From Patescibacteria group bacterium (lineage in GTDB: Bacteria; Patescibacteriota; Minisyncoccia; Phycocordibacterales; UBA2100), in the NCBI GenBank assembly GCA_038064835.1, contig JBBTSD010000001.1, positions 100,406 to 164,405 on the forward strand: a stretch of 64,000 nt of DNA. The letters run 5' to 3'. This document shows, piece by piece, positions 1-64,000 of this stretch (position 1 is the stretch's first letter; each line of letters begins with the position of its first letter). Under the pieces are notes generated by a model. It was not told the DNA's origin and did no database searches. It worked only from the letters and a program-made list of their open reading frames with translations. Position numbers and translations under genes: made by a program.

Positions 1-1440
1 CCCGTTTGTCGCTGTGTGAAACAGCTCCTCGTGTGTATCGAGATCGATTGCGTAGAGTCGTTTATCTAGTGATGCTATAAATACGGTGTCATCTTTTACA
101 AATGGCGAGGAATAGAGTGCCTCTGTTGCTTGAAATGCAAACATGGGCTTTCCGGTATCCACATCAAGCGCATATAGTTTTGAATCCATGGAAGCAGCGA
201 AAACCAGGTTACGCTTTTCGTCGTACGCAGGAGCCATCTTTATATCGCCTCCCGTTTGAAACTTCCAAAGAAGTGTTCCGGATGTTGCTTGGTACGCGGA
301 AAGAGTTCCATTGTTTCCGCCTATAAATACGATTTCTTTTTTTTCCACATACAGTGGGGAAGCGTGTGTCAGATGTGTGCTTCGGGCGGTCCATATGGTT
401 TTCCCGGAATGTATATCAATTGCCGAGATACCTCCACGCCTTCTGAGAAGGCCGAATTCCAGACCGATAAAAATGAAACCAAGGGACTTTGCCAGCGCGG
501 GTGATGAGCCAATCCAATCCGCATCACGATTTATCCAACGGCGGTTACCGTTTGTGGTGTCCAATGCATAGACATTACCGTCATAAGCACCAAAAAAAAC
601 AGTATGGCCGCTGATAAGGGGACTTGATAGTATTCCTTTTCCGGGTGCGTGTGCACCAATGGTATATTCCCAAGCCACAGTGCCTGTTGCTTGGTTGAGT
701 GCACGAAAGACACCGGCATCGTTTCCGTAAAAAAGCCGGTGAGTATCAAGTGCGGGTGTCGACTTATGCACAACTAAGTCAAAGCTAGGAGATTCTGGTG
801 GAGTATAGTGCCACAAAAAATCGAATTGATTGGGTGTCGGACCAGAAGTTTTGCTCAGCGACACACCAAAATCTTTAAGTGAAAAAAATGATTCGAGAGT
901 GATTCCTTGGGCCGCAAAAGGATACGCATTCAAATCTCGAAACGCAAGTATTACTTGAATGGCCGCAATGCGTTTGTGTGCCCTTTGCAATACTATAATC
1001 TCGCGAGCAAGCGTACTACCACTATTTATAAGATCATCGATGAGAATAATAGGGTACTCGTTCAGGGTTCCTTCAATGGTCTTCATGAGGTCATAGCGTT
1101 TGCGAGATTTCCTCAAGTAGAATCCGTTCACTGGTGTGCCGCGTGCAACACTCTTCATAACAATCGCTGTGATAAGTGGAATGCTGGCAGTTTCGAGGCC
1201 ACCGACTTGGAAAGGGAGGTGTCCTTGATATCGTTCCCAAAAGAGTTCGGCGAAACAGTCAAGCCATTCGGGCTGAAGCATGAGTGCTCGGAAATCAAAC
1301 ATCCAGCTTGCACTGCTCCCTACAACACCGTTTTTTGCGATGCGGGCACCGTCTTGTCTCGTGACAAAGGCGTGTTTTAAAATCGCTTGCCTGAAGGCAA
1401 CGAGACGAGTCTCGTTGCCTGGTACAGATTTATTATTCAT
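1..1440 (-). CDS. ComF-like phosphoribosyltransferase domain (N-terminal) fused to a PQQ-like beta-propeller repeat domain; C-terminus runs off the window start (partial)
   Basis: Manual minus-strand translation gives one continuous frame from ATG at 1440: MNNKSVPGNETRLVAF...EYPIILIDDLINSGSTLAREI (PRT-type nucleotide-binding motif, ComF-like), continuing without a stop into repeated ...YGNDAGVFRALNQATGTVAW / FGAYDGNVYALDTTNGNRRW / SKLYALDVDTGKPMF... blades. It is absent from the ORF track because there is no in-window stop. The ATG overlaps the upstream gene's stop (ATGAATAATAA). Confidence 0.55.
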   Translation of the reverse strand, partial: MNNKSVPGNETRLVAFRQAILKHAFVTRQDGARIAKNGVVGSSASWMFDFRALMLQPEWLDCFAELFWERYQGHLPFQVGGLETASIPLITAIVMKSVARGTPVNGFYLRKSRKRYDLMKTIEGTLNEYPIILIDDLINSGSTLAREIIVLQRAHKRIAAIQVILAFRDLNAYPFAAQGITLESFFSLKDFGVSLSKTSGPTPNQFDFLWHYTPPESPSFDLVVHKSTPALDTHRLFYGNDAGVFRALNQATGTVAWEYTIGAHAPGKGILSSPLISGHTVFFGAYDGNVYALDTTNGNRRWINRDADWIGSSPALAKSLGFIFIGLEFGLLRRRGGISAIDIHSGKTIWTARSTHLTHASPLYVEKKEIVFIGGNNGTLSAYQATSGTLLWKFQTGGDIKMAPAYDEKRNLVFAASMDSKLYALDVDTGKPMFAFQATEALYSSPFVKDDTVFIASLDKRLYAIDLDTHEELFHTATNG

Positions 1441-2182
1441 AAAGAGGTGGTGTGTCTTCTGATTTAGGTGATGTGCAGAGGAGGACTCCATAGACAGGTT
1501 GCTCGATACGCGGATCGAGTCCTAAAAGACGGATAACATAGGTGTCATCAAAACCACCCACTGGGCGTGTCATAATCCCCAGTGCGGTTCCTACAAGGGT
1601 AATATTTTGTGCCATGTGCCCCGTCTCAAGAAGGCCTAGAAGATAGGCAAAGTCTCCGTACCGTGCACTCGAACGGTCCCACACCGCTGTGAAAATAAGG
1701 ATGGTAGATGAAAGTGGCGTCATTCCGGTTCGGATTATGCGACGCATTTCAAAATCGTCTGGGAGATCCCAGAGATGTTCCAATGCGTGGTCGCGTGGGT
1801 GGTAGTGAAACACACCAGGTACTTTACCTTCGCGTACGAGACCGAGTATATATGTCTCGATAGGGTAGAGGGCGCCACCAGAGGGATAGGTGCGCGTTGG
1901 TTTTCTGTTTGTTTTTACACCAACCGCATGACCGAAAAGTGTACCGAGTTCTGTGTCAGTGAACGCGCGCGGAATAAGACATTCTCCGGCAGACATACGC
2001 GCGGCCAACACTTCGTCGAGGCGGGTAGTAAGTGGTACGGGATGAGGTAGTGCGATACGAGGCATGCGTGGATATTCCTTATGTTCCCCAGGTAATGCAC
2101 TATCAGAAGATTTGGTCAGTCCAGTGCGTAGAATCCGTGCTTTCCGGATTGATTGATGCACCTGTTGGATAAAACGAGTCAT
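1433..2182 (-). CDS. SagB-type (McbC-like) nitroreductase-fold dehydrogenase
   Basis: The 249-aa ORF carries a PSGGALYPIETY motif characteristic of SagB/ThcOx dehydrogenases. It overlaps the YcaO gene by 4 nt and the downstream gene by 8 nt, consistent with translational coupling. Confidence 0.65.
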   Translation of the reverse strand: MTRFIQQVHQSIRKARILRTGLTKSSDSALPGEHKEYPRMPRIALPHPVPLTTRLDEVLAARMSAGECLIPRAFTDTELGTLFGHAVGVKTNRKPTRTYPSGGALYPIETYILGLVREGKVPGVFHYHPRDHALEHLWDLPDDFEMRRIIRTGMTPLSSTILIFTAVWDRSSARYGDFAYLLGLLETGHMAQNITLVGTALGIMTRPVGGFDDTYVIRLLGLDPRIEQPVYGVLLCTSPKSEDTPPLYE

Positions 2183-3645
2183 GCAAAGGGATGGGGTTCG
2201 TTTGTATAGGGCTCACTTCGCACTCTAAAGCCGAGTCGTTTCGGAACATCGTGTATGCGAGCTCCTCCGATAGGAGGTGTTGCTTCAGTGTAGTGAATAG
2301 GGATTAGCTCAGGAATCACCACCATTTCAATGTGCCAGGGTGTATGGTTTGCTCGGGCTTGAGTAAATGAAACTGACGCGCACTCGTACCCTTGCTCGCT
2401 GCACCAGTGGATAATACGGTCGAGATGCTGTTGCGGTGAATCGCTATCCCATATTTCTGGGCGAAGTGGTTGCTCTTTTCCTGACAAAAGAAATTGCAGG
2501 TGTTTGTGGCGGTCTGCCTGTGCCCAATAGACGAGACGATTACGCTGTCCTGTGTGTCGCACTGTGGCTATGGGGCGACCTTTCCTCTCGTATTTTCTTA
2601 TCTGAGCACGAGCCCCCCTCCTCGCTCGAAGAGCCTCGATAAGTGCCCGCTCAGCGGCGAGTGCGGGGTCACAATCCGACTTGAGGCCAAGGCCAAGTTT
2701 AGGGGCATGGGGCGTAAGGTCTTCCAAAAATGCACCAATGGAATATGTTGGCGCATCACTAACAAGGCGGATGAAATGAGGTTGTAGGCGGTATTGCTCG
2801 CAGAGTGCAACCAATGTAGCTAACGAAGGTCGGCGCTGAACAAGTTCGTGTGTAGGTATGCGCGGAGGTGTAATTTGGTTAAGCCAGGTAAGCATGTATG
2901 CGTCGCGTTCGATGACTTCCAGTGCACCCGAAAGAAGAGCGCATGACTTTTCAGGGTGTGTTGCAAGACCGGTGGTGATAGATGGCCGAATAATAGGCTC
3001 GCGCTGTTCGCCTATCCCACGGACAGCCAGGTTCATGCCGTATCGACTAATTGTTTGCGCAGGCAACCACACCATTTTTTTTGTAATAAGAGATGTTGCG
3101 CGTGTCCATAGAAATAGTGAATCGGATTGGATATGAAATCGTGGATCTTTTTTTCGCTGCTGAGGATTGAAGCTGGCAAAGCGGTCTGGTGTGAGTGCCG
3201 TGCCCTTCCTCTGGATTTCCGATACTGTTGCTCGGGTGGGGGAAACAAGCATGTCGCTCTGTGTAAACCAAATATAGCGTTCAGTTGCCTCCGCTAGTGC
3301 GCGACTAAATGCTGACCGTTCATCAGTTATGTCTCCACCTGCGGCGCGTACTGTGGCACCACCCTGGATATATTCCATGTACCAAAGAGCAAAAGGAGGT
3401 TCGTCCGGAGAATAGGGTGCCGGATAGTACAGTTTGGCAACTCCTGATGCAAACATTTTTTCGGCAATGGAAAAAAGGTCGAGCATGTCGGGACGACCAA
3501 AGGGTACCTCGCTGTCATCTTGGACAAGGTGCGCTCCGAACTGGCGTTCAAGAAATCGTAAGAAATTGATTCGTGCATGTTCAGTACGGTCGCCTCTATA
3601 AAGGCCACGCCAGACAGTCTCAAGGGAGTGGGCACTATGTATCAT
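2179..3645 (-). CDS. ycaO: YcaO-domain protein (ATP-dependent cyclodehydratase / amide-activating family)
   Basis: 488-aa protein with TGLATHPEKSCALLSGALEVIERDA (YcaO ATP-binding signature) and a C-terminal ...YTNEPHPFA proline-rich YcaO tail. Confidence 0.75.
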   Translation of the reverse strand: MIHSAHSLETVWRGLYRGDRTEHARINFLRFLERQFGAHLVQDDSEVPFGRPDMLDLFSIAEKMFASGVAKLYYPAPYSPDEPPFALWYMEYIQGGATVRAAGGDITDERSAFSRALAEATERYIWFTQSDMLVSPTRATVSEIQRKGTALTPDRFASFNPQQRKKDPRFHIQSDSLFLWTRATSLITKKMVWLPAQTISRYGMNLAVRGIGEQREPIIRPSITTGLATHPEKSCALLSGALEVIERDAYMLTWLNQITPPRIPTHELVQRRPSLATLVALCEQYRLQPHFIRLVSDAPTYSIGAFLEDLTPHAPKLGLGLKSDCDPALAAERALIEALRARRGARAQIRKYERKGRPIATVRHTGQRNRLVYWAQADRHKHLQFLLSGKEQPLRPEIWDSDSPQQHLDRIIHWCSEQGYECASVSFTQARANHTPWHIEMVVIPELIPIHYTEATPPIGGARIHDVPKRLGFRVRSEPYTNEPHPFA

Positions 3646-3728
3646 GGTGTCATGATACCGTGATGGGTCTACAGTGAGAAGATTGTCCTAAGGATGAATA
3701 TGTTTCGCTACATATCCACAGTTCTCGT

Positions 3729-4187
3729 GTGGTTTTGCACATAGGAAAGATATCTAAGGGAGCATCATGCTATCATGAACATGTGGCTTTCAGTGATATA
3801 CAAAAAAGAGCAGTCGGATTTTTAAGTGCCTGCGGAGCGATTCTCCTCTTGGTCGTCGGTTTCCTTGTTATTTTCATGACGCCAGCAGGAGGTTCGCGTG
3901 GCGGGAAAACATGGAAAGCACTTTCTCCACTCGACGCACTTGGACCGAGTACCGCCCTTGCAGACGCTCCTGCAGACTCAGATTCTGCCGCAGACTCCGC
4001 TGCGGATTCCGCTGCGGATTCGGGCACAGACTCCGGTACAGACTCCGGTACAGACTCTGGCACAGACTCCGGTACAGATGCTGACTCAGGTGCCGACGCT
4101 GGTGCCGACGCTGGTGCCGATGCGGGTGCCGATTGTGCATGTGACGCTGGTGCCGATGCGGGTGCCGATGCGGGTGGTTGCGAGTAG
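3729..4187 (+). CDS. Low-complexity D/S/T/G/A/C-rich repetitive protein; either a secreted acidic repeat protein or a candidate azol(in)e RiPP precursor
   Basis: ORF (GTG 3729; alternative ATG 3876) encodes a hydrophobic N-terminal segment (KRAVGFLSACGAILLLVVGFLVIF) followed by ADSAADSAADSGTDSGTDSGTDSGTDSGTDADSGADAGADAGADAGADCACDAGADAGADAGGCE. The DNA beneath is 12/15-nt tandem repeats. The gene is divergent from the YcaO operon. Confidence 0.4.
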   Translation: MVLHIGKISKGASCYHEHVAFSDIQKRAVGFLSACGAILLLVVGFLVIFMTPAGGSRGGKTWKALSPLDALGPSTALADAPADSDSAADSAADSAADSGTDSGTDSGTDSGTDSGTDADSGADAGADAGADAGADCACDAGADAGADAGGCE

Positions 4188-5326
4188 GTCCCACTTTAGC
4201 TAGCCAAACTTATCGTATGCAAAAAGACACAATTATTGGCGCAGGGGCAGGAGTTGCAATACTCGTTGGAATTGTTGCGTACGGATGGTATGTCTATGGC
4301 CGAGATGTCCCCGCTGAGAAAAAGCCTTTAAGATACACACATGAAAGGCCGCCAAATGTTGTCCTTGCGAAGGACAACAAGGCTTTTGCTGTTGCTGATA
4401 ATTATTTCAAAAATGGTCGTTTTACTGCCGCGCTCGAGAAATACAACGAAGCTATTCTCAAGGCGCGTAATCCAATTGAAGAGAATCAGATTTTGTACAG
4501 AATTGCATTAACAACAGAGAGACGGGGAAACGCGAAAGAGGCGATCCCCCTCTACAAAGAACTTATCGCAAACCCAGAAGCAATATCTTTCATCAAAGCA
4601 TACTCCGCTCAAGAGCTCGCGCTGATGCTTGTGAGTCCTGAAACTATCCATTTAGCTCCGGATATTTTTTCAGGAGACCCTTATGCCAGTTTTAATACAG
4701 AGGGTAACCGCGCGCTCTCTAATCGAAAGATGTTCGAGTACGCCTCCTCCTTTTACCCACTGGCACTTTCCGAGCTCCGTGTAGCCGATTGGTATGCCGA
4801 ACAGCTTTTAAAACCCGCGGTGCGCAAACCAGTCAGTGCTTCGCATGAATATGTTGGTATTATCGAAGATCGCATGAAAAACGCGGACGCAGACATTACC
4901 CGTACATTTGATAGTCCAAGCGAGAGCGGGTTCCTTGATGAAATATTGACACGCAAAGCTGTAGTGATTGGGAAACTCGCAATAGTCAAAATTGTTTCCC
5001 ACGAGGAGGCCGAGCGGGCTTTTGCAGATGCCTTTAATCTTATCGCAGTTCGTTCCCCAGGGACATCTGCCGACCGATGGATGAGATACTATCATGCAAG
5101 ATACTTGCTGAATGTTCCAAGTAGCGAAACCAGGGTTCGAGACATCATTGCGCCTTTTTACGAGACAAATATATACAAGGATGGAGAGATGAAGACTTTC
5201 TTCAAAAACGAAAGGACCAACAAGCAGGGGCAGAAAGTGTACTTACAAAAAATGGCAACGATAGACTCGGATTTCAAGAAATACTTGCTGGGGTTGGGGT
5301 GGCAACCATCAGACTTCCCAAAGTGA
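4178..5326 (+). CDS. Hypothetical membrane-anchored protein (TTG 4178 or ATG 4217)
   Basis: 382-aa ORF with an N-terminal TM helix (IIGAGAGVAILVGIVAYGWYVY) and helical-repeat-like sequence. No recognisable catalytic motif. Confidence 0.4.
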   Translation: MRVGPTLASQTYRMQKDTIIGAGAGVAILVGIVAYGWYVYGRDVPAEKKPLRYTHERPPNVVLAKDNKAFAVADNYFKNGRFTAALEKYNEAILKARNPIEENQILYRIALTTERRGNAKEAIPLYKELIANPEAISFIKAYSAQELALMLVSPETIHLAPDIFSGDPYASFNTEGNRALSNRKMFEYASSFYPLALSELRVADWYAEQLLKPAVRKPVSASHEYVGIIEDRMKNADADITRTFDSPSESGFLDEILTRKAVVIGKLAIVKIVSHEEAERAFADAFNLIAVRSPGTSADRWMRYYHARYLLNVPSSETRVRDIIAPFYETNIYKDGEMKTFFKNERTNKQGQKVYLQKMATIDSDFKKYLLGLGWQPSDFPK

Positions 5327-5330
5327 GCGT

Positions 5331-6038
5331 ATGGTAGATGAATCCAATATTGTTCAGCGTACAGCGCTCGGCCTGATTCTCATTGCGGGAGTGGTAATTC
5401 TTGTTGGAGCATCCACATCTTCCCGTTATGCTGGGCAGGCCCGAGAAAAAAGTCAAGAAGATTTACAGCTGGCTACACGCGTTATTACCGAGCAGGATCA
5501 TGTGCAAGGATCGCGCGATGCGCCTCTCGAAATAGTCGAGTATTCCGATTTCGAATGTCCCTATTGTCGGGCGCTTCATCTGGGCATAATTCCTAGACTC
5601 AAAGAGAGGTATGGAGAGACCATGGTTCTGGCGTACCGGCATTTTCCTCTTCCGCGTTATCCGCATAGTGTGCGCGAGGCAGAAGCAGCCGAATGTGCCG
5701 CGAGTGTCGGGGGTGAGGACGCATTTTGGAAGTATACCGAAGCACTTTTTATGGAGAAACCACGCGAGGCAACATTGACTGACGAAAACCTCATTGTGTT
5801 GGCGACCTCGATGGGGATTCCAGGTGAAGCATTTGAAATATGCATGGCATCGGGCGAAGCTTTCGCTCGAGTGCAGAGCGACAAAGCGGGTGGGGTGGTT
5901 GCTGGCATTGCCATGACACCCACACTTCTCATCACCTATGGTGGTGCAAAAGTAAAAGTGCAGGGAAGTTATCAAGACCGAATCTTAGAAGCTATAGATG
6001 AACTTCTAACGGTGTCCGAGAAGCCTCCAGAGCAATAA
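5331..6038 (+). CDS. DsbA-family thiol:disulfide oxidoreductase (thioredoxin fold), membrane-anchored
   Basis: N-terminal TM helix, then a CPYC active-site motif (SDFECPYCRALH) in a DsbA-like context. Confidence 0.65.
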   Translation: MVDESNIVQRTALGLILIAGVVILVGASTSSRYAGQAREKSQEDLQLATRVITEQDHVQGSRDAPLEIVEYSDFECPYCRALHLGIIPRLKERYGETMVLAYRHFPLPRYPHSVREAEAAECAASVGGEDAFWKYTEALFMEKPREATLTDENLIVLATSMGIPGEAFEICMASGEAFARVQSDKAGGVVAGIAMTPTLLITYGGAKVKVQGSYQDRILEAIDELLTVSEKPPEQ

Positions 6039-6041
6039 AGT

Positions 6042-6482
6042 ATGAAAGATATACAAACATATACAGTTATATCCTTGGCGACTGCGGTGGTATTGATTGC
6101 ACTCATATACCTTACCCCCCTAAAACACATCAACCTTATCGAACCTACGATTGACGATATCAATCCCCAAGAGTTCCATGCTATGTTTGTGGCAAATCCA
6201 GACAACTACATTTTCATCGATGTTCGTCCTGAAAATGCCTACACTGCCGCACATGCGCTTGGCTCGGAAAGCATGCCACTGCATACACTCTTTGATACGA
6301 GGCATCTCCTCCCAAAGACCGGAAAGACCATAGTCCTGATTTGTAGTGGGGGGCGTGCCTCGGGGGTTGGCTATAGCTATCTTGAACATTATGGCTTCTT
6401 TAATATCAAGCGAATCGATGGTGGTATTGAACGATGGATAAGTATGGGATTACCCGTTGACGGAAAGCAAGTCATTAAGTGA
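6042..6482 (+). CDS. Rhodanese-domain sulfurtransferase, membrane-anchored
   Basis: 146 aa with an N-terminal TM helix and a rhodanese active-site loop LICSGGRASG with the catalytic Cys. Confidence 0.65.
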   Translation: MKDIQTYTVISLATAVVLIALIYLTPLKHINLIEPTIDDINPQEFHAMFVANPDNYIFIDVRPENAYTAAHALGSESMPLHTLFDTRHLLPKTGKTIVLICSGGRASGVGYSYLEHYGFFNIKRIDGGIERWISMGLPVDGKQVIK

Positions 6483-6503
6483 CACATGAAGAGATATTAA
6501 AAT

Positions 6504-7289
6504 ATGTGGGCAAAACGCACCCTAGTTGTTGGAATTCTTTTACTGCTCGGTCTGGTAGTGGGTAGGGTCCACGGCGCTCGTATTGCGTGGGATTGTTGCG
6601 GCATAACATCGTTCGCTCAGGTGCTTGCGCCACATGATGCAGAGTTACACTTCAATATCGGGGATTATTTTTTCGGGAATGGTGCATATGATCCAGAGTG
6701 GGCCTACAAACACTTTATTTTTGCCCGGAATGCTAATCCTGCACTTGCCCGTGTGAACTACCAACTCGCGCGTCTCTCCTTTCTAAATGGAAATTTCTCA
6801 GATGCATATGCGTCCGTACTCAGAGAAAAGACAATTGACCCGTCTTTTGGAAAATCTCACTACATGGAAGGATTGATTCTTGGATACCGGGCATATCCAG
6901 GAGATTTTGAAAAATCAGTCAAAGCATTTAAGAATTTTATCGCTTACGATCCACTTAATTGGGCAGGGTATAATGATCTTTCGTGGATATACTTTCAAAA
7001 AGGTGATTATAAGAATGCATGGGATGTGGCAAATCAAGGTCTTACACAAGCATACGGAAATCCATGGCTTTTAAACTCGCGAGGGATTGCCTCACTCGCA
7101 ATGAATAAATCACATGATGCCGAGCAAGATTTTAACGATGCGCTTGACACTATCGCTACCATGACTGCAGACCAGTGGGGAGTTGCGTATCCCGGGAATA
7201 ACCCTTCTCTGTATGCGGCGGGCTTCGCCTCTATGAAAGACTCAATCGAAAGGAATTTGGGTCGAGCGATGGTTAGGACTCGTCCCTAA
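6504..7289 (+). CDS. Secreted TPR-like repeat protein
   Basis: Signal peptide (MWAKRTLVVGILLLLGLVVGRVHGA) followed by W/Y-rich helical repeats (AYDPLNWAGYNDLSWIYFQKGDYKNAWDVANQG). Confidence 0.4.
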   Translation: MWAKRTLVVGILLLLGLVVGRVHGARIAWDCCGITSFAQVLAPHDAELHFNIGDYFFGNGAYDPEWAYKHFIFARNANPALARVNYQLARLSFLNGNFSDAYASVLREKTIDPSFGKSHYMEGLILGYRAYPGDFEKSVKAFKNFIAYDPLNWAGYNDLSWIYFQKGDYKNAWDVANQGLTQAYGNPWLLNSRGIASLAMNKSHDAEQDFNDALDTIATMTADQWGVAYPGNNPSLYAAGFASMKDSIERNLGRAMVRTRP

Positions 7290-7338
7290 GTCAGTTGTGG
7301 ATAAATAGTGCAGACCACAAAAACTCTTCTATACTGAA

Positions 7339-8148
7339 GTGATGTCTGCAATGAGCTTGGAAGTCTCCTCAAAAAAAGTAGTGTTTGCTGTAGGAATTGC
7401 CCTCGGTCTTATTGTTTTTTTCGGGGCTTTCCCCGGAATGCAGCAGAAAGTAGTTTCAGCATCTCCGTCGAGTGAGATGTACTTCTACAGCCTTTCGCCT
7501 TTGGGTGATGAGGGGGGTAGGAGTGTTCCTGCATCGTGCCCTTCCAATCTTCATGACGACGCGCTCTACGGTCGCCCATGCCAAGCAACAAACGCGTGTG
7601 GCTCTTCAGCTAACGGCGTCTATCAATGCGGAGGAATTTGCAGCGTTCCTCCACCGGGGCTTCCTGCAGGGTATGGCACGACTTGCCAGTCATCACCGAA
7701 TATTTGTGGCATGTTTGCCTACGGAGCAATTAGTTGCACCGGCTCTTGTTCGGCACCGACAGTACCAAATAGTCTCTGCGCCACATGTCCAAATGGTGTC
7801 TGTGATGCGGGCGAGTCAGGAACACTGTGCCCTCAAGACTGCGGCGGCGGGAATGGTGCGCCAATCGTCTGTACCATTTCAACAAACCCACATCGAGTGT
7901 TGCAGGGGCTTCGTACGCTTGTCACCTGGAGTGCTCCGGGTGCCACCACCTGTACTATTACAGGAACCAAACTGCTAGGAGGTGCTCAGGTAGAGCAATT
8001 CACCGCTGGTGCGTCAGGAAACCAGTCAAGCGCTGTGATTACCGAGGACACCGTCTACAAGCTCGTGTGCAGCAACGAGACGAGCAGTTGCGTCTCCCCG
8101 AACTCTCTTGTCGATAGTATCTACAACCCAGACTGGGAAGAGCTCTAA
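7339..8148 (+). CDS. Cys-rich secreted or membrane-anchored protein
   Basis: 269 aa with an N-terminal TM/signal segment and about 24 Cys in CxxC/CG-rich modules. It sits 1.3 kb downstream of the DsbA gene. Confidence 0.4.
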   Translation: MMSAMSLEVSSKKVVFAVGIALGLIVFFGAFPGMQQKVVSASPSSEMYFYSLSPLGDEGGRSVPASCPSNLHDDALYGRPCQATNACGSSANGVYQCGGICSVPPPGLPAGYGTTCQSSPNICGMFAYGAISCTGSCSAPTVPNSLCATCPNGVCDAGESGTLCPQDCGGGNGAPIVCTISTNPHRVLQGLRTLVTWSAPGATTCTITGTKLLGGAQVEQFTAGASGNQSSAVITEDTVYKLVCSNETSSCVSPNSLVDSIYNPDWEEL

Positions 8149-8207
8149 GGTGCCAATCTCTAGGGTTTGCTGGTTGCGTACTAACGAAAATCGTTCACCA
8201 TAGCGCG

Positions 8208-9221
8208 ATGGACAAGCAGCTCATCCATGGGGTTACCGTAAACCGACTGAGGCGGGTTTTTAACGGGTTTCCGTTCTCGATACCCGCATACTATGTATCC
8301 GTGGCGGCAAGGAATTTAGGTGCACGAAAGGAGCGGTGGGCGAGAGAACGAGTGGAGGGAAAGAAGTATCCAGAAATTTTAATATGGGACTCGCCAAATT
8401 TTGACGACCCTAGAGCAGGGCTTATTGCAAAAGTAGGTAGCTCGGGTGAACTCACAGAGCTCATTCAGAGCGAGCCGGCGAACGGCATGTTGCTGTGCGA
8501 TGGTAGGGTGCTCAGCGCTCAACATGATGCAATGCAATCCTATTCTTCCGATTTGCAGCAGTCACAAATATTTGCATCGTTTCCGGTGTGGAATGACTTG
8601 CACACTCTTCGGGAATCTCCCAAAGGTATTCTGGTCACATCTTCGGGCACCGACTCTATCACTGAAATCTCTCGAGACGGAAAACAGATTCTGTGGTTGT
8701 GGTGGGCAGGCGAACATGGGTACACAACCGATTCGTTCGGAAAGAAAAGGACTCTGGACAGACAATTAGATCATCGTCATTTCCTGTACAACACATGGCT
8801 TCGAACAACTCATGTGAATTCTGCCCAGCCACTTTCAGATGGGTCAGTACTCGCCTCCTTCTTTCATCAGGGAATCCTTGGATGTATCAACCGCGAGACT
8901 GGGACGGTGACCACAATCGTAGCTGATTTGAAACGGCCTCATGCTGCACGCATAAGCGATGGGAAGGTTTCTTTCGCTGATACAGGTAGGGGCATTGCTT
9001 ATCTCGGTACACTCAAGGGTGATAGGTTTGTGACCGAAAACTCTGTTCAGATTGAAACAAACTGGCTCCAAGACGCACAATTTGTAAACGGAATGTGGTT
9101 TTTAGCCGATGCGCAACATGCGCGGATATACTTTGCGAACAAGGGGGGAGAAGTACTCGCCTATGATCAGTTTGATCCGGAGTGGGACTTTTTTGAGGTC
9201 CTTCCATACAGAGAAGATTAA
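8208..9221 (+). CDS. Hypothetical protein
   Basis: 337-aa ORF with no motif recognised. Confidence 0.35.
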   Translation: MDKQLIHGVTVNRLRRVFNGFPFSIPAYYVSVAARNLGARKERWARERVEGKKYPEILIWDSPNFDDPRAGLIAKVGSSGELTELIQSEPANGMLLCDGRVLSAQHDAMQSYSSDLQQSQIFASFPVWNDLHTLRESPKGILVTSSGTDSITEISRDGKQILWLWWAGEHGYTTDSFGKKRTLDRQLDHRHFLYNTWLRTTHVNSAQPLSDGSVLASFFHQGILGCINRETGTVTTIVADLKRPHAARISDGKVSFADTGRGIAYLGTLKGDRFVTENSVQIETNWLQDAQFVNGMWFLADAQHARIYFANKGGEVLAYDQFDPEWDFFEVLPYRED

Positions 9222-9276
9222 ATTGGCGAAGCCCTTACCCCGCCGCCTCTGGGGCGGGGTAAGGGCTTCGCCAATT
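9222..9276. terminator. Long perfect inverted repeat (about 24 bp stem) immediately after the stop codon; likely an intrinsic terminator or stable hairpin
   Basis: attggcgaagcccttaccccgcc-gcctctg-gggcggggtaagggcttcgccaat, followed by tttactt. Confidence 0.5.
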
Positions 9277-9309
9277 TACTTAAAATAGGTATGCGGGTAA
9301 AATTGCAAC

Positions 9310-10770
9310 ATGAGCATGCGGTTTTTCCAAAGAATCCTTCTAAAAAAAGGTTGGCGTACTGATTGGATCTGGACGATGCGAATACTGTACCGACAGCCTT
9401 TTAGGCGGATACCATTTTATTTCGATACAAAAGCCCTTCTAAAAAGTCAGTATTGGCCTCGCGATGTATTGGAAACAATGACCTGGGCGCGTCTACAGAG
9501 TATGGTCTTGGCTACAGAACGGATTCCATTTTGGCGTACTGTGTTCACGCGAGTCGGCCTTGACCCACAGGATTTTTCCAAAAATGACTTTATAAAACTT
9601 CCGACGATGTCTCGGACAGATTTTAACGAGCAACCAATTGAACAAATCGCGAACATGACGCATATTAAAAAAAGTTCTGCAGACCGGACATCGGGTTCAA
9701 CAGGAAGACCGTTTCGTTTCTACTTTGACCGGGGTGCTTCCCTACGCTCCTTTGCAGTAACTGAGCGCATGTTGCAGACAGTTCTTGCAGGCACTCGGGT
9801 GCCGGTCATATCATTGCGCAGTAGGCCCAAGCTCGGGTTTTCTTTTTGGCGTCATTTTCTTTTTTTTGTAAGGAGTGGTACCGGTATTAAATATCGCATG
9901 AAAGAGTTTGAAAGATTTACAAAAAGACTTGGCGAGTCCTTCCTGCTCTATAGTTTCCCTTCATTTCTCATAGAATTTGCTGAGCAGGTTGAAAAGCTTT
10001 CCTTAAAATTCCCCATCAAAGTAGTGGTGGCAAGTGGCGAAAGTATACGCCCACAAGACAAGGAACGAGTTGAGTCAATTCTAGGTGCGCGCGTATGGAA
10101 TTGCTACTCTACTAGAGAGCTTGGTTTGGTTGCGTATGAATGCGAAGGAGGGAATATGCACAGTAACGAAGAATGGCTGTATTGTGAAATTCTCGACGAT
10201 CAAGGGAAAGAAGTACCGTTTGGGGAGATTGGGCGCATAATCGCGACAACACTAGACAATCGAGTCATGCCTCTGATTCGATACGATACGGGTGATCGCG
10301 GAACAATTTCGGATAAAGCTTGTCCCTGTGGACGCACGCTTCGCACCATCTCCTTCACAGGAAGAAGTGTAGAGTACATAAAATTGGATGGCGAGCGAGC
10401 GGTGCCTCTGCTCGAGGTTGCACCTTTGTTCGATGTGTTTTGGCGAGAGGTGAAACAGTATCAAATCATCCAGAAAACCAGGTCTTCATTTGTGGTGAAG
10501 GTTGTTCCGGGGTCGTCATTCGAATCAGTACAGGGTACTATTCAGGACAATTTCGTGCGAGCGTTGCATCCAAAAGTCACGATTGAATGGGAAGTTGTTG
10601 CGGAAATCCCTCCTGCACCAAGTGGCAAGGCACTGTATTTTATTGTGGCTAGTGAGGAGCAAAATGATAGGAAGCGAAGCGGACTTTCATTTTCTCCGAG
10701 CGACGACACAACGAAGGTCCATATCTCGCAGCCTCTGCAACAAGGACCTTCGTTTCCGATGTCTTCATAG
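9310..10770 (+). CDS. Adenylate-forming enzyme, phenylacetate-CoA ligase / CapK / F390-synthetase-like (paralog 1)
   Basis: SADRTSGSTGRPF (AMP-binding P-loop-like motif), YDTGDRG and a PaaK-like C-terminal region. Confidence 0.6.
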   Translation: MSMRFFQRILLKKGWRTDWIWTMRILYRQPFRRIPFYFDTKALLKSQYWPRDVLETMTWARLQSMVLATERIPFWRTVFTRVGLDPQDFSKNDFIKLPTMSRTDFNEQPIEQIANMTHIKKSSADRTSGSTGRPFRFYFDRGASLRSFAVTERMLQTVLAGTRVPVISLRSRPKLGFSFWRHFLFFVRSGTGIKYRMKEFERFTKRLGESFLLYSFPSFLIEFAEQVEKLSLKFPIKVVVASGESIRPQDKERVESILGARVWNCYSTRELGLVAYECEGGNMHSNEEWLYCEILDDQGKEVPFGEIGRIIATTLDNRVMPLIRYDTGDRGTISDKACPCGRTLRTISFTGRSVEYIKLDGERAVPLLEVAPLFDVFWREVKQYQIIQKTRSSFVVKVVPGSSFESVQGTIQDNFVRALHPKVTIEWEVVAEIPPAPSGKALYFIVASEEQNDRKRSGLSFSPSDDTTKVHISQPLQQGPSFPMSS

Positions 10771-10772
10771 AT

Positions 10773-12083
10773 ATGGGATTTCCTGTGATGCGATATGTGA
10801 GCGAGTGTGTTGCCTTCATGCGATTTCATATCCTACATCGTCGTTCACGCAAGGTGATTGAGAAATGGCAGACAGACAGGCTACGACGGTTACTCGTTCA
10901 TGCAGAAAAAAATGTACCACTATATAAAGAATTGATGGCGACACAAAACATCCGGGCTACGGACATCAGCACGCTTGAAAACCTCTCCTTTTTGCCAGTT
11001 ATCAACAAGAAAACATTTATTGGAAGGCAGGTTGTTGAATACACTGATGGCAGTCGACACCTTTCTGGTCAATGGGTAACAACATCAGGATCGAGCGGTG
11101 TTCCTTTTACAGCACTTCGACGAACCGAAGTACAAACACTGTGGTATGGGTACTCCCTCAACTCTCGGTTCCTGACATGGGAAATGCCGTGGCGTCTGAA
11201 TGCTGACTGGGCACGAGTGGCGCATATTCGTGTGCGCCCACGGGAACGAAAGAATCATTTATGGATTCCACTAGGCGCATTTTTGAACAATCCAAGGTCT
11301 TTATTACAGCAGATTGTCGATTTCAAACCCGATGTGGTTGAAAGTTTCGCATCAGTACTATATGTGTTAGCTCGCGAGGTTGATCGTTATGGAATTGTCT
11401 GGAAGCCGCGCTATGTGGTTTCAGGCGGAGAGCAATTGTCGCCGGCAGGGCGTCTTTTTATTGAAAACACACTGGGGTGCGAAGTGTACAACCGTTATGG
11501 TCTTGAAGAATTAGGCACAGTGGGCGTTGAATGCATGCAACATGACGGACTCCACATAAACTCCGAGTCGTTGATTGTTGAGATTGTTGACGAGAGTGGC
11601 GCAAGTGTGCCCGAAACAAATCACGGAAGAGTTATCATAACCGACTTGTTCAATACCAGCATGCCTTTTGTGCGCTACGACACAGGTGATCGAGGGCATA
11701 TGTCCTGGGCGCGTTGCGCGTGCGGATTGCGTGCACCCCGGTTGTGGATTGAAGGTCGTTACTCGACTTTTCTACAATTAGGAGATCAAACTTTTCATCA
11801 TTTCTATTTCTCATACACCCTGAAGCCATTCAAGAATCAAATTCTTCAATACCAAGTAGTAAAGCGTGCTGAAAATGACCTGCTTATCCGCATTATCCCG
11901 GGGTCTGCTTTTGGGGACGAAACAACAGTGGCTATTCAAAAAGAAATTGCCAATCTGGTTAAAGAGACAGCTTCGGTTCGTGTCGAGTGTGTTGCAGAAA
12001 TAAAACGAATGCCCCGGGGGAAATCTCAGGTTATCGTTGACGAAACGGCTGGCACTCAAAAACCAGATATTCTCAAACAATAA
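10773..12083 (+). CDS. Adenylate-forming enzyme, PaaK/CapK-like (paralog 2)
   Basis: TTSGSSGVPF and YDTGDRG motifs. It starts 3 nt after paralog 1. Confidence 0.6.
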   Translation: MGFPVMRYVSECVAFMRFHILHRRSRKVIEKWQTDRLRRLLVHAEKNVPLYKELMATQNIRATDISTLENLSFLPVINKKTFIGRQVVEYTDGSRHLSGQWVTTSGSSGVPFTALRRTEVQTLWYGYSLNSRFLTWEMPWRLNADWARVAHIRVRPRERKNHLWIPLGAFLNNPRSLLQQIVDFKPDVVESFASVLYVLAREVDRYGIVWKPRYVVSGGEQLSPAGRLFIENTLGCEVYNRYGLEELGTVGVECMQHDGLHINSESLIVEIVDESGASVPETNHGRVIITDLFNTSMPFVRYDTGDRGHMSWARCACGLRAPRLWIEGRYSTFLQLGDQTFHHFYFSYTLKPFKNQILQYQVVKRAENDLLIRIIPGSAFGDETTVAIQKEIANLVKETASVRVECVAEIKRMPRGKSQVIVDETAGTQKPDILKQ

Positions 12084-12411
12084 GTGAGCTTCACCATTGA
12101 GAAGGTCTGACCTTCTCAATGCGGCTAGCGAGGAGCGAAGTGATAGGAAGCGAAGCGGACTTTCACTTCGTCCGAGCGAAGACGCACTACAGGGTAGAAT
12201 ACCCTTTATTTTGACAGAAAGAGTCTCGCCATACAAAAACTTGCAAAGTCGTCTTCTTTCTGTATACTGCCCCACACATCCCTTCCCAGAAGGAATGTCC
12301 AAGTCCCTCATATGCATGGAGTAGCGAGAGGGACCAATGGTCGACATGGGTAACCATGCGCGCCATTGGCGCGCTGTTTTTCTAAACAAACAAAACCAAA
12401 AGACAAACACT

Positions 12412-13020
12412 ATGAAATTCCTTATGGGTACAAAAGGGCGAATGACCCAAGTTTTTGACGAAACCGGCAAGGTCCATGCGGGTACTGCTGTCGTATGCGA
12501 GAGTATGACTGCCGTACAGCTCAAGACAAAAGAGAAAGATGGGTATGATGCAGTGCAATATGGTTTCGGTTCGGCGCGGGTAGACCTGCAAAACAAGGCG
12601 GCAGCTGGTCACCTCAAGGACCTGCCTGCTTTGCGTTTCTTGCGAGAAGCCCATGGTGCAACTGGTGTCGCCCGAGGTGATGTTGCCGGTGTTACACTCT
12701 TTACTCCCGGTGACATTATCGAGGTAAGCGCCCTTTCAAAGGCAAAAGGATTTCAGGGGGTGGTCAAGCGCTATCGCTTTGCCGGAGATCTTGCGACACA
12801 TGGTCGTAAGCACACCGAACGAGCACCAGGTTCAATCGGTGGTGGCGGACGAGCTGGTGGTCGCGTGATCAAAGGCAAACGAATGGCGGGGCGCATGGGA
12901 GGAGACCGTGTGACAGTGAAAAACCTGCGCATTCTTGCTGTCGATTCAAAAACCAACACCATCATCATCTCAGGAGCTGTTCCAGGTCATCCTGGAGCGC
13001 TTGTCGAGATCCGTGGCTAA
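12412..13020 (+). CDS. rplC: 50S ribosomal protein L3
   Basis: MKFLMGTKGRMTQVFDETG...GFQGVVKRYRFAG...GSIGGGG is a classic L3 sequence. Start taken at ATG 12412 within the longer listed ORF. Confidence 0.9.
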   Translation: MKFLMGTKGRMTQVFDETGKVHAGTAVVCESMTAVQLKTKEKDGYDAVQYGFGSARVDLQNKAAAGHLKDLPALRFLREAHGATGVARGDVAGVTLFTPGDIIEVSALSKAKGFQGVVKRYRFAGDLATHGRKHTERAPGSIGGGGRAGGRVIKGKRMAGRMGGDRVTVKNLRILAVDSKTNTIIISGAVPGHPGALVEIRG

Positions 13021-13023
13021 TCA

Positions 13024-13770
13024 ATGAGTATGGAAAAAACAGCTACAAAAAAGAAGAAAGCAACTCGTGTTCGCAAGACCGCTCCCGCACCACAAGGAGA
13101 CTTTGCGCGTGACATTTATTCTGCAACAGGGAAGAAGCAGGGTTCGTACACATTGCCTACCGAAGTATTTGGACTCCCTTGGAATGAATCGCTGGTGTAC
13201 CAGGTGACACAAGCAGCACAAGCAAATGCGCGTACTCCCGTTGCTCATACCAAGACACGCGGCGAAGTGCGCGGTGGTGGCAAGAAGCCGTGGAAGCAAA
13301 AAGGTACAGGGCGTGCTCGTCACGGCTCGACTCGATCACCTATTTGGGTGGGTGGTGGAGTTGCTCATGGGCCGCGCAACGATAAGGACTATTCGCAGAA
13401 GGTCAATAAAAAGATGCGTGCAAAAGCCCTCAATGTCGTGCTTTCACGCAAGGCAAAAGACGGTGCCATTCTCTTGGTGGACGATCTGGGTATCACACAG
13501 CCAAAGACCAAGGATGCGCACAAGGTCATGGCTGCTCTTTCAAAGATCGAAGGGTTCACCACGATGCTTTCCAAAAAGAAGAACAGCTCCTTGGTGGTAC
13601 TTCCCGAGAAAAATTCGCCGATCTCAAAGAGTTTTGCGAACTTTGGAAACATATTCACGCTCGAAGCTCGTGAGCTCAATGCCACACTCGCGCTTACCTA
13701 TGCACACATTGTGTTCATCAATCCCGAGCAATCAATCCCGGTTATTACCCAACGAACTGCGCGCACATAA
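13024..13770 (+). CDS. rplD: 50S ribosomal protein L4
   Basis: Gene order and L4-like sequence (KPWKQKGTGRARHGS). Confidence 0.9.
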   Translation: MSMEKTATKKKKATRVRKTAPAPQGDFARDIYSATGKKQGSYTLPTEVFGLPWNESLVYQVTQAAQANARTPVAHTKTRGEVRGGGKKPWKQKGTGRARHGSTRSPIWVGGGVAHGPRNDKDYSQKVNKKMRAKALNVVLSRKAKDGAILLVDDLGITQPKTKDAHKVMAALSKIEGFTTMLSKKKNSSLVVLPEKNSPISKSFANFGNIFTLEARELNATLALTYAHIVFINPEQSIPVITQRTART

Positions 13771-13775
13771 CTTAT

Positions 13776-14135
13776 ATGGCTCTCTTTAAGACAAAGAAAA
13801 CTGCAGTGGGGAAGACTGAAGCTAAGCCCGTGTCTGCAGGTGCATCTGGCCCGGTTGATCTGTCGTGGGTATTGAAAGCGCCGCGCATCACAGAACGAGC
13901 AACTGATGTGATGCGTGTGCGTGCGTATGTGTTCAATGTTTCTCGTAAGGCAAACAAGCGACAGATTGCACAAGCAGTGCAACTTGTCTACAAAGTAACT
14001 CCTGTCAAAGTACGCACCGTACCGCTTCGTTCCAAAGTCCGTAAGAATGCGCGTACAGGCATTGTGGGACACACTGCCGTGGGCAAGAAAGCTTATGTCT
14101 ACCTGAAAGAAGGAGATACTATCACGCTCGCCTAG
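13776..14135 (+). CDS. rplW: 50S ribosomal protein L23
   Basis: Position between L4 and L2. L23-like 119 aa. Confidence 0.85.
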   Translation: MALFKTKKTAVGKTEAKPVSAGASGPVDLSWVLKAPRITERATDVMRVRAYVFNVSRKANKRQIAQAVQLVYKVTPVKVRTVPLRSKVRKNARTGIVGHTAVGKKAYVYLKEGDTITLA

Positions 14136-14150
14136 TTCTCATTTACGAAT

Positions 14151-14999
14151 ATGAAACATTTCAAACCATATACACAGAGTCGTCGAAACATGACACGCGT
14201 ATCATACGAGAAAGTTGTGACTACCGACACACCAACAAAAGCGCTTACTCACGGTTTTCGTCGCGGAAGCGGACGCAATAACCAAGGGCGTATCACCACG
14301 CGTCACAAGGGAGGTGGTGTGAAGCGTCGTCTGCGCGATGTGGATTTTCATTTCAACAAGCGCGGTATTCCCGCAAAGATTGTGTCGGTGGAATATGATC
14401 CAAATCGTTCTGCATACATTGGACTCATTGCGTATCTTGATGGCGAGCGTCGTTATATTGTGTTGCCACAAGGAGTGACTGCAGGTACGCACATTTTAAT
14501 TGCCGAAGATGCTCCTGCATCACCAGGTAATCGCCTCATGCTTAAAAATGTTCCTATCGGCACACTGATTTACAATGTTGAACTCAAACCCAACGGTGGT
14601 GCCAAGATTGCTCGCTCTGCAGGAAATTTTGTAGAACTCATTGCCCAAGATGCAGGGTGGTCACATCTCAAAATGCCGTCAAGCGAAGTGCGCAAAGTGC
14701 TCGACACCTGCTGGGCTTCGATTGGCGCCGCATCAAACGATGAACACAATTTGGTTAATCTTGGAAAGGCAGGGCGTTCGCGAAAAATGGGTATCCGCCC
14801 AACCGTGCGTGGCACCGCAATGAACCCGGTTGATCACCCTCATGGTGGTGGAGAAGGCCGTTCAGGTCGTGGTCATCGTCGCGCGCGTTCACTGTGGGGT
14901 CGCCCAACAGGCAAGGGACAAAAGAGCCGTCGTCCAAAGAAATACTCAAATACCTTCGTACTCTCTCGCCGCCGTGTGGGCAAGAAGCGAACTCCGTAA
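14151..14999 (+). CDS. rplB: 50S ribosomal protein L2
   Basis: L2 hallmark motifs (GRNNQGRITTRHKGGG, PNGGAKIARSAGN, HPHGGGEG). Confidence 0.95.
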   Translation: MKHFKPYTQSRRNMTRVSYEKVVTTDTPTKALTHGFRRGSGRNNQGRITTRHKGGGVKRRLRDVDFHFNKRGIPAKIVSVEYDPNRSAYIGLIAYLDGERRYIVLPQGVTAGTHILIAEDAPASPGNRLMLKNVPIGTLIYNVELKPNGGAKIARSAGNFVELIAQDAGWSHLKMPSSEVRKVLDTCWASIGAASNDEHNLVNLGKAGRSRKMGIRPTVRGTAMNPVDHPHGGGEGRSGRGHRRARSLWGRPTGKGQKSRRPKKYSNTFVLSRRRVGKKRTP

Positions 15000-15115
15000 G
15001 CGCGGTGACCACCTCGGTCTAGGTCGACTTGACTTTTGGTCCAAATGTGATATCATGCCGTCCAGGCGTGTTTTTGCCTGCAAAACTAGACGATAGACGA
15101 AAAAAGGGATGGAGC

Positions 15116-16126
15116 ATGACGCGAATCCTCGTATTGGCAGTGCTTGCACTGCTTTTTGCCACCCCCGCCATGGCCGCTGACACGGTGACATTGACCTGTG
15201 AAAGGGTCCTGGGCTGGTTCTCGTGGATGGGCTTCCTCAAGACTCTCGGCGTCACGGCGCTCACGGTCGGCATCGGCGGCCTCTTCTGGCACTGGCTCGT
15301 TCCAATCGTTACTGCGCTCTGGAAGGTGCTCGAGAAGGTCATCGATATCGCGGCACTCCTCGCGAGCGCCGCACTGATTGCGAGTGGCCACATCACTCCC
15401 GATGCCTACAAGCTCTGGCCGGTCTTGGGCGGGTCTATCGCATTCGGCGCGAGCACCCTGCTCTTCATCGTCCTGCGTAATATCAAGGGCACCAATCCTG
15501 CAGGCCTCTACGCTTTCCTGGCACTCGTCTGGGGTGGCGTCGCGGTGTTCTACGGCATGAGCGAAGTCGGCTTTCTGACGATGGCGGCTGTCATGGGCGT
15601 CCTCGGCTATACCGTCGTCGTCTCGCCGTTCTGCTACGGCTTCGGCTTCAAAGATGACGACCAGATTGCGACTGGAAGCTCGGCTGCGCTCCTGATCCTC
15701 TCAGCTTACACGGTGCAACATATCTTCTTCCCTGGCGCTCCTGCTTGGGTAAAGGTCTTTGCACCAGGCGCGTTCTGGCTTGGGTCGCTGGTGTCGTTCA
15801 CCGGCATTCTAATCATGTCGAATGTCTGGTACGGACGGGGAGCGGAGCGCTCGAACTACGGCCTCATGCAAGCGGTTGCCCTCGTCATCTATCTGGGCGG
15901 CGTCTTCGCCGGCATGACCTTCGGCATCAATCCGCTCGCGGGCATGGCCGGCTTCTTCTTCGTCTTCTGGGTCGCGGCCAAGTTCATCGAGATCCCGACG
16001 GAGAAGTGGACCGGCTTCTACCTCAAGCTGACTCTGATGGGGGCGTTCCTCTCTGGCGTGTGGTGGATTGGCCACCAGAACGAAGCCCACATCATCAAAT
16101 ACCTCACGACGACGCTCCCGATATGA
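15116..16126 (+). CDS. GC-rich polytopic membrane protein of unknown function, inserted inside the ribosomal-protein operon
   Basis: Start at ATG 15116 after GGATGGAG (listed ORF 15029..16126). Signal peptide MTRILVLAVLALLFATPAMAA, then at least 8 hydrophobic helices. GC is visibly higher (about 60%) than the flanking roughly 50% GC ribosomal genes. Confidence 0.5.
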   Translation: MTRILVLAVLALLFATPAMAADTVTLTCERVLGWFSWMGFLKTLGVTALTVGIGGLFWHWLVPIVTALWKVLEKVIDIAALLASAALIASGHITPDAYKLWPVLGGSIAFGASTLLFIVLRNIKGTNPAGLYAFLALVWGGVAVFYGMSEVGFLTMAAVMGVLGYTVVVSPFCYGFGFKDDDQIATGSSAALLILSAYTVQHIFFPGAPAWVKVFAPGAFWLGSLVSFTGILIMSNVWYGRGAERSNYGLMQAVALVIYLGGVFAGMTFGINPLAGMAGFFFVFWVAAKFIEIPTEKWTGFYLKLTLMGAFLSGVWWIGHQNEAHIIKYLTTTLPI

Positions 16127-16149
16127 GCGTGCACTGAGGTAGAACAAGG

Positions 16150-16172
16150 GCCCCGGGATCATTCCCGGGGCC
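16150..16172. terminator. GC-rich hairpin between convergent genes
   Basis: ccccgggatcattcccgggg, perfect 8-bp stem. Confidence 0.45.
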
Positions 16173-16180
16173 TTCTCATG

Positions 16181-16558
16181 TTAGGTACTCATCTTTGTTT
16201 TCGGTTTCGTTGGGTAGATGAGCCATGCATCCTCTCCGGTCTCCAAGTAGATACACTGTTCACCGAGGATAAACGCTACCTGGGCAAGGAATTTTTCCAA
16301 AACCGGTATTTTTTCCTTCCCGTTGAATGCCACGCTGTACAGGCGGTGTTCCCCGTAGAACATCTCTTGGTCGGCACCTGTCCAATAGCCAAAAATGTTG
16401 CCGGCGGTTACCGTAAATCCGCCGAATTGAGCGATCAAAAAATGCTGGATCGCATCCTCTGCGGTTTGCCGTTTTGTTTCATCCCACCAACTTTTGAGTT
16501 TGAGGGAAGGGAGCAGGAAGACAGCCGGTCTTCCCAGACTCACGCGCTCATATTTCAT
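16181..16558 (-). CDS. Hypothetical 125-aa protein (downstream member of a two-gene antisense pair inside the r-protein cluster)
   Basis: The ORF overlaps the upstream gene by 11 nt. No recognisable motif. Confidence 0.4.
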   Translation of the reverse strand: MKYERVSLGRPAVFLLPSLKLKSWWDETKRQTAEDAIQHFLIAQFGGFTVTAGNIFGYWTGADQEMFYGEHRLYSVAFNGKEKIPVLEKFLAQVAFILGEQCIYLETGEDAWLIYPTKPKTKMST

Positions 16559-17009
16559 TGGCGGCCCTCGTTTTTGTCATGAGTTCCAGAAGGACCTTTG
16601 CTTCCACATCAAACAAGTGGAGACGCTCCTCACAGTACCGGCGCACATCCTCTATGTACAAGCCGTTCCAGGGCGAACCTATGCTAGATATGTCCACAAC
16701 GAGCGGACCACCCAGGCTTGCGACTGGGTACATATCGAGCGCAAGTGCCGGATGATCTGGTGTGTGCATGCGATAGAGCCATGAATGCTCTTGGCCAATG
16801 CGGCCGAAGTAACCGGTTGCCACGCGCCATTCTGAAAATGTCTCCGGCCACCTTTGTTTCATGTAGCGTACAATACCGTGACATGACCAGAGGCCTTCCG
16901 GTTGTATGCCTAGTGGCGCCGGTGGAAGTCTGCCCAATTGCAAGCGCACACTGGCTACCATCTCGCGGAGTCCTTTCGGTGCCCCATAGAATTCAAGGGC
17001 TGTTTTCAT
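16548..17009 (-). CDS. Hypothetical 153-aa protein (upstream member of the antisense pair)
   Basis: Start at ATG 17009, preceded by AGGAGG 8 nt upstream (listed ORF extends to 17048). No recognisable motif. Confidence 0.4.
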   Translation of the reverse strand: MKTALEFYGAPKGLREMVASVRLQLGRLPPAPLGIQPEGLWSCHGIVRYMKQRWPETFSEWRVATGYFGRIGQEHSWLYRMHTPDHPALALDMYPVASLGGPLVVDISSIGSPWNGLYIEDVRRYCEERLHLFDVEAKVLLELMTKTRAANEI

Positions 17010-17108
17010 GGTGTTCCTCCTGCTGTACTCACGCGATAGTAGGCGCATTGTTTGACAATTGCAAGGATTACGCCTATTATTCCGTTCACGCCGTCTGGCG
17101 CTGTTTTT

Positions 17109-17447
17109 ATGGCAAGATCAGTAAAAAAGGGTCCCTTTGTGGACGCAAAACTCGCAAAGAAAGTAGCGGCGCGTAAGCCCGGTGCTGGCTCTATAAAGAC
17201 CTGGGCACGACGCAGCCAGATTCCACCCGAGTTTGTCGGCTATACTTTTGGCGTACATAATGGCAAATTGCATGTCGATGTGCTCGTCACCGAAGAAATG
17301 GTAGGTCATCGTCTTGGCGAATTTTCTCCGACCACTCGGTTCGGTCGTCATGGAGGCAAGATGCAAAAGGAGATCGAAACACAAAAGAAAGAGGCTGAAA
17401 TCGCTGCAGCAAAGTCCGCTAAGGCCGCCACCACCGAGAAGAAGTAA
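17109..17447 (+). CDS. rpsS: 30S ribosomal protein S19
   Basis: [15 protein letters not shown]...[17 protein letters not shown]. Start at ATG 17109. Confidence 0.9.
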
Positions 17448-17452
17448 TTTCT

Positions 17453-17866
17453 ATGAAAGCGACACTTTCCAATTTCCAGCAATCGCCTCGCAAGGTCCGT
17501 CTTGTGGCAGATTTGGTGCGCGGAAAGGAGCTCCCTCGTGCACGCACATTGCTCGCTTTTGCCGAGAAGAAGTCTGCTGAGGCACTTCTGAAGCTCCTCG
17601 ATTCTGCAGTTTCAAACGCACGCACAGGCGGTGTTTCTGCCGAAGGCCTTTTTGTGAAAGACATCTGCGTGAACCAAGGGATTTCCATGAAGCGCTTTAT
17701 GCCGATGGCTCGTGGCCGCGCCAATCCATATCGCCACCGTCGTAGCACCGTCGTTCTGACACTGGGCACGAAGGCTGTTTCCAAAGACAAGAGTCAAGAA
17801 AAGCCAGTACAAATAGTTGCCCCAAAAAAAGCCAAAAAGACTAGTGCTAAGCGCGCCACAAAATAG
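17453..17866 (+). CDS. rplV: 50S ribosomal protein L22
   Basis: L22-like sequence and position. Confidence 0.9.
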   Translation: MKATLSNFQQSPRKVRLVADLVRGKELPRARTLLAFAEKKSAEALLKLLDSAVSNARTGGVSAEGLFVKDICVNQGISMKRFMPMARGRANPYRHRRSTVVLTLGTKAVSKDKSQEKPVQIVAPKKAKKTSAKRATK

Positions 17867-17877
17867 GTAATAATAAT

Positions 17878-18552
17878 ATGACACATACTGTACATCCATT
17901 TGCACATCGCCTCGGCATTCTGCGCGACTGGAAGTCTCGTTGGTTTGCAAAGACACCTGCCCAATACCGCGCATATCTAAAAATCGACACGCTGATTCGT
18001 GAGTACCTCAAGAAGCGCTTGCGCGGCGGATATGTCACACTCGTGCAAATCGAACGGGGCGAGAAGCAGGTACGCATCAAGATAAAAACATCTCGTCCAG
18101 GTATCATCATCGGCCGTGGTGGCGAAGGTAGCACCAAGCTCGTCAAGGATATCGAGAAGTCCTTGCGTCATTCAGGTATCAAGGCGATTCCCGCAATCAA
18201 GCTCGATATTGAAGAGGTCCGCTCGCCAGAGGCGCAGGCCCCGGTGGTGGCATACATGGTTATCGAAGGTCTTGAAAAGCGCATGCCATTCCGGCGCGTC
18301 CTCAAGCAAACTGTCGAAAAAGTCATGGCCAATCGCGATGTGCAGGGTGTGCGTATCGGTATCTCTGGCCGCTTGGGTGGTGCAGAAATGTCACGCACCG
18401 AAGAGATCAAACGAGGTCGGGTGCCACTCCAGACACTGCGTGCGGATGTTGATTTCGCACGAGACGAAGCCTATCTCCCGTACGGCGTCATCGGCATCAA
18501 GGTGTGGATTTACCGTGGCGATATTTTTGAAGACGACATTGCCAAGAAGTAA
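17878..18552 (+). CDS. rpsC: 30S ribosomal protein S3
   Basis: KH-domain GIIIGRGGEG motif. S3 position. Confidence 0.9.
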   Translation: MTHTVHPFAHRLGILRDWKSRWFAKTPAQYRAYLKIDTLIREYLKKRLRGGYVTLVQIERGEKQVRIKIKTSRPGIIIGRGGEGSTKLVKDIEKSLRHSGIKAIPAIKLDIEEVRSPEAQAPVVAYMVIEGLEKRMPFRRVLKQTVEKVMANRDVQGVRIGISGRLGGAEMSRTEEIKRGRVPLQTLRADVDFARDEAYLPYGVIGIKVWIYRGDIFEDDIAKK

Positions 18553-18560
18553 TAATTAGT

Positions 18561-18980
18561 ATGCTTTTCCCTAAACGACCAAAATATAGAAAGTGGCAGA
18601 ATGATCGCAAGCACCCGACCAAGCTTCTTGCGCTCGATACGCGTGGTATCACTGTTGCGTTCGGCTCGTTTGGCCTGAAAGCTGCTAGTGGTGGCCGTAT
18701 TACCGCAAACCAAATCGAATCTGCGCGCAAGGTAGTCAGTCGTTCGCTCGGTAAGAACGGCAAGATGTGGACACGGATTTTCCCTGATCGACCGCGTACT
18801 ATCAAAGCCGCCGAAACTCCCATGGGCTCAGGAAAGGGTGAGCTCAAGGACTATGTGTTCGAGGTGCGTCCCGGCCGTGTATTGTTCGAGATTGACGGTA
18901 TCACCGAGCCAGTTGCTCGCGAGGCTCTCGTCAAGGCAGGCAAGAAGCTACCAGTTAAGGTGCGTGTGGTTGCACGATAA
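18561..18980 (+). CDS. rplP: 50S ribosomal protein L16
   Basis: MLFPKRPKYRKWQ... L16 N-terminus. Confidence 0.9.
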   Translation: MLFPKRPKYRKWQNDRKHPTKLLALDTRGITVAFGSFGLKAASGGRITANQIESARKVVSRSLGKNGKMWTRIFPDRPRTIKAAETPMGSGKGELKDYVFEVRPGRVLFEIDGITEPVAREALVKAGKKLPVKVRVVAR

Positions 18981-18984
18981 TTGT

Positions 18985-19188
18985 ATGGACATCTCAGATA
19001 TTCGAAAGAAAGCAGATGCAGATATTCGCGTGCTTATCACTGGCTTGCGTGAAGAGTTGCGCGTATTTCGTTTTGGCGGTGCAGGAAGCAGGACACGAAA
19101 TGTAAAAGAGGGACGAGGTCTGCGTCGCCGGATTGCGCGCATGCATACGGTCCTAAAAGAGCGAGAGCTTGAAATTGTAAAGAAATAA
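18985..19188 (+). CDS. rpmC: 50S ribosomal protein L29
   Basis: MDISDIRKKADADIRVLITGLREEL... Start at ATG 18985. Confidence 0.85.
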   Translation: MDISDIRKKADADIRVLITGLREELRVFRFGGAGSRTRNVKEGRGLRRRIARMHTVLKERELEIVKK

Positions 19189-19208
19189 TTGTAGGATGCG
19201 CACTCACT

Positions 19209-19493
19209 ATGAATAAGACTACTGAAACAACAAACGGCGGAAAGACACTGCGAGGTATCGTAGTAAAAGCCGCCATGACAGACACGGCAACCGTTTCGGT
19301 GCGTCGTTTTGTAAAGCACCCAAAGTACAAAAAGTACCTCACTCGTGAGAAGTGCTATTTGGTCCATAATGCGGGCAACAAGGCCCGCGTAGGGGACGCC
19401 GTGGTAATCCGCGAGACTCGCCCTATTTCAAAACTCAAACACTTCACCATCGAATCTATCTCACCTGTCCCAACTGACGATTCGTCAAAATAA
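19209..19493 (+). CDS. rpsQ: 30S ribosomal protein S17
   Basis: GIVVKAAMTDTATVSVRRFVKHPKYKKY is S17-like. Confidence 0.9.
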   Translation: MNKTTETTNGGKTLRGIVVKAAMTDTATVSVRRFVKHPKYKKYLTREKCYLVHNAGNKARVGDAVVIRETRPISKLKHFTIESISPVPTDDSSK

Positions 19494-19494
19494 T

Positions 19495-19869
19495 ATGATT
19501 CAGCCAAACACAGTGGTGAAAATAGCAGACAACTCCGGTGGAAAGATCGGGTTTGTATTCAAGATTCTCGGTGGCTCTCGTCGTCGTTATGCACGCATCG
19601 GAGACGAAGTGGTCATATCTATTCGTGTCGCTGAACCACGCAAGCAGGTGAAAAAGAAAGAGGTTCTTCGTGCGGTCATTGTCCGTCAGCGCCAACCATT
19701 TCGTCGCAGTGATGGCTCCTACATCCGCTTCGATGAAAACGCGGTCGTGATTGTCGACAAGGCCGGCAAGAAAGAGCCTGTTGCCAACCGTGTCTTTGGT
19801 CCGATTCCGCGCGAAGTTGTCGAGCGCGGCTACCAAAAGATCGGTTCTCTGGCACCAGAAGTTCTCTAA
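19495..19869 (+). CDS. rplN: 50S ribosomal protein L14
   Basis: MIQPNTVVKIADNSGGK... L14. Confidence 0.9.
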   Translation: MIQPNTVVKIADNSGGKIGFVFKILGGSRRRYARIGDEVVISIRVAEPRKQVKKKEVLRAVIVRQRQPFRRSDGSYIRFDENAVVIVDKAGKKEPVANRVFGPIPREVVERGYQKIGSLAPEVL

Positions 19870-19874
19870 ACTAT

Positions 19875-20183
19875 ATGAAAATAAAGAAAGGAGATAAAGT
19901 GATTGTGATTGCGGGCAAGGATCGCGGCAAGACAGGCTCGATTCTGCGTGCACTTCCAAAAACCAATCAGGTCATCATCGATGGTATCAATATGGTCAAG
20001 CGCCACCAGCGAGCAAATCGCGCTGGCCGCAAAGGACAGATTATTGAGCAGGCGATGCCACTCCATGCGTCCAATGTGCAGATTGTAGATCCAAAGTCTG
20101 GCAAACCAACCCGCATAAAGATCGACCGCAAAAATGGCAAGTACGCTCGCGTTGCAAAGAAGAGTGGATCAGCCATCGCATAA
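19875..20183 (+). CDS. rplX: 50S ribosomal protein L24
   Basis: KOW motif KKGDKVIVIAGKDRGKTG. Confidence 0.9.
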   Translation: MKIKKGDKVIVIAGKDRGKTGSILRALPKTNQVIIDGINMVKRHQRANRAGRKGQIIEQAMPLHASNVQIVDPKSGKPTRIKIDRKNGKYARVAKKSGSAIA

Positions 20184-20187
20184 TTTT

Positions 20188-20730
20188 ATGACTTACCACA
20201 CTGTTCAAAAACAAAAGACTGTACTCGCTGCTCTCAAGGAGCGTTTTGGGTACAAAAACCCGATGCAGGCTCCAAAGATTACCAAAGTGGTTGTTTCAGT
20301 GGGTGTCGGGTCTGTTTCTGACAAGAAAAAGAAAGAAATGATTGGTGACCGGCTCATGCGCATCACTGGCCAAAAGCCAGCGTCGCGTGTTGCCAAGAAA
20401 TCTATCGCCTCATTCAAGCTCCGTGCGGGCGAAATGGTGGGGTATCAAATTACGATGCGTGGTGCCCGTATGTGGTCGTTCCTCGACAAGCTTATCCATG
20501 TTGCGCTTCCACGCACACGAGACTTCCGTGGGCTAAAGACATCAGCAATCGATGAAATGGGAAACATCACCATCGCTATTCGTGAACACTCAGTGTTCCC
20601 AGAGACAGCTGATGAAGATGTGCGCGACATCTTTGGTCTTGCCATCACTATTACCACAACTGCAAAAAGCAAAGCCGAAGCCGAAGCACTGTTCCGCCAT
20701 ATCGGACTGCCACTTCAAGAGACGGCATAG
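20188..20730 (+). CDS. rplE: 50S ribosomal protein L5
   Basis: L5-like (NPMQAPKITKVVVSVGVG). Start at ATG 20188. Confidence 0.9.
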   Translation: MTYHTVQKQKTVLAALKERFGYKNPMQAPKITKVVVSVGVGSVSDKKKKEMIGDRLMRITGQKPASRVAKKSIASFKLRAGEMVGYQITMRGARMWSFLDKLIHVALPRTRDFRGLKTSAIDEMGNITIAIREHSVFPETADEDVRDIFGLAITITTTAKSKAEAEALFRHIGLPLQETA

Positions 20731-20802
20731 TATTCACAAGGATGGGTTCGAGAAAGTTGCCAGAGGCAACTTTCTTTCGTAGGGTTACGAAGGATATCGA
20801 TA

Positions 20803-21198
20803 ATGGAGAATACCATGGCGCTTGCGCGCGAAGACATCAAAGTAGGTGCGAAAGTGGGATGGAGCTCGTGGGGCTCCACGCTTGATGATGACCGTTATCA
20901 CCACGATAACTACGGGATGATTGTGGCGGTATGCGAGAAGTCTGGTATTTACCAGGTTCAACATTTGGAACACATGTATATCGGTCGGCACAACATAGTC
21001 ATTGTGAACAAGGACGACACATTCAGCACTCACACCATGACCATTGTTTCTGAGAAGGATTTTCAGGAGGTAGTTCGTCACAAACGAGACGATCTCAAGA
21101 AAAAGATATCCTCACTGAGGAGTTCGCTCGCCGAATCTCTGGCAGAGAGAAAGGTGGTAAGGCTTTTTTCTCAAAAAATGAGGAAGGTTCATGCGTAG
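20803..21198 (+). CDS. Hypothetical 131-aa soluble protein inserted between rplE and rpsN
   Basis: AAGGA RBS 8 nt upstream of the ATG. No recognisable motif. Confidence 0.4.
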   Translation: MENTMALAREDIKVGAKVGWSSWGSTLDDDRYHHDNYGMIVAVCEKSGIYQVQHLEHMYIGRHNIVIVNKDDTFSTHTMTIVSEKDFQEVVRHKRDDLKKKISSLRSSLAESLAERKVVRLFSQKMRKVHA

Positions 21199-21228
21199 GT
21201 TAGTCGCTGTTGACACAGACGGCTCATA

Positions 21229-21256
21229 AAAAAACCGCCGGTTACCCGGCGGTTTT
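21229..21256. terminator. Bidirectional intrinsic terminator between convergent genes
   Basis: aaaaaccgccggttacccggcggtttt with A-run and T-run flanks. Confidence 0.55.
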
Positions 21257-22012
21257 GTTTTTGTCGTCTTCCTCACGCTTTTTCTCGGCGCGGTTTTCTC
21301 GGATAACCTCGATAGTGCTTTTACCTCGGTGTTTCCTGCCATGCCACTCTTTGAGTGACTCTGCTGACCGGGTAACCCACGAAAATAGGGGGCCAAGCCA
21401 CATCCAACGAATCCAAGGATGACGGTCGATGAAAGCTTTCACTGGCGCCCACTTCTCGACTATGATTGACGAGAGGGCATCAAGGCCGATGATTTTGAGT
21501 TTCTCGACCATCATCCAGAGGAGTATCGAGGCGACGAATCCTTCAATCTTGCCGATGTGTTCGTTGATCCAGACAAAGCCCCAAAAGAACAAACTGATGA
21601 TAACGAGTGCGATAAGCGCTCGTACCCAGCGTGGCCAGTCTGGCTTGAAGAGCACGACTCGCTTGAGTGTCTCGAGTATGCGCGATTGTTTCTCGCCAAA
21701 CCACTTCTCGATTTTATCCTGGCGAACCTGTCCTAGTAGGAAGAGGGCAATGAGAATAGTGACGAGCCGCCAGAAGGGGCGCGAGATTTTTCGAATCATC
21801 GTGCGTTCAGTTAAGCCGCGGATACTGGTTGCAAGCGATTGCGAGAAGATGCCGACCAGACGGGCAAAGAATTCAACAATTGCTCGCCATAGCCAGATGA
21901 TCATCCGGCCGGCGGCTCCGAGGATGTCTGTGTCAAAGATACGGTCGATGACATGTATGCCACCCACAAAGAGAGCAAGCATGAGTATGATGCGGACGGC
22001 AATGATTACCAC
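21242..22012 (-). CDS. Hypothetical membrane protein (GTG start, AGGAGG RBS), antisense to the r-protein operon
   Basis: 256 aa, several TM helices and a K/E-rich charged C-terminus. Confidence 0.45.
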   Translation of the reverse strand: MVIIAVRIILMLALFVGGIHVIDRIFDTDILGAAGRMIIWLWRAIVEFFARLVGIFSQSLATSIRGLTERTMIRKISRPFWRLVTILIALFLLGQVRQDKIEKWFGEKQSRILETLKRVVLFKPDWPRWVRALIALVIISLFFWGFVWINEHIGKIEGFVASILLWMMVEKLKIIGLDALSSIIVEKWAPVKAFIDRHPWIRWMWLGPLFSWVTRSAESLKEWHGRKHRGKSTIEVIRENRAEKKREEDDKNKTAG

Positions 22013-22114
22013 TGTAGACCTCCTTCCCTATAGTTCCGAGTTTGATTATGACATCTTTTACCACTGTAAGCAATACTCGTGTACGAGGCCTCGGGAAAGT
22101 TGCCCTATGAGTTT

Positions 22115-22144
22115 GTTGACAATCCGTCGTGAAGGGCATAGTAT
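22115..22144 (+). promoter_or_regulatory. Putative sigma70-type promoter restarting transcription before rpsN
   Basis: TTGACA (22115-22120), 18-nt spacer, TAGTAT (22139-22144). Confidence 0.4.
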
Positions 22145-22173
22145 GCACAAGCCTTTTTAGGCCCATTTTTCTT

Positions 22174-22359
22174 ATGGCAAAGACATCCATGATTGCAAAA
22201 GCTAACCGCCCTCCGAAATACAAGAGTCGGGTGGTTCGTCGGTGCTTCCGTTGTGGGAGGCCGCGAGGCTATATGCGCGCCTTTGGCTTTTGCCGTATCT
22301 GTTTCCGCGAACAGGCTCTCGAGGGGCACATTCCTGGGGTAAAGAAGTCTTCTTGGTAA
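22174..22359 (+). CDS. rpsN: 30S ribosomal protein S14, Zn-binding type (S14 type Z)
   Basis: 61 aa [46 protein letters not shown] with a CxxC...CxxC motif. Start at ATG 22174. Confidence 0.85.
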
Positions 22360-22360
22360 T

Positions 22361-22756
22361 ATGCTACACGATCCCATCAGCGACATGGTTGTCCGTCTCC
22401 GCAATGCAGGAGCGGTAAAGAAACAAACAACCTTAGTTCCTTTTTCACAGCTCAAGATGGCTATCGCTGGCAAGCTCGCCGAGCATGGCTACATCAAGTC
22501 TGCCGAGCTGAAAGGCAAGAAGGTGAAAAAGATGCTCGAGGTAGCTCTTGCATACAACGAGGATGGAACACCAAAGATTCGTGGCACCAAGCGGATTTCA
22601 AAGCCTGGCCGTCGCATGTATACGCTAGTGCGCAATATTGCTCCTGTAAAATTTGGTCATGGCACAGTAATTATTTCAACTCCCAAAGGGATACTCACGG
22701 GTACCGAAGCGCGCAAACAAAATGTCGGCGGAGAGATTCTGTTTGAAATCTGGTAA
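22361..22756 (+). CDS. rpsH: 30S ribosomal protein S8
   Basis: S8-like (DPISDMVVRLRNA). Confidence 0.9.
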   Translation: MLHDPISDMVVRLRNAGAVKKQTTLVPFSQLKMAIAGKLAEHGYIKSAELKGKKVKKMLEVALAYNEDGTPKIRGTKRISKPGRRMYTLVRNIAPVKFGHGTVIISTPKGILTGTEARKQNVGGEILFEIW

Positions 22757-22767
22757 TACCACTATAT

Positions 22768-23304
22768 ATGAGCCGTATCGGAAAAAAACCAATTACTATC
22801 CCAACCGGCGTCGCCGTGTCTGTTCTAAACGGCACAGTGACCGTGAAGGGAAAGGCTGGCACATTGGTGCGGAACTTTCGTCCTATCGTCTCCATAGTTG
22901 CCGAAGGTAACGAGGTAATTGTTTCCCCTCACGCAAAGACTCGTCTCGCGAAAGCGCTGTGGGGTACATACGCAGCGCATGTTAAAAACATGATTGCTGG
23001 CGTGGAAAAGCCTTTTGCAAAGCAACTCATCATCGAAGGTGTTGGTTATAAAGCAAACATTGTTGGCAAAAAAGTCGTACTCGCTGTGGGTTACTCACAT
23101 CCAGTCGAGCTCGAGATTCCTGACGGCGTTACTGTCACGGTAGAGAAGGGAGTCGTTACTATCAGTGGTATCGACCGCGATATAGTCGGACAGTTTGCCG
23201 CAAACATTCGCGCTACTCGAAAGCCAGAACCATACAAGGGTAAAGGTATCCGTTACAGTGATGAAGTTATCCGTCGCAAGCAAGGCAAGAAGACAGTTGG
23301 ATAA
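22768..23304 (+). CDS. rplF: 50S ribosomal protein L6
   Basis: MSRIGKKPITIPTGV... L6. Confidence 0.9.
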   Translation: MSRIGKKPITIPTGVAVSVLNGTVTVKGKAGTLVRNFRPIVSIVAEGNEVIVSPHAKTRLAKALWGTYAAHVKNMIAGVEKPFAKQLIIEGVGYKANIVGKKVVLAVGYSHPVELEIPDGVTVTVEKGVVTISGIDRDIVGQFAANIRATRKPEPYKGKGIRYSDEVIRRKQGKKTVG

Positions 23305-23309
23305 ATCAT

Positions 23310-23660
23310 ATGGCTAAAACATCACACAAAACAGTAAAAAGACAACGGCGCCATGCCCGTGTTCGTTCGCGGGTGTCCGGTACTGCTGATCGCCCCCGTC
23401 TCTCAGTGTACAAATCGAATACCCAAATCATCGCGCAGGTCATTGACGACGAAGGAGGGGTCACTCTTGCCGCAACAGCATCAAAAGCGCACAAGGGCGC
23501 TACACCGCGCGCTCGTGCAGAAGAGGCGGCGAAAGAGCTTGCTAAGGCCGTCAAGGCAAAAGGAGTCACCAAGATTGTCTTTGACCGGGGTGGTTCAGAA
23601 TATACTGGCACCATACAAGCATTTGCTGATGCAGCTCGTTCTGCCGGACTGGAATTCTAA
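23310..23660 (+). CDS. rplR: 50S ribosomal protein L18
   Basis: L18-like (RPRLSVYKSNTQIIAQVIDD). Confidence 0.9.
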   Translation: MAKTSHKTVKRQRRHARVRSRVSGTADRPRLSVYKSNTQIIAQVIDDEGGVTLAATASKAHKGATPRARAEEAAKELAKAVKAKGVTKIVFDRGGSEYTGTIQAFADAARSAGLEF

Positions 23661-24253
23661 TGAATTTTAATTTTACTATGACTGACACACCAGACAACTC
23701 AAAGATCGCAAAGCCAGCAGGAGATCAGGGGGCACGATCACAAGGTGATCGTGGTGCACGCCGAACACCTGATCGTTCTCGTCGCGGTGGGTCACAGGGC
23801 GGTGATCGTGGTGATCGTCGTTCTGAATTTGCAAACAAAGTTATCGGTATGCGCCGTGTTGCTCGCGTGATGGCTGGTGGCCGTCGTTTCAACTTCAGTG
23901 TGGCAATGGTTGTCGGAGACAAGAAAGGCCGTGTTGGTTTTGGACTTGGCAAAGCCGCCGACACTGCTCTCGCTATTGAAAAGGCGACCAATGATGCAAA
24001 GCGCAATATGATTACCGTGATACGCACCAAAAACAACAGTATTCCACATGATGTTTCTGCAAAATACGCCGCATCGGTAGTGATGATTCGTCCTTCTGCA
24101 GGTAGCGGATTGGTTGCGGGAAGTGCCGTGCGCGTCGTCCTGGAGCTTGGTGGTATTACAGATGTTATTGCAAAACTTCATTCGCGGAGCAAGAATCCAA
24201 TCAACAATGCGCGCGTGGCAATCAAGGCACTCGAGCAAATCGCCAAGAAATAA
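23660..24253 (+). CDS. rpsE: 30S ribosomal protein S5 (with an R/G-rich N-terminal extension)
   Basis: S5 core (VARVMAGGRRFNFSVAMVVGD...). Directly followed by rplO, with no rpmD (L30) gene. Confidence 0.9.
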   Translation: MNFNFTMTDTPDNSKIAKPAGDQGARSQGDRGARRTPDRSRRGGSQGGDRGDRRSEFANKVIGMRRVARVMAGGRRFNFSVAMVVGDKKGRVGFGLGKAADTALAIEKATNDAKRNMITVIRTKNNSIPHDVSAKYAASVVMIRPSAGSGLVAGSAVRVVLELGGITDVIAKLHSRSKNPINNARVAIKALEQIAKK

Positions 24254-24265
24254 CCAACACAGATT

Positions 24266-24712
24266 ATGAAACAAGCACTCCACACACTTTCACGAAAAAC
24301 ACCACGCAAGGATATGCGTGTAGGACGCGGTGGCAAGCGCGGCAAGACTGCTGGTCGTGGTACCAAGGGGCAGAACGCTCGTGCGGGTCACAAAAAGCGT
24401 CCTGAAATCCGCGATTTCATCAAGAAGCTTCCGAAGCGTCGTGGGTTTGGCAAGAATCGCGCAAAAGGCACCTGGAGTGATCGTCCAAAACCAAGCGAGG
24501 TTACTATCAAACAACTTGAAGATACATTCGACACTGGTGCGGTCGTCAGTGTGAAGACGCTCTTTGAAAAGAAACTCATTCCGGCACTTGGTGATGTCAA
24601 AATCATCGGCAATGAATCGTTGACCAAGAAGCTCACCATCGAAGGGTGCCGTATTTCAAAAGGTGCTCAGGCGATTGTCGAGAAAGCAGGCGGCACAGTT
24701 GCTGCTGTCTAA
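24266..24712 (+). CDS. rplO: 50S ribosomal protein L15
   Basis: L15-like (GRGGKRGKTAGRGTKGQ). Confidence 0.9.
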   Translation: MKQALHTLSRKTPRKDMRVGRGGKRGKTAGRGTKGQNARAGHKKRPEIRDFIKKLPKRRGFGKNRAKGTWSDRPKPSEVTIKQLEDTFDTGAVVSVKTLFEKKLIPALGDVKIIGNESLTKKLTIEGCRISKGAQAIVEKAGGTVAAV

Positions 24713-24713
24713 T

Positions 24714-25988
24714 ATGGTAGAAACCTTCTTGAGAAAGATGCAGATTGTCGTACAAGACGCGACACTTCGTTCACGCATTCTGTTTGTCCTCGGGGCGCTC
24801 CTCTTGTTCCGTATTCTCGCAGTGATTCCAATTCCAAGTATCGACACCGCACGCCTCGAAGCATTCCTTGGAAGCAACCAATTTCTCGGTCTTCTCAATA
24901 TTTTCTCTGGTGGCGGTCTTTCAAACCTTTCGATTGTCATGCTTGGTGTTGGTCCGTACATCACTGCCTCTATCATCATGCAGCTCGCAACCGTTCTTTC
25001 TCCAAAACTCAAAGCAATCTATCAAGAAGAGGGAGACGCCGGCCGTCAGCGCTTTATGCAGTATTCGCGCTACCTCACAATCCCCCTTGCTTTTATACAA
25101 GCATTTAGTTTTCTCGCACTGCTTCGTCAACAAGGAATTGTTGCAGATCTCGATTTCGTCAACATGCTCACCAGTGTCATGGTGATTGCCGCCGGATCAG
25201 TGCTCCTGATGTGGATCGGCGAGCTCATATCAGAATTTGGCGTGGGGAATGGCGTGTCGCTTATTATCTTTGCAGGTATCGTCGCGAGTATTCCCCCGAC
25301 ACTTTCGCAGTTTGCTTTCACTTTTGATTTCGCGCAGATTCCGACCTATATAGGTCTGTTGGTTGCAACTGTCGCGATTACTGCCGCAGTGGTGTTTATC
25401 ACCGAGGCCGAGCGGCCAATCCCTGTGACCTATTCACGGCGTGTTCGCGGTGTGAAGGTGTTGGGTGGCGGATCGACCTATCTACCACTTCGTGTAAACC
25501 AGGCTGGTGTTATTCCAATTATCTTTGCACTCTCGATTCTTCTGTTCCCACAAATGATTGCCACTTTTCTTACTACCTCAAGTATCGTTTGGCTTTCCGC
25601 TGGTGCAAAGGCGGTAGTGAGCGGACTGAGTAATCAATGGGTGTACGGCACGATGTATTTTTTCCTTGTGGTGGTGTTTACCTATTTCTACACCGCGGTT
25701 ACCTTTGAGCCTAATCAAATTGCAAAGAACCTCCAAAAGAACGGCGCGTTTATTCCCGGAGTCCGTCCAGGCAATACCACAGCAGAATATTTGGGAGACA
25801 TCATTACGCGCATTACACTTTTCGGCGCACTATTCCTTGGGCTTATTGCGGTCCTGCCGATTATCGTGCAGGGCTTGAGTGGCATCACTACGCTTACTAT
25901 CGGTGGCACCGCACTTCTTATTGCTGTTTCTGTAGTGCTTGATCTCGTCAAAAAAGTAGACGCGCAGACTTCCATTCGAGAGTACTAG
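24714..25988 (+). CDS. secY: Preprotein translocase subunit SecY
   Basis: 10-TM SecY sequence. Start at ATG 24714. Confidence 0.9.
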   Translation: MVETFLRKMQIVVQDATLRSRILFVLGALLLFRILAVIPIPSIDTARLEAFLGSNQFLGLLNIFSGGGLSNLSIVMLGVGPYITASIIMQLATVLSPKLKAIYQEEGDAGRQRFMQYSRYLTIPLAFIQAFSFLALLRQQGIVADLDFVNMLTSVMVIAAGSVLLMWIGELISEFGVGNGVSLIIFAGIVASIPPTLSQFAFTFDFAQIPTYIGLLVATVAITAAVVFITEAERPIPVTYSRRVRGVKVLGGGSTYLPLRVNQAGVIPIIFALSILLFPQMIATFLTTSSIVWLSAGAKAVVSGLSNQWVYGTMYFFLVVVFTYFYTAVTFEPNQIAKNLQKNGAFIPGVRPGNTTAEYLGDIITRITLFGALFLGLIAVLPIIVQGLSGITTLTIGGTALLIAVSVVLDLVKKVDAQTSIREY

Positions 25989-26065
25989 GTTTTTCTCGAC
26001 TACTTCAAAATGCTTTCCCGCGCTATCGGAGCGTGGTAGAAATCAATGGGCAAAGGAGATAGGTA

Positions 26066-27352
26066 ATGCGTATAACAGTGTTTGGGAGCGATGCGCGGGC
26101 GCACGCTCTGTGCACACGACTGACGATGGATACTGTAAAGCCCGTCGTTACCTGCGTGCCGGGAAATGCGGGAATGAAAGAACCGATTCGGCGCAAGCAC
26201 ATACTTCCTGCGTGTATGGACAATCTTGCACGGTCTGTAGAAGGAAGTTGTGATCTGGCCATAGTTGGGTCTGATAGACTTCTAGCACAAGGACTTTCTG
26301 ACAAACTCCGAGAGCGAGGGATTCCGACTTTTGGTCCGTCGAAATGTGCTTCAGAAATTGAATGGAGCAAATTGTTCGCAAAGAGCCTGATGGATCGCTA
26401 TCGTATTCCCACAGCCAAATGGGGTGCAACCAGTGATGAAGGAATGGCTCGCGCAATGGTAAAGGAACTCGGTGGACCTCCTATTGTACTCAAGGCTGAC
26501 GGTCTTGCCGACGGTAAAGGAGTTTTTGTCGCCGATACGGACATCGAGGTCGATGAGGCGATCACCGCTCTTTTCACTGAGAGACGATTTGGCGGTTCAA
26601 AAACTGTCATTATTGAAGAAAAACTCAGTGGATGCGAAGTCTCATACACCGCTCTGTGTGATGGTAGGCGCATCATGCCACTTCCTTGCGCTATGGACTA
26701 TAAGCAGGCGCTCGCCGGTGATAAAGGCCCAAATACGGGTGGTATGGGGGCACATAGTCCTTCGTTTGTACTCACTCCGGCACAGTGTGCGTGGATTGAT
26801 GTGCATATTATGCAAAAGGTGGTTGACGCACTTGCTTCGCAGGGGCTTGAATATCGCGGCGCGCTCTATGCGGGATTGATGGTTCTTCCTGGGGGAGATA
26901 TCCGGGTCATCGAATTCAACGCTCGCTTTGGCGATCCTGAGTGCCAAGTGCTGATGCCACGAATTGGCGAGGACTTGGCACCGCTTTTGTTGGCGGCCGC
27001 GACGGGGAATCTTTCTCCTCGTCCGGTTCGGGTTATGCCAGGCGCCGCTGTATGCGTTACGCTCGCAAGCGCTCCATACCCCGAGAAAGCGACTCCTAAA
27101 GGATTTGTCATCGATGGAATTCTCGCGGCAGAAAAAATTCCTGGGGTGCACCTATATCATGCACACACCACTCGGCAAGGGGATGCTTCTTACATCGAAG
27201 CAGGTGGGCGAGTACTGAGCGTGTGCGCCAATGCCGATTCTTTCAAAATGGCCCTAGAAAAGGCTTATGTGGCGGCCAGGACCATCACTTGGCGAGACAA
27301 GACAATGCGTCAGGACATAGGCTGGCGGGTACTTGACAAATATACCAGATAG
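26066..27352 (+). CDS. purD: Phosphoribosylamine-glycine ligase (GAR synthetase), divergent
   Basis: ATP-grasp PurD-like (MRITVFGSDARAHAL ...). Unusual location between secY and adk. Confidence 0.7.
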   Translation: MRITVFGSDARAHALCTRLTMDTVKPVVTCVPGNAGMKEPIRRKHILPACMDNLARSVEGSCDLAIVGSDRLLAQGLSDKLRERGIPTFGPSKCASEIEWSKLFAKSLMDRYRIPTAKWGATSDEGMARAMVKELGGPPIVLKADGLADGKGVFVADTDIEVDEAITALFTERRFGGSKTVIIEEKLSGCEVSYTALCDGRRIMPLPCAMDYKQALAGDKGPNTGGMGAHSPSFVLTPAQCAWIDVHIMQKVVDALASQGLEYRGALYAGLMVLPGGDIRVIEFNARFGDPECQVLMPRIGEDLAPLLLAAATGNLSPRPVRVMPGAAVCVTLASAPYPEKATPKGFVIDGILAAEKIPGVHLYHAHTTRQGDASYIEAGGRVLSVCANADSFKMALEKAYVAARTITWRDKTMRQDIGWRVLDKYTR

Positions 27353-27516
27353 GTATACAATAATAAGACGCTAGGTAGGCCCCGCAAGGCTCGGCCGAGC
27401 CTAGGTCGGCAATGGCAACCCCGTTAGTGTTGCCTCAATGATAGGATTTTTTCGGAGGACCCGGCACATGCACTGGCCGTAGGTACTCAACAACACGAGA
27501 TTGATTATGACGGGAC

Positions 27517-27547
27517 CCGCTAACCATGCGGGTCCCACTTTTTTGCC
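27517..27547 (+). terminator. Intrinsic terminator
   Basis: gggacccgctaaccatgcgggtccc followed by ttttttt. Confidence 0.55.
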
Positions 27548-27698
27548 CCAACATGGGGCCTGCTCAGATGGATGCAGTTCTAGGCGCGCAAGAAACAGAC
27601 GACGAGGCGTACTGAGGTAGTACGACAAGGAGTATGTTTTGAAGCGCAACGAAGAAATGCGCCATGTGTGCAGGCCCCGCATCTGGTATTATGCCTGC

Positions 27699-28286
27699 AT
27701 GAAGCATGAGCCAAAAAGAGTGGTGGTCATTGCTGGTCCGTCAGGGTCCGGCGAAAGCACTTTCACGGAAGAGCTTATGCTTGCATACCCGAATTTTACT
27801 CGCACAGTTTCCGCAACCACACGGGCTCCCCGCGGAAACGAGAAGGATGGCGTGGACTATTATTTTATGACCAAGGAGAAGTTTTTTGAAGAAGTGCAAA
27901 ATGGCAACATCCCCGAGCATGTGCTCGTGCGGGCACGCGACGCCTACTACGGTACTTATTTGCCCGACCTCACCAGGCGATTGGCATCAGGAAAAACAGT
28001 TGTTGCCAACACCGATTTGTCTGGAGCGGAGTATTACAAAAAAAACTACAATGCGGTGACCGTTTTCATAAAACCAAAATCAATTTTTTCTCTGTACAAT
28101 CGTTTGGTGCATCGCGACCCCACTATGCCCAAGGAAGAAGTGCTTACCCGCGTCATGAGCGCTGTCCAAGAAATACTTGAGGCTGAAAGCAACTATGATC
28201 ATGTGGTATTTACAGGGGACAATGAATTTGCAGAAACCCTCATTCACATTGTCGATAAACTGAAGCATGAAGGGTATGTCGTTTAG
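27699..28286 (+). CDS. gmk: Guanylate kinase
   Basis: P-loop VIAGPSGSGESTF with a guanylate-kinase-like fold (YYF, TTR). Confidence 0.7.
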   Translation: MKHEPKRVVVIAGPSGSGESTFTEELMLAYPNFTRTVSATTRAPRGNEKDGVDYYFMTKEKFFEEVQNGNIPEHVLVRARDAYYGTYLPDLTRRLASGKTVVANTDLSGAEYYKKNYNAVTVFIKPKSIFSLYNRLVHRDPTMPKEEVLTRVMSAVQEILEAESNYDHVVFTGDNEFAETLIHIVDKLKHEGYVV

Positions 28287-28881
28287 TCACCATGTCATCC
28301 GTCCTGGGGTGGTTATCGTTGCAGGTCCTACGGGGGTGGGTAAGGACAGTATTGTCCGAGAAATTATCGCACAATGCGAGGGGTGTGTAGAACTAATCAC
28401 TGCCACGACCAGAAAGCGTCGCGAAAATGAAGGGCAGGGCGAATATCATTTTTTTACAAACGAGGTATTTGACAAGGCACTCGCCTCTGGTGAAATACCC
28501 GAACACTGGACACATCCAAGCGGTGCCCGTTACGGCACCTACTTGCCCTATCTCACGGAACAACTTGGAAAAGGGAAGGTGATTATAGGGGATATGAATA
28601 TTGTGGGGGCACGGTACATGAAGGAGAATCACCGCGCGCTGACACTATTTATTCTCCCTCCGGACTTCTCGGTGCTACGAGAACGAATAATCAAACGAGG
28701 GCGTCATGATCTTTCGGAAAAAGAGATAGATGCGCGACTTCGGCTTGCGCAGCAAGAGATTGCCGAGCACTCGCCTTGGTACGATTATCGTGTAATAAAC
28801 AGAGAAAACCAGCTCGATACTGCAGTGCAAGAAGTCCTTGAGATTCTGACAAAAGAAGGCTATTGTGTCAGTGATGTCTGA
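28267..28881 (+). CDS. Guanylate-kinase-like paralog with divergent P-loop
   Basis: VIVAGPTGVGKDSIVREI...TTRKRRENEGQGEYHFF. It overlaps the gmk stop and is a tandem duplicate. Confidence 0.55.
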   Translation: MKGMSFSHHVIRPGVVIVAGPTGVGKDSIVREIIAQCEGCVELITATTRKRRENEGQGEYHFFTNEVFDKALASGEIPEHWTHPSGARYGTYLPYLTEQLGKGKVIIGDMNIVGARYMKENHRALTLFILPPDFSVLRERIIKRGRHDLSEKEIDARLRLAQQEIAEHSPWYDYRVINRENQLDTAVQEVLEILTKEGYCVSDV

Positions 28882-29497
28882 AAATAATACTGCGAAAATT
28901 GAACGGCCCATCTCGGTCGTCTTTTTTGGTGTCTCGGGTTCTGGCAAAGGGACTCAAGCCATCCTTCTTGAGGATTACCTTGTGCGAAATACAGGCGAGA
29001 AGGTCTTGCGCCTTGAAATGGGAGAGCGACTACGGGGTTTTGCTGCGGGAAACAGCGATGCAAGCAGACGAGTCAAGGGCGTCATGGAATCGGGAAAATT
29101 GCTACCCGCATTTGTCCCGTCACATATGATGACCACTTTTTTTCTTGGAGAGTTTACCGGGTTTGAACACTTGATATTCGATGGCGTTGCACGGCGCATC
29201 GAGCAATCATCAGTCTTGGATGACGCTCTGGTTTTCTACGATCGGACCGACTACCAGGTGATCTCTCTCGAACTTTCGTTCAATGATGCACATGAGCGGT
29301 TACGACTGCGCGGGCGGTCCGACGAGGCGGACGAGGTGAAAATAAAAAGTCGTTTCGCATGGTACGAAAGCGAAGTACTTCCTGCACTCCATGAGCTCGA
29401 GAAGCGGGGGAGGAAAGTGCATCGTATTGACGCACGACCCGCAATCGAAGTCATTCACAAAAATGTGCTTACTGCATTAGGGTGTGAGATTACATGA
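28865..29497 (+). CDS. adk: Adenylate kinase
   Basis: FFGVSGSGKGTQA P-loop with an Adk-like LID region. Confidence 0.85.
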   Translation: MSVMSENNTAKIERPISVVFFGVSGSGKGTQAILLEDYLVRNTGEKVLRLEMGERLRGFAAGNSDASRRVKGVMESGKLLPAFVPSHMMTTFFLGEFTGFEHLIFDGVARRIEQSSVLDDALVFYDRTDYQVISLELSFNDAHERLRLRGRSDEADEVKIKSRFAWYESEVLPALHELEKRGRKVHRIDARPAIEVIHKNVLTALGCEIT

Positions 29498-30261
29498 TTA
29501 TCCGCGCCGATTTTGAACGAGAGGCGTTGCGCAAAGGAGGTGCGCGTTTGGCGACACTTCTGCAAAAGTTGGCAACAATGGTTGCGCCGGAGGTTTCGGT
29601 CATGAGCCTTGAGGCAGAAGCACAGAAACTGATTAAAGAAACGGGCGACACTCCAGCATTTTTAGGGTACCAACCGCACGGCGCAAAGCGGCCCTACCCT
29701 GCCGCGCTTTGCGTCTCGATAAACGACGCTATTGTCCACGGTATTCCAGAAGAAGGGACTGTCATTCAGGATGGTGATGTGGTGACTCTTGACTGTGGCT
29801 TAGTGCATGAAGATTTCATAACCGATTCTGCCGTTACGGTGTATGCAGGCACTGTATCTGAAGAAAAGAAACTGCTCATTCGGGCGACCGAAGAGGCGCT
29901 GGCCGCTGGTATCAATGCCGCACGCACTGGTAATCACATGGGTGACATAGGGTATGCAATCGAACGGGTGGGGAAAAAATATAGTCTCGGCTCACCGCGC
30001 GAACTTGGCGGGCACAGCGTGGGAAACGCAGTCCACGAGGAACCATTTGTACCCAACTTTGGTACTCCGGGGAAAGGCCCCATTCTTGAAGAGGGTATGG
30101 TAATTGCAATCGAGCCAATGTTTATGCTTGGTTCCAGTGGCATACGGCTTGATGCCGATGGCTATACCTATCGAACCCGCGACGGCTCCTGTTCCGCACA
30201 TTCCGAACACACGGTGATTGTTGGTGCACAGGGTGCGGAAGTGCTCACTAAGCGACCGTAA
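29494..30261 (+). CDS. map: Methionine aminopeptidase (type I)
   Basis: Pita-bread fold motifs. Conserved position after adk. Confidence 0.9.
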   Translation: MIIRADFEREALRKGGARLATLLQKLATMVAPEVSVMSLEAEAQKLIKETGDTPAFLGYQPHGAKRPYPAALCVSINDAIVHGIPEEGTVIQDGDVVTLDCGLVHEDFITDSAVTVYAGTVSEEKKLLIRATEEALAAGINAARTGNHMGDIGYAIERVGKKYSLGSPRELGGHSVGNAVHEEPFVPNFGTPGKGPILEEGMVIAIEPMFMLGSSGIRLDADGYTYRTRDGSCSAHSEHTVIVGAQGAEVLTKRP

Positions 30262-30282
30262 GCGCAGTGTATACTGAGCGAT

Positions 30283-33117
30283 ATGGAGCCGCGTTTTACA
30301 CCTCCCGTTGAAACTTCACCGTATGTGGCGCAACCACAGAAATTTCGTACCCCCGAAGAAGAGATTGCATATCTGCGTTCACGCATTGCCGAGAAAGAAA
30401 AAGAACTTGGTGCAAAGCCCACCCCGTTTGAACATGAGCGAATTGCAAAACGCGAGATTGTACAGTACGGAGAGGAAACCCCAAGCCAGGTATTGCACGA
30501 AACAGTCATTGTTGCCGAGCATGACGCGATGCGACAAGCGCTTCAACTAGAACCTGAAGAGCATGATACTCAGGTAGACGAACTGCTCCAGTTTGTTTCC
30601 GAGCGAGGCGTACGAAATGCTCTATCTGTTGCAGCGAAATTAAACAATGCGCACATCATGGACGACTTGCATCGTGCACTGGTGCGTTACATTGCCGAAG
30701 GTCTTCCTGTGGGTGGAAGTGTGCTCACTAATCCACTCGAATCAGGACAGACATGGCGCGCATTGCATATGACACTGTATGAAGTACAGCCACAAGGAGC
30801 ATTCAAAGAGGAAGATCAACAAAAAGGACTTGAGCAGATGCTTAAGTCGATGGAGCAGTTATATGCAGGGTTGCTAGCTATTTCTAGCGGAAATACTGAG
30901 AGCAAACACAATGTCTTTTCGCTCGAAATTGCTGTGGCCCAAGGGTCAGAGGACGCGGTATTCTACATAGCCGTTCCTAGTAAGAAGAAGGATCTTTTCG
31001 AGCGCCATGTGCTTTCCATTTTCCCGAACGCTCGCCTTATCGAACGGCGTGGAGATTACAATCTCTTTGATCATGACGGCTATCACAGCGCCGCGTATGC
31101 CACACTGGCCGAGCACCCCGCGCTCCCGGTACGGACTTACGAGGAATTTCAACATGACCCGATGAATGTGCTCTTGTCTGCCTTTTCAAAACTCAAAAAA
31201 CACGGCGAAGGTGCAGCACTGCAGATTGTGGTGGGGAACGAAGGTGACCGCTACAACAAATACTACAAAAAGATTCTTGGCGAACTGCACAAAGGAAAAA
31301 AGTTTAAAAAAGCAATTAAAGTAGCGGAGTCCAAAATAGGACAATTGCTGGACGATGCGGCAAAGGGGCTATTTCAGAGCGGAGAGAAGAAACCCGAAGA
31401 AAATCATGGTGAACAAGAAATGACCGAGCGCGTTGGGAAGAAATTAAAATCACGGATCGTACCCGTCAATATACGCATCGTGGCTTCGGCGCAAAATGAA
31501 GGCAGGGCACGGGACATATTGGCAAATTTGGCCTCGACTTTCAATCAATTCGAAGATCCCCAAGGCAATCACATTCTTTTTAAAGAAGCGTCTCGATGGA
31601 CTTTGCAGGGTGTTTTGCATAACTTTGTGATGCGTATTCCCGAGCACTCCCGAGCACTCCCGCTGAATTTTTCGGAGCTGACCACTCTGTACCACCTGAC
31701 CGCTGAAGGGGTGCGCACTAGTCGCGAACTCAAGCAGTCGCGAGCAAAGCAGTCGCCCGCACCTACTGATATGCCGGAAGAAGGAATTGTGCTCGGCTTC
31801 AACGACTTTGGCGGCGAGAAAAAAGACATCTACTTCAGCAAAGAAGATCGCCTGCGCCATCTGTATGTCATCGGGCAAACAGGTACCGGTAAGACCAACA
31901 TCCTTAAGAACATGATCATCCAAGATATTAAGAATGGCGAAGGTGTGTGCTTTATTGATCCACACGGCTCTGATATCCAGGATATTATTGCGTCGGTCCC
32001 ACCCGAGCGCGAGAAAGACCTCATCTACTTTGACCCAGGGCATTACGAGCGACCCATGGGACTCAACATGCTTGAGTACGATCCAAAATATCCGGAGCAA
32101 AAAACTTTCCTTGTAGACGAGATGCTCGGAATTTTCCGGAAGCTATACAAGGATGTCCCCGAATCTGTCGGCCCCGCATTCGAACAGTACTTCCGCAACT
32201 CCGCACTCTTAGTGATGGAAGATCCATCCACAGGAAATACGATGGTGGATATTACGCGTGTTTTCGCAAACGAACAATTCAGAAATCTTAAAATATCGCG
32301 ATGCCCCAATCCGCTCGTGGTGCAATTCTGGCGTGACATCGCCACGAAAACGCAAGGTGAACAATCCCTTGAAAACTTCGCGCAGTATGTAACCAATAAA
32401 TTTGACATCTTTCTAGCGAACGAAATTATGCGACCGATTGTTGGACAGGAGAAGTCAGCCTTTGACTTCCGAGACATTATGGACAACCGCAAGATATTGC
32501 TCATCAATCTCGCGAAGGGTCGTCTCGGCGAGATGAACTCATCACTCCTCGGGCTCATCTTTGTGGGCAAGTTTCTTAACGCAGCACTCTCGCGTGTAGA
32601 TTTGGTCGGTCGGGCAGATATGCACCCGTTTTATATGTATATTGACGAGTTCCAAAACTTCACCACGCCATCAATCGCTACAATCCTTTCCGAGGCGCGC
32701 AAATACCGACTGGTGCTCAATGTGGCACACCAATTCATTGATCAGCTGACCGAAGACATTCGCGACTCTATTTTCGGCAATGTGGGCACAAAATGTGTGT
32801 TTCGTGTAGGCGAGAAAGATTCCGAGTTTTTGGAAAAGATGTTCCAGCCAGAGTTTAAGGCAACCGACATCATGCACCTTAACAACTTCAACGGATATAT
32901 GTCGCTTTTGGTGAAGGGGAAGCCGGTGAAGCCATTTAACATAGAAACCTACCCGCCTCCAAAAACTGATTTTGGCCGTGTGGACACATTGAAACATATG
33001 TCGTACGAGAAATTCGGTCGGCCGCGCGAAGAGGTCGAAGCCGAAATCAAGGCGCGATATACGACGAAGCCATTACCGATCGGCAATCTGGGGGCTGAAT
33101 CCTACGGTTCATTTTAG
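30283..33117 (+). CDS. Large (944 aa) P-loop NTPase of the TraD/VirD4/HerA-like (AAA_10/DUF87-type) class with a roughly 500-aa N-terminal helical domain
   Basis: Walker A VIGQTGTGKTN, Walker B FYMYIDEFQNF, and CFIDPHGSD. These are typical of FtsK/HerA/TraD coupling-type ATPases. The N-terminal half has no recognisable motif. Confidence 0.5.
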   Translation: MEPRFTPPVETSPYVAQPQKFRTPEEEIAYLRSRIAEKEKELGAKPTPFEHERIAKREIVQYGEETPSQVLHETVIVAEHDAMRQALQLEPEEHDTQVDELLQFVSERGVRNALSVAAKLNNAHIMDDLHRALVRYIAEGLPVGGSVLTNPLESGQTWRALHMTLYEVQPQGAFKEEDQQKGLEQMLKSMEQLYAGLLAISSGNTESKHNVFSLEIAVAQGSEDAVFYIAVPSKKKDLFERHVLSIFPNARLIERRGDYNLFDHDGYHSAAYATLAEHPALPVRTYEEFQHDPMNVLLSAFSKLKKHGEGAALQIVVGNEGDRYNKYYKKILGELHKGKKFKKAIKVAESKIGQLLDDAAKGLFQSGEKKPEENHGEQEMTERVGKKLKSRIVPVNIRIVASAQNEGRARDILANLASTFNQFEDPQGNHILFKEASRWTLQGVLHNFVMRIPEHSRALPLNFSELTTLYHLTAEGVRTSRELKQSRAKQSPAPTDMPEEGIVLGFNDFGGEKKDIYFSKEDRLRHLYVIGQTGTGKTNILKNMIIQDIKNGEGVCFIDPHGSDIQDIIASVPPEREKDLIYFDPGHYERPMGLNMLEYDPKYPEQKTFLVDEMLGIFRKLYKDVPESVGPAFEQYFRNSALLVMEDPSTGNTMVDITRVFANEQFRNLKISRCPNPLVVQFWRDIATKTQGEQSLENFAQYVTNKFDIFLANEIMRPIVGQEKSAFDFRDIMDNRKILLINLAKGRLGEMNSSLLGLIFVGKFLNAALSRVDLVGRADMHPFYMYIDEFQNFTTPSIATILSEARKYRLVLNVAHQFIDQLTEDIRDSIFGNVGTKCVFRVGEKDSEFLEKMFQPEFKATDIMHLNNFNGYMSLLVKGKPVKPFNIETYPPPKTDFGRVDTLKHMSYEKFGRPREEVEAEIKARYTTKPLPIGNLGAESYGSF

Positions 33118-33155
33118 GTTGCTCAGAGTCCTGTTTTTGTGTACAGTGCTCCTCT

Positions 33156-33746
33156 ATGGCACACCCAATAAAAGAGGAAAAGACTTTTGTATTAGTAAAG
33201 CCCGATGGCGTGCGGAAAGGACTTATCGGTGAGATTATCCGTCGTTTCGAACAACGCGACCTCAAAATTGTCGCCCTTGAAATGTTTCAGCCGACAAAAC
33301 AAATGATCGATGATCACTATCCAAAGGATCAGGCTTGGATTACTCGCGTAGGTGAGAAGACTCTCGCGACCTACGAAAAGTACCACATGGACCCTATCAA
33401 GGAACTGGGTTCGAAAGATCCGCTCAAGCTCGGGAAGATGGTGCGCGGTTGGCTCGTTGACTACATGATTTCTGCGCCGTTAGTGCGCATGGTAGTGCAG
33501 GGCGTGCATGCGGTAGACATGGTACGCAAAATCGCAGGCCCTACGATGCCGTACATCGCTGATATGGGCACTATTCGCGGCGATTTCTCGATGGACTCTC
33601 CGGCAGTGGCAAATGCCGAGAAGCGTCCAGTGATGAATATTCTCCATGCATCAGAGACCGCAGACGAAGCGGCTCACGAGATTAAGCATTGGTTTGGCAA
33701 GAAGCCTCCTGTGTATAACTACAAACGACACGGAGTGGATGAATAG
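33156..33746 (+). CDS. ndk: Nucleoside diphosphate kinase (long form)
   Basis: FVLVKPDGVRKGLIGEIIRRFE. Confidence 0.8.
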   Translation: MAHPIKEEKTFVLVKPDGVRKGLIGEIIRRFEQRDLKIVALEMFQPTKQMIDDHYPKDQAWITRVGEKTLATYEKYHMDPIKELGSKDPLKLGKMVRGWLVDYMISAPLVRMVVQGVHAVDMVRKIAGPTMPYIADMGTIRGDFSMDSPAVANAEKRPVMNILHASETADEAAHEIKHWFGKKPPVYNYKRHGVDE

Positions 33747-33776
33747 GTTCTGTTATACTGGTGCTCCAGTAATCCA

Positions 33777-34643
33777 ATGATTCTCGAGAAAAGACCACGC
33801 GATTCCGATGACCCCTCCCAAGGACACAAGGGTTCTCCTCTGACAAATGGACACGAGCATACTTCGGGCATCACCGTCGAGGTCATCACCGATTCTGAAA
33901 CAATAATCAATGAGGAGGTGTTGCGTGTGCGTTGGTATCTCGATGACTGGAAAAGGTATAAGGCGTTAGGCTACGATAGCGTTATTCGCTTGCCTGGCGG
34001 CATTGATCCGGAGCGAGATGAAGGTGTGATTAGTGATGAGGACATCAGGAATGCTGTTGCCGCTGATTTTGCAACAAACCATACCTTCTACGAGACATTT
34101 TCTCGGCGCTTTGAACAGGCCTGGCACACTATTACAGATGTGGTGTTGCCGGTGGCACATACGGTGTATGGTTTTTCCCCTTCAGGTCATTTCAAGGTTA
34201 TGGGCACAGCATATGGGACAGGTGGAGGAGCATTACAGACGGGAGGTGTTGTTTTCTTCAAGCTTCCTGAGTATCGTCTCACCCCCGTGCGGCGTACAGA
34301 TATAGAGGGTGTTGTGCACGAGGTTCTTAACCATGAAGCTACGGCGGGGTTGCGGAAAGATACAGGTATGGAGGATTCTATACACGCGAAGCACCACTGG
34401 CACAAAGAGCGGCTCATGGATCTTTTAGGCAGAACACTTTTGGTGCGCGCCGGTATTATGATGCGCAGTGATGTAGTCATGGATGACTACGCTGAAGAGC
34501 AAGCTGGCGACTTGGTCGATAGGCTTTATTACGCTCACCCAGATACTCCTTCAGAGGACGATTTGTTATACGAGGGGCGTCTCGGAGAGCTCGTTCAAGC
34601 TATAGATGATGGTTTGCGTCTCACGGTCGCTCCTCCCGCATAA
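33777..34643 (+). CDS. Hypothetical protein
   Basis: 288-aa ORF with an acidic N-terminus and no recognisable motif. Confidence 0.35.
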   Translation: MILEKRPRDSDDPSQGHKGSPLTNGHEHTSGITVEVITDSETIINEEVLRVRWYLDDWKRYKALGYDSVIRLPGGIDPERDEGVISDEDIRNAVAADFATNHTFYETFSRRFEQAWHTITDVVLPVAHTVYGFSPSGHFKVMGTAYGTGGGALQTGGVVFFKLPEYRLTPVRRTDIEGVVHEVLNHEATAGLRKDTGMEDSIHAKHHWHKERLMDLLGRTLLVRAGIMMRSDVVMDDYAEEQAGDLVDRLYYAHPDTPSEDDLLYEGRLGELVQAIDDGLRLTVAPPA

Positions 34644-34685
34644 CAGACCCCTGTTGACTAGTCCTCAAGGGAATATTCCAACAAG

Positions 34686-34709
34686 TTGTGCACAGGTGCG
34701 GACGGGCAG
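34686..34709 (+). repeat. 25-nt direct repeat, copy 1 (gttgtgcacaggtgcggacgggcag), upstream of mntA
   Basis: Identical except for 1 nt to 35771-35795. Both copies are followed by (ag)aaagtgc. Confidence 0.5.
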
Positions 34710-34766
34710 GGGGTGCGAGCAGAAAGTGCAATAGACTCAGCTCTTGTTTCGAGCTACGATACTCGA

Positions 34767-35180
34767 ATGAACGAAATGGATACTAAAACAATGGTGGATG
34801 CAGTGCGTCCGATTGCGGAGCGAGCGGGCCTTTCACTGGTCGTGCTTTTTGGCTCGTACGCAACAGGACGGGAGCATGCGCAGAGCGATACCGACATCGC
34901 TGTACTTGCTGAGAGGACTTTTTCACCCAGTGAGCTCGCGACGCTCGCGTACGAACTTTCACAGAATCTCAAGAATTCCTCCATAGACATCTCCGATCTA
35001 CGCACGGGGTCGCCACTTCTGCTGCGTACCGTCGCGCATGATGGAATCGTTTTGTTTGAAAGAGAGCCTCATGCGTTTGCCCTCTTTCAGATGTACGCAT
35101 TCAAGCGTTTTGTGGAAGCGAAACCTCTGAGAGATTTGCGTAGGGCATCGCTCGAACAATTTGTTGCACCAACACTATGA
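34767..35180 (+). CDS. mntA: Minimal nucleotidyltransferase (MNT) antitoxin
   Basis: LFGSYATGREHAQSDTDIAV (GS...DxD Pol-beta-type NTase motif). Start at ATG 34767, because the listed TTG extension would cover the upstream repeat. Confidence 0.65.
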   Translation: MNEMDTKTMVDAVRPIAERAGLSLVVLFGSYATGREHAQSDTDIAVLAERTFSPSELATLAYELSQNLKNSSIDISDLRTGSPLLLRTVAHDGIVLFEREPHAFALFQMYAFKRFVEAKPLRDLRRASLEQFVAPTL

Positions 35181-35599
35181 TGGACATCGCCATTCTCGAA
35201 AGCAAGCTTGCCGACCTTCAGGCGTTTTACAAAGAAATCGTCGTCATAGTATCGGAAGACTCTCTCGACATTATTGCCGACTCACTCAAGCTCCACAGTG
35301 TCGAGAGACTTTTCCAGCTCATTGTCGATACGGCTATTGATATAAACACACATATCATAAGCACCTCAAATGGGGCGGTACCTGATGACTACCAAAGTAC
35401 ATTTATGGTACTTGCCGAAAGAAACATTCTTCCAAAAGAGTTTGCACTACGAATCGCACCATCAGTCGGATTACGAAATCTCGTGGTGCATCGTTACGGA
35501 AAAGTGGACATAAAACGCATGATCGAAGACATCAAAAAGGAGATTGGGCAGTACCAGGAGTATGCAAGGTACATCGTTTCTCATCTTCACCGAGAGTAG
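35177..35599 (+). CDS. hepT: HepT / DUF86 HEPN-domain toxin
   Basis: RNLVVHRYGKVD (Rx4HxY HEPN motif). 4-nt overlap with mntA. Confidence 0.65.
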   Translation: MMDIAILESKLADLQAFYKEIVVIVSEDSLDIIADSLKLHSVERLFQLIVDTAIDINTHIISTSNGAVPDDYQSTFMVLAERNILPKEFALRIAPSVGLRNLVVHRYGKVDIKRMIEDIKKEIGQYQEYARYIVSHLHRE

Positions 35600-35616
35600 C
35601 TACTCACAGGGTTTAT

Positions 35617-35705
35617 CAAGAGGCCACCAGAAGTAAGGTTTCTGGAGTGCACTCCAAGGCCGTTAGGCCGGTCTTACACTCCAGAAACCTTACTTCTGGT
35701 GGCCT
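35617..35705. repeat. 89-nt near-perfect hairpin (about 30-bp stem) immediately after hepT
   Basis: aggccaccagaagtaaggtttctggagtg-cactccaaggccgttaggccggtcttaca-ctccagaaaccttacttctggtggcct. Confidence 0.5.
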
Positions 35706-35770
35706 TTACTCAGTGGTGAGAGGGGTTTCCGCCGAGAATCTTGACGCCCCAGTCTCTTGTTTTCCAGCCT

Positions 35771-35795
35771 GTTGTGCACAGGTGCAGACGGGCAG
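35771..35795 (+). repeat. 25-nt direct repeat, copy 2 (gttgtgcacaggtgcagacgggcag), downstream of hepT and the hairpin
   Basis: See copy 1. Confidence 0.5.
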
Positions 35796-36069
35796 AAAGT
35801 GCTACCATTTTTACAGGTGAGGGCATTGAACCTGCTTGGCGATTATAGGGAGCTCCAAGGAAGATGCATGCCGTGGTATGCACCCCGGGCACCCACCTGT
35901 CACAAAGATCAGGCGTCACTATGCTCCACCTCGAGAGGGCCCCACTCTGTGCGCGAGTATCGCGAGCAGGGTGGGGCCCTTTCCTTTATCTACACCCACC
36001 TTGGCTCTTCCACATGTTCCTGTTAGGGTGTGATTAGACAAAGTGCTTCTTGGCACATAGGATGGGAAG

Positions 36070-36543
36070 ATGACGAAGCGATTGTTTTTCGCCGGTACGA
36101 GTATACTTGTGCTTACGCTCGCGGTGCATCTCTATGCCCAGACAGGCAAGCTTTACTGGCAGGTATGGTGGCTCGATATACCCATGCATTATTTCGGAGG
36201 CATCGGGGCGGGATTCTTTGGGCTCTGGTTCGCGTCTCTCTTGGGTGTTCTTCCGCGCACGGGCGATGCCTCTAGTACGCTCTGGGGTGTTGAGATTCGA
36301 TTTCCACAAGGTGTGCCACGGTGGTGGTCTTTACTGTGGACACTGATTGCGGTTGCAATCATCGGCATCGGGTGGGAGATGCTCGAAGTATTTCTCCTGG
36401 CCTATTTCGATAAACCTATCCCTTTTGGCTACATTGAAGACACACTGAAAGATCTTGTTATGGATACTCTTGGTGCAACTACTGCCTGGGCGGCTTTTCA
36501 TCGTGTACAATGGCAGGCATGGTTGTTGCGGGAGGCACACTAA
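36070..36543 (+). CDS. Small integral membrane protein
   Basis: 157 aa with 4 predicted TM helices. Confidence 0.4.
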   Translation: MTKRLFFAGTSILVLTLAVHLYAQTGKLYWQVWWLDIPMHYFGGIGAGFFGLWFASLLGVLPRTGDASSTLWGVEIRFPQGVPRWWSLLWTLIAVAIIGIGWEMLEVFLLAYFDKPIPFGYIEDTLKDLVMDTLGATTAWAAFHRVQWQAWLLREAH

Positions 36544-37910
36544 CGCAGACGACACTCACTTTTTGCGGAGGCACCGGTTCAGTAACTGGTGCTAATTTTT
36601 TACTCGATACCGGAGTAGAGAAAATTCTGGTCGATTGCGGTCTCATCCAGGGTGCGAGTTTTTGTGATGAACGCAATTGGGTGCCCTTTGTCTACGATCC
36701 GCACGAAATCGGCACGCTGTTTGTAACCCATGCTCACACCGATCATATTGGACGAATTCCGCGTCTCGTGCGCCTGGGCTTTTCAGGTGTCATCTACTCC
36801 ACGCTCGCCACGAAAGATATTGCCGAACTCATGTTTGAAGATGCGCTCAAAGTGATGCGAGAAGAAGAAGTTCGTCACGGTAATATGCATGGACTGCTCT
36901 ATGAAATGAGTGATGTAAAAAAAGCACTTTCGTTGTGGCGTACCGTACCGTATCACGATTCCATAAAGCTCGAGGGAGGTATGCATGCACGGCTTTTAGA
37001 CGCAGGGCATATCCTCGGGTCGGCCATGGTTGAATTCTCGCGCGGTGGGAAGAAGTTGCTCATGACAGGAGATTTGGGTAACGAAAATGCACCATTGGCA
37101 CGCCCGACAGAACCTATTACAAATATCGACTATATGGTTATGGAGAGTGTCTACGGCGACAGAAACCATGAGAATACTACGCAACGGAAAGACATTCTTA
37201 AAGACGCAATCCAGGAAACTACTCGCCAAAGTGGGGTCCTTTTGATACCAGCGTTTTCAATTGAACGCACGCAGATCATTCTCGCTGAGATTAGTCACTT
37301 GTTGCGAGAAAAAAGCATCGCTCCCATTTCTGTATACCTCGACTCACCACTCGCAATACGGTTGATGAGGGTGTACCGTGCTCATGCGCGTGATTTGAAT
37401 GACGCAATTCGTGCACGGTTTGAGCACGGCGACGACCCATTCTCGTTCCCAGAGCTTTCAATTACCTCACGAGTCTCTGAGTCAAATACTATCTATTCGA
37501 GTGCAAATCCAAAGGTTATTGTCGCTGGTTCAGGCATGTCTCATGGTGGGCGAATCCGACAGCATGAAAAGCACTATCTCGGTGACAAGAAAACCACTAT
37601 TCTTTTTCCGGGGTACCAGGCTGTGGGGTCCTTGGGGAGGCGACTGGCCGAAGGGGCACGAAGTGTGCGCATTGATGGGGAATGGGTGCGCGTCCGTGCG
37701 CGAATTCGCCAGTTGCAGGGCTACTCGGCACATGCAGATATGGATCAACTGATTGCCTTTGTTGAGCAGGTGGCACCATCAATTCGAAAGGTCTTTGTTG
37801 CCATGGGTGAACCAAAGTCGTCCTTGTTCCTGACACAACGACTGCGCGACTTTTTAGGCGTTGATGCCTCGGCGCCAGGTGTTGGGGAATCTCACACACT
37901 CGACATCTAG
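36510..37910 (+). CDS. MBL-fold metallo-hydrolase with beta-CASP domain (RNA-metabolising, CPSF/RNase J-like)
   Basis: HAHTDHIG (HxHxDH) plus a beta-CASP-like C-terminal half (SAHAD). Confidence 0.6.
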   Translation: MAGMVVAGGTLTQTTLTFCGGTGSVTGANFLLDTGVEKILVDCGLIQGASFCDERNWVPFVYDPHEIGTLFVTHAHTDHIGRIPRLVRLGFSGVIYSTLATKDIAELMFEDALKVMREEEVRHGNMHGLLYEMSDVKKALSLWRTVPYHDSIKLEGGMHARLLDAGHILGSAMVEFSRGGKKLLMTGDLGNENAPLARPTEPITNIDYMVMESVYGDRNHENTTQRKDILKDAIQETTRQSGVLLIPAFSIERTQIILAEISHLLREKSIAPISVYLDSPLAIRLMRVYRAHARDLNDAIRARFEHGDDPFSFPELSITSRVSESNTIYSSANPKVIVAGSGMSHGGRIRQHEKHYLGDKKTTILFPGYQAVGSLGRRLAEGARSVRIDGEWVRVRARIRQLQGYSAHADMDQLIAFVEQVAPSIRKVFVAMGEPKSSLFLTQRLRDFLGVDASAPGVGESHTLDI

Positions 37911-37929
37911 CAAGTGCTACACTAGAGCT

Positions 37930-38649
37930 ATGGATTTTAATGCTGTACAGGCTGAAAATGATAAAAAGTACGAACTCGATTTAACTCGTGTTCCGCATGC
38001 CCACGGCGATCTCTCATCTGGCGCTTTGGGCAAATTTAAGAGCGACAGCAAGGTGCGTATTTGTGTATCCGGTGCGGCAGAGACAGGGCACTGCGGGCTT
38101 GATTCGTATGAGCTTGCGAAAGAGCTGGGAAGGGAAATTGTTCGACAAGGTGCTATTTTGGTGACGGGGGCTACAACAGGTATACCGCTTTATGCGGCTG
38201 TGGGCGCAAAGGAAGAGGGGGGATTTTCAATCGGCTTTTCTCCAGCCGCAAGCGAGCGCGAGCATGTCGAGATTTATCGTCTCCCAACTGACTACATGGA
38301 CATTATTATATATACCGGTTTCGGCTTCCCCGGACGCGATTTGTTGCTCACTCGTTCTGCAGACGCGGTAATTTTAGGGTGTGGACGCGTGGGAACTATT
38401 CACGAATTTGTCGTTGCGTACGAAGACAAAAAACCAATAGGTATTCTCGAGGGTTCTTGGCACACTGATGAAGTGCTCAAACATATCATGCGCGAGAGCA
38501 ATCGTCCCATGGACAATGTAGTTTCAAATAAAGACCCCAAAGAGCTGGTCGCACAAATGATTACTATGGCAAAGAGAACCAAGCTGGAGCTGAATAGTAT
38601 TTATCGTAATTATGACGGATGGGCAGGGAATGATCGGCGTGTTGTGTAG
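37930..38649 (+). CDS. Rossmann-fold LOG/SLOG-like (TIGR00725-like) nucleotide-binding protein
   Basis: VSGAAETGHCG...ILVTGATTGIPLYAAVGA...ADAVILGCGRVGTIHE. Start at ATG 37930. Confidence 0.4.
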   Translation: MDFNAVQAENDKKYELDLTRVPHAHGDLSSGALGKFKSDSKVRICVSGAAETGHCGLDSYELAKELGREIVRQGAILVTGATTGIPLYAAVGAKEEGGFSIGFSPAASEREHVEIYRLPTDYMDIIIYTGFGFPGRDLLLTRSADAVILGCGRVGTIHEFVVAYEDKKPIGILEGSWHTDEVLKHIMRESNRPMDNVVSNKDPKELVAQMITMAKRTKLELNSIYRNYDGWAGNDRRVV

Positions 38650-38669
38650 CGTTCAATCGCAAGGAAGTA

Positions 38670-38698
38670 TTGACAGATATGTTTTTAAGTGTACAATA
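38670..38698 (+). promoter_or_regulatory. Near-consensus sigma70 promoter
   Basis: TTGACA, 17 nt, TACAAT. Confidence 0.45.
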
Positions 38699-38728
38699 AT
38701 AAATGAAGTTCTTTGATAAGACTTGCGA

Positions 38729-38791
38729 GTGGTCATAGCGAAAAGTGGCTTAACAAAAAACTGAGCAGAGGCCATTTCTCGCTATGACCAC
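38729..38791 (+). promoter_or_regulatory. Long leader hairpin (about 21-bp stem) in the 5' UTR of the 38858 gene
   Basis: gtggtcatagcgaaaagtggc...gccatttctcgctatgaccac (19/21 complementary). Confidence 0.4.
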
Positions 38792-38857
38792 ACAGGCCAT
38801 GGCTCCACCTCGGATGAGAGGAACAGAGACGGGCACATTAGCCCAAGGAGATACACT

Positions 38858-39514
38858 ATGAGCACAGAATTTGCGATTGCCGATGTTTCGCCCGGCAAGC
38901 TGAACGCACTGGTGAAGAACCTCATGCGTCAGACTGGAGAATCCGATCCAAACGAGGCCGTTCGTCTTCTCAACTCGGGTGAATGGGTTGTTTCAAAACC
39001 GACCCATTCATGGCACGAGAAAGACGGCGTCATCTACTTCAATGTCACCTCGGACGGCACGACCGGCGAGGACTGGATCACCCGGCTCGAGAGCAAGGGC
39101 TTCAGCGTGGACAGCTGCGCCAAGCAGGTGCTCCGCTCAGCGGATTTCAAGCCGACCAACGGCGTGACGACCGAAGTCGCCGTCCTCAAAGGCTGTCTCT
39201 TCGAGGAACGGGGCCGGACTACTTCGGTGATCCGCGCCGAGGCCGACAAGAGGAAGCTCTCGAAGCCGAACACCGAGATCACCTGCCTCATCCGTGAGAA
39301 GTTCACCGACAAGAAGATCGAAGCGATGGGTCTGTGGTACATCGTTGCCATGCACGAACCCATCAACGACTCCGGCGGCGATCCGGTCTTGCTGTACGCG
39401 AACCGTAGCGTCGATGGTCGCCGGCTCAAGGCGTGCCACGAGCGGCCTCTCAACGGGTGGCATCGTGACAGCGGGTTCGCGTTCGCCGTGTCGCACGGCA
39501 GTGCTCAACCCTAA
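38858..39514 (+). CDS. Hypothetical protein encoded by a GC-rich gene
   Basis: 218 aa with an AAGGAGA RBS. Body roughly 60% GC versus roughly 50% for neighbours. Confidence 0.4.
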   Translation: MSTEFAIADVSPGKLNALVKNLMRQTGESDPNEAVRLLNSGEWVVSKPTHSWHEKDGVIYFNVTSDGTTGEDWITRLESKGFSVDSCAKQVLRSADFKPTNGVTTEVAVLKGCLFEERGRTTSVIRAEADKRKLSKPNTEITCLIREKFTDKKIEAMGLWYIVAMHEPINDSGGDPVLLYANRSVDGRRLKACHERPLNGWHRDSGFAFAVSHGSAQP

Positions 39515-39635
39515 GCTCCTCGGGACTTTAGTCCTTACAGGACCTGTACACCTTTTGAGCGATTTAAGAAAATCGCTCAAAAGGTCTTGAGAAGCTTCAA
39601 GTATTCGCTTCTCACCCTTTGAACTTAGTCCTTAG

Positions 39636-39665
39636 CCCCACTCCGACGGACGGGGTGGGGCTATT
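39636..39665. terminator. Hairpin between convergent genes
   Basis: agccccactccgacggacggggtggggct, followed by attttcat. Confidence 0.45.
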
Positions 39666-39697
39666 TTCATCAAAGACTCGGCTATGCTATATGGAAC

Positions 39698-40045
39698 CTA
39701 CTTAACCTCTGCAACAACGCGAGCGAATGTCTCGGGATGGTCCTTGGCGAGAGTAGCAAGAATTTTGCGATCCAAGGTAATTCCTTTCTTTTTAAGAGAA
39801 TCGATGAACGAGCTATATGAGCGCAATCCGAGTGCACGAACACCGGCGTTGATACGCACGGTCCAGAGCGCGCGGAACTCACGCTTTTTTGCGCGACGGT
39901 CTCGAAACGCATAGGTTCCTGCCTTGAAAATAGCGTCTTTCGCTGCGCGTTCCTTTTTAGAACGGGCAAAACGATAGCCCTTGACCATCTTAAGGACATT
40001 GCGACGGCGTTTTAGGGTACTGACTCCTCCTTTTACTCGGGCCAT
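39698..40045 (-). CDS. rplT: 50S ribosomal protein L20
   Basis: [19 protein letters not shown]... Confidence 0.9.
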
Positions 40046-40070
40046 ATGATTTAAAAAAATTTACAAAAAG

Positions 40071-40268
40071 CTAGTTGGTGCCGCCTGGCAAAAAGCGAGC
40101 CTTGTCTTTCTTATTAAGAACGAACGGGACAGCGACATTGCGACGGCGTTGCATCTGGCGTCGGCGACCTTCCTTGGCATTAAAATGGTTCTGTCCAGGT
40201 ACGCGCGCAACAACCTTACCTGTGCGGGTAACTCGGAGGCGCTTGGTGAAAGACTTGTTGGTTTTCAT
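40071..40268 (-). CDS. rpmI: 50S ribosomal protein L35
   Basis: MKTNKSFTKRLRVTRTGKV... Confidence 0.9.
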   Translation of the reverse strand: MKTNKSFTKRLRVTRTGKVVARVPGQNHFNAKEGRRRQMQRRRNVAVPFVLNKKDKARFLPGGTN

Positions 40269-40912
40269 GGTGTTTCAGGCTCTTTTTCGACATCGCCGAC
40301 ATCGCCTAGCGGGGACGAAAGGGAGAGTGTAGGGCTCTTCATCGGGGTGCTTGGCACCCAGCGTTTGCCCGTTTTGTCTCGCTCAATCACCACCGAGAGG
40401 CCTTTTAGGCTTTTCTTGATGTCGTCAGCGAGTTTAAAGGATTCTGGGATAATTGCAAGGAATCTCTCGAGGCGATCCTTGAGAAAGTTGAATTCCATGT
40501 ACTTGTAACGACCCCACAAAAACAGGTCGATTTTGACTCGATGACCCTCCCTCAACCACCCGGCCGCTTGGGATGCCTTGAGGTGCATGTCTCGCTCGCC
40601 GGTACCAATCTTGACCTGGGTGGTTTTGGTCTCGGTTACATGGGCCTTGGCCTTTACTTCTTTCCCCTTCTTCTTCATTTCATACTTATATTTGCCCAAA
40701 TCAGCGATTTTGGCGACGGGGGGAGTCGAGGTGCTGGAGATTTCTATCAAATCCAGCCCCAATTCGCGTGCCTTTGCGAGGGCTTCATCAGATGAAATGA
40801 TGCCAAAGTTTTCACCGTCAGGTCCGACAACGCGTAGTTCGCGAGCACGGATAGCATCGTTAATCCGCAAACGGTCCTTTTCCTTGGCAGTTGTGTATTT
40901 CGTGAATCCCAT
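40265..40912 (-). CDS. infC: Translation initiation factor IF-3 with a roughly 35-aa acidic/Pro-rich C-terminal tail
   Basis: INDAIRARELRVVGPDGENFGIIS...LDLIEIS; the IF-3 C-terminal domain ends at VIERD, followed by a KTGKRWVPSTPMKSPTLSLSSPLGDVGDVEKEPETP tail. Confidence 0.85.
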   Translation of the reverse strand: MGFTKYTTAKEKDRLRINDAIRARELRVVGPDGENFGIISSDEALAKARELGLDLIEISSTSTPPVAKIADLGKYKYEMKKKGKEVKAKAHVTETKTTQVKIGTGERDMHLKASQAAGWLREGHRVKIDLFLWGRYKYMEFNFLKDRLERFLAIIPESFKLADDIKKSLKGLSVVIERDKTGKRWVPSTPMKSPTLSLSSPLGDVGDVEKEPETP

Positions 40913-41011
40913 GAGTAAAGACTATACCACACCCTACAGCTTTGCGGAATATCATTTGAGCGCACCTTGTGGGAGAGTGGAAAAAGACAAGTAAGGTAAC
41001 AAGGGGTCGAC

Positions 41012-41662
41012 ATGGACTATGCAGTGATATTCGATATGGATGGGGTCGTTTCCGATACCCAGAAATTGCATGCGCGGGTAGAATCGGAGCTTCTTGCGCA
41101 ACTAGGTGTCGCTATTTCTCCCGAGGAAATTACGCGGCGCTTTGCAGGGATGAGCCTGACACAGCAGTTTGGTGAGCTGTTGTGGGGGAAGCGTGCTCAC
41201 TATGACATGCAACTTGTGGAAAAAGAGAAATGGCGGCGCATGGCCGACCTCGCCAAGCAGGGTGTGGATCCGGTGAAAGGATCAGTCGAGACGCTTATTG
41301 AACTTGTGTACCACTTTCGTCTTGGGCTAGGTTCGGCATCAGTTCTGCCGTATGTCGAGAGCGTACTTCATGCGCTTGATGTGCGTCCGCTTTTCGAGTC
41401 GGTTGTGACGGGTGATATGGTGGCACAGGGAAAGCCTGCGCCGGATATTTTCTTGCGAGTCGCACGCGAGTTGCATATACCGCCCAGTAGATGTGTTGTC
41501 ATCGAAGACGGAAAGAGCGGGATGATTGCCGCCGCCCGCGCAGGTATGAAATGCATCGCTCTGGTGCCACAAATCTCGGACGAGTATCCGACACAGCATC
41601 AGATTTGTTCTTTGTACGAATTGAATCAGGGTTACATTCGTTCGGTACTTGCCGTTGGTTGA
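41012..41662 (+). CDS. HAD-superfamily hydrolase (beta-phosphoglucomutase-like subfamily IA)
   Basis: DMDGVV motif I and a K...D motif pattern. Confidence 0.6.
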   Translation: MDYAVIFDMDGVVSDTQKLHARVESELLAQLGVAISPEEITRRFAGMSLTQQFGELLWGKRAHYDMQLVEKEKWRRMADLAKQGVDPVKGSVETLIELVYHFRLGLGSASVLPYVESVLHALDVRPLFESVVTGDMVAQGKPAPDIFLRVARELHIPPSRCVVIEDGKSGMIAAARAGMKCIALVPQISDEYPTQHQICSLYELNQGYIRSVLAVG

Positions 41663-41675
41663 GGAAGGATAGTGG

Positions 41676-41698
41676 ACAAAACCGCGCTTTGCGCGGTT
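41676..41698. terminator. Bidirectional terminator hairpin
   Basis: aaaaccgcgctttgcgcggtttc. Confidence 0.5.
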
Positions 41699-41703
41699 TC
41701 TTG

Positions 41704-42759
41704 CTATCCTCGTTCAGCCAACTGTACGCGGTATTCTTTCCCAAATAGTTCCCATGTGGCAAGGAAGAGTGCCGCGAGCGCAGGACCTAAAATGATGCCA
41801 GAGATACCAAAGAGCCCGAGGCCACCAAGGACAGACAAGAGCACCAATGCATCAGGCATGTTGGTGTCGCGACCTACCAAAATAGGGCGCAAGACATTGT
41901 CGATCGAACCAAGAATGACAGTCCCACCGATCAAGACAACAAGGGCCGGTACCAATGAGCCAAGCGTAAGCAGTATGAGACCCGCAGGAAGCCAGATGAT
42001 CGCAGGACCCACACCAGGAACAAGTGCGCATAGTGCCATGAGTAGACCCCACAGAGCGGGACTCGGGATGCCAGCAATGAGAAATAGGATAGTACCAATC
42101 GCACCCTGAGCAAGTGAGATGAGTAACGCGCCTTTGACTGTGGCGCGCACAGCGCTTGCAAACTGCTCGTACAAAAATATTTCTTTAGCATCACCGAGTG
42201 GTAGATAGCGCATTATGTGCGAGCCAATCGCGGCTCCGTCGCGCAAAAAGAAAAACAGGAGGTACAGCATTACTAGGGCCTTTGCAACAAACTGAATAGT
42301 TGAGGCGCCAAAGTCGAGCGCGCCGGTCGCAAGTTTGCCGCCTGCATTTTTCAAAACTTCTGCAAGACGCACATGGATCTCGTTCGGTTCGATACCGATA
42401 GATGAAAGCAATTCGGTGGCAAAGGGGATTGCCTGCACAACGCTTTCAAAGATGTATGGGTTCGAAAATCGAGCAGTAGTGTACAACTCGGTGCTCTCCT
42501 TTACTACAAGTGTGCCGATGCCTGCAATGGGAAGAAAAACCAGGAGTACTGCAACAAGAAGAGTGAGTAACGCGGCAGGTGTTTTGCGACCACCGAATTG
42601 TCGCTCCATGCGGTAAGTGATTGGAAAGAAAAGAATCGAAAGAATAACAGCCCATACAATAGGAAGAAGAAAGTCAGAGATGAGATATCCAAACGCGACG
42701 GAAACACCGATCAAAAGAGCAAAGAAAGAGAAGTGTTGTATGCGCGAGAAAGTGTCCAT
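41704..42759 (-). CDS. AI-2E family (UPF0118/PerM-like) transporter
   Basis: 351 aa, 8 TM helices, C-terminal GxxxG-rich region typical of AI-2E. Confidence 0.7.
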   Translation of the reverse strand: MDTFSRIQHFSFFALLIGVSVAFGYLISDFLLPIVWAVILSILFFPITYRMERQFGGRKTPAALLTLLVAVLLVFLPIAGIGTLVVKESTELYTTARFSNPYIFESVVQAIPFATELLSSIGIEPNEIHVRLAEVLKNAGGKLATGALDFGASTIQFVAKALVMLYLLFFFLRDGAAIGSHIMRYLPLGDAKEIFLYEQFASAVRATVKGALLISLAQGAIGTILFLIAGIPSPALWGLLMALCALVPGVGPAIIWLPAGLILLTLGSLVPALVVLIGGTVILGSIDNVLRPILVGRDTNMPDALVLLSVLGGLGLFGISGIILGPALAALFLATWELFGKEYRVQLAERG

Positions 42760-42781
42760 AAAGTTAGACTACCACGGTTTT

Positions 42782-44113
42782 CTAGAGGTCCCATTCAGGC
42801 GCATCTTGGTATTCGGGCGTAGTGTTCTGCTTTCGGCCGCGGATAACTTCGAGTAAGCGATGCAACGCGATCGAGATATTCTGGAGTGCCTGGCGGTAGG
42901 ATGCGAGCGCAGTCGAACTCAAAGTTCCGTACAGTGGTGCCCGGGCTTTTTCTGTGTACACGGCACCTTCGCCAAATGTAGTTTTTGGCGCCTGGACAGT
43001 AGACTTGTCGGCGATAGAGTTTGTGTCGGTAGTGGTCCTTCGTATCGGTGTATAGGATGCAGCTCTCTCTGCTTGAAGTCGAGCGAGTAGTTCGGGATTT
43101 GGCGAGGGATATGCGGTAGGGGAACTTGATGCAGTACTGCTTGGTCGTGGTGCGATGATTTCTTGGATTTTTGTGGCTGAATCGGGGAGTAGTGTGGTGG
43201 TGACAGGTGCTGTTCCACGGGAAGTTTCGCCAGGGTTGCCGGGAGTAACTGGTGCAACGGATATGACAGGTTGTGGCACAGGAGGTGCAAAAGCTTGCTG
43301 GATACCAAGGGATTGAGGAAGTGCGGCGCTTGGGATCGCGGGGGGAGGCACTGCCGGTGGCACAACTCCAAGCGCGGTCCCCAATGTTCTTAATAGGCTT
43401 GGTGCGGGTGCGGCTGCCGCAGGTGGTGGCGTCCCACCTACTGCCGGATTGAACCCGGCAGTAGTACATTGCGTGCTATTTGGCTCAAGATGCCACGGCT
43501 CGGTGATGCGACTTCCACGGGGCTTTCCAGGCATCAATGGAAAATCCACCCCATGGCGTAAGGCAATCGTTCCGACAAGCGGTGCACAGTTGGAACCACC
43601 GTTGCATTTTAGGTCGACAGCGATACCTCGTTGATGTGGCGAGCTTCCTACCGCAGCTGCGTAGAGCGATCCTTGCGCTGCACCACGCCGTGCGATCGAC
43701 TGTGCTCGCGCACGCGCTTGGTCTGCTGCATTACGCGCCCCGGAAAAAATTTCCATGGTAATCCCGTCGGCCTCTGCTTCTTTCATAAAATCAGCGAGAC
43801 ATTTTGCGAAGGCGGGATCAAGGTCAGACACATAATACGGTCGTTGTGTCCTGTGTGGCTCGACCAATCGATCGAGGAGATAGCGGTATAGATCTCCGTC
43901 GACAGTTGCGCGACAATTCTGTCTCAGAACAATTTCATCGGCATCGCATACCATTCCCGCGCGAGCAAGGGTAATTCCACGGTTGCGGAGACAGGTGATA
44001 TCGCTTGGGGTTGCGGCTCGACATGCGGCATTGGATATCGCTGGAGATACTAGCAAGACGGTAAACACCGCAGCGCCCACAAAGAGAAAAAACGCGCGCG
44101 AGTCACTGCTCAT
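42782..44113 (-). CDS. Secreted M15-family (VanY / D,D-carboxypeptidase-like) zinc peptidase with Pro/Ala-rich linker
   Basis: Signal peptide from ATG 44113; SSPHQRGIAVDL (SxHxxGxAxD) and ITEPWHLE motifs. The central region is APPVPQPV.../PAAAAPAPS low complexity. Confidence 0.55.
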   Translation of the reverse strand: MSSDSRAFFLFVGAAVFTVLLVSPAISNAACRAATPSDITCLRNRGITLARAGMVCDADEIVLRQNCRATVDGDLYRYLLDRLVEPHRTQRPYYVSDLDPAFAKCLADFMKEAEADGITMEIFSGARNAADQARARAQSIARRGAAQGSLYAAAVGSSPHQRGIAVDLKCNGGSNCAPLVGTIALRHGVDFPLMPGKPRGSRITEPWHLEPNSTQCTTAGFNPAVGGTPPPAAAAPAPSLLRTLGTALGVVPPAVPPPAIPSAALPQSLGIQQAFAPPVPQPVISVAPVTPGNPGETSRGTAPVTTTLLPDSATKIQEIIAPRPSSTASSSPTAYPSPNPELLARLQAERAASYTPIRRTTTDTNSIADKSTVQAPKTTFGEGAVYTEKARAPLYGTLSSTALASYRQALQNISIALHRLLEVIRGRKQNTTPEYQDAPEWDL

Positions 44114-44222
44114 ACAGATAGTATAGCCCACAGGCGTCCGTGCGCTCATAATTGCGCGGTATTCCAGCTGGGGGTATAGTCGAAATGGGTCTGAATAACT
44201 CAATGGAAACAGGGAGTTTCCG

Positions 44223-45326
44223 ATGAAGAACCGGACATTCCGCTTCGTAGTTTTTGGCGCAGGGCGTCAGGGACTCGCCACTGTGTATGATCTGATGCAA
44301 AGATGTGATGCCGATCGAGTAGTTGTCTTTGATCCGGATAGTATCCGGCTCGGGCATGCCGCGACACGCTTGCGCGCATTGCTTTCTGGTGACATGTACG
44401 ACAAGGTAATTTTCCTTGCCACCGGTCCCTCTGCAGAATATTTTGTTGCAGAAACAGATGTCGTTATTTCATGTGCGCCACACCAGGCGAATATCGATCT
44501 TACTAAACTTGCACTCAAATATCACAAGCACTTTTGTGACCTCGGTGGCAACACTGCGATTATGGAAGAACAAGAACGGCTTGCGCGAGGTGCACGGTCG
44601 GCGGTAGTGCCTGCATGTGGTGTTTCGCCAGGAATCTCAAATATACTTGCCGCGTACCTGGCTCAAGAAGAGCTTTGTAATGAGATTCGCGTGCGGTGCG
44701 GTGGTAATCCACTGATTCCTCCGAATGAAATGGTGAATCCCTACCTCTACTCGCTCTACTTCAGTCCTGATGGGGTTGCGAGCGAGTATACAGGGAATGT
44801 GGCTATTATTCGGAAGGGAGAGATAGCGCTCGCTCCGGCACTGGGGGAGGTATCTCCATTTGACGATGAATTCGAATCGGCACCAACTGCAAATAATTCA
44901 CCACTCGTTGCACAGTATCTTCGTAGCCTGGGTGTGATGGAATATGACTATCAAACGCTTCGTTATCGCGGACATTTCTCTGCAATCAAAAAGAAAGCCC
45001 CAATCGGTGACGAGAGATCTCTTGCTCAGTGGCTTCGTGATCAGCCCGAACTCCAGCTCTCCCCGATTGCCAAAGACCGCCTCACCTTGAGTGTCCGTGG
45101 TATCTACCACAATCGTGCATTACGCGAGACTAGAGAATATCGGTTTGATGTGGAAGCAGACCCAACAACAGGGTTTACCGCCATGGAACGCATGACTTCG
45201 TGGGGGATTACCCTGGTTGCACGGTATCTTGCGGAATACGGCGGCCGTGAAGTGCATGGGTTTTTCCCACCCGAACAGTTTATGAACGCACAAGATATTA
45301 TTCATGGTATCTGCGCGCGATTGTGA
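44223..45326 (+). CDS. Saccharopine-dehydrogenase-like NAD(P)-binding oxidoreductase
   Basis: VVFGAGRQG Rossmann motif with a Sacchrp_dh-like layout. Confidence 0.5.
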   Translation: MKNRTFRFVVFGAGRQGLATVYDLMQRCDADRVVVFDPDSIRLGHAATRLRALLSGDMYDKVIFLATGPSAEYFVAETDVVISCAPHQANIDLTKLALKYHKHFCDLGGNTAIMEEQERLARGARSAVVPACGVSPGISNILAAYLAQEELCNEIRVRCGGNPLIPPNEMVNPYLYSLYFSPDGVASEYTGNVAIIRKGEIALAPALGEVSPFDDEFESAPTANNSPLVAQYLRSLGVMEYDYQTLRYRGHFSAIKKKAPIGDERSLAQWLRDQPELQLSPIAKDRLTLSVRGIYHNRALRETREYRFDVEADPTTGFTAMERMTSWGITLVARYLAEYGGREVHGFFPPEQFMNAQDIIHGICARL

Positions 45327-45339
45327 TTACAAAGATAAC

Positions 45340-45362
45340 CCCCGCCATAAGCGGGGGTTTCT
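45340..45362 (+). terminator. Intrinsic terminator
   Basis: acccccgccataagcgggggttt followed by ctgtaat. Confidence 0.5.
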
Positions 45363-45676
45363 GTAATCATGGCGTTGAACGACGCAGGTACAAGATGCCA
45401 ATCATGCCGACTTGGCACACGAGGAATGTTGCCGGTTGCATCAGTGATACTAGGTTCCACTCCGCAGTGCCCAAGATTGCCGATGTGCTTGCTGTGGCAA
45501 TGATTACCCATGCCAGCAGGTCTTCATGTGCCGGGTTCTCATAGGCTGAGATAAGACTCGGTATCATGCCGATGGTCATTGCAGCAAGGCTCGCAAGCAT
45601 GGCAACAAGCGGGTCACCTGATATGGCCCACAGGATAGTTCCTGCAATTGAAAAACCCCCGCTTGGACGGAGGTTG

Positions 45677-46390
45677 CTACTGATCTATCCAGGGTAGGAT
45701 TACCGTTTCAGTGGCCAGGATTAGTTGCTCTGATGACAGAGTGTGGCGTGCATCCTGAATCGTATGACGGGTGATGTTTGCTGGATGCAAACCCTCAATT
45801 GTCAGTAGAGGAATGACGGAATCAAATTCCGAAGAAAGGATTAGGGTGTCTCCACTAAAAGCACACAAGGCTACCGCCAACCTGTGCGAATTGCATGTGT
45901 GCGATAGGTGGCGCCAAGCGAGTATCGATGTGTAACGCGTCGGAGTTTCAAACATTTCATGCATTGCTTCTGTCGAGAATCCTTCATCAGGATAACTTGC
46001 AGGGGCAAAAAGTATGAGGCGATGAACCGTGCGTTCTTGCGAAAGAATGCCCGCAAGGTAAGAGCCGAAACTAAAACCCACGACAGTGATGCGCTTTGCG
46101 TTTATACTCGACGCTCGAGCAAGTGTGTCGTATGCATCACGAGTTACTTTCAGATATTCTGCGCGAGTTTTCGATCCGTCAGACTGGTCGTGCAGTCGTA
46201 CAAAAGAGACTTGATATCCACGACTCTCGAACAAAGCCGCTGCTCCTGCAAAGTATGCAGGTGTGCCACGCCAACCGTGTATAAAAAGAACTCCAGGCGC
46301 ATCCCCCGCGCACGCGGGTGACATACAGGCAGAGAAGATCACGCATGCGATTAGAGAGATATCTCGCAACCAGGCCATCGTGCCCTCCAT
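45677..46390 (-). CDS. Alpha/beta-hydrolase (esterase/lipase-like), secreted
   Basis: GFSFGS nucleophile elbow (GxSxG) and an N-terminal signal-like segment. Confidence 0.55.
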   Translation of the reverse strand: MEGTMAWLRDISLIACVIFSACMSPACAGDAPGVLFIHGWRGTPAYFAGAAALFESRGYQVSFVRLHDQSDGSKTRAEYLKVTRDAYDTLARASSINAKRITVVGFSFGSYLAGILSQERTVHRLILFAPASYPDEGFSTEAMHEMFETPTRYTSILAWRHLSHTCNSHRLAVALCAFSGDTLILSSEFDSVIPLLTIEGLHPANITRHTIQDARHTLSSEQLILATETVILPWIDQ

Positions 46391-46425
46391 ATGCTACATG
46401 TATCATGCGCTATGGCAGGGTGTCG

Positions 46426-47406
46426 TCAATGATTCTTGCTAGGGCGGAGTAGTGTATACCTACCGATCAGCCCGAATAAAGGGAGATCGGAAAGGATGCG
46501 TTTGAGAGATGTTTTCTCCGGAATAAATGGAGAATTTAGAAATAGGAAAATAATGAGCATCATTAGCGGGTTGAACTCGATGCCCATGGTGAGATAGGTG
46601 CCGATGTGGAACGCAAAAATAAATACTGCCCAGACGCGTTGCAGTGATGTGCGAATCATTACCCACCAAGAAAATGTTTGAACAAAAACGAGTGTCATGA
46701 AAGGAAACCATGCCCATTCAGGATTGTTGATAACCCACGGGGCGAGAAGTCCTTCGTGTTGGAGTTTTGGAATCCAATCGGCGACGATATAGCTGAAGTT
46801 GCCGATCGAGAGCGCATTGATTTCTCCGGCAAGGTTTTGTATGTAGGCGGCAATCATTTTATTGAGCCCGGCCATGGTGTAACTAAGAGTGACAATCGCT
46901 TGTGCACACCAGATAACCAAAAGAAACAGGCGCCGATTTTCGAAAGTATCTTTTTCGGTGCGCCAGATATTCGGTAGGAAAACAAAAATGAGCGTGGTGT
47001 ATACCCACATGTACCATTGGTGATTTATATATCCGAACGAGCTTTCAAGGGCGTGTGCTTGAACAAGTGCGAGGAAAACAAGTATTCGTGCGGCGCGGGT
47101 GTGGAAGAAAAAAACGCTGACAAATGCCGCCACAAAGAAAAGCGTTCGCACCAGCGCGAGAGTGGTTGCGTAATCAAAAGAAAACCATGTCGCCCATGCA
47201 ACGGGCCAGAGTGGCTCGAATCCAGGTCTGACACTGGTCGAGCTCATCAGATACTGAAAGGACAGATAGAGCAGGAAAGAGTAGTAGTAGAGCATCATGA
47301 CGCGCGCCGTTTCCATGATGCGATTGTCATGTGCCAAGGTGGTGAGTGAAGGTGGATAAAGATGTGCACGCACCCACAGCCAGTGTTTTTGGATGATGTG
47401 TGTCAT
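46426..47406 (-). CDS. W-rich polytopic membrane protein (HTTM-like?)
   Basis: 326 aa, many TM helices, no motif assigned. Confidence 0.4.
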   Translation of the reverse strand: MTHIIQKHWLWVRAHLYPPSLTTLAHDNRIMETARVMMLYYYSFLLYLSFQYLMSSTSVRPGFEPLWPVAWATWFSFDYATTLALVRTLFFVAAFVSVFFFHTRAARILVFLALVQAHALESSFGYINHQWYMWVYTTLIFVFLPNIWRTEKDTFENRRLFLLVIWCAQAIVTLSYTMAGLNKMIAAYIQNLAGEINALSIGNFSYIVADWIPKLQHEGLLAPWVINNPEWAWFPFMTLVFVQTFSWWVMIRTSLQRVWAVFIFAFHIGTYLTMGIEFNPLMMLIIFLFLNSPFIPEKTSLKRILSDLPLFGLIGRYTLLRPSKNH

Positions 47407-47870
47407 GGTGCCTCGCCTGAAAAGGTGCCGAGCACCTCGTGGGTGGTGTATGTCTTACTTCGCCAGTACTCGACGGGATCATATTCGATGCGGAGTATGT
47501 CGTATGAAAAGCGCCCGGAGGGAAACAATAGCGAGAGCTTTTTTGACAGAAGGTCTATTGCACTTGTTTTGTTGTGTGCCAGAGCAATCCCCAAGTCGCG
47601 GATAATCGGCGTGTACTGGGTGGGGGATTGGCTGATCTTTTCAAAAAGAGGGCGGGTCTCGTTAAACGCGATTGGCGGGTTCTGCACCTTGCCTCCAACC
47701 GCAGTAATTTCCATAGTAAATGCTTCGCCCTTGTTTGGTGTGTAAGAAAAAAGAGACCATGAAAAGAAAGGATACACTTCTCCTTTTTGTGCAAACGATG
47801 TCATAAAGCCCAGTACGAAGTACATGGCAAGGAAACTAAAAATGACACCCTTGGCAATCGAGTATGGCAT
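47403..47870 (-). CDS. Hypothetical protein with N-terminal TM anchor, translationally coupled to 46426..47406
   Basis: 4-nt overlap (ATGA). Confidence 0.35.
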   Translation of the reverse strand: MPYSIAKGVIFSFLAMYFVLGFMTSFAQKGEVYPFFSWSLFSYTPNKGEAFTMEITAVGGKVQNPPIAFNETRPLFEKISQSPTQYTPIIRDLGIALAHNKTSAIDLLSKKLSLLFPSGRFSYDILRIEYDPVEYWRSKTYTTHEVLGTFSGEAP

Positions 47871-48037
47871 GGGGCGAATATAGCATATGATGCGTGGAAT
47901 TTAGAAAAGAAGCAAAAAGCTGTGTTCACGAAAGAGTTCCAATCAAGTTATATCCCCCTTGTCCTACATCTTGCAAAAATGCCAGGATTTGAGTGCTACA
48001 ATTTGTCTTATGAGGCTCCAGAAGCTCTCTTTTTCTC

Positions 48038-51000
48038 GTGCCTAAGATTTTAAAATTACTTTGCTTATTACTGCTAGTAATCACCACACTCGGGCCCGTG
48101 GGTGTTTTGTATGCTGCTCCAGGTGTGCCAACCATCTTGAGTTTCCAAGGGAGACTTACTGATTCATCAGGTAATCTTTTGGGGGGCTCTGGGACAGGCT
48201 ATTATTTCAAGTTTTCAATATGGGATTCACCGACGGTTGGTTCAGGAAATCGTCTCTGGCCGACAAGTGCGCCAGGAAGTGTTACAACGACAGTCCGGCA
48301 AGGAGTGTTTACTGTTAATGTTGGCGACACGGCAAATGGATTCCCCGACGCACTTACTTATGCGTTTGATTCTGAAACTATCTACCTACAAGTCGAGGTA
48401 TCATCAAACGGATCATCGTACGAAACCCTTTCCCCTCGTCAGCAAATTGCCGCATCAGCATTTGCGCGCGTCGCGGGAGCGGTAAGTGGGACGGGGCAAT
48501 CAGCAATTGGAACAACAACGCCACTAGCGAATACGGTCCTCACTGTTGAGGCGACATCATCTATCGCGACACCGCTCAGTATTCGCGGGGCTCCGAACCA
48601 GTCTGGCAGTCTTTTAACTATTTTGAGTTCTGTAGGATCGTCGCTTTTCTCGATCGGTAGTTCAGGTAGTCTGACAGCGCTCGCGGGCGCACTCTTCGGG
48701 AATGCTTCATCGACTCTTTTTTCAACACTTGACGGTTTGTATGTTGGACGGACGGCAACAACTACTATCCTTGGTTCGGCAACTTCTACTTTCGGCGCAG
48801 GTGTCTCCACTACCCGCCTCGAAACCACTTCCGCCTCGTCAACTATCAACGGCCTTCGTGTCACTGGGAACGGCTTGCAGATCGCCAGTCTCGTAAACTG
48901 TGCTGAAGCACTGGAAACAGATGCAAGCGGCAACATCGTCTGTGGCACTGATGCCACTGCCGCAGGTGCTGCGGATCCGTTCACTTTCGCAACGAACTAC
49001 GGCATAACCAACGCCGCCACTTCGTCACCGCTGTGGGCATTAGCAGGCATCAATGCATCCTCAACATCACATTTCGCCACTTTTGACGCTGTTGCAGGAA
49101 CCACTACCAACTTCGCCATCTCAAACATCGCCAGCTCTCTTCTTAAAACAAATGCAACAGGAGGAATCGTCCCTGCTATCGCTGGTACTGATTACCTCAC
49201 CAGCTCAAGCATATTCAGCTACCTCTTCCCATCAAATGCCACCAGTACTGCACTCTCATTCACCGGAGGCATCACTACCACCAACGCCTCCACCACCAAC
49301 CTCTCCGGCAACACTCTCGCCATCGGCGGCACCGCCACCACCACCATTGCAAACACCGGAGCCATCACTACACCAACCTTGACGATAGGTACGCTTACGG
49401 GTTTTCTGAAAGCAACAGCAGGAGTTGTTGCGGCTGCAGCCGTCAATGTGGCGGCAGATATTACTGGCATTCTCCCCACCGCAAACGGCGGCACCGGCTG
49501 GGGTAATGTACAAGCAAACACAGTTCTTCTTGGTAATGGTACTGGTGCGCTTGCCACCACTACAGCGGGTGCGAACGGGCAGGTCCTCGCCCTCGTCGGT
49601 GGTGTCCCAACATGGACTGCAACAACTACCTTATCCACTATCTCAGGAACCCTTGGTGTCGGTACTGGCGGTACCGGACAGACTACTTTTGCATATGGTC
49701 TGCTATCTTCACCTGGCGGTACCGACGCTCTTACTACTATCAGCACCTCGTCGCTTGGTCTGCTTACTACTGATATTACCGAAGGATCGAATCTCTACTA
49801 CACAACCACTCGTTTTGATAATCGCTTGTCAGCAACTACCTCACTTCCAAATATCACTACACTTACAAATCTTTCGATATCTGCGACACAACTCAGTAAT
49901 TTCGGTACCCCGTTCTACCAATTCTTTTCTGCAACTACGACAGACGCCCTTACACAAGGGAGTACCAACAAGTACTACAGCGACCCGCTCGTCCAAGCCT
50001 TTGTGCACGCGTCTTCTACTATTCCGAAAACATATACCGCAAACACTTTTACGGGGGCAAATACTTTCTCTTCGGCGTTAACTCTCAGTGGTCTGAACGG
50101 CCCTCTTGATGCAAGGAACGGTGTCGTTGGTGCTACCACTTCAGTTGGCGTTCTTTATGGAGGTACCGGACTCACCTCTGCGCCGTCAAACGGAAGCATC
50201 CTGCTAGGGAACTCTTCGGGTGGCTACTCAATTTCAGCCACCTCCTCGCTCGGTATCGCACTTGCTGACACCACCGGCACACTTGCGGTTGCACGAGGTG
50301 GCACAGGAGCAACCACACTCTCCGACCTCATCACCCTTGGCACACACACCTCTGGCAACTACCTCGCCACGCTCACCAATGCCGGCGGTCTCACCATCGC
50401 GAACTCAGGAGCAGAGACTGCAGCAGTCACCGCAGCACTCGATCTCACCAATGCAAACACCTGGACAGGGAAGCAGAACTTCTACGGCACTGCCTCATCA
50501 ACACTGTTCTCGGCGAACCGCGCTTATTTCGGAGGGACAGCGACAACATCAATCTCTGATGCGGGTGTACTCACTTTGGCCGGCCTTACCTCGACCCTAC
50601 TTAAAGCAGACAACAGTAATAATCTTGTCGCCGCTGTGGCAGGTGTTGATTATTCAAACTTCGCATATCTGTTTCCCGGCAACGCCACGACGACGGCACT
50701 CACTTTTTCGAACGGGATTTTATCATCTGCCTCCACCACAATCGGAGCAGGAACACAGGCGACAGGGCTCACCGTATCGGGAGGAGCAACGACGACGGGA
50801 AACTTGATTGTGCAGGGAACAGGAACATCGACATTTTCAGGTGGTCTGCAGGCAACGAATGTATACGCAACTGCCACATCAACGATGGCTGGAATCATAT
50901 CGCAGTCGATTGTTCCTAATGGGGATGCAACCTACGATTTAGGGTCTGCTACGAATCGTTTTAGAGACCTCTACCTATCTACCGCATCACTTCACCTTGA

Positions 51001-52885
51001 ATCGACAGCGGGCGAAACTGGTTCAGCAAAACAATGGAAGTTTGGTATCGATACCGATAATGGACAACAGACGGGAACCTCAACAGGATTTTTCCGTATT
51101 CAAGAAGGGAGCTCAGACATGTTTTATATAAATCATGGCGGCCAAATTGGTGTGGGAGTCAAAGATCCTCGTGCACGGTTGCACACAAAAGGAAACCCGT
51201 TCCTTTCAGGGTTTAGCGCAGGGACTATCTCTAGCTCGGGCACGGCTGTAACAGGAAGCGGTACAGGTTTCTTGTTCGGTTCGAACAAAATTAATGTGGG
51301 GGATCAGATTCTTTCGGATGGACAGATTCGTACTGTGACATCCGTGGTGAACAATACGAGTCTTGTTGTTGACTCGGCATTTTCCCCTGCACTAAGTGCG
51401 CACACTTACCAATTTCAGCAACCAATAGCACGATTTGACACCAGTGCAGGTGACACGCGTTTTATTATCGGCCCTGGTGGAAATGTGGGCATTGGTGATT
51501 TAAATCCACAAGGTCTTTTCTCTGTCGGTGCAGGTGATGCGTTCTTTATAAATTCACTTGGAACGGTTGCGAGTGGCACATGGAATGGACAGCGAATTGG
51601 TGCGCTCTACGGCGGTACGGGCTCCACAACACTTTCAGGAATCCTGATCGGCAACGGTGTTAATCCAGTTGGGACGCTTACTGTTGGGTCAGGCCTTTCG
51701 CTTACGGGCACAACGCTCTCGACGAGCGGTGCGGGAATCACCTCAATCGGCTCGTCTGGTCAGCAACAGACAGGTGGAACGCAAGCATTTGCGACATCAA
51801 CAAGTGTAACAAATGGGCTTGTCTCAGGGATAACAATCGTTGGAAATAGCAATACTCACACATTCACTCCATCACTGTCAGGAGTACTGACTGTTGCAGG
51901 AGGCGGCACCGGAGGCACCTCGTTCTCCTACGGTCTCGTCTCCTCACCAGGAGGCACCAGTGCACTCACCAACATCGCGACCTCCTCGCTCGGTCTCCTC
52001 ACTACCGATGTCGCTGAAGGCACCAACCAGTACTACACAGACACCCGTGTGAACACCTATATCAACGCCTCCACCACCATTCCCAAGACATACACTGCCA
52101 ACACATTCACCAACACCAACTCGTTCACCAGTGCACTGATGGCAACAGGAGGATTCCTCTCAAGCGCATCATCCACCATCAATGGCTCACTCGTCGTCAC
52201 CGGTACTGCCACCTCCACCACGCTCGCCGTCACCGGAGTCACCTCATCACTCTTGAAAACAAACTCACTCGGACAAGTCGTCGCCGCAGTCGCTGGCACT
52301 GACTACACAAACTTCGGCTACCTCTTCCCCGCAAATGCCACCACCACCGCACTCTCATTCACCGGAGGCATCACTACCACCAACGCCTCCACCACCAACC
52401 TCTCCGGAAACACCCTCGCCATCGGCGGCACCGCCACCACTTCTATATCAAACACCGGCGTCCTCACACTCCCCGTTGCACTCAGTGCGTCATCAGGTGG
52501 TACGGGCATCTCGTCCGTCTCTGCCGCCCAAATCTTGCTGGGGAACTATGCGGGCACTGGCTGGCAACAACTCGCCACTTCCTCCCTCGGTCTCCTCACC
52601 ACGAATGTCGCAGAGGGAAGCAATCAATATTTCACCAACGCACGCGTACAAACATATCTCGACTCCGTCACCAAAGGATTCTTCTTTGCCACCACTTCCG
52701 CTGACTACTGGGAGACACAGCAGACAGCGCGCTCTGCAGACGACCTCACCAACAACAGTATTGAAGATCTCTCTAGTGAACGAGTAAAGTCGGCTGTCGA
52801 GACTTATCCCGAGTTTTATCTTGTCAAAAGCGACTGGTCTCTCGAAAACATTGTTGCGAAAATTAAAGAAATGCTTGTCGTCTAG
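48038..52885 (+). CDS. Giant (1615 aa) secreted Gly/Thr/Ser/Ala-rich repetitive surface protein (fibre/adhesin-like)
   Basis: Signal peptide MPKILKLLCLLLLVITTLGPVGVLYAAPG. Three copies of a module ...TTISTSSLGLLTTD(I/V)(T/A)EG(S/T)N(L/Q)YYT.TR... and two near-identical copies of ...DYLTSSSIFSYLFPSNATSTALSFTGGITTTNASTTNLSGNTLAIGGTATT.... Recurrent GGTG motifs. Confidence 0.6.
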   Translation: MPKILKLLCLLLLVITTLGPVGVLYAAPGVPTILSFQGRLTDSSGNLLGGSGTGYYFKFSIWDSPTVGSGNRLWPTSAPGSVTTTVRQGVFTVNVGDTANGFPDALTYAFDSETIYLQVEVSSNGSSYETLSPRQQIAASAFARVAGAVSGTGQSAIGTTTPLANTVLTVEATSSIATPLSIRGAPNQSGSLLTILSSVGSSLFSIGSSGSLTALAGALFGNASSTLFSTLDGLYVGRTATTTILGSATSTFGAGVSTTRLETTSASSTINGLRVTGNGLQIASLVNCAEALETDASGNIVCGTDATAAGAADPFTFATNYGITNAATSSPLWALAGINASSTSHFATFDAVAGTTTNFAISNIASSLLKTNATGGIVPAIAGTDYLTSSSIFSYLFPSNATSTALSFTGGITTTNASTTNLSGNTLAIGGTATTTIANTGAITTPTLTIGTLTGFLKATAGVVAAAAVNVAADITGILPTANGGTGWGNVQANTVLLGNGTGALATTTAGANGQVLALVGGVPTWTATTTLSTISGTLGVGTGGTGQTTFAYGLLSSPGGTDALTTISTSSLGLLTTDITEGSNLYYTTTRFDNRLSATTSLPNITTLTNLSISATQLSNFGTPFYQFFSATTTDALTQGSTNKYYSDPLVQAFVHASSTIPKTYTANTFTGANTFSSALTLSGLNGPLDARNGVVGATTSVGVLYGGTGLTSAPSNGSILLGNSSGGYSISATSSLGIALADTTGTLAVARGGTGATTLSDLITLGTHTSGNYLATLTNAGGLTIANSGAETAAVTAALDLTNANTWTGKQNFYGTASSTLFSANRAYFGGTATTSISDAGVLTLAGLTSTLLKADNSNNLVAAVAGVDYSNFAYLFPGNATTTALTFSNGILSSASTTIGAGTQATGLTVSGGATTTGNLIVQGTGTSTFSGGLQATNVYATATSTMAGIISQSIVPNGDATYDLGSATNRFRDLYLSTASLHLESTAGETGSAKQWKFGIDTDNGQQTGTSTGFFRIQEGSSDMFYINHGGQIGVGVKDPRARLHTKGNPFLSGFSAGTISSSGTAVTGSGTGFLFGSNKINVGDQILSDGQIRTVTSVVNNTSLVVDSAFSPALSAHTYQFQQPIARFDTSAGDTRFIIGPGGNVGIGDLNPQGLFSVGAGDAFFINSLGTVASGTWNGQRIGALYGGTGSTTLSGILIGNGVNPVGTLTVGSGLSLTGTTLSTSGAGITSIGSSGQQQTGGTQAFATSTSVTNGLVSGITIVGNSNTHTFTPSLSGVLTVAGGGTGGTSFSYGLVSSPGGTSALTNIATSSLGLLTTDVAEGTNQYYTDTRVNTYINASTTIPKTYTANTFTNTNSFTSALMATGGFLSSASSTINGSLVVTGTATSTTLAVTGVTSSLLKTNSLGQVVAAVAGTDYTNFGYLFPANATTTALSFTGGITTTNASTTNLSGNTLAIGGTATTSISNTGVLTLPVALSASSGGTGISSVSAAQILLGNYAGTGWQQLATSSLGLLTTNVAEGSNQYFTNARVQTYLDSVTKGFFFATTSADYWETQQTARSADDLTNNSIEDLSSERVKSAVETYPEFYLVKSDWSLENIVAKIKEMLVV

Positions 52886-52911
52886 CGTGAGGAACTTTAT
52901 TTTTTGAGAGT

Positions 52912-53400
52912 ATGACTGTCGAGATTCTCAACGACTATCGATGCTCGTGTGGGAAGCTTCTTTTTCGCGGGATGGTACTCACGGGGAGTATTGAAATCAA
53001 ATGTCGCTATTGCAAACGAGTGGAAACAGTCGATGGTTTGATGGAAAAAGGATCTGACCCTGACCGCTACACCCTCATAATCGGAAGAGAAGGGGAAATT
53101 TACAATTCGACACAAGAAGCCTCGCGGGCTCTCGGATATCTGCATTCAGAGCTATCTGCAAGGCGTGTTCAAGATATTGTCTTATTGCCTCATGACGAGG
53201 CATACCAATCTATTCTTCAAAAGCTTGATGGTGGTCAGGTATCAGTCCTTTTCCATTCGTTTGTGAAGCATAAAAATCGTGCCATGATTCCTGTGCAAAT
53301 AACAGCGTGTTTATTTTCAACTCCAGATGGTCAGTGTATCCTTTTTAATATAGAGCATAAAACGGTACGGAACAGAGCACATCGGCTTCAAGAAGCATAG
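52912..53400 (+). CDS. Com-like zinc-ribbon plus PAS-like domain protein
   Basis: N-terminal CSCGKLLF...CRYCKRV (Mu Com-type 4-Cys ribbon), then a PAS-like fold segment. Confidence 0.4.
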   Translation: MTVEILNDYRCSCGKLLFRGMVLTGSIEIKCRYCKRVETVDGLMEKGSDPDRYTLIIGREGEIYNSTQEASRALGYLHSELSARRVQDIVLLPHDEAYQSILQKLDGGQVSVLFHSFVKHKNRAMIPVQITACLFSTPDGQCILFNIEHKTVRNRAHRLQEA

Positions 53401-53451
53401 TTTTTTTGTCCGACAAAGTAAAAACACCCGCTTGCGCGGATGTTTTTACTT

Positions 53452-53617
53452 TGTGGAGATGGCGGGAATTGGTCACCAGTATTTTTCCTGACGGAAAAAT
53501 CTCGCGACCCCGGCTCGCGGTTTTTGCCTTTCCTACGCGTTGCTCCGGAAAACAAAAACAACGCTGCGCCTTTCAATTCCCGTCGAAAGGTGCGCAGGCA
53601 CCTTTCTCCATCTCCCC
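53452..53617 (-). ncRNA. Truncated tandem ssrA-like copy (tmRNA-like 5' domain plus duplicated 3' acceptor end and terminator)
   Basis: Minus strand 5'-GGGGAGATGGAGAAAGGTGCCTGCGCACCTTTCGACGGGAATTGAAAGG... (tmRNA 5' motif UUCGACGGGA) ... CCAATTCCCGCCATCTCCACA-3'. The last 50 nt, including terminator aaaaacatccgcgcaagcgggtgttttt, are near-identical to the main ssrA 3' end. The T-stem is not complementary. Confidence 0.4.
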
Positions 53618-53655
53618 ATACGCAAAAACACCCGCTGGCGCGGATGTTTTTACTT

Positions 53656-54045
53656 TGTGGAGATGGCGGGAATTGAACCCGCGTCCAAAGGAGGAGTAGC
53701 TGATCGGTGTACACAAGGTAGTTCATTTGATTTTGTTTAAACGCAGGATGTGTGAAATGAGCAAAATCATCACGCGTCGAGCTTTCTTTCTTTAGTCAGT
53801 ATCTTGAAGCATCAGACACTGACGAATCCGGCATATATGACATGTACGGCATCTTGTCGGATGAAGATGAGTACACGGCCGCTTAGGCTAATGCGTAAGC
53901 GAAGCTGAGATCTTTCACCTGAATCGGTGAAAGGAACCCCCGTGCGGTTTTATTTGCACTTAGATTTTGAACAGTTTAAAGAAGATGTTCACTTCTCTTG
54001 TGCCTTTCAAGCTCTCGAATCTCCCTGTCGAAGCCAATCATCCCC
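53656..54045 (-). ncRNA. ssrA: tmRNA (SsrA), standard one-piece form
   Basis: Minus strand 5'-GGGGAUGAUUGGCUUCGACAGGGAGAUUCG... and 3'-...GGACGCGGGUUCAAUUCCCGCCAUCUCC-A. The acceptor stem GGGGAUG/CAUCUCC has G3-U70. The T-arm is GCGGG-UUCAAUU-CCCGC. Both ends closely resemble the E. coli tmRNA ends as recalled. An internal frame ...DLSFAYALA-UAA (stop revcomp at 53883-53885) is a plausible tag. smpB lies 0.6 kb upstream on the same strand, and a terminator follows at 53625-53652. Confidence 0.7.
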
Positions 54046-54176
54046 CGTGAGATACCAAATCTGTTGTGCGTTGAGTCTCGAGCATAACGGTAATGTGTGT
54101 TCTCTTTTACTCTGCATTATGTCGGGCTTACGAAGTCCGACAGGTTGTTTAATATCTCATGGGGAAGGACTCGCTA

Positions 54177-54205
54177 CCATGTTGGACTTCGTAAGTCCAA
54201 CATGG
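54177..54205. repeat. Perfect 13-bp-stem hairpin ccatgttggactt-cgt-aagtccaacatgg (GGACTT...AAGTCC family)
   Basis: Related hairpins at 54121-54141 (gtcgggcttacgaagtccgac), 54599-54619 (gttcgactt-cgt-aagtcgaac) and 39521-39533 (gggactttagtcc). Confidence 0.5.
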
Positions 54206-54300
54206 TACGGGTGGCGAGTTGTAGCGAGTTGTAGAAAACGAATGCTTGAGTGTGGAGAGGAGCTGTGGCGGCTCCTCCCTGTAGTGCTGCGTGGGCTGGG

Positions 54301-54534
54301 TTAGCGGAACAAGTGTCCCGCGAGGCCGAGGGGGCTGCCCGCGTAGGCGGCATCCTCGTCATCGCGCGTGGGCTCGATGAAGGCGCGAGCCTTCGCGCTC
54401 CCGCCGCCGAGCGTGTCGTAGCGGGCGTCACGAGTGGCGTAGGTGGCCTTGCGGGCCTCCTCGCGCAGGTCGCGTTCGACAGCGCGTTTCCAATCGCGGT
54501 CCATGCAGTAACCAACATTCCCATTCATAGTCAT
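54301..54534 (-). CDS. Small (77 aa) GC-rich hypothetical protein in a hairpin-flanked mini-cassette between smpB and ssrA
   Basis: AAGGAG RBS 8 nt upstream of ATG 54534. Body about 65% GC. Sequence MTMNGNVGYCMDRDWKRAVERDLREEARKATYATRDARYD... has no recognisable motif. Confidence 0.35.
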   Translation of the reverse strand: MTMNGNVGYCMDRDWKRAVERDLREEARKATYATRDARYDTLGGGSAKARAFIEPTRDDEDAAYAGSPLGLAGHLFR

Positions 54535-54598
54535 TGCAAACACTCCTTGGTTCACTTGGTTGCCACACTTAAGCATTCGTTTATTGTCAAAAATCTAT

Positions 54599-54619
54599 GT
54601 TCGACTTCGTAAGTCGAAC
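54599..54619. terminator. Hairpin of the GGACTT..AAGTCC family immediately after the smpB stop; likely the smpB terminator
   Basis: gttcgacttcgtaagtcgaac. On the minus strand it is followed by atagattttt. Confidence 0.45.
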
Positions 54620-54621
54620 GG

Positions 54622-55062
54622 CTATTGTTTTGAAGCTCGGCGCATCGCACGATCTTCGTCGCGCTTCTTGATATCCTGCCGCTTATCATACTTCTTTTTT
54701 CCGCGGGCGATACCCAGAGAGAGCTTCAAATTTCTCCCCTTATTATACACCGAAAGTGGCACTATTGTCAATCCCCCTGTTCGTTCAGCTTCAGAAACCT
54801 GTTCAATTTGGCTTTTCGATAAGAGAAGCTTTCGAGGGCGCTCAGAATCGTAGGTCTTTGGGGCATTGGCTACCTGCCAAGCAGGGATGGTAACCCCTAC
54901 CAAAAAAGCCTCGCTACCGCGTGCGATTATACGCCCACCGTCCAAGGAGCCCTGTCCTTTGCGGATGGATTTGACTTCATATCCGAAAAGTACCAAACCC
55001 GCCTCGATTGTTTCGAGGATTTCGTAATTCAGTCGCACTTTTTTGTTTTCCAAGAGGGCCAT
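54622..55062 (-). CDS. smpB: SsrA-binding protein SmpB
   Basis: MALLENKKVRLNYEILETIEAGLVLFGYEVKSIRKGQGSL... Start at ATG 55062 (the listed ORF is longer). The K/R-rich C-terminal tail is typical of SmpB. Confidence 0.85.
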   Translation of the reverse strand: MALLENKKVRLNYEILETIEAGLVLFGYEVKSIRKGQGSLDGGRIIARGSEAFLVGVTIPAWQVANAPKTYDSERPRKLLLSKSQIEQVSEAERTGGLTIVPLSVYNKGRNLKLSLGIARGKKKYDKRQDIKKRDEDRAMRRASKQ

Positions 55063-55304
55063 GCTGAAACTATACCATCGACAAGTAAGGTCTGAACAAA
55101 AGTCGTAGAAAATTGTGGCTGGAGCGACGAAGAAAAAAGTGAAATATATCCGTAGATACATTGAGCTTTTTTCTTCGAGCTATAGCATATTTTCAAGACT
55201 TGGTGTTCAGAGATTAGTTGGAGATGGTATTACCACAAACGAGGAGAAAGCGAACGCATTTCCCAATCTTCTTGGTACTATGGAATCAGACAAGAGAGGT
55301 CTTC

Positions 55305-56297
55305 ATGCAATATGTTGGAAATACGGAGGTACTCGCTAATTTTCTACGCAAACAACTGGCGATAGAAAGAGGAGAAAAATCACGCATTCGTCCGGCGATT
55401 GTTGTGCTTGGCGGAGGCATGTCGGGTGTGGTGAGTGCAGGAATGCTCAAGGCACTTCACGAAGTAGCACCACAAGCACCACATGTATGTGCCGGCGTGT
55501 CGGCTGGATCGGGCAATCTGTACGGGTTTCTCGCGGGTGTTCCCGACCTCACTTTGAAAGTGTATGAACATCTTGCAACAAGCGGTTTTGTGACCGGTCC
55601 CTGGTGGAGGATGCGCATGGAGATTGATTTGGTGTGCAGGATTTTGCGTACAGGATTTGAAGACATCATTCCTGATCAGAATGACATCATAATGCATCGT
55701 TCCGAATTCGTGGTGTTCGCTACCGAATATAGTACTGGTCTTGGTCTTGCGATTGATGCAAAGAAAGCTGAGCCAGACATTGTTGAGGCAGTGCGCGCAT
55801 CCATGATGGCTCCGGGAATTTGTTCAGGCACAGTGCACATCGGCGGGAAAGAGTATGTCGATGGTGCGTGCGGCATGCCGTTTCCGGTACGCACTATCGC
55901 GCGTACCTATCGACCTACCGATGTTCTCATTCTGTTCAATCAACCACTGCCAGAAAAGATGGGTTGGGTCGAATGGCTCCTGTTCCCGATTTTTGCGCGA
56001 GTCATTTTGTTGCTTCATGGTGTGTCGCGTCCGGTACGAGATCGCACTGCCGCGATGGATAAAGTGATGGCGTATGAAATCCGTATGCTCAAACGCGAAC
56101 GCGGCAGTGCGTGGTGGCCGTGGCGCGCACAACCAAAGCCACGACAGCACATTCGCTGGATTATGATCGCACCGGACGCATCCGAGACAGTCTCCCAGCG
56201 TTCGGCTGACAAGGTTGCAATTAAGCGGGCAGGTGAGCTTGCGTATGCCAACACCGTACGCTTGATTAGTGTGGTGCGAGAGAGATTCAAGATATAA
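55305..56297 (+). CDS. Patatin-like phospholipase
   Basis: VVLGGGMSGV (GGxR/K-like oxyanion loop), GVSAGS (GxSxG), DGA catalytic Asp motif. Start at ATG 55305 with a GAGAGG RBS. Confidence 0.6.
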   Translation: MQYVGNTEVLANFLRKQLAIERGEKSRIRPAIVVLGGGMSGVVSAGMLKALHEVAPQAPHVCAGVSAGSGNLYGFLAGVPDLTLKVYEHLATSGFVTGPWWRMRMEIDLVCRILRTGFEDIIPDQNDIIMHRSEFVVFATEYSTGLGLAIDAKKAEPDIVEAVRASMMAPGICSGTVHIGGKEYVDGACGMPFPVRTIARTYRPTDVLILFNQPLPEKMGWVEWLLFPIFARVILLLHGVSRPVRDRTAAMDKVMAYEIRMLKRERGSAWWPWRAQPKPRQHIRWIMIAPDASETVSQRSADKVAIKRAGELAYANTVRLISVVRERFKI

Positions 56298-56339
56298 GGC
56301 GCACAAGAAATTTGTGCGCCTTTGTGGTACAATATTTGC

Positions 56340-58286
56340 ATGAAATTTTCACTTCGTGGCGGACAAGAGCAGGCTCCCGAAGGGGACGCAGGAGCACCAA
56401 AGGTAAAGAAAGAGCCACCTAGTTTCTGGATGCAGGCGGGGCTCACGCTTCTTCTGTTCCTCGGGCTTTCAGTCGTATATGGCGTTATTAGTGAACAAGT
56501 GATGAAGAATGATGATGTCCCGCTTTCTCAGATTGCCGCCGACCTTGTTGCATCGAGCACCATCACCTCTATTGTCGTCGAAGGCGACCACATCACCGCT
56601 ACCTATGCCGATAAGACCACCAAGACTTCAAAGAAAGAATCTGAAAGTTCACTGACCGATACTTTCGTGAATTATGGCGTTTCTCCTGCAGTGCTCACCA
56701 CTATATCTATCGAAATAAAAGATCCCGGAGGTGCACGATTCTGGTTCCTTACGCTCGCACCGATGATTATTCCATTTCTTCTCTTGCTCGGTTTGGTGTG
56801 GTACTTCTCGCGCCAGGTGCGCGGCGCAGGTATGCAAGCGTTTACCTTTGGACAATCACGCGCCCGCCTCATGACACCAGATGATGGGGGACAGAAGATT
56901 ACCTTTGCTGATATCGCAGGTGCCAAGGAAGCCAAAGTTGAACTCACTGAGATTGTCGATTTTTTGAAAAATCCTGAAAAATTCCTTGCGATTGGCGCGC
57001 GTATTCCGAAGGGTGTGATGCTTATGGGTGCGCCTGGCACGGGCAAAACTTTGCTTGCACGAGCAGTGGCGGGCGAAGCAGGTGTGCCATTCTTTTCGAT
57101 TTCCGGATCCGAATTTGTCGAAATGTTTGTGGGTGTGGGCGCTTCGCGTGTGCGCGATCTTTTCTCGGTCGCAAAGAAGCACGCACCGGCGATAGTGTTT
57201 GTTGATGAAATTGATGCGGTGGGCCGTGTGCGCGGCACTGGCGTGGGTGGCGGAAACGACGAGCGCGAACAGACGCTCAATCAGATTCTCGTCGAACTTG
57301 ATGGGTTCGAGCCAAGCGAGAAGGTGATAGTGATGGCGGCGACAAATCGTCCCGATGTGCTTGACCCGGCGCTCCTTCGCCCGGGACGGTTTGATCGGCG
57401 TGTGACTATCGATTTGCCCGACAGAGAGGATCGTGAGGGTATTCTAAAAATTCACTCACGAAAGAAGCCGCTTCATGCCGATGTAAATGTCACGGTCATT
57501 GCCGAGAGGACACCGGGATTTTCAGGAGCCGATCTGGCCAACCTCATGAACGAGGCCGCGATTCTTGCGGCGCGTGAAGATCGAAAGGAGATTACCCAGT
57601 ACGACCTACTGCGTTCGATTGAAAAAGTCATGCTCGGTCCCGAACGGCGCAGTCACATCCTCAACAAAAAAGAAAAAGAGATTACGGCATATCACGAGGC
57701 CGGACACGCAATCGTCTCTTCGGTCCTCGAGTACGCTGATCCTGTGCACAAGGTATCGATTATTTCTCGCGGTCGCGCCGCAGGGTACACACTCAAGCTT
57801 CCTCTCGAAGACCGCCGCATGCAATCGCGCAATGAGTTTCTCGATGACATAGCGGTGTCGCTTGGTGGATACATTGCCGAGAAGCTGATATTTGGCGACC
57901 TTACTACTGGCGCTTCGAATGATTTGCAGGTACTCACTTCGCTTGCGCGCGATATGGTAGTGCGTTTTGGTATGTCGGACAAAGTTGGTCCGATGGCACT
58001 CGAATCCGCTGGGGGCAAGCCATTGTTTGGGGGAACCGGTGTTGAAGGCCACGAACATTCAGAAGAGGTTGCTGCCATGATCGACTCGGAAGTAAAGAAA
58101 ATAATCGAAGGCGCTCACAAGAAAGCCGAAGCGGTAATTAAAAAGCATAGGGATGCACTCGATACAATTGCGCGCGTTTTGATGGAGCAGGAAACCATCG
58201 AACGCGATGACTTCGAGGACCTCCTTGTCGCGCACGGCATCGCTCCTAAAAAGAAGCAGGATATTGAGCACCAGCCGATTGTGTAG
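56340..58286 (+). CDS. ftsH: ATP-dependent zinc metalloprotease FtsH
   Basis: [18 protein letters not shown], a second AAA region, HEAGHAI zinc site. The TACAAT -10 lies just upstream. Confidence 0.9.
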
Positions 58287-58288
58287 AT

Positions 58289-59338
58289 ATGAGCGAGCTA
58301 GAAAGGGGATTTTCAGGCTTCTCAATTCAGAAATACGACGGCCCACCAGGATTTACATCGATGGGCGAAAATGTGGCAGTTGCAAAAACTGCTGTGGCAT
58401 TGGAGGAGTATCTAGAATCGCTCGGACTGGAGAATCCGGTGCCAGAAAAAATTCTCGAGATTCTTGGTGGGGCACCTCGCGCATTCACTCCATACTTTAC
58501 GCAGGCACTCGATAATTACATCAGGGCACAGAAATTTGCACGGCAGTGGCATGACGGTTTTCTTGCGGGTGTGCAGAGGCGTCAGCAGGAAGGGGTTACT
58601 GAAGACGAGGCTAGGGCCGAAGTTGGTGCACAAATCTTTAGTCAGATTGCTGATGGGAAGACAGCGAGAGGACTTATTCATCCGAAGATGCAAGGTCCTG
58701 TACTTGTTCTAATGTGTACTGACGAACAAGACTATCTCGAACTTTATGATCGGGGGAAGCACGAAGAATCTCCTGGCGTTGCAGCAAAAGGATCGGCAGG
58801 GTTTTATCGTCCTGAGGAAGATCTATCTATTTTTGGCGGGCTTCCCATCCATACTATTGCGTTTAGGATTCCAAAAGAAGGCAAATTTCCACCAGGAGAA
58901 CTGGATGCTTTGTTGCGGCATGAACTTCAGCACTTTATACAGAGGGTCGCACTAGGTATGTTTACGGTTACGGAGGGGAAGGTTGACACAGTTGGACTTG
59001 GTGCGGTCAAAGATGAACTACTCGCACATCTCCGCGACCAAAGACTCTATCAGTCACTTGCATCATTTCCACGAAACGAAATATACACAAAACTTTTCTC
59101 TGTGCTTTTAGATACCGACAATGCGGTTGCTCGGGAAGCCATTGGTGCGCTTGCCAAGTATCTCGATAGTTATGCGGAGGTACTTTCTTCGGAACGAGAA
59201 CGCGCAGTGCTTGTCTATCAGCTGTCCAGTATAAATATGGGTGATTTTCCGCGCTGGCTTACTATACTTGCGCGGTACAACCAAATGCACAACCCTGAAC
59301 GGTACCCACCACCATACACATATGTCACGATGCCCTAA
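58289..59338 (+). CDS. Hypothetical protein with HExxH motif (possible zinc-dependent hydrolase)
   Basis: LRHELQHFIQRV. No other landmarks. Confidence 0.35.
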   Translation: MSELERGFSGFSIQKYDGPPGFTSMGENVAVAKTAVALEEYLESLGLENPVPEKILEILGGAPRAFTPYFTQALDNYIRAQKFARQWHDGFLAGVQRRQQEGVTEDEARAEVGAQIFSQIADGKTARGLIHPKMQGPVLVLMCTDEQDYLELYDRGKHEESPGVAAKGSAGFYRPEEDLSIFGGLPIHTIAFRIPKEGKFPPGELDALLRHELQHFIQRVALGMFTVTEGKVDTVGLGAVKDELLAHLRDQRLYQSLASFPRNEIYTKLFSVLLDTDNAVAREAIGALAKYLDSYAEVLSSERERAVLVYQLSSINMGDFPRWLTILARYNQMHNPERYPPPYTYVTMP

Positions 59339-59384
59339 TTACTTGTTTGTCAGTATATAGTTGATGGCGTAGAGTGTACGCACT

Positions 59385-59607
59385 GCGCCCGTAGCTCAAT
59401 GGTAGAGCGCTAAGCTTACTGTGGCTAACGAGCGTCGATTGAAAATCTGTGTGGGCGCATAGCTCAATGGTAGAGCGCCAAGCTTATACCTTGGTGGTTC
59501 TAGGTTCGAATCCTAGTGCGCCCACACAGATTTTCAATTCGCGCGAGTAACGACACAGGATTGAAAATATACCTTAGTGGTTCCAGGTTCGAGTCCTGGC
59601 GGGCGCA
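59385..59607 (+). tRNA. tRNA-Val(UAC)-like gene split by a 151-nt insertion in the anticodon loop (5' part 59385-59419; 3' part 59571-59607)
   Basis: 5' GCGCCCG-TA-GCTC-AATGGTA-GAGC-G-CTAAG-CTTAC | ... | AC-CTTAG-TGGTT-CCAGG-TTCGAGT-CCTGG-CGGGCGC-A. Acceptor, D, anticodon and T stems are all fully complementary across the insertion. Confidence 0.45.
59453..59524 (+). tRNA. Complete tRNA with anticodon UAU (tRNA-Ile(UAU)-like), nested inside the split tRNA
   Basis: GGGCGCA-TA-GCTC-AATGGTA-GAGC-G-CCAAG-CTTATAC-CTTGG-TGGTT-CTAGG-TTCGAAT-CCTAG-TGCGCCC-A, a canonical cloverleaf. Flanked by a 17-18-bp inverted repeat (59436-59452 / 59525-59541). Confidence 0.6.
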
Positions 59608-59671
59608 CAAAAACAATGAGCTCGACACGAAGTGTGGATTTGGTGTTGCACACCCTAATTTGCATGGGACA

Positions 59672-61549
59672 ATGGACACATCATTAATGACTAATGCGTT
59701 TCTTATGGCTATTCGTTTACCTGTGCGTGGGATAGTGCTTGGACTGGTTCTTTCAATGATTGTCCTGCCGTTGTTCACACACGCTCAAACATCCGCCGAA
59801 CTCGAAGACCAGATCAAGGCTCTATTGGAGCGCATCAATGCGCTCCAAGGAGATTTGGGAGGGCCAACAACAAACACTACTACCACAGGCACGGCTGGTA
59901 CTGGAACAGGCTCGGGTACCAACCCTCCTGGTACAGGAGGCGTCGCCCCTCTTTCAAATCTGAATCCAGGTAACGGCAGTGTGCTTCGCGGCGGGTTGTT
60001 CCTCACGCGTGATATTGCGCGCGGTGCAACAGGTGAAGATGTGGCGCGTCTTCAATCGTTCTTGTCACAAGACATTTCAATCTACCCTGAGGGTGTTGTC
60101 TCGGGTCGTTATATCAATCTCACTGAGGCAGCTGTCAAGAGATTTCAAGTTGCATGCGGGATTGTCTCGTCGGGTACCTATGCCGGTACGGGATATGGTC
60201 GTGTTGGCCCCAGAACACGTGCCGCACTTGCCGATGGATGTCCAAACGCCACGCCTGCAGAGGTCGGTGCGTTTATTCGTGTGACTCCAATCTCAGGTGG
60301 AGCACCGCTCACGGTGACTGTCGCTGCCACAGTGAATACTTCACGATCCTGCGAACGCTCTACCTATCTCCTTGATTTCGGTGATGGTACTGCCCCGTTT
60401 GAACTGACAGTTCCCGCCACGCGTTGCGTCGAACTTTCCCAGTCTATCGCACACACGTATGCAACGGCGGGCACCTATGTGGTTACTCTCTCAATCGGTG
60501 AGCATCAAACAACGGTGAATGTACAAGTGACCAACGGACCTTCGACTGGTACCACACCACCCCCCACCACCGTAAGTACCATCACGCGTCTTGTGCTGTC
60601 GGCACACAACTACTACCAAGATTGTTGGGTGTCTTACGAAGGCAATGTCTACGACATTACACGCTGGCTGCCTGTGTACCCGGGCGGATCATCCGAGATT
60701 GCCGGTACCTGCGGAAGTGATACGCAATTCACGAATTTTTTCCGTTCGCGACATAGTGGACAGACGGCACTCCTGTCACAACAGGGGACATTCATGGGGC
60801 GCCTGGGCACTATCGCCACCACACCGGCTCTCTTGGCAGATTCTCTGAGTGCATCACCACTCAATGGCAACGCGCCGATTACCGTGACATTTAATGCACG
60901 CATCAATGGAGCCGCATCATGTGCAGGTGGTGAGTACACGCTTGATTTTGGCGACGGAGAAAAAGCACCGTTGCAATTTGCAGTAAATGCCTGCCGTGCG
61001 CACGAATTTAATATCACACATCGATATGACACTGGTGGAGCGAAGGTCGCCAAGTTGTACAAAGAGCGTGCCGCACAAATAAACAACCTCACTCCGCCGG
61101 TGAGTAGTGTCACGCTCAATGTAGTCGGCACTGCCGCCACCTTTGATCCACAGCTTTCCATCACGCCAAGTTTTGAAGGGTTGGCAACCAAGATACAAGC
61201 TCGATTTACTCTGGAAAATGCATGCACTGGGTTTACAGTCGAGTGGGGTGATGGCCGGCCATCGGCAACGCGCGCGCATACAACGGTCGGTTGCAATAGT
61301 AACCGTGACACAACAACTCATGTGCACACATATCCTTCAATAACCGGAAGCACTAACTACACGCTCCGACTCTCGTTTGGACCACCAACCACGCTGGTAC
61401 AGCGCACGGCAAGTATCGTGATTGTCGGTACGACTACAACGACCACAAATCCGCCATCTAGGGATGGCTGTGATAGCGGTGCGTCTAATTACTTCATAAC
61501 CGGATGTGCCGAAAGAGCCAATGGTGACACCGGCGGTGGTGGCAACTAG
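59672..61549 (+). CDS. Secreted multidomain protein: peptidoglycan-binding (PG_binding_1-like) domain, PKD/Ig-like repeats and a cytochrome b5-like heme-binding domain
   Basis: Signal/TM segment (LPVRGIVLGLVLSMIVLPLFTHA). GEDVARLQSFLSQD...LTEAAVKRFQ (PG-binding-like). HNYYQDCWVSYEGNVYDITRWLPVYPGGSSEIAGTCGSDTQF (cyt-b5 HPGG-type motif). Start at ATG 59672, because the listed longer ORF would run through the tRNAs. Confidence 0.5.
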   Translation: MDTSLMTNAFLMAIRLPVRGIVLGLVLSMIVLPLFTHAQTSAELEDQIKALLERINALQGDLGGPTTNTTTTGTAGTGTGSGTNPPGTGGVAPLSNLNPGNGSVLRGGLFLTRDIARGATGEDVARLQSFLSQDISIYPEGVVSGRYINLTEAAVKRFQVACGIVSSGTYAGTGYGRVGPRTRAALADGCPNATPAEVGAFIRVTPISGGAPLTVTVAATVNTSRSCERSTYLLDFGDGTAPFELTVPATRCVELSQSIAHTYATAGTYVVTLSIGEHQTTVNVQVTNGPSTGTTPPPTTVSTITRLVLSAHNYYQDCWVSYEGNVYDITRWLPVYPGGSSEIAGTCGSDTQFTNFFRSRHSGQTALLSQQGTFMGRLGTIATTPALLADSLSASPLNGNAPITVTFNARINGAASCAGGEYTLDFGDGEKAPLQFAVNACRAHEFNITHRYDTGGAKVAKLYKERAAQINNLTPPVSSVTLNVVGTAATFDPQLSITPSFEGLATKIQARFTLENACTGFTVEWGDGRPSATRAHTTVGCNSNRDTTTHVHTYPSITGSTNYTLRLSFGPPTTLVQRTASIVIVGTTTTTTNPPSRDGCDSGASNYFITGCAERANGDTGGGGN

Positions 61550-61565
61550 AAAAAGATTGGGCTCG

Positions 61566-63707
61566 CTATTCTTCGTGGAGAAGAGCGCCAGTGCGTTCGG
61601 CGCGCTCGATGAGGTTTGGAAGTACGGCGTCCTTCTCGACAAGATACCGCGCTGCCTCACGAGCCGCTTCGATGAGTTTTGGATTCTTAAGTGCCTCCAT
61701 ACCTAAATCAGAAATACCCCATTGTGATCGTCCATATAAATCACCCGCACCGCGGAGTAGTAGGTCTTGTTCTGCCAATGCAAATCCATCGCGAGTCTTG
61801 GCAATTGCTTTCAAGCGATTGCGAGATGTTTCCGAAAGGGATTCTGGTGCAAGGAAGCAGTAGGCTGTATGCGCGCTACGCAAGACACGACCCCGTAGCT
61901 GGTGAAGTTGAGCCAGGCCGAATCGCTCGGCCCCCTCGATCATAATTATTGTTGCATTTGGGACATTAACACCCACTTCAACCACGGATGTAGCAACAAG
62001 AATATGGATGGTCCCGTTAGAAAATAATTTCATTATGCTGTCTTTGTCTGCAGGAGTCATCTTGCCGTGCAGTACGCCGATGGTGTACTCAGGAAACACC
62101 TCTTTCTTGAGTCGCTTCGCCTCAGCAACTACTGATCGGGCACGAAGAGCCATCTCTTTCTCGGGATCTGGTTCGTCGATCCGCGGGCAAATCACATATA
62201 CCTGACGGCCAAGGGAAAGCTCGCGTCGCATAATCGAGTATGCTTCGCTGCGTTTTTCTTTGGGAACAAGTCGGGTTTCAATGCCGGCACGATCTTTGGG
62301 TAATTCATCCAACACGGAAATATCCAAGTCGCCGTACATGGTGAGTGCAAGTGTACGGGGCATTGGTGTCGCGCTCATCGAAAGAAAATGCGGCGGCGCG
62401 TCTCCTTTGTGAGCAAGTTTCTGTCTTTGTGCTGTACCAAAGCGGTGTTGCTCATCAACAATTGCGTATGCCAAGTGCGCGAATTTTATAGATTTCTGAA
62501 TGAGTGCATGTGTGCCAATAAGCATCGCAATTTCTCCGTTCGCTACCCACTTCAAGAGTTGCGCACGCGATATCGCCGTGGGCTTCTCGCGGTTTATTTT
62601 TGAAGGGAATTTAAAACAGCCACTGCCTGTAAGGAGCGCTATATTTATCGGCAAGTGCCGATAAAATTCAATAAAGGATAGAAAGTGTTGGCCAGCGAGT
62701 ATTTCGGTAGGGGCCATGTATGCCACCTGCAAGGTCCCACTGATGCGTCCTTTTGGGCGCGAAGTAACTACAGCATATGCCGTTGCCGCCGCTACCACAG
62801 TCTTTCCTGAGCCCACATCACCCTCAAGGAGACGCGCCATGGGGTGTGGTTTTTCAAAGTCAGTGAGAATGTCACCAATAACTCGCTGTTGAGCGCCAGT
62901 GAGTGGAAAAGGGAGGGAGGCGGTAAACTGCTCGACTCGTCCGGGGTCTGCTTGGACGCGAAAGGCGGGCAATTCTGTGTTTCTTTTGCGCTCAATTTGT
63001 TTGCCAATTTGGAGCACAAACATTTCTTCAAATGAAAATCGCTTGCGTGAGGCTTCCGCATCGCGAACTGTTTTGGGAAGGTGGACTCGGATGAGTGCTG
63101 AAGGAAGGTCAGGTAAATGGTAAGTATCGCGCACTTCAGAAGGAATCGGATCTTCTAATTCTTGTACAAATCGTTCGGCAAGTATTTTCTTGAGCGCATG
63201 ATACATCCATCGACTGGTGATCCCCTGGCTTTCAGGGTAGACAGGAAATAACACGGCTTCGCTATTTTCCTCAGTACGGAAAAGTCCGTCAGCAATTGCG
63301 TTCCCCGCAACAACTTCTATTTCTGGGTTGGTAATGTACGGTTTTTCTTTGCCGGCCACTGTGCCCGAGAGTTTGACTACCACATTCTCGGGGACCATCT
63401 TTGAAATGTAGGGTTGGTTGAACCAAATGACTTTGATACGACCACTGCCGTCTTCAAACCATCCCTCGGTTGCAGTGCGGCGACTTTTCCAAAGTTTTTT
63501 GGCAGTGAGTCGTGAAAGCTTTCCATACAATGTCACCGTAGTGCCATGCGCGAGCGAAGCGACGGTGCCAGATTCTTGGATGTTGTCATAACGCACAGGG
63601 AAGTGATAGAGAAGATCGTGTATAGTCGCAACTTTCAGACGGTGGAGAGCTTTCTTCTGGTCAGGAACTAGGCGGAAGTGTTCGGTGAGAAGGTCGCCAG
63701 GATTCAT
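61566..63707 (-). CDS. recG: ATP-dependent DNA helicase RecG
   Basis: GDVGSGKT, DEQHRFG and TATPIPRTL-like (SATPMPRTLAL) helicase motifs with a RecG wedge-domain layout. Start at ATG 63707 (or TTG 63740). Confidence 0.85.
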   Translation of the reverse strand: MNPGDLLTEHFRLVPDQKKALHRLKVATIHDLLYHFPVRYDNIQESGTVASLAHGTTVTLYGKLSRLTAKKLWKSRRTATEGWFEDGSGRIKVIWFNQPYISKMVPENVVVKLSGTVAGKEKPYITNPEIEVVAGNAIADGLFRTEENSEAVLFPVYPESQGITSRWMYHALKKILAERFVQELEDPIPSEVRDTYHLPDLPSALIRVHLPKTVRDAEASRKRFSFEEMFVLQIGKQIERKRNTELPAFRVQADPGRVEQFTASLPFPLTGAQQRVIGDILTDFEKPHPMARLLEGDVGSGKTVVAAATAYAVVTSRPKGRISGTLQVAYMAPTEILAGQHFLSFIEFYRHLPINIALLTGSGCFKFPSKINREKPTAISRAQLLKWVANGEIAMLIGTHALIQKSIKFAHLAYAIVDEQHRFGTAQRQKLAHKGDAPPHFLSMSATPMPRTLALTMYGDLDISVLDELPKDRAGIETRLVPKEKRSEAYSIMRRELSLGRQVYVICPRIDEPDPEKEMALRARSVVAEAKRLKKEVFPEYTIGVLHGKMTPADKDSIMKLFSNGTIHILVATSVVEVGVNVPNATIIMIEGAERFGLAQLHQLRGRVLRSAHTAYCFLAPESLSETSRNRLKAIAKTRDGFALAEQDLLLRGAGDLYGRSQWGISDLGMEALKNPKLIEAAREAARYLVEKDAVLPNLIERAERTGALLHEE

Positions 63708-63762
63708 GGCATGAGTATACGCGCAGAACAGGTATACCAAAAGAAAACCGCACCAAGGGGTG

Positions 63763-63788
63763 CGGTTTTGGCACTAGCGGACGCTGGC
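63763..63788. terminator. Bidirectional terminator
   Basis: aaaaccgcaccaaggggtgcggtttt. Confidence 0.5.
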
Positions 63789-64000
63789 CCTGATAATATA
63801 GGTGGCAAGCATGTCGCGGTGGGATCGGTACATGTTCCGCGGCAGTTTTGAGAGAGGGAACCATCGCGGGGTCTCGGTGCCAAAGATTTTTTTGCGAAGT
63901 GGCTCGCCCGAGGCGACCTTCACCAAGAAGAAAACTTTGTTGAAACGAGCTCCGGTCTCGGGGTTTTGTTGCCCCTCTGAGCGGAGGAACTGCTCGACTA
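63777..64000 (-). CDS. C-terminal fragment of a minus-strand gene running off the window end (unknown; weakly NUDIX-like)
   Basis: Manual translation ...EQFLRSEGQQNPETGARFNKVFFLVKVASGEPLRKKIFGTETPRWFPLSKLPRNMYRSHRDMLATYIIRASVR* ending at 63777. Confidence 0.3.

Follow-up and report, generated by a model that had tools for sequence, protein, structure and literature searches.

A tRNA-Ile(UAU) gene in a groundwater Patescibacteria genome lies inside the anticodon loop of a second tRNA-Ile(UAU) gene, and this arrangement is best explained by a small tRNA-carrying cassette that replaced its target gene, leaving the outer gene as a young relic, or shell (probability about 0.55). The nest is found in a 64-kb stretch of DNA, here called the window. 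To our knowledge, self-splicing introns and integrating islands, which leave a scar kilobases away, have been regarded as the only interruptions of bacterial tRNA genes. Here a tRNA gene would have been replaced from within by its own copy, on a structured cassette of 150 nt, and the replacement recurs in a phylum of minimal genomes and single-copy tRNA genes. Nests of this kind, some of them multi-layered, appear to be spread across the phylum and to have escaped description: literature searches on nested tRNA, CPR tRNA introns, a Patescibacteria splicing endonuclease and tRNA pseudogenes returned no account of the phenomenon.

Anatomy of the nest

The outer gene consists of a 5' half (59385-59418) and a 3' half (59568-59607) that together make a second perfect tRNA and flank a canonical tRNA-Ile(UAU) at 59453-59524. 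The features, all on the + strand, are:

59347..59375, +: promoter-like boxes TTGTCA and TAGAGT, 17 nt apart, upstream of the outer gene (consensus scan)
59385..59418, +: outer (shell) tRNA-Ile(UAU) of the resident gene, 5' half, positions 1-35, with CTTA as its last bases, within the anticodon loop
59417..59418, +: TA at the left insertion junction, first of its two copies
59419..59452, +: leader, which forms the 5' side of the rod (folds, alignment fold, pair counts), with closing helix CTGTG 59419-59423, 2-bp AC 59428-59429, invariant GA 59430-59431 and a strand of the long helix that continues into the inner acceptor
59453..59524, +: inner complete tRNA-Ile(UAU) gene, presumed live (ARAGORN, Rfam)
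59525..59567, +: trailer, which forms the 3' side of the rod (repeats, folds, alignment fold, pair counts), with long-helix strand to ∼59541, invariant GA 59545-59546, 2-bp GU 59547-59548, closing helix CACAG 59554-59558 and, at 59559-59567, a tail of 9 unpaired nt, GATTGAAAA
59548..59568, +: 21-nt direct repeat of leader 59426-59446, 76% identical, including the 'third GATTGAAAAT'
59568..59607, +: outer tRNA-Ile(UAU) of the resident gene, 3' half, starting with TATAC (positions 34-38), with C72 at 59606
59607, +: discriminator A of the outer tRNA

A preliminary description of the locus had recognised a canonical inner tRNA-Ile(UAU), and two programs agree: ARAGORN calls tRNA-Ile(tat) at 59453-59525, and Rfam matches RF00005 over 59453-59524 with 77 bits (E 5.8e-17; gathering threshold 29). 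It had also drawn perfect outer stems from the two halves. These are the acceptor GCGCCCG/CGGGCGC, D GCTC/GAGC, anticodon CTAAG/CTTAG and T CCAGG/CCTGG, with 21/21 stem pairs Watson-Crick. Joined as CTTA+TAC, the halves score 126.3 in ARAGORN as Ile(tat), equal to the inner tRNA, and are predicted to give a full cloverleaf with a 7-nt anticodon loop; in the series in which all junctions were tried, the top reconstruction was Ile(tat), at 123.7.

The identity first given to the outer gene, Val(UAC), hangs on where the junction is placed, which is arbitrary. On the 5' side, homology with the inner tRNA reaches CTTA, and on the 3' side it resumes at TATAC, so the outer gene is a tRNA-Ile(UAU) in which TA is present twice (59417-59418 and 59568-59569), around an insert of 149 nt (59419-59567); the search for another tRNA-Val(UAC) is therefore moot. 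The halves are colinear and in 5'-3' order with the 149 nt between them, on which grounds a split or permuted tRNA was rejected. The insert has no ORF, the tRNA is its sole gene, and neither of its junctions rebuilds a tRNA. An empty site would read CTTA directly joined to TACCTTAG. The bases specific to the shell are the acceptor GCGCCCG, the anticodon stem CUAAG/CUUAG and the T stem CCAGG/CCUGG; across the joined halves they would read ...GCGCUAAGCUUAUACCUUAGUGGUUCCAGG...

The inner tRNA is flanked, as previously claimed, by an inverted repeat, 22 nt long and 100% complementary (59438-59459 with 59517-59538), which extends from leader and trailer into the inner acceptor stem. The D arms of the two tRNAs had been called identical; they are near-identical, in a 35-nt repeat of 89%. 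Shell and inner tRNA differ at 11 positions, each compensatory or in the T loop, and eight of these fall within the 14 acceptor nucleotides. Folding of the entire region gives -106.5 kcal/mol (z = -8.25), which 0 of 200 shuffles match. The third copy of GATTGAAAAT reported earlier is indeed present, at 59559-59568, within the 21-nt direct repeat of the leader, and the last 9 nt of this repeat can pair with 59530-59538 in an alternative hairpin. The window holds 7 matches to GATTGAAAAT vs 6.9 expected, which is no enrichment, and no further copy of leader or trailer within 64 kb at up to 3 mismatches.

The consensus scan gave one promoter-like site on the + strand, upstream of the shell, and these boxes presumably drive the whole nest. 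Nests can mislead tRNA annotation: ARAGORN gives the inner gene only, its intron search leaves the outer gene unreported, and half-genes may pass as pseudo-tRNAs. The 'tRNA-Leu with 148-nt intron' that the intron search placed at 39474-39722 is spurious, with a poor D arm and T loop.

Mis-assembly had been named as a possible refutation. In that case reads of two tRNA-Ile alleles would have been joined as a chimera. Coverage is low (∼3x in the ENA contigs) and the Logan contigs stop inside the locus, but an artefact is extremely improbable. An independent ENA assembly from another well (L002) contains the same 224 nt without a difference, and three Logan contigs from other runs span the 5' junction, reading 105-113 nt from the outer 5' half through the leader into the inner tRNA. 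The same architecture is found in dozens of unrelated MAGs and metagenome contigs.

The uninterrupted gene in relatives

Seven relatives were picked solely by FtsH similarity (75-80% identity). Each has one uninterrupted tRNA-Ile(UAU) near ftsH, without a rod, so that the comparison suggested in the preliminary description does reveal an uninterrupted gene at the same place. The window locus lies between ftsH and recG, and the gene order of one relative, L170, is that of the window. Without the 149-nt insert, the window aligns colinearly to L170 (107/157 identical), including the promoter-like boxes, which match the region upstream of the uninterrupted gene, and the 3' flank. From this alignment the outer halves are therefore taken as the resident gene and the insert as lineage-specific. 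The acceptor of the shell differs from those of the uninterrupted genes (L169, L170) at 2 of 14 nt, that of the inner tRNA at 8 of 14. By sequence comparison, the shell is thus the orthologue of the relatives' uninterrupted genes. Among the neighbours, an orphan 349-aa protein had no homologues in the search, and the homologues of a PKD protein are paralogous and of no use for synteny.

A conserved rod around the inner tRNA

In the Ile family of nests, the leader pairs with the trailer to form a conserved rod, ∼30 bp long, as an extension of the inner acceptor stem. In the rod alignment 90.9% of cells are paired and 22 of 32 pairs carry compensatory changes; 0/500 shuffles reach the observed value, and slid controls give 29-50%. 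Judged by this covariation, the rod is under structural selection, and it represents a new structured RNA or DNA motif. Both strands have an invariant GA, and a G-U pair kept in 4/6 sequences points to the transcribed strand as the one that matters. The closing helix, beside the outer anticodon loop, has double changes in 5/5 pairs and takes forms such as CTGTG/CACAG, CATTGG/CCAATG and GAAAC/GTTTC. There are no inverted repeats at the extreme ends of the rod, and an unpaired 3' tail of 5-11 nt follows. Ordinary tRNAs at the same loci are mostly without leader-trailer complementarity.

As a family trait, the direct repeat of the leader within the trailer was dropped, since it reaches significance in no members but the window and L130 (19 nt in L130). 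The internal loop of the rod was inspected for a bulge-helix-bulge, kink-turn, loop E or attC, none of which fits by consensus; it is described here only as a conserved internal loop that contains GA/GA.

Recurrence, layering and decay

A pattern scan for two D arms spaced closer than one tRNA length returned at least 120 loci, ∼25 of them nests, and a second scan added four Ile nests. Read from the 5' end, a nest begins with one half of a tRNA and a leader; a whole tRNA of matching anticodon follows, then a trailer complementary to the leader and the remaining 3' half. Isotypes include Ile, Thr, Val, Ala and Met, inner and outer anticodons match in every nest examined, and most nests are in MAGs with a Patescibacteria label. 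Some are stacked: L128 has three layers, the outermost 5' half with a 44-nt D-loop insert and a broken anticodon stem, and L010 has at least four 3' halves in succession. Stacked shells of this kind are a legible fossil record of serial tRNA replacement.

Decay of the shells is progressive. Rejoined in silico, 11/21 give a tRNA bearing the inner anticodon, and about half of the shells are decayed; those of L012, L053, L094 and L066 are without U33, position 36 or the entire 3' anticodon-stem strand. First-level Ile shells are intact in six of seven cases. In all seven members of the Ile family at least TA is duplicated, the stretch being 2-4 nt long, and the junction CTTA/...TA/TAC (35/36) is possible. 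In L114 the rod is perfect and the T arms of the shells are destroyed; what the rod serves is therefore either the inner tRNA or the cassette, and not the splicing of the shell.

An in-situ duplication, by replication slippage or misaligned gap repair, would produce a nest without any mobile element or exchange among lineages. It would suit L129, L096, L130 and L128, in which the inner tRNA is the same as the shell or nearly so, and the leader repeat in the trailer (21 nt in the window, 19 nt in L130) also suggests duplication. This origin is nonetheless remote, given that the inner tRNA of the window differs from the shell at 11 positions and lies farther from the relatives' genes than the shell does, that leader and trailer are unlike the flanks of the resident gene, and that homologous rods sit in lineages with nest-free relatives between them.

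Three viral scans found no phage-borne nest; their matches were phage tRNAs in tandem, one coincidental match in coding sequence (L149) and GC-rich matches due to chance. In an alignment judged by eye, the rods of the window and L096 look far more diverged than the shells.

Probable replacement by a cassette

Three options had been offered at the outset: a tRNA-bearing intron, a disrupted pseudo-tRNA hosting a mobile cassette, and a permuted or duplicated locus. The last found no support and the second is best supported, by the uninterrupted genes at the same place in relatives, by shell decay and by nesting at several levels. In this cassette model, the resident tRNA-Ile(UAU) would have been split in its anticodon loop, at the duplicated TA, by a 149-nt cassette. 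The whole nest would be transcribed as one RNA off the old gene's promoter, and the rod would clamp the inner tRNA at both ends and so keep the outer halves, which are almost the same in sequence, from mis-pairing with it. A double-strand RNase probably opens the rod, after which RNase P and 3' processing would free the inner tRNA, the decoder of AUA. A long helix that prolongs the acceptor stem is expected to hinder, not help, RNase P. The outer halves would be a recently inactivated shell without a function of its own. Against a relic stand the flawless shell of the window and the intact first-level Ile shells of its family.

The cassette family would insert repeatedly into cognate tRNA genes of Patescibacteria, and nests of several layers would arise because each new cargo tRNA is a target too. 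Candidates for the inserter are a trans-acting tyrosine recombinase that acts on the folded rod, homologous recombination via the tRNA halves following DNA uptake, and a larger integrase-bearing element that was later reduced. The 64-kb window holds no transposase, integrase or second cassette copy, and mobility is therefore argued from distribution only. That the folded rod acts as recombination site for a new class of gene-free, tRNA-carrying cassette homing into the cognate anticodon loop is possible at best. If the cassettes are mobile, they form a new class of very small selfish elements, and each survives by destroying and replacing an essential gene at once, an addiction logic that needs no protein.

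Possible splicing of the outer tRNA

For this intact shell, no evidence in favour of a tRNA-bearing intron emerged, and we consider that option unlikely. In a functional nest, both tRNAs would mature from one transcript, with rod and inner tRNA as a protein-dependent intron of the outer tRNA-Ile. An endonuclease would read the closing helix and GA loop and cut the base of the rod, an RtcB-type ligase would join the halves, and RNase P and RNase Z would release the inner tRNA. As a general proposal, that Patescibacteria mature the tRNAs of nested genes by such an endonuclease on the GA/GA rod and ligation of the halves, with two tRNA-Ile per promoter, is equally speculative.

Several observations are compatible with such a nest. 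The shell cloverleaf is perfect, with differences from the inner tRNA that are compensatory or in the T loop; shell acceptor stems vary among genomes with pairing always full; and first-level Ile shells are largely intact. The closing helix covaries, and the common 35/36 junction is feasible throughout the family, at the same site as group I introns of other Patescibacteria tRNAs (PMC13011429). The shells of the window and L096 differ at 6/72 positions, and such close shells with diverged rods would fit selection on the shell as well as recent independent insertions.

However, inspection and folds allow no bulge-helix-bulge to be drawn at the junctions, and Rfam detects no ribozyme or intron family. 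We know of no bacterial enzyme that would cut such a structure. The intact rod of L114 encloses dead shells, the shells of L012, L053, L094 and L066 lack parts of the anticodon arm, splicing of all layers in three- and four-layer nests is implausible, and a single uninterrupted gene suffices in relatives. If shells are spliced after all, an unrecognised tRNA splicing pathway exists in bacteria; it would be the first in Bacteria for tRNA introns that do not splice themselves, with an intron that is itself a tRNA.

Comparison with known systems

The closest known logic is tRNA-dependent lysogeny in actinobacteriophages, in which the host comes to rely on the insert (Guerrero-Bustamante and Hatfull 2024, PMC10865867). 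As there, the tRNA gene is disrupted without reconstruction; in the nest, inner and outer genes are both Ile(UAU). The lysogenic insert, however, is an entire prophage with its own tyrosine integrase and a tRNA somewhere inside, whereas the nest insert is 149 nt with a tRNA only. The nest also differs in its conserved hairpin rod bounds, its anticodon-loop site, its multi-layer recurrence and the lack of an integrase.

A nest might nevertheless be what remains of a larger element: an integrative element that encoded a tyrosine integrase, either phage or island, would have entered the anticodon loop, left the tRNA unrestored and supplied a tRNA-Ile of its own in compensation, as in tRNA-dependent lysogeny, and streamlining would later have deleted all but the essential tRNA and its immediate flanks. 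The locus L113 (DATKVM010000005.1) lends this origin some substance. Its tRNA-Ile(UAU) shares the acceptor GGGCGCA with the inner tRNA of the window, is directly preceded by a 5' tRNA-Ile fragment that ends in the anticodon loop, and is directly followed by a convergent tyrosine recombinase (Pfam Phage_integrase, E 1.3e-26). The mycobacteriophages give experimental proof of such logic (PMC10865867), and the short duplicated core at the junctions (TA to TATA) suits site-specific recombination. We still find this origin doubtful. Independent deletions would not yield uniform inserts of ∼100-150 nt, with covarying rods and defined ends, in seven lineages, and no integrase lies in the window or beside any other nest. 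The L113 recombinase may be a chromosomal XerC/D-type enzyme, adjacent by chance; as a query, it found no homologue in the window or near other nests.

Group I introns have a P3-P8 catalytic core, are normally at least 200 nt long, pair a U of the 5' exon with a G in P1 and end in G. They occur in tRNA anticodon loops, including those of Patescibacteria at 35/36 (Nakagawa et al. 2026, PMC13011429). The nest resembles them in that a bacterial tRNA of the same phylum is broken in the anticodon loop at a compatible 35/36 junction. Unlike them, it has no core (no Rfam match at E<=1 over 59000-60000), and its 149-151 nt, of which 72 are tRNA, end in A for every junction that restores CTTATAC. The insert is thus too small for a group I intron, as had been argued before, with no Rfam intron match, and self-splicing is not expected of a tRNA on a simple rod.

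Spliceosome-independent tRNA introns of archaea and eukaryotes keep both splice sites in the bulges of a 3-4-3 bulge-helix-bulge, or of a relaxed helix-bulge-helix, and are processed by an EndA-family endonuclease and an RNA ligase. Archaeal disrupted tRNAs comprise bulge-helix-bulge introns, the mobile introns of Thermoproteales and split or tri-split genes (Fujishima et al., as presented in PMC10714607). They share with the nest short structured inserts at or near the anticodon loop that spread among tRNAs, and complementary leaders that hold halves together; no archaeal intron is reported to contain a full tRNA of the same identity. The junctions of the nest, by contrast, both fall within a single large, asymmetric loop below a 5-bp helix, and in the predicted, covariation-supported structure no 4-bp helix with flanking 3-nt bulges can be drawn there. 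The host is a bacterium, for which we know of no splicing endonuclease, and the literature searched holds no paper that ties an EndA-family splicing endonuclease to Patescibacteria.

Bacterial MITEs with TA duplication (IS630/Tc1-mariner type), such as the Correia elements of Neisseria (PMC2649163; review PMC10969869), are similar in size (100-160 bp), have no coding capacity, duplicate TA, and form a long transcript hairpin cleavable by RNase III. MITEs have terminal inverted repeats and many dispersed copies. In the nest, the strongest repeat is instead internal and abuts the tRNA, the CTGTG of the left end pairs with CACAG 9 nt inside the right end, a second copy is absent in 64 kb, and the target is always a cognate tRNA gene. 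The duplicated 2-4 nt could be a recombination core instead of a target-site duplication.

Island integration likewise leaves partial tRNA genes next to complete ones (Williams 2002; van der Gulik et al. 2023, PMC9897764). An island scar is one displaced 3' (or 5') fragment kilobases off, whereas a nest has both halves, placed symmetrically within 35-45 nt.

Over 59000-60000 at E<=1, Rfam returns only the tRNA, an antisense echo (Plastid-ycf2), weak microRNA hairpins and a sub-threshold YrlA. The last, a Y RNA-like family, was rejected at 18.8 bits vs 69 gathering (E 0.5), its likeness being due to the tRNA. The R boxes of integron attC sites are RYYYAAC and GTTRRRY. The closing helices of the nests fit no R box consensus, and attC was rejected; the general layout, with a closing helix, an unpaired spacer and a variable tip, is similar.

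Anatomy of the nested locus

At this locus a complete tRNA gene is enclosed by the 5' and 3' halves of another, an arrangement here called a nest. The inner gene, tRNA-Ile(UAU), is the sole tRNA found at the locus by ARAGORN (59453-59525) and scores 77 bits with Rfam. Complementary acceptor, D, anticodon and T stems are present in the outer segments 59385-59419 and 59571-59607, as the preliminary description had it, and the joined outer halves, together the shell, make a full tRNA with an ARAGORN score of 126.3, equal to that of the inner gene. All the sequence features in the preliminary description are present, and the outer halves share direct repeats of 35 and 42 nt with the inner gene. 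The leader and trailer, which join the shell halves to the inner tRNA and pair with each other to form a rod, contain the clamping inverted repeat reported earlier: it is perfect over 22 nt (59438-59459 with 59517-59538) and continues from them into the acceptor stem of the inner tRNA. The third copy of GATTGAAAAT was recovered by a repeat search, and the nest region is predicted to fold far more stably than shuffled sequence (z = -8.25).

The identity first given to the outer gene, tRNA-Val(UAC), has to be revised. Homology to the inner gene reaches CTTA on the left and begins with TATAC on the right, an arrangement common to every other member of the Ile family of nests, so that the outer gene, too, is a tRNA-Ile(UAU), interrupted by a 149-nt insert (59419-59567), the cassette, with a copy of the duplicated TA on either side. 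Mis-assembly, which the preliminary description had allowed for, is contradicted by an identical locus in an independent ENA assembly from another well; three Logan assemblies connect the outer 5' half, by way of the leader, to the inner tRNA in stretches of 105-113 nt. An ARAGORN intron search returned a 'tRNA-Leu(AAG) + 148-nt intron' on the minus strand at 39474-39722, judged a false positive for its poor D arm and T loop.

The MAG (GCA_964361175.1, contig CAYHZP010000001.1) comes from Hainich groundwater and belongs to the Patescibacteria, the candidate phyla radiation; judged by protein similarity, its nearest relatives carry the labels Kaiserbacteria, Parcubacteria or Paceibacterota.

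Features around the nest in the window
53657-54045, minus strand: tmRNA
54622-55161, minus strand: smpB, adjoining the tmRNA
between smpB and ftsH: patatin-like gene
56322-58286: ftsH
58289-59338, plus strand: orphan ORF of 349 aa, between ftsH and the tRNA locus
59347-59375, plus strand: promoter-like site upstream of the shell, conserved in the relative L170
between the orphan ORF and the PKD/cytochrome-b5 gene: tRNA nest
59672-61549: PKD/cytochrome-b5 protein gene
61566-63740, minus strand: recG

The orphan ORF has no homologue but itself among 5.8 billion clustered proteins and no match in Pfam or NCBIfam; relatives have small, unrelated ORFs at its position. The tmRNA tag peptide, ANKTARGFLSPIQVKDLSFAYALA, is kept with small changes in relatives L165-L168, and in L165 a LAGLIDADG-type ORF adjoins the tmRNA gene. 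Upstream of the tmRNA region lies a very long ORF (1615 aa, 48038-52885, plus strand).

The uninterrupted gene in relatives

Relatives were sampled blind to their tRNAs, as the best FtsH homologues (75-80% identity), which gave eight contigs. A single, plain, uninterrupted tRNA-Ile(UAU) lies near ftsH in seven of them, and the leader-trailer rod is absent from all seven; the eighth has no tRNA within the stretch covered. The gene order of L170 is that of the window (ftsH, small ORF, tRNA on the plus strand, PG-binding/PKD protein, recG on the minus strand), and without its insert the window is colinear with L170 from the promoter-like boxes through the tRNA into the 3' flank, with 107 of 157 positions identical. 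The plain genes resemble the shell more closely than the inner tRNA: acceptor stems of L169 and L170 differ at 2 of 14 nt from the outer gene and at 8 from the inner, and over the whole tRNA those of L165 and L166 show 14-15 differences to the outer gene and 22-23 to the inner. The outer gene is therefore orthologous to the one tRNA-Ile(UAU) that the relatives carry, and the insert is a derived state specific to the window's lineage.

Of the options raised in the preliminary description, a disrupted tRNA hosting a tRNA cassette is the best supported, by the empty site in relatives and by decayed shells elsewhere. The reading preferred here, with a probability of roughly 0.55, is that a gene-free, tRNA-carrying cassette entered and functionally replaced the resident tRNA-Ile(UAU), the outer halves being a young relic.

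Recurrence, layering and decay

A scan of one genome per species, for two D-arm motifs less than one tRNA length apart followed by a T arm, matched at least 120 loci. Among the matches listed, about 25 share the anatomy of the window: between a 5' half and a 3' half with mutually pairing acceptor strands sits a complete tRNA of matching anticodon, preceded by a short leader and followed by a trailer complementary to that leader. The 5' half usually terminates in the anticodon loop; in a few nests the break lies elsewhere, as in L111 (T stem). The isotypes of these nests are Ile(UAU), Thr(GGU, CGU, UGU), Val(CAC, UAC), Ala(CGC, GGC) and CAU, and the hosts are mostly MAGs labelled Patescibacteria, Kerfeld-, Levy-, Moran-, Kazan-, Paceibacterota or Saccharibacteria (L010 has no label beyond 'bacterium', and L044 and L074 bear an automatic 'Gammaproteobacteria' label). 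An Ile-specific scan of metagenome contigs yielded four further distinct nests. Leader-trailer duplexes reach -20 to -43 kcal/mol around nested tRNAs, against mostly -2 to -19 around other tRNAs of the same loci; the high-pairing exceptions inspected among the latter have flanking tRNA fragments and a paired leader and trailer, and look like further nests decayed to varying degrees. The nested tRNA is thus a recurrent feature, mostly in MAGs labelled Patescibacteria.

Several nests are layered. L128 (2011-2390) has three tRNA-Ile layers, the outermost 5' half carrying a 44-nt D-loop insert and a mismatched anticodon stem, and its outer rod is a shortened homologue of its inner rod. At least four 3' halves of tRNA-Thr(CGU) are stacked in L010 (4600-5150), two 5' halves in L104 (3880-4140) as identical '5' half plus leader' units, and two 3' shells, both decayed, in L114. 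Rejoined in silico, 11 of 21 first-level shells yield a tRNA with the inner anticodon and 10 do not; failures include the loss of U33 (L012), of position 36 (L053) or of the anticodon-stem 3' strand (L094, L066) and a decayed T arm (L015). Shell condition spans pristine to ruined, which is what relics of differing age would look like.

In most non-Ile nests the leader and trailer are short, G+C-rich and of one type, CCTGCCCGCC...GGCAGGCGGG. Similar sequences form G+C-rich hairpins of 20-40 nt, with no tRNA within, in the shell T loops of eight loci (L105, L099, L016, L109, L111, L014, L010 and L060), for example TCCGCC...GGCGGG or CCCGCCTGC...GGCAGG; such hairpins, which interrupt the loops, could represent a mobile element, small and palindromic.

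The Ile family and its rod

The window's family has an A+T-rich leader and trailer and is confined to tRNA-Ile(UAU). It comprises the window, L011 (with L128 and L133), L134, L129 (with L131 and L132), L096, L130 and L114, with L060 as a decayed case. The majority are located near ftsH, recG and smpB, and where a substantial part of ftsH is present, FtsH is 62-75% identical to the window's. Leaders of 27-34 nt and trailers of 40-51 nt share a predicted fold.

Elements of the predicted rod, from the shell towards the inner tRNA, with the tail last
closing helix of 5-6 bp, extending in some members into the end of the 5' half
asymmetric loop, AA opposite GAA
2-bp element
invariant GA opposite invariant GA
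long helix running on into the inner tRNA acceptor stem
unpaired tail of 5-11 nt between the closing helix and the 3' half

Across six aligned sequences, pairing extends to 90.9% of cells and 22 of 32 pairs have changed on both sides, with covariation in 5/5 pairs of the closing helix and 2/2 of the 2-bp element. No shuffle out of 500 equals the alignment on any of the five measures, and pairing drops to 29-50% in slid controls. One position is G-U in four of the six sequences, which points to the transcribed strand, either as RNA or as single-stranded DNA. By inspection, the internal loop fits no consensus for a kink-turn, loop E, bulge-helix-bulge or attC.

In L114 a perfect rod stands within shells whose T arms are destroyed, and in L060 shell and rod have decayed around an intact inner tRNA. 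Together with the shrinkage of the older, outer rod in L128, this pattern implies that the rod accompanies a live inner gene in a recognisable shell, not a functional shell. The rod may be a structure recognised by the inserting machinery, or may insulate the inner tRNA within a transcript whose flanks nearly match its own halves; the two uses are mutually compatible, and each fits the pattern in L114, L128 and L060.

These observations bear on the alternative that the window's shell is still matured, its outer halves being spliced and held under purifying selection. The window's shell is flawless, its differences from the inner gene all being compensatory or in the T loop; six of the seven Ile shells at the first level are likewise intact; only 6 of 72 positions separate the window's shell from that of L096, while the rods of these two, judged by eye from the alignment, look far more diverged; and a shared 35/36 junction is possible in all family members. 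Intact, little-diverged shells are, however, equally explained by recent independent insertions into a then-live gene or by concerted evolution with the inner copy. The window nest has neither a bulge-helix-bulge motif nor a ribozyme, and no bacterial enzyme is known to make such a cut. L114 keeps a live rod around dead shells, some shells in other nests are beyond restoring, and nests of several layers exist. Splicing of the shell is accordingly judged unlikely. Group I introns in tRNAs of other Patescibacteria do sit at 35/36 (PMC13011429).

Origin and expression of the cassette

Several features of the family are relevant to how the cassette may have entered. The junction TA is duplicated in all members, in some extended to TAT or TATA. 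Nested and un-nested lineages are interspersed, and by FtsH the window is nearer to its seven un-nested relatives than to any nested genome compared. Acceptor stems form a succession across the genomes: GCGCCCG belongs to the live inner gene in L130 and to the shell in the window, and GGGCG(C/T)A to the innermost gene of the window, L011, L134 and L113. In some genomes (L129) inner gene and shell are identical, a sequence pattern suggesting that the cassette can re-insert into its own cargo.

Three candidate routes of entry may be envisaged: a trans-acting tyrosine recombinase could recombine the folded rod, DNA uptake could be followed by homologous recombination via the tRNA halves, or a larger element could have been reduced to the cassette. 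In L113 (7100-8000) a tRNA-Ile(UAU) has the same acceptor stem as the window's inner tRNA; it is flanked on one side by a 5' tRNA-Ile fragment that terminates in the anticodon loop and on the other by a tyrosine recombinase gene in convergent orientation, inside which the locus sequence stops. This arrangement could be a relative of the cassette that bears an integrase. No integrase was found near the other nests. The promoter-like site upstream of the shell is the only one on the plus strand, so the inner gene is probably expressed by read-through from the old promoter.

Comparison with known systems

The window nest can be seen, by analogy, as an insertion that breaks a tRNA gene and makes good the loss, which is a known principle. 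The nearest concept is tRNA-dependent lysogeny, in which a phage breaks a tRNA gene of its host, does not restore it and itself provides a tRNA of that isotype (PMC10865867); there the insert is an entire prophage with integrase, unlike the gene-free 149-nt cassette. Classical island integration leaves one displaced tRNA fragment, kilobases off (PMC9897764). Correia-type MITEs resemble the cassette in size, TA duplication and hairpin transcript but differ in their terminal repeats and many dispersed copies (PMC2649163, PMC10969869). Archaeal mobile introns and split tRNAs likewise involve disrupted tRNA genes but depend on bulge-helix-bulge splicing (PMC10714607). A full-text literature search, with most subscription journals outside its coverage, returned no description of a tRNA gene nested in a tRNA gene. 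In scale, anatomy, conservation of the rod and nesting in multiple layers, these loci resemble no described system, and the alternatives to a relic would, if true, be categorically new.

Other arrangements

Many of the scan matches listed are of other kinds: tight tandem tRNAs, gaps of N, and 5' fragments beside complete genes (Clostridia, Bacteroidota). Ten gut Clostridia MAGs (L019, L022, L079, L082, L087, L106, L108, L115, L123 and L125) carry a conserved 41-44 nt 5' fragment of tRNA-Phe(GAA), 12-16 nt upstream of a complete tRNA-Phe(GAA) and with no matching 3' half nearby. In Pseudomonas and Pseudoalteromonas (L013, L028, L069, L090), tRNA-like genes of 72 nt occur in tight pairs; their anticodon loops are short, ARAGORN labels them 'tRNA-???', and they matched the nest pattern because of their close spacing. 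Two viral contigs (L153 and L160) contain a repeated hairpin similar to the G+C-rich T-loop hairpins. In a Bacteroidales MAG (L039), a 5' tRNA-Lys fragment, a complete tRNA-Lys(UUU) and a distant 3' fragment, over ~491 nt, enclose a short ORF that by eye, from the sequence YVGYTNDLERRISEHN, resembles a GIY-YIG nuclease; this is probably a separate kind of tRNA-gene-associated element.
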